A stretch of DNA of 11,222 bases from an uncultured archaeon (GTDB taxonomy: Archaea > Asgardarchaeota > Lokiarchaeia > Sigyniarchaeales > SOKP01). Position 1 is the first letter of the stretch, and every line of letters starts with the position of its first letter. A program made the translations under genes and the position numbers. Where the stretch lies: the NCBI GenBank assembly GCA_964388035.1, contig CAYLZE010000142.1, forward strand, positions 1 to 11,222, in the 5' to 3' direction. The notes below the pieces were generated by a model. It was not told the origin of the DNA, searched no databases, and saw only the letters and a list, made by a program, of their open reading frames with translations. Positions 1 to 11,222 of this stretch are shown here, piece after piece.

Positions 1-1
1 C

Positions 2-160
2 AAGGAATCAATATATGAATCACGATCTAAAAAAATCTTAAAATGGTGAAGTAAATATCCCCAGGAAATTAAATTTGTTCGCTCCCTACCGAAAAGTGCA
101 GTTGGATAAATTTTAAGAAGAGTAATTCGAGATAAGGAGACTGAAAAAGCAGGTAAGTAA
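2..160 (+). pseudogene. Degraded C-terminal fragment of an AMP-binding (ANL superfamily) acyl-CoA synthetase, FadD-like
   Basis: Frame 2 reads KESIYESRSKKILKW*SKYPQEIKFVRSLPKSAVG*ILRRVIRDKETEKAGK*. KYPxEIxFVxxLPKSAVG(K)ILRR is the ANL A10 motif. In-frame stops are TGA 47-49 and TAA 107-109, the latter at the catalytic Lys. The natural stop is TAA 158-160. The 5' part lies outside the window. Confidence 0.85.
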
Positions 161-164
161 TAAA

Positions 165-232
165 CTATAATTATAATTTTATAATCACTCTTTTAATTTT
201 CCATTATTTATTTTCTATTCCATTTGTTTTTA
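165..232 (+). terminator. T-rich tract, possible archaeal-type oligo-U terminator after the ligase remnant
   Basis: Several T4-T5 runs follow the stop at 160 (ctcttttaattttccattatttattttct...tgttttt). Confidence 0.35.
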
Positions 233-433
233 AACCTTCTAATAGGAGAACTAGCATTAGATTGTGAAGATAACAAATTAAAATTTTCATATTTTAAAAT
301 CCATTCAGGGACAACATGTTTTTTTTACTTTCCCTTAAAAGATCAGTATAAGGTAAAAAGAATCGTTTTTTAAGTGAATACAATCATTCCTTACTAAGAT
401 GGTTAATTTAATCTTTAAGTGCTCCAAATCTAC

Positions 434-1603
434 TTAAAATAAATAAGGCGAATTTGTGATCTGTTCGGGTCTTCCCTTTTTTATGATAAAATTATCTTCC
501 AAATCAATAGCGCCCCAATTGGGGATAATTATTTTAGGTTCTAATGAGATTACCATGTTCTCTTCCAAGATTTCTTCATTATTTGCTAGGATATAAGGAG
601 GTTCATCTAACTCAAGACCGAGTCCGTGTCCAAGCCCCTGATAATAATATCCATCACCTTGAAAATAGGTTCCCAGATTTTTTTCATCTAAAATTGCTTT
701 AATCTTTTCATGGATAAGTTTTATAGAATTTCCTGCCCGTAAATACTCATTAGCAACATCCAGATAGGTATTTTTCAAAAGTAAATACCTTTCCTTAAAG
801 TTCTCGGGATATGTTTCAACAAAATACGTTCGTGCATGATCTGCATGATACCCTTGATATAGTACTGCATAATCGCACATCACGATATCACCTTTTACTA
901 GTCTTCTATCACTATAACAATAGGGCACGGCATTCGAAGTACCGCTTCCCGATAAAATAGGGAACGTGCTAGGCACCCAAAGATTTTTTCCACTTGCTAA
1001 AATAAACCAATTTTTTAAATATCCATTCACGATAGTAAAATGCATGCTGCCGTTTTTCATTGATGCGTGCATTACTTCCGCCGCAACTTCATTCTCTCTA
1101 ATTCCAGGTTTTAATATCTGGGGTATTACTTCTTGAGATTTTTCCGCTACTTTTCCCGCTTGACGCATTATCTCTAATTCGGCTGAGTCTTTAATCATCC
1201 GTAATCTCCTCAATTTTATTTCAATATTTACGATTTCAACCCCTTTTAACATGCTTTGATAGGAGAGAAAATAGGAAGCAGGCAAAGTATCCAATTCCAT
1301 TCCGATTCTTAAGTTCTCCAAGGAAGGATGATCTTTCTTCAGATACTCAACAATTTGACTAGTTTTTTTTAATTCGATTACATCTTTCAAAACGGATTCT
1401 TTTTGAGCTCTAAAAAAGTTTCTTCGAATAAATAAGTTAGATTCTCCGGTCTTTGAAAGCAAAAGGACTCCATATTGGGCAGTTCCAGTAAGCCAATATA
1501 AGTTTTGGAGATTAGTTATAAGGATATAATCTAATTCCTCCTCTTCAATTAAATTAAAGGTTTTCTTAAAGCGAATTTCGTAATTGAACAAATGATTCGG
1601 CAT
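434..1603 (-). CDS. M24-family (Xaa-Pro aminopeptidase/prolidase/creatinase fold) metallo-hydrolase
   Basis: 389 aa. Creatinase_N-like start (LDYILITNLQNLYWLTG) and linker LRMIKDSAELEIMRQAG. The five metal ligands lie in CDYAVLYQGYHADHARTY (D, D), GLGHGLG (H), SLEPK (E) and DLEDNF (E). Confidence 0.93.
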   Translation of the reverse strand: MPNHLFNYEIRFKKTFNLIEEEELDYILITNLQNLYWLTGTAQYGVLLLSKTGESNLFIRRNFFRAQKESVLKDVIELKKTSQIVEYLKKDHPSLENLRIGMELDTLPASYFLSYQSMLKGVEIVNIEIKLRRLRMIKDSAELEIMRQAGKVAEKSQEVIPQILKPGIRENEVAAEVMHASMKNGSMHFTIVNGYLKNWFILASGKNLWVPSTFPILSGSGTSNAVPYCYSDRRLVKGDIVMCDYAVLYQGYHADHARTYFVETYPENFKERYLLLKNTYLDVANEYLRAGNSIKLIHEKIKAILDEKNLGTYFQGDGYYYQGLGHGLGLELDEPPYILANNEEILEENMVISLEPKIIIPNWGAIDLEDNFIIKKGRPEQITNSPYLF

Positions 1604-1623
1604 ACTATAGTAGAAAAATTAAC

Positions 1624-1648
1624 ATTGAAAAATAAACATTGTTTCAAT
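1624..1648. promoter_or_regulatory. Dyad ATTGAAA-N11-TTTCAAT enclosing the putative TATA box of the M24 gene
   Basis: Perfect 7-bp inverted arms at 1624-1630 and 1642-1648. The minus strand reads GAAACAATG-TTTATT (BRE/TATA-like), with TTTATT at 1636-1631, about 30 nt upstream of the ATG at 1603. Confidence 0.55.
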
Positions 1649-1764
1649 ATCCACCATCTCCACATTTCTATGATTATTTCAAAGTTGTAATTAAAGAAAA
1701 AAAACCCTGTTTTCATGTTAATCTCGCATTTTTCAGAAGACATTATTTGATTTCAATATTTAAA

Positions 1765-1789
1765 TTTGAATTTTTATAAAATATTCAAA
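1765..1789. promoter_or_regulatory. Dyad TTTGAAT-N11-ATTCAAA enclosing the putative TATA box (TTTATAAA) of the plus-strand operon
   Basis: Perfect 7-bp inverted arms at 1765-1771 and 1783-1789. TTTATAAA at 1773-1780. Same TTGAA-N13-TTCAA core as the 1624-1648 site. Confidence 0.55.
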
Positions 1790-1800
1790 ATTCGATATGT

Positions 1801-1872
1801 ATAGACATGCACAACACAAAATTTTAAAAAGGAGGTGATCTTTTCACAAATAACATCGTTGTGTATATATAT
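1801..1872 (+). promoter_or_regulatory. Candidate structured 5' leader RNA of the ECF operon
   Basis: ATGCACAAC (1807-1815) pairs with GTTGTGTAT (1858-1866) with one G-U, extendable to 1801/1872 with two mismatches. Inner hairpin AAAAGG (1827-1832)/TCTTTT (1839-1844). Contains AAGGAGGTGATC (1829-1840). No known riboswitch consensus recognised. Confidence 0.4.
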
Positions 1873-1904
1873 TCATAATAAAAAATTTAGGTGTTTAAAA
1901 AAAT

Positions 1905-2549
1905 ATGAGTTTTCGTGAAAGTGGTAAAACAAGCGAAAAATGGACCACAAGGGATATTTTATACGTGGTAATTCTTGCCGTTGTCGGTGCAATTTATTCC
2001 ACATTTTCTCCATTGGGCAGCATAATTAATACAGCATTTCCATTTCCAGGTTCTGGATGGTTAGTAGCGGGGATCCATACCATGTTCATTTTAATAGCTT
2101 TTGGTTTGACACTTAAGTACTTTTCAGCGACAGCAGCAGGGGCAATTAAAGGACTTTTTGAATTGATTTTTGGAAACGTAAGGATTGGCGTGTTAATAAT
2201 TGTTCAAGCTGCAATGATTGGACTTATCATTGACATTTTTTATTTTCTGTTCAAAGCTTTAAATAAAGAAAAAGCACAAAATGATGAGGGAATTCTTAGC
2301 TGGCTTCTTCCTTGGACGATTGGCTCGGGGATTGGATCAGCATTAGCACTCCCCATTTTCTATGGTGCCTTAGGTTTATTGGAAAATCCTACCATGCTAG
2401 CCACATTGCCATTCATGATGTTCATTGCTTTTATTTCCGGCGTCGTGTTTGGCGCTATTGCTCGCGTAATCAGAGAAGTAATCGTGAAAGCAGGCGTGCC
2501 TTCTGCTATTATAAGAGGAGAACCACCTTCAATAGCTACTACGCAATAG
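1905..2549 (+). CDS. ECF transporter S (substrate-binding) component, substrate unresolved
   Basis: 214 aa, about 6 hydrophobic helices. N-terminal WTTRDILYVVILAVVGA is typical of S components (reminiscent of YkoE-like ones). Directly upstream of the A and T genes. AGGTG at 1889-1893 is a weak RBS. Confidence 0.85.
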   Translation: MSFRESGKTSEKWTTRDILYVVILAVVGAIYSTFSPLGSIINTAFPFPGSGWLVAGIHTMFILIAFGLTLKYFSATAAGAIKGLFELIFGNVRIGVLIIVQAAMIGLIIDIFYFLFKALNKEKAQNDEGILSWLLPWTIGSGIGSALALPIFYGALGLLENPTMLATLPFMMFIAFISGVVFGAIARVIREVIVKAGVPSAIIRGEPPSIATTQ

Positions 2550-2559
2550 TGAGAGAAAG

Positions 2560-4224
2560 ATGGTTGAAATTTCAATTGAGGATCTTACATTTATTTATCA
2601 AGGATCCACTACTCCAGCCCTGAAGGATATTAATCTCTCTATTCCGCAAGGGAGCTTCATGTTAATTGCAGGACCCTCTGGAAGCGGAAAAAGCACGCTA
2701 GTAGATTGCATAAATGGGTTAATCCCTCATAGATATAGAGGGCGTGTGAAAGGAGTTGTTCGAGTGGACGGAGAAGATTGGTTTGATGTGGATTATTCCA
2801 TTTTAAGTCAGAAAATTGGGTTGGTAAGACAAGATCCTGATTCTCAGTTGGCTTGTGAAGATGTTTATTCTGAAGTAGCTTTTGGACCGGAAAATTTATG
2901 TCTTTCTCGAAGTGAAATCAACGAGCGGGTGGAATGGGCTTTAAAAGCGGTAGATGGCATGAGACTTATTAAAAGGAAAATAGCCACCTTATCGGGAGGA
3001 GAAAAACAGAGGATTGCTATTGCTTCCATGCTTACCATGAAGCCAGAGATTCTCATTTTGGATGAACCGAGCTCTTTTCTGGATATTCCCGCAATGCAAA
3101 CTCTTTGTAAGAATTTAATAACTCTCCGAAAAATGGCTCCGAAAATGACGATAATCATTATAGATCATGAATTATTCAATATTCTCCCATTAATACAAAA
3201 TTTAATTATCATGAATCAAGGAGAAATCTATCTGGAAGGACATCCTATAACCTTAATAACAACAAGACTTGATGAAGTAGAGAAAATTGGGATAAGAATT
3301 AATCCCGCACTTTTAAATTACATGAAGGAAATGATCCCCGATGAAACAACAGAATCAATTAAAGAAGGAAACCAAGATTATATATATAAGAAATTAAACA
3401 AAAAGTTACTATTTGAACTGGAGTGCATGAATGAATTTAATGAAAGATTGCAATTTACAGGAGTTCCCTTATTAGAAGCAAAAAACTTATCTTATACGTA
3501 TGAAAAAAATGACTTAGAATCATCAAAGAAGGGGCAAAAACCTTTATATCCTAATAATAAGCTAGCTATTAAAAATCTTGATTTTAAAATCTATGAGGGA
3601 GATTTTATTTCTCTCATGGGGAATAATGGAAGCGGAAAAACAACCTTATTGAAATTATTAGCCGGACAATTAAAACCCACGAAAGGTACTATTCTTTATA
3701 AAGATCATGAGCTCTCATCCCTAGATCCTTTTCAATATCTTAAAAATAGTGGAATGATTTTTCAAAATCCAGAACACCAATTTTTCAAGAGAACAGTTCA
3801 AGATGAAATTTATTACGGTCCAGACAATTTCAACCTAGAAAGATCCTCAATTGAGACGTATGTTGCCACGTTAATCAATCATCTAAAGTTAGATCAATAT
3901 TTATCAAAGTTACCCTTTTGCTTGAGTTGGGGAGAAAAAAGAAGAGTAAACATGGCTAGTGTTCTTTCCTATCTACCAAGCATCCTATTTCTGGATGAAA
4001 TCTTCATTGGTCAAGATCTCCATAATGTGATGATTCTCCTCAAAGTTCTAAAAGGATTAAATCGGAGATTAAATCAAACAATCATTATATGCACCCATAA
4101 ACCCGATTTGATTCTAACCTTAGCTAATCGGGTAATTTTAATGGATAAAGGCGAGATTATTATAAATGGAAGCATAAAAGAAAATTTAACCAATATATAC
4201 AATTTTTTTTTTAATTATAACTAA
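2560..4224 (+). CDS. ECF transporter duplicated ATPase (fused A-A')
   Basis: 554 aa with two ABC domains. First: GPSGSGKST, QDPDSQ, LSGGEKQR, LILDEP. Second: GNNGSGKTT, FQNPEHQ, LSWGEKRR, LFLDE..GQD. The QxPxxQ Q-helix and VAFGPEN are ECF/CbiO-type signatures. Confidence 0.95.
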   Translation: MVEISIEDLTFIYQGSTTPALKDINLSIPQGSFMLIAGPSGSGKSTLVDCINGLIPHRYRGRVKGVVRVDGEDWFDVDYSILSQKIGLVRQDPDSQLACEDVYSEVAFGPENLCLSRSEINERVEWALKAVDGMRLIKRKIATLSGGEKQRIAIASMLTMKPEILILDEPSSFLDIPAMQTLCKNLITLRKMAPKMTIIIIDHELFNILPLIQNLIIMNQGEIYLEGHPITLITTRLDEVEKIGIRINPALLNYMKEMIPDETTESIKEGNQDYIYKKLNKKLLFELECMNEFNERLQFTGVPLLEAKNLSYTYEKNDLESSKKGQKPLYPNNKLAIKNLDFKIYEGDFISLMGNNGSGKTTLLKLLAGQLKPTKGTILYKDHELSSLDPFQYLKNSGMIFQNPEHQFFKRTVQDEIYYGPDNFNLERSSIETYVATLINHLKLDQYLSKLPFCLSWGEKRRVNMASVLSYLPSILFLDEIFIGQDLHNVMILLKVLKGLNRRLNQTIIICTHKPDLILTLANRVILMDKGEIIINGSIKENLTNIYNFFFNYN

Positions 4225-4244
4225 AAAACAGAATTCAGATCAAT

Positions 4245-5366
4245 ATGTTTGTTAGAAAACAGTTAGAAAGAAGGGAAAGTAAGAATTTTTTCTTTCAATT
4301 AAATCCCATGGTTAAATTCCTATTTTTAATCATTTTTTCACTTGCATTATACATGATTACAGAATTAATTCTCATTTTTATCATATTCTTAATTACTATT
4401 TGTATTATTCCTTTAACTGGTCTTAAATTTAAGGAAGTAAAGACCAGTATTTCATATTTACTTAAAATTCAAGTTATTACCTCTATTTTTTCCATAATAG
4501 GTTGGTATGAAGACGGGGTGGAACCCTTATTTTATCCTTTTCCCCGGAATTGGCCAATTTTAGGGGATGCACTTCCAATCTTTCATAAAGGACTTTATTA
4601 TAGCGTTAGAAATCCCCTTATTATCTCAATTGTGTTACTAACTGCTTTAATTTTTATATATACGACGGATCCTCCCAAATTTGCAACCTCTCTCAATCAT
4701 CAATTGAAAGTCCCCATACGTGTATCACAATGTTTGATTATCGGCATGAATTTTGTACCTATCATCCAAAATGAAATGCACATTCTCCGTGATGCACAAA
4801 GAGCGAGAGGGGAGAATTTATTTGATTTCACAAAAAAGAAACGAGCAAAGAACACCATAATGTCAGCATTGTCCTTTCTTACTACTTTAATGATTATCAT
4901 TTTACGCAAGGTAGATAATCTTAGTGTTTCTTTGGACAAAAGAGGTTTGGGCCTTTATAAAGAGAGAACGGAAGAACCAGTGAGATGGAATAAAAAAGAT
5001 ACCATCATCTTGATCATTACATTAGTAATACCGCTATTGATCATACTTTATAATTTTAAATTGTTTACTTTAAATGTACCCAGTCTACTTTCTTTATTTA
5101 CAAAATGGGGTATTATAGGATGGGTTACGAATAATCAATGGATTTTTGGAGCATTTATCTTTTCTTGCGTTGGTTTTTTCATACTTTTAGTTTTAAATTT
5201 TTATAGAAAAAGGAAGACGTTGAAAAAAAATTTAGAAAGTTTAAATGATTCTACTCTCTTTCCAGAACAGATCTATTCTGAAAAATTAACGGAAGCGGTA
5301 AAATTAATTAAGAGTTTAGATAATACCCTTGAATATCCTATTACTGCGGGGTTTACTAAACATTAA
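4245..5366 (+). CDS. ecfT: ECF transporter T component (EcfT/CbiQ family) with C-terminal extension
   Basis: 373 aa. LNPMVK start, YTTDP, coupling-helix motifs DAQRARG and SLDKRG, multiple TM helices. Confidence 0.9.
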   Translation: MFVRKQLERRESKNFFFQLNPMVKFLFLIIFSLALYMITELILIFIIFLITICIIPLTGLKFKEVKTSISYLLKIQVITSIFSIIGWYEDGVEPLFYPFPRNWPILGDALPIFHKGLYYSVRNPLIISIVLLTALIFIYTTDPPKFATSLNHQLKVPIRVSQCLIIGMNFVPIIQNEMHILRDAQRARGENLFDFTKKKRAKNTIMSALSFLTTLMIIILRKVDNLSVSLDKRGLGLYKERTEEPVRWNKKDTIILIITLVIPLLIILYNFKLFTLNVPSLLSLFTKWGIIGWVTNNQWIFGAFIFSCVGFFILLVLNFYRKRKTLKKNLESLNDSTLFPEQIYSEKLTEAVKLIKSLDNTLEYPITAGFTKH

Positions 5367-5390
5367 ATAAAAAATTAAAAAAAGTGAATG

Positions 5391-5414
5391 AAATTAACTA
5401 AAATTAGTCAATTT
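5391..5414. promoter_or_regulatory. Near-perfect palindrome upstream of the radical SAM gene
   Basis: AAATTAACTAA-AA-TTAGTCAATTT (10 of 11 bp match), running into TTTTTAAAT (5412-5420). Confidence 0.3.
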
Positions 5415-5440
5415 TTAAATCAATAAATTTTCTAAGAAGT

Positions 5441-6472
5441 GTGAAGATATTTATGAAATGTACTAATTGCGAATATAATTGCGAATTATCAGAAAATTGG
5501 TCCGGAATATGTAACATGTATAGAGTTAACGATTCTAAAATAGAAAATAGATTTTATTCGGAATATTTAATCAGTGAATTTTATCGGACGTGGATTGAAT
5601 CGGTTCCAATGTTTCATTTCATGCCGGGCATAGTCATCATTAATGTGGGTACGATTAGTTGCAATTTTGATTGCAAATATTGCCTGAATGAACGTTTGGC
5701 CCGCGTTAATCCAAGTAATTCTGAACGAATAAACTTATATCCTGAAAACCCAGAACGGTTACTTCGACGAGCAAAGTTAGGGGGGGCAAGAGCAATCGTA
5801 TTCGGGGAAAATGAACCGGCTGTGAGCATGAATTATGTTTTGGACCTTGCCAAGGAATGTCATAAAAACAATGTACCCTTTGGGATTTCGACGAACGGAT
5901 TTATGACAACCAAGGCATTGAATCCCTTACTCGAAGAAGGAATTGATATTGTGAATTTCGATATAAAATCTTTTAACCCGCAATTCCTAAAAGATATAAT
6001 AGGCATAAAAGGCAAACTTGCAGAGGAAGCTAAAAATATCTTTCTGAGAAATTTAAAGATAATTAATAATGATGCAAATGTAAAAATGCTCGAAGTTAAT
6101 ACTCCGGTGCTACATAACATGAATAGCTTCGAAATCGTCGATATCGCAAAGGAAATTGCAAATATTAGTAAGAAAATTCCTTATCATGTGCAAAGAGTAG
6201 TTCCAGAATATCAATATAAAGATCCAAATCCTAATATTGGACAAAGATTAGATACTAAAGAATATTATCAAGAAATTAAAGAGATGTTGGATTATGCCTA
6301 TTTTGGAGCTTTTCCTAATTCTCCACACGTGGATACATATTGCCCCAATTGTAAAAAACTTTTGATTAAAAGGGCCGACCATGGCGGATGTCAATGTGAA
6401 TTATTAACTAATGCGTTAACCACAAATCGTTGCCCAAATTGTAAGGAGGAAATAAATATAATTTTACCTTAA
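5441..6472 (+). CDS. Radical SAM enzyme, AmmeMemoRadiSam / PFL-activating-enzyme-like family
   Basis: CNFDCKYC (CX3CX2C, 5660-5683). N-terminal CTNCEYNC-x8-GIC cluster, IESVPMFHFMPG, NEP, STNGF, NFDIKSF. C-terminal DTYCPNC...RCPNC zinc ribbon. The start may be ATG 5453 rather than GTG 5441. Confidence 0.92.
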   Translation: MKIFMKCTNCEYNCELSENWSGICNMYRVNDSKIENRFYSEYLISEFYRTWIESVPMFHFMPGIVIINVGTISCNFDCKYCLNERLARVNPSNSERINLYPENPERLLRRAKLGGARAIVFGENEPAVSMNYVLDLAKECHKNNVPFGISTNGFMTTKALNPLLEEGIDIVNFDIKSFNPQFLKDIIGIKGKLAEEAKNIFLRNLKIINNDANVKMLEVNTPVLHNMNSFEIVDIAKEIANISKKIPYHVQRVVPEYQYKDPNPNIGQRLDTKEYYQEIKEMLDYAYFGAFPNSPHVDTYCPNCKKLLIKRADHGGCQCELLTNALTTNRCPNCKEEINIILP

Positions 6473-6533
6473 AGAAAAAAAATACAAGTAAATTTGGAAG
6501 TGAAGCCTCCAAATATAAAATGATTAATAGGGG

Positions 6534-7859
6534 ATGGAAATAAACCAAAACATTATTCAGAGAGAATGTTTGCAAATTACCAATGATGGACGCAACATTT
6601 TTGATTTGCGAACGGGAGAAAAGATAGAATATAACGGTAACCAAAAGATCGCGGGAGTATTACCCATAAATTTTTCGGGACCAATATATCCAGGAGATCT
6701 GTCTGAAACTAGTTCAGCTTGGGCTATAGACTCCGCAATCGCTCTTAATAAGATTTATCCTTCCCAATTTTTCTTTTTCATATTTGCAGACCCCATGTTA
6801 AAAGCTAATTATCAAGAGGACCCCACAGATAAAATTCGCAAAAAGGCAATAGAAAATGCATATAATCAAATTAAGCGATTCACAGACTATTGGAAAGAAT
6901 CTTTTAAAGAAGAGATGCGAGTTTTGGTAATTGGGACCGGGCAAGTAGTTGAATTTGAAGGATTTATTGACTTGATTGAATTAACAGAAAAGTATTCGAA
7001 GTACACTTTCATGCCCTTTGAAGGATATACGGGTATTTTTCTTCAAGATCTGCATGGATATGATTATGTTGCGGGAAAGGAACCAATAATAAAATTAGGA
7101 TCCCGAACTCCAAAATTGCGTTCTAATTTTACAAGGGAAGAAGTTCAATTCTTAGAAGAATTAAAGAAGAAGGAATATTTTAATCAAGTCATAATTACAT
7201 CCGATCTAATTGAAAGAAACGAAACTTTTTCCACAGAATTTCTTTCATATGCACCCGATATTCTATGTACGGCGAAACCTGGGAAATATTTCATGTTTCC
7301 TACAGCAACTTCCCGCAAGTTATATAAAATTCAATCTTATACAAGACAAATCGGATATACAACATTGAATGATTGGGACTTGTCAATCCCGTTGGAAAAA
7401 ATAACAGATATTTTTTCATCAACCCAAAAAAATGTACGGAAAGGCCCATCAGCATTAGCTATCATCGAAGCAGCTGGACCTCAAGAACTGCCAAATTACG
7501 AAGGACAAATTGACACTACATGGAAAAATTTACCTTATGGAGCCGATCATAATTTTCTTTTTTCTATTAATACGGGAAAGTCACTCTTTCATACTCCTTT
7601 TCCTTATGGAAGTGATCCTCAAGCAATTAGAACTAATTACTATCCTTACAGTTGGGGGAAAGAACCCCTATCAAATGCAATTGGGACATTTCTCTCTTTA
7701 AAGGATGTAAAAGCTCGCTCTATCGCAGCGGGATCTCGTTCCATGTTTTTACACATGTTTTCGAGTGCAGATATCGTCGTGGAACCATGGGTACGAAATC
7801 GCACGGAAAATGGAGTTCTCTACGTTTTAAATAAAAATCAAATTTTTCAAAAATTATAA
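6534..7859 (+). CDS. Uncharacterised soluble protein; probable circularly permuted, degenerate alkaline-phosphatase/nucleotide-pyrophosphatase-fold protein
   Basis: 441-aa ORF in an operon position, so the CDS itself is secure. The fold call rests on by-eye motif order: FFFFIFADP, VLVIGTG, APDILCTAKPGKYF and ITDIF precede ALAIIEAAG, SINTG and RSIAAG. Confidence 0.55.
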   Translation: MEINQNIIQRECLQITNDGRNIFDLRTGEKIEYNGNQKIAGVLPINFSGPIYPGDLSETSSAWAIDSAIALNKIYPSQFFFFIFADPMLKANYQEDPTDKIRKKAIENAYNQIKRFTDYWKESFKEEMRVLVIGTGQVVEFEGFIDLIELTEKYSKYTFMPFEGYTGIFLQDLHGYDYVAGKEPIIKLGSRTPKLRSNFTREEVQFLEELKKKEYFNQVIITSDLIERNETFSTEFLSYAPDILCTAKPGKYFMFPTATSRKLYKIQSYTRQIGYTTLNDWDLSIPLEKITDIFSSTQKNVRKGPSALAIIEAAGPQELPNYEGQIDTTWKNLPYGADHNFLFSINTGKSLFHTPFPYGSDPQAIRTNYYPYSWGKEPLSNAIGTFLSLKDVKARSIAAGSRSMFLHMFSSADIVVEPWVRNRTENGVLYVLNKNQIFQKL

Positions 7860-7958
7860 CTAAAACTTTTTCAAGAAATGGTAGAATTATCAAAATAAGA
7901 AAAGAAAATTGAATAAAAACAAAAAATATAATAAAAAGTTAAAGAATTTCAAAAAATA

Positions 7959-8777
7959 GTGAAAATAATGACTGAATTCATAAAAAAAACAAAAGAAATA
8001 TTAGATCAAAAAGTAAAAAACATTAAAATCCCCGAGACAAAAGGGGTTTTAGTGGGTAGAGGATACCAAGCGGTATTATTAGACGGCACGATGGGGGTTG
8101 GTTTTGCGCCTCGCCGTCCATCTCCAACTTGTACGGTTTTTAAAAAGCCCGGGAGTTTGTATAAAACACCTGCTATTGAATTGGCAGAACTTGTCATTTC
8201 TGAGGTACCTATCGAACGGTCAATAGGAATAGGAGCATTAAATGCCATAAGTCAGTGTATCGTTGATTCTTCTCCAGAAAATTATAACAAATATATCAAC
8301 CTTGATTTGGAAAAACTAATCCCATTAAATAAGAATATTAAAGTTGGAATGGTGGGGCAAATCGGCCCTTTTATTAAACTATTAGCCACTAATTCTGCTG
8401 GTTTAACCATTATTGATGATAATCCTGCAATTCAGACGGGAAAACAAGGGAATAACATAATAGTATCTCGAAATATTGCTGATATAGAGAATTGCGATGT
8501 AGTAATCATTACGGGATCGACTGTTATCGAACATTCTCTTGAAGGCCCCTTGAAATACGCCTCAAATGCTATATTTAGGGTAGTTATTGGCCCTTCAGCA
8601 TCCTGGATTCCGGATGCCGCATTTGACCTTGGACTTGATGCAGTTTCTGGCATGAAATTCATCAATCCCGATGACGCTTTTCGGGTTATCATGGAAGGTG
8701 GCGGAACCATGCATTTCGTAAAATACGCTGAGAAATACACTTTAACCAAGGAAGCCCTTCCTGATAATATTAGCTAA
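7959..8777 (+). CDS. DUF364 (PF04016) Rossmann-like protein with DUF4213-type N-terminal domain, paralog 1
   Basis: ERSIGIGALNA, KVGMVG, CDVVIITGST, VIGPSA and GLDAVSG motifs. Start is GTG 7959 or ATG 7968. Confidence 0.85.
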   Translation: MKIMTEFIKKTKEILDQKVKNIKIPETKGVLVGRGYQAVLLDGTMGVGFAPRRPSPTCTVFKKPGSLYKTPAIELAELVISEVPIERSIGIGALNAISQCIVDSSPENYNKYINLDLEKLIPLNKNIKVGMVGQIGPFIKLLATNSAGLTIIDDNPAIQTGKQGNNIIVSRNIADIENCDVVIITGSTVIEHSLEGPLKYASNAIFRVVIGPSASWIPDAAFDLGLDAVSGMKFINPDDAFRVIMEGGGTMHFVKYAEKYTLTKEALPDNIS

Positions 8778-8823
8778 TGAAAGGTAATTTTCTGTTAATT
8801 ATATAAGAAGTAATGCAATAATA

Positions 8824-10164
8824 ATGAAAGATAATGGCACTAATATTCATTCAATGGATTCAATGCCTACACAGAAGGGTCAATTTTACTTTCTCAGTTT
8901 CTCAATGCTCTTACATTTCGCAATTAATGGGTTATTAACACCCTATATTGCAATTTATTTTCGACAACAAGGGCTCCCATTTGTCATGATTTTCTTCATA
9001 TTCATGGCGAACAATGCGGGTAATATAGCCCAACCAATGTGGGGAGGCCTTTCTGACAAATATAATAAACGAAAGATTTTTTTATTGATTGCTACAATAA
9101 TGTGGACTGCGTCCACCTTGATTATTTCATTATTACCCGAATTCTTAATCTTTGTTATTTTTTATGGTATAGCATCTTTTTTCGGAAGTAGTGTTCAGCC
9201 TGTAGGAAGATCCCTCATATCTCTAATTACAAATAAGGTAGATGAGACGGAATATCAATCAAAATTTGGCGTGTTAATGTCCACTGCTTTCATGGTTTCA
9301 AGCTGGGGTGGGGGATTAATCATAGCTTACATCAATTTTAACATGTTATTTTATTTAACCTTTCTAATGGCCATCATTTCTTTAATTATCCTCATCACGA
9401 CGGTACATGAACGCCAAGTTGAAACAAATAACGTAAATTATAAGCATATAATCGATTATCATTCCGAGAATTTAGATCAATATGAACATCAAGTAAGTGT
9501 AACCTCTCCAACAAGCTTTAATCAAAAGTTTGTTTCTCTCCTCAAAAATAAGGGTTTTATCATAGTCTTGCTCCTTTCTTTCTTTGGGAGCATTGCGTTT
9601 TACTTATTTACCAGCTTTTTCTCAGTTTTTTATGTGGAAGGTGGAGGGGATATTGCAATGTTAGCTAATGCAATGTTAGCTAATTTCGTGATCTTTATGG
9701 GAAGTAATTATTTGGGAGAAGCTTTAACCAAAAGGCGATATAAAGAAAGTGAAGAAATTATAAAAAAAGGCAAATTAGGGTTTTCTGAACAATTAAAAAT
9801 GGGTTTCATCCTGTGGTCAATCCTCGGTTTTTTCGTTCTATGTGCTTTGATTGCGATAATACCACAATCCTTATTTGTGATTTTAATAGTTTATAGTCTT
9901 CCCATGATACCTTTCTTTTTCATTTCAATGCTCGCTTTAACCGCAAAAGTAGTAGAACCCGATCAAAAGGCATTAGCTGTTGGACTTCAGGGCGTTTTTG
10001 TCTATGGAGGGAGAAGTATCACCATCTACGTTGGTGCCTTATTACTGGATACAGGGGGGTTTCAATTAGCCGCCACCTTCAACATTTTTCTCTTAATAAT
10101 ATTATCGATATTAATTCTAATCACGTATAAAAGTTTAAAAACGGCATTATTGAAAAAATTATAA
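8824..10164 (+). CDS. Major facilitator superfamily transporter
   Basis: 446 aa, about 12 TM helices in two halves with a long central hydrophilic loop. Motif A is WGGLSDKYNKRK. Confidence 0.92.
   Translation: MKDNGTNIHSMDSMPTQKGQFYFLSFSMLLHFAINGLLTPYIAIYFRQQGLPFVMIFFIFMANNAGNIAQPMWGGLSDKYNKRKIFLLIATIMWTASTLIISLLPEFLIFVIFYGIASFFGSSVQPVGRSLISLITNKVDETEYQSKFGVLMSTAFMVSSWGGGLIIAYINFNMLFYLTFLMAIISLIILITTVHERQVETNNVNYKHIIDYHSENLDQYEHQVSVTSPTSFNQKFVSLLKNKGFIIVLLLSFFGSIAFYLFTSFFSVFYVEGGGDIAMLANAMLANFVIFMGSNYLGEALTKRRYKESEEIIKKGKLGFSEQLKMGFILWSILGFFVLCALIAIIPQSLFVILIVYSLPMIPFFFISMLALTAKVVEPDQKALAVGLQGVFVYGGRSITIYVGALLLDTGGFQLAATFNIFLLIILSILILITYKSLKTALLKKL
9655..9684 (+). repeat. Perfect 15-nt in-frame tandem duplication inside the MFS gene
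   Basis: GCAATGTTAGCTAAT occurs twice (9655-9669, 9670-9684) and encodes AMLAN-AMLAN. Confidence 0.9.
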
Positions 10165-10223
10165 TCTGAAATTTCTTTTGTATTTAAAATTAAAAATTAA
10201 AAAATGTAAAAAAATGAAAAGAT

Positions 10224-11060
10224 ATGGTAAGTGAAATTTTAAAAGAAGCTTATGAAATTTTGAAGGAATATCATGGAAGTAATCCACCAGAGATAAAAAG
10301 TATTGTAAGGGGACAAAAATTTGTTGGAGTTCAGTTATCAAACATGAGCATAGGACTTTCTCTAATAGAACATGAATGGAAATATGATTTTCCTTTATTC
10401 CTGAAAAGAAGTGAAGAAAGTCTTCCGCAAACCTATGAATTAGCAAAGACTGCATTTGAAGGAACAGAGATATCTGTCTGCTATGGGATTGCTTGTTTAA
10501 ATGCATTAACCATGGATCTGTATTTCAACTCGGGAAAGTATAATTTGTTAATGGACATGGATGTGACTGATTTATGGAAAGATAAGATAAAACCTGACGA
10601 TATTATCGGCATGGTAGGATACATGTATCCCCTTGCGGATTTTTTCTTACCGCTCTGTTCTGAAATCATTTTACTTGATAAACATGCAATGGATGAAGGA
10701 AAAGATCCCCTTCCTAAAAAAATGACATATATCGAATCTTCAACGGGTTTAAAAGATGTAGATATCTTAATTGCCACCGGGAGTTCATTAATATATCATA
10801 GTACTGAAGAACTTATTGAAAGTACCCCGAATGCTCGATTAAAAGCAATAATTGGGCCATCCGTATGTCTTCCTCCCGAACCCTTCTGGAAGCGGGGAGT
10901 CACCTATATCGGAGGTTCCTATGTAGAGGTTTCTTATTATCAAATGTTAGTTAAAGAAGATTTACGGGCAAACTGGCGAGCAGTGGCTAAAACTAAGGCA
11001 GACAGAGCTATAAAATTTGGAAAAAAAGAAGGGATTCGAAAATTAGGACTCCTTAAATAG
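10224..11060 (+). CDS. DUF364 (PF04016) Rossmann-like protein, paralog 2
   Basis: YGIACLNA, IIGMVG, VDILIATGSS, IIGPSV and GVTYIGG motifs, collinear with paralog 1. Confidence 0.83.
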   Translation: MVSEILKEAYEILKEYHGSNPPEIKSIVRGQKFVGVQLSNMSIGLSLIEHEWKYDFPLFLKRSEESLPQTYELAKTAFEGTEISVCYGIACLNALTMDLYFNSGKYNLLMDMDVTDLWKDKIKPDDIIGMVGYMYPLADFFLPLCSEIILLDKHAMDEGKDPLPKKMTYIESSTGLKDVDILIATGSSLIYHSTEELIESTPNARLKAIIGPSVCLPPEPFWKRGVTYIGGSYVEVSYYQMLVKEDLRANWRAVAKTKADRAIKFGKKEGIRKLGLLK

Positions 11061-11065
11061 TAGGA

Positions 11066-11132
11066 TTTCAAGTTCTTTTTCTTCAATTTTTAATAGAACA
11101 GAACTACAATATATTTTATTTTTATTATCTTT
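11066..11132 (+). terminator. Oligo-T terminator region at the end of the operon
   Basis: ttctttttcttcaattttt and attttattttttattatcttt follow the TAG TAG double stop. This contrasts with the mostly A-rich internal spacers. Confidence 0.5.
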
Positions 11133-11222
11133 GAAAGGTTTAAGAGGTACAGAAGAAAAGATCATTTTGTTAATCATGCTTTTCTTTGTTAAAAAAAAAA
11201 TTTTATGTAAAACATCCGAAAC

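Follow-up and report, generated by a model that had tools for sequence, protein, structure and literature searches.

We find that the window (the whole 11,222-nucleotide stretch of lokiarchaeal DNA analysed here) carries a conserved operon of eight co-oriented genes, in which a radical SAM enzyme is functionally coupled to an orphan 441-aa protein, here called X. Bacterial homologues of this pair are linked to molybdenum and tungsten, and on balance we favor the reading that the operon is an accessory module for acquisition and processing of tungsten/molybdenum or its cofactor. The features of the window are as follows.

434–1603, minus strand: M24 metallopeptidase with Creatinase_N domain, Xaa-Pro dipeptidase-like (PF00557, 139.5 bits; PF01321, 71.9 bits)
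1604–1904, no strand: AT-rich divergent intergenic region with presumed promoters (palindrome and repeated TTTCAATAT words)
1905–2549, plus strand: ECF S (substrate-capture) component, divergent PF09819 member (35.7 bits; cut-off 25.2)
2560–4224, plus strand: fused EcfA-EcfA' double ATPase (TIGR04521, 381 bits; TIGR04520, 367 bits; two ABC_tran domains)
4245–5366, plus strand: ECF T (transmembrane coupling) component (PF02361 CbiQ, 61.8 bits over residues 13–237 of 373)
5441–6472, plus strand: radical SAM enzyme dedicated to X (PF04055, 66 bits; TIGR04337, 133.5 bits, under the cut-off of 220)
6534–7859, plus strand: protein X (P0001), AP/NPP-like core, predicted radical SAM partner (no Pfam or NCBIfam match)
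7959–8777, plus strand: DUF4213+DUF364 protein (a) (PF04016, 115.7 bits; PF13938, 40.2 bits)
8824–10164, plus strand: MFS transporter (PF07690, 103.5 bits)
10224–11060, plus strand: second, divergent DUF364 protein (b) (PF04016, 70.6 bits; PF13938, 22.6 bits, just below cut-off)
11061–11100, plus strand: T-rich stretch after the last stop, likely transcript end (oligo-T runs read in the sequence)

The operon and its divergent neighbor

The ORF listing and Pfam and NCBIfam scans define an operon encoding, in order, ECF S, fused A-A', T, radical SAM, X, DUF364, MFS and second DUF364 proteins, separated by spacers of 10, 20, 74, 61, 99, 46 and 59 nt, as a preliminary description (eight co-oriented genes, 10–99 nt spacers) had stated. 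The same gene order is present on five other Loki-type contigs (L004, L005, L006, L025 and L044) at 36–86% protein identity, and the arrangement is therefore not due to chance. The 46–99 nt spacers have room for internal promoters; nevertheless, given this conservation and the occurrence of natural radical SAM-X fusions (see below), we assign a very small probability to the possibility that the genes are chance neighbors or separately transcribed units having no common function. A scan of the operon end for bacterial-type terminators returned matches at chance level only.

The M24 peptidase retains, in alignment with 3q6d, the Asp/Asp/His/Glu/Glu positions that we take to be the M24 metal ligands, and scores 133.6 bits against the PepQ equivalog model, under its cut-off of 630. 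Synteny of this gene with the operon is confined to L004, the closest relative; in L005, L044 and L045 other genes lie upstream. The peptidase is probably a divergent neighbor and not a core member of the system, contrary to its earlier placement in the pathway. The dyad motif said to be shared by the hydrolase and operon promoters is only partly confirmed: candidates for it are a palindrome with 20-nt arms at 1756–1798 and TTTCAATAT words at about 1219, 1642 and 1751; however, the local DNA is 27% GC, and conservation of the intergenic region in L004 is patchy.

Coupling of the radical SAM enzyme and X

The radical SAM enzyme, which probably starts at the ATG at 5453, contains a CX3CX2C motif (C74/C78/C81), an N-terminal Cys-rich motif and C-terminal CPxC pairs. 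The AmmeMemoRadiSam family (TIGR04337) is the best-matching curated family and shares the N-terminal Cys motif, the CX3CX2C core and the C-terminal Cys pairs. However, the partner of the operon enzyme is X, not AMMECR1 or Memo, and its score of 133.5 bits is below the family cut-off of 220, whereas three true family members elsewhere in the genome score 254–326 bits. The AmmeMemoRadiSam label first given to the enzyme is thus not supported. The nearest solved cores, 6y1x (presumably NifB), MoaA, PFL-AE and anSME, all match weakly (25–41 bits), and what the enzyme shares with MoaA and NifB does not go beyond the generic core.

X belongs to a rare family, with 60 matches among 1.8 billion representatives (including radical SAM-X fusions of about 730 aa), and was found in only 2 of the 400 Asgard genomes searched. 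The lokiarchaeal protein forms a long separate branch, carries an insertion of ~50 aa, and is only 19–26% identical to the homologues through which the Mo/W link is drawn. A paralogue of X on contig C43 lacks a radical SAM partner and adjoins genes for a corrinoid protein and a URO-D-type methyltransferase. The structural model of X (pLDDT 92) moderately resembles ENPP6 (5ege), ENPP7 (5udy) and phosphonoacetate hydrolase (1ei6), that is, members of the NPP/alkaline-phosphatase (AP) superfamily (Z 8.3–8.7 over about 225 residues; TM 0.43–0.47 against Phosphodiest clusters). The model suggests that a permutation is plausible, since residues 7–349 of X match about 135–407 of the three enzymes and their N-terminal catalytic segment has no counterpart at the X N-terminus. 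The permuted NPP fold of the preliminary description is thus confirmed only in part, as a moderate fold likeness and a plausible permutation; profile-profile comparison with NPP sequences found nothing. X differs from the superfamily in that the family alignment contains no canonical nucleophile or bimetal ligands: the nucleophile position (S401/S403) varies among S, N, T, G, C, A and P, and the invariant residues are P53, W63, G348, R402 and E417. We count the rarity of X in Asgard genomes, the radical SAM-less paralogue, and the missing nucleophile and bimetal ligands against a tungsten/molybdenum role.

A neighborhood search with X as bait, proposed at the outset as a check, revealed recurrent linkage with this radical SAM subfamily. 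The two genes are adjacent in every locus having flanking sequence and are fused in four cases (P0008, P0013, P0020 and P0037), with fusions at three or more places in the X family tree. The radical SAM partners are orthologous across loci, and the lokiarchaeal enzyme is 31–35% identical to those adjoining or fused to bacterial X. A model of the complex gives an ipSAE of 0.80, vs. 0.00 for the best of three controls; of 80 solved complexes, 58 reach this mark, as do 2 of 110 mismatched pairs. At least 67% of contacts agree between runs, and partner pLDDT is at least 87. We conclude that a functional coupling exists between this enzyme and X.

One form that the coupling could take, compatible with a tungsten/molybdenum role, is a maturase relationship, in which X would be the working enzyme and would itself be modified by the radical SAM protein. 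Precedents are anaerobic sulfatase-maturating enzymes acting on sulfatases and activases acting on glycyl-radical enzymes; the operon enzyme lies in the activase-like AmmeMemoRadiSam/PFL-AE neighborhood, X has an invariant glycine (G348) and a fold resembling the AP superfamily, which includes sulfatases, and the pair is fused in some cases and has a confidently predicted interface. The sulfatase-maturating system likewise pairs a radical SAM enzyme with an AP-superfamily protein, but the operon pair has neither a SPASM domain nor a Cys/Ser-x-Pro-x-Arg target motif. Moreover, the nucleophile position varies, the tightest predicted contacts (X 255–262) include no invariant residue, and it would be unusual for a catalytic maturase to be joined covalently, 1:1, with its own substrate. 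We consider a maturase quite unlikely.

Importers and riboswitches in bacterial relatives

In the window the importer is of ECF type. Its S component is 62–86% identical to those heading the same operon on other contigs and has no pairwise similarity detectable to any solved S component; its T component carries a C-terminal extension of about 130 aa. The YkoEDC thiamine/HMP transporter of Bacillus subtilis is likewise a dedicated (group I) ECF transporter with a PF09819 S component, adjacent genes and a double ATPase (YkoD, which we take to be fused); the lokiarchaeal operon differs in lacking a thiamine context and in adding radical SAM-X, DUF364 and MFS genes. Bacterial radical SAM-X loci are accompanied by FecCD/Peripla_BP_2 importers instead (L008/L012, L009, L010, L022, L023, L024 and L031), and the interchangeable importers that had been anticipated are thus observed. 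Among characterised proteins, the binding proteins of these importers are most closely related to MolA (HI_1472; E 1e-16 to 1e-18), which belongs to the MolBC-A molybdate/tungstate importer (PMC4031551). This type II ABC system of Haemophilus influenzae (HI1470/HI1471/HI1472) shares the Mo/W uptake theme, but lacks partners of the radical SAM, X and DUF364 kinds, and the lokiarchaeal window has no FecCD/Peripla_BP_2 genes.

An informative riboswitch, also anticipated, is present in Clostridial radical SAM-X loci: Moco riboswitches (RF01055) score 57–74 bits (gathering score 36). In L012 and L023 they lie immediately 5' of both the importer and radical SAM-X, and in L021 and L022 just 3' of X. 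The five copies aligned, from L012, L021 and L023 (the L022 copy was left out), lack stem P3, a feature of the putative riboswitch class that Regulski et al. tied to the tungsten cofactor (PMC2408646). The same riboswitch precedes operons (L066–L069) headed by S components from a low-scoring PF09819 branch in Clostridia; molybdopterin-binding-domain proteins, an NPP lipoprotein and MobB are encoded there as well. Three of four X-positive Clostridia carry such an ECF operon. These operons (Oxidored_molyb protein, PF09819 S, EcfAA'T, MobB), to our knowledge unpublished, share with the lokiarchaeal operon the S Pfam family, the transporter class and co-occurrence with radical SAM-X in genomes. 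They differ in that radical SAM-X is encoded elsewhere in the genome, the S component is only distantly akin to the lokiarchaeal one, and the lokiarchaeal operon has no molybdopterin-binding-domain or MobB genes.

The lokiarchaeal S component is equidistant from the riboswitch-linked branch and the YkoE-type branch of PF09819. That it cannot be placed in the former rather than the thiamine branch counts against a tungsten/molybdenum role.

The imported and remodelled micronutrient might instead be a cobamide, folate, a Ni/Co chelate, or thiamine or its pyrimidine moiety, the lokiarchaeal radical SAM-X having diverged in substrate from its bacterial kin. YkoE, the sole characterised PF09819 S component, binds thiamine (PMC5037267), and a Clostridial YkoE-type gene carries a TPP riboswitch; the nearness of the S component to both branches, the long branch and insertion of X, and the corrinoid context of the C43 paralogue point the same way. 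However, bacterial radical SAM-X loci yielded only Moco RNAs, with no TPP, cobalamin or other riboswitch, the DUF364 context points to Mo/W/V, and the S component, as noted, resembles no solved S component detectably in pairwise comparison. We regard a different micronutrient as unlikely.

DUF364 proteins and the tungsten/molybdenum reading

DUF364 (a) has PDB relatives 3l5o and 3npg and is syntenic in L004, L005 and L006; the MFS gene is syntenic in L004 and L005; DUF364 (b) is 24% identical to (a) and 66.5% identical to the last gene of L004. The statement that no reaction is assigned to DUF364 no longer holds: Orf5, the sole characterised DUF364 enzyme, is a 4-methylazetidinecarboxylate synthase that cyclises the aminocarboxypropyl part of methylated SAM (PMC12930334). 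Orf5 is in the same Pfam family as both operon proteins, a family able to bind and cleave SAM derivatives (PMC12930334), but the likeness is by family only, and the setting of Orf5 is a Streptomyces peptide cluster, where its partner is a cobalamin radical SAM methylase, whereas the operon context is transport. An association of DUF364 with transporters for molybdate/tungstate has also been described (PMC2954201). In M. maripaludis, a modABC-DUF364 operon shows cofitness with nifH, and in L023 a DUF364 gene closes the riboswitch-controlled importer operon. The expected linkage of DUF364 and M24 in homologous loci was thus found in part, for DUF364 in this one bacterial locus and for M24 in L004 only.

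Nicotianamine-type chelators are made by this kind of aminocarboxypropyl chemistry on SAM. With two DUF364 genes, an MFS gene and an importer in one operon, a metallophore cycle resembling staphylopine Cnt can be envisaged, in which a small chelator made from SAM by the DUF364 proteins, together with radical SAM-X, would leave through the MFS and return with its metal through the ECF transporter. However, the operon encodes no amino-acid racemase, no opine dehydrogenase and no other enzyme for building chelators, and in most bacterial radical SAM-X loci the importer is found without DUF364 or MFS; what is conserved is therefore import together with radical SAM-X, rather than synthesis and export. 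We consider such a cycle doubtful, and improbable overall.

Radical SAM-X linkage, exchangeable importers, the L023 DUF364 gene and the Moco riboswitches together single out the pterin/Mo-W cofactor from the candidates listed in the preliminary description, against cobamide, thiamine and folate. According to the tungsten/molybdenum reading, the dedicated ECF transporter (S, A-A', T) would import a scarce W/Mo-related species, either a pterin-type cofactor or precursor or a bound metal. The radical SAM enzyme and X would form a tight complex, in which X would present the substrate to the opening of the radical-SAM barrel for radical transformation. To do so it would use a conserved pocket (R402, H407, D413, E417, D55 and E312) on its alkaline-phosphatase-like scaffold, a type of scaffold that usually binds tetrahedral oxyanions or phosphates. 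Both DUF364 proteins, with a SAM-binding-type Rossmann domain and from a family found repeatedly with Mo/W/V transporters, may act on the product or metal, and the MFS may move a by-product or second substrate. The step order proposed earlier (amide trimming, radical modification, DUF364 hand-over, by-product export) is conjecture that the results do not support. We infer the substrate and every chemical step, as we do the carry-over of the Mo/W link to the lokiarchaeal operon: there is no riboswitch to read in archaea, no Mo/W-specific gene lies in or beside the Loki loci, and the link runs through the 19–26%-identical homologues.

We know of no radical-SAM chemistry on Mo/W or salvaged pterins, and of no salvage of pterin Mo/W cofactor in prokaryotes. 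Cofactor salvage operons such as BtuFCD with CbiZ (cobamide remodelling) and Isd (haem uptake and degradation) likewise co-encode an importer and processing enzymes under end-product control, here seen in the bacterial relatives, but their enzymes are unrelated to those of the lokiarchaeal operon. The tungsten demand of the host is high (15–17 aldehyde:ferredoxin oxidoreductase genes). The genome encodes TupABC-like, MoaA, MoaC and MoeA proteins elsewhere, and the operon is therefore dispensable for basic cofactor synthesis; both this and the absence of any known radical-SAM chemistry of that kind count against the reading. Because its bacterial radical SAM-X relatives sit under putative tungsten-cofactor riboswitches, the operon probably supplies tungsten or molybdenum cofactor.

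Gene content and conservation of the operon

The window is the whole of contig C142 (11.2 kb) in a low-GC host MAG of 5.47 Mb. Actin-family proteins number four in this genome (best score 423 bits) and are absent from all 14 control prokaryotes. An ORF list combined with family scans bears out the eight-gene ECF/radical SAM/DUF364/MFS cluster of the preliminary description: eight co-oriented genes, for an ECF S component, a fused A-A' ATPase, a T component, a radical SAM enzyme, a 441-aa orphan protein (X), a DUF364 protein (a), an MFS protein and a second DUF364 protein (b), stand beside a divergent M24/Creatinase_N peptidase gene. The spacers and T-rich end noted there were likewise recovered (spacers of 10-99 nt; oligo-T runs after the last stop).

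Transporter and core genes in the window
1905-5366 (+): ECF S component, T component and ATPases, adjacent (PF09819, TIGR04521, PF02361)
5441-6472 (+): radical SAM enzyme
6534-7859 (+): X

The S component scores 35.7 bits with PF09819 (cut-off 25.2), the fused A-A' protein, with its two ATPase domains, 381 bits with TIGR04521 (cut-off 330), and the T component 61.8 bits with PF02361 (cut-off 25). With the S component, two ATPase domains and T component co-encoded, the transporter is of the dedicated (group I) ECF type. The operon order is found again, at 36-86% protein identity, on independent metagenome or MAG contigs from Loki-type archaea: L004 has all nine genes, L005 the S component through the MFS gene, where the contig ends, L006 the T component, radical SAM, X and DUF364, L025 A', T, radical SAM and X, and L044 the S component through radical SAM. 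Recurrence across this range of identities indicates that the order is under selection. The contig begins within an ORF (window 1-160, +) whose C-terminal residues resemble, by eye, what we take to be the end of an AMP-forming acyl-CoA synthetase. In the public record of L004, the second DUF364 gene is split into two short genes (10647-11480; 87 and 150 aa); this split is probably a gene-calling or sequencing artefact, because the alignment with the window gene is continuous (66.5% identity, residues 1-278).

The proposal that the M24 hydrolase is a member of the pathway is not supported by this comparison, since the gene recurs beside the operon only in L004 and the upstream genes elsewhere are NifU-like, LRR or TYW2 genes. 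The peptidase scores 133.6 bits with the PepQ equivalog NF040821, below the cut-off of 630, and looks intact, with conserved residues in an alignment with 3q6d at the positions that we take to be the metal ligands. It is best treated as a neighbour of the operon. The divergent intergenic region contains a palindrome (1756-1798) and repeated TTTCAATAT words, to which we attach no weight, given 27% GC and patchy conservation in L004; scans for bacterial-type promoters and terminators gave chance-level results.

The radical SAM enzyme and its partner X

The operon enzyme is, by motif and profile, a member of the radical SAM superfamily: C74, C78 and C81 (CX3CX2C) are invariant in the radical SAM alignment (A3), and PF04055 scores 66.3 bits. 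The label "AmmeMemoRadiSam-type" used in the preliminary description is not supported for it, since the TIGR04337 score is 133.5 bits against a cut-off of 220 (254-326 bits for three true members elsewhere in the genome) and the AMMECR1 and Memo partner domains are absent from the nine proteins of the window. On these scores we place the enzyme outside the AmmeMemoRadiSam family, as its sister. One true member (326 bits) is encoded on another contig of the host genome (C97; L029 10946-12028, -), about 5 kb from a TupABC-like tungstate transporter locus, and is followed by a 676-aa protein that has no family hit.

The preliminary description had looked to recurrent linkage between X and this radical SAM subfamily, and such linkage is what we find. 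Radical SAM proteins that adjoin or are fused to X are mutually orthologous (31-35% identity) and have in common an N-terminal Cys motif, the CX3CX2C core and C-terminal CPxC pairs. Four X relatives, each about 730 aa long and found in several parts of the family tree, carry a radical SAM enzyme as an N-terminal fusion. When the window pair was modelled as a complex, the ipSAE was 0.80, against 0.00 for the best of three controls; among reference cases, 58 of the 80 solved complexes attain this mark, as do 2 of the 110 mismatched pairs; across runs, at least 67% of contacts agreed, with partner pLDDT of at least 87. The model supports, and does not prove, binding of the radical SAM enzyme to X; the fusions appear to us the stronger argument for coupling.

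X belongs to a rare family, with six members found among 5.8 billion proteins by a word-indexed search and 60 among 1.8 billion representatives by an exhaustive profile search; a single-protein scan with X returned just two Alkaliphilus MAG contigs. Of 400 Asgard genomes, 2 carry X, as do 4 of 399 Clostridia. The more distant relatives measure about 380 aa, and in the ESM Atlas a cluster with 619 members, mostly bacterial, has a fold like that of X (TM 0.75). The AlphaFold model of X reached a pLDDT of 92 with a 39-sequence alignment, as compared with 47 with 6 sequences. Among solved structures, those of ENPP6, ENPP7 and phosphonoacetate hydrolase come closest to it (Z 8.3-8.7, where values below 8 are common background; rmsd 3.9-4.9 Å over about 225 residues), with residues 7-349 of the model aligning to approximately 135-407 of those chains. 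Other measures of agreement with the NPP/AP fold are weak (Foldseek E 2e-4, TM 0.31; Atlas TM 0.43-0.47); X has no Pfam hit at all, PF01663 and its relatives included, and when it was compared with an NPP alignment by hhalign the probability was 1.6%, indicating no relation.

Invariance across the 39 family members is limited to P53, W63, G348, R402 and E417; the residues at 401 and 403 differ between members, the one His that is well conserved is H407, and neither a conserved Ser/Thr/Cys nucleophile nor the bimetal Asp/His ligands of NPP/AP enzymes were found. In the model, the best-conserved motif (R402, H407, D413, E417) forms part of a C-terminal beta-alpha-beta unit; this placement, like the offset of the aligned residues given above, would fit the permuted NPP arrangement of the preliminary description. 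We infer that X is a binding or positioning scaffold for a substrate bearing a tetrahedral oxyanion or phosphate, not a hydrolase. In a rival reading the radical SAM enzyme would serve the self-maturation of X; invariant G348 may be a site of modification, and maturation of the formylglycine type at the AP nucleophile position was rejected, that position not being conserved.

The host genome encodes a paralogue of X (58% identity; L003 9651-10991, contig C43 31650-32990), near which we looked for a radical SAM gene and found none. A corrinoid-binding protein and a URO-D-type methyltransferase are encoded upstream of the paralogue, an alpha/beta hydrolase and an alkyl-sulfatase-like metallo-beta-lactamase downstream; about 1.5 kb directly upstream (L003 8124-9651) has no long ORF.

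Importers and riboswitches of bacterial relatives

In every bacterial locus with enough flanking sequence (L008/L012, L009, L010, L022, L023, L024, L031), the radical SAM-X pair or fusion adjoins a FecCD/Peripla_BP_2/ABC importer, which in L023 is an operon closed by a DUF364 gene. The importers thus proved interchangeable, as the preliminary description had anticipated, with ECF in Loki-type archaea and FecCD/Peripla_BP_2 in bacteria. After two structural-genomics entries, the best solved relative of the binding proteins is MolA (HI_1472; E 1e-16 to 1e-18), and MolBC-A is a molybdate/tungstate importer (PMC4031551). The FecCD permease and MolA-like binding protein of this type are found beside bacterial radical SAM-X, unlike in the window. 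Siderophore, haem and B12 binders are also relatives of these binding proteins, and MolA ranks ahead of all three.

The informative riboswitches foreseen for bacterial homologous loci are present as well. RF01055 (Moco) riboswitches scoring 57-74 bits, against a gathering score of 36, occur in four bacterial loci, directly upstream of both importer and radical SAM-X in L012 and L023 and just after X in L021 and L022. None was found in the other six bacterial loci, mostly with upstream DNA cut off, and Rfam scans of the window and of Loki loci L004-L006 and L025 were negative. The five elements aligned (from L012, L021 and L023; the L022 copy lies outside the alignment) all lack stem P3, and the P3-less class tracks tungsten-cofactor genes (Regulski et al., PMC2408646).

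Riboswitch-linked features of bacterial radical SAM-X loci
L012 4758-4884 and 8308-8434: nearly identical Moco riboswitch pair within 3.6 kb; the importer follows one copy and radical SAM-X the other
L022 5795-10716 and L021 2676-7432: S-layer-homology surface proteins of about 1,510 aa with an Oxidored_molyb domain, after a Moco riboswitch (P3-less by a check in L021 alone)

The near-identity of the L012 pair suggests a recent duplication of the leader. The giant surface proteins, followed in L022 by further Oxidored_molyb, FMN_bind and 4Fe-4S proteins, could be extracellular tungsto- or molybdoenzymes or cofactor-capturing receptors.

The S component family connects ECF importers to Moco riboswitches as well. 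PF09819 S components in 300 Clostridia form two groups, the high scorers being YkoE-like and the low scorers the other; one YkoE-like gene has a TPP riboswitch, and a Moco riboswitch lies in the 1.5 kb covered for 4 of the 16 low-scoring genes.

Moco riboswitches and ECF operons in Clostridia
L066 361-482 and 739-860: Moco riboswitches, in tandem
L067 757-879: Moco riboswitch
L068 4457-4568 (-): Moco riboswitch
L066 834-5736; L067 970-7478; L069 2196-6485: ECF operons

The Clostridial operons run from the riboswitch through a molybdopterin-binding-domain (Oxidored_molyb) protein, the S component, a small Oxidored_molyb protein, EcfA, EcfA' and EcfT to MobB; L067 adds, after the S component, a lipoprotein with canonical NPP motifs. 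The riboswitch, Oxidored_molyb and MobB context indicates that an ECF system tied to the tungsten/molybdenum (W/Mo) cofactor exists in bacteria, and, from gene content, these operons look as if they serve to take up a pterin W/Mo cofactor or its precursor. Of the four X-positive Clostridia, three have such a riboswitch-linked ECF. The Loki S component is equidistant from the YkoE-type and riboswitch-linked branches (an HMM of Clostridial YkoE-type proteins gives it 12-27 bits, a score close to that from the other branch), and phmmer found no match to it among solved S components, including YkoE. With a TPP-linked gene in one branch and Moco-linked genes in the other, this equidistance counts in favour of a less likely rival reading in which another micronutrient is imported instead of W/Mo.

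Tungsten and molybdenum context and possible function

DUF364 gene a scores 115.7 bits with PF04016 and 40.2 bits with PF13938 (DUF4213); gene b scores 70.6 bits with PF04016 and, just below the cut-off of 23.5, 22.6 bits with PF13938. The neighbours of DUF364 genes have for years suggested a tie to transporters of molybdate, tungstate and vanadium (PMC2954201), and in M. maripaludis an operon of modABC and DUF364 shows cofitness with nifH. The statement in the preliminary description that DUF364 has no assigned reaction is out of date: the first DUF364 biochemistry describes an enzyme that cyclises methylated SAM, an Orf5-type MeAZE synthase with catalytic residues such as E204 (PMC12930334), from which we take the family to bind SAM-type ligands. 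The host genome has two further DUF364 genes, with uninformative contexts where examined. The fourth DUF364 gene (contig C2 114617-115051) is broken by one TGA and one TAA and could be a pseudogene or split gene.

The host genome carries 15-17 AOR-family (AFOR_N, aldehyde:ferredoxin oxidoreductase) genes at 17 places, an unusually large set implying heavy tungsten-cofactor demand. It also has a TupABC-like locus, moaC-moaA and two moeA genes, which makes the operon an accessory to a complete cofactor pathway. Replacement of MoaA/MoaC by radical SAM-X was considered and rejected, canonical moaC-moaA and two moeA genes being present.

Among the imports suggested in the preliminary description, the pterin/Mo-W option is the one supported, by the Moco RNAs, the MolA-like binding proteins and the DUF364 context. 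On balance we favour, with moderate confidence, the reading that the operon is a module for the acquisition and processing of tungsten/molybdenum or their cofactor, with a radical SAM-X complex as its catalytic core. Its less likely rivals are import of another micronutrient, a metallophore cycle and self-maturation of X. Candidates for the imported species are an oxyanion, a chelate and a pterin cofactor or precursor: the vitamin-class transporters, molybdopterin-binding-domain proteins and extracellular NPP of the bacterial ECF operons favour an organic cofactor, and the MolA-like binding proteins favour an oxyanion.

A tentative and rather improbable extension is that the operon and its bacterial relatives constitute the first prokaryotic route for salvage or remodelling of pterin W/Mo cofactor, or of a breakdown product or precursor. 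The compound would enter through the ECF transporter or, in bacteria, also through a MolA-like type II importer, with surface molybdopterin-binding-domain proteins and the NPP lipoprotein aiding bacterial import; the radical SAM-X complex would repair or re-tailor a phosphate-anchored substrate by radical chemistry, and the DUF364 proteins would exchange the metal. If so, these would be the first physiological roles for DUF364, X and this radical SAM subfamily. Literature searches (Moco riboswitch with radical SAM; Moco salvage in bacteria) found no description of the module, and its archaeal ECF/DUF364/MFS form is new.

Tungsten and molybdenum enzymes power much of anaerobic metabolism, and, to our knowledge, no supply route has been described beyond oxyanion pumps and the canonical Moa/Moe pathway. 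Because the bacterial radical SAM-X pair is switched by a cofactor-sensing riboswitch, the module points to an unrecognised step in which anaerobes obtain or recondition the cofactor. It provides a testable handle on the role of DUF364 beside metal transporters, and on both a sister group of the functionally unassigned AmmeMemoRadiSam enzymes and a nucleophile-less alkaline-phosphatase-like fold, and in its archaeal version the core is seen to move from one transporter class to another.
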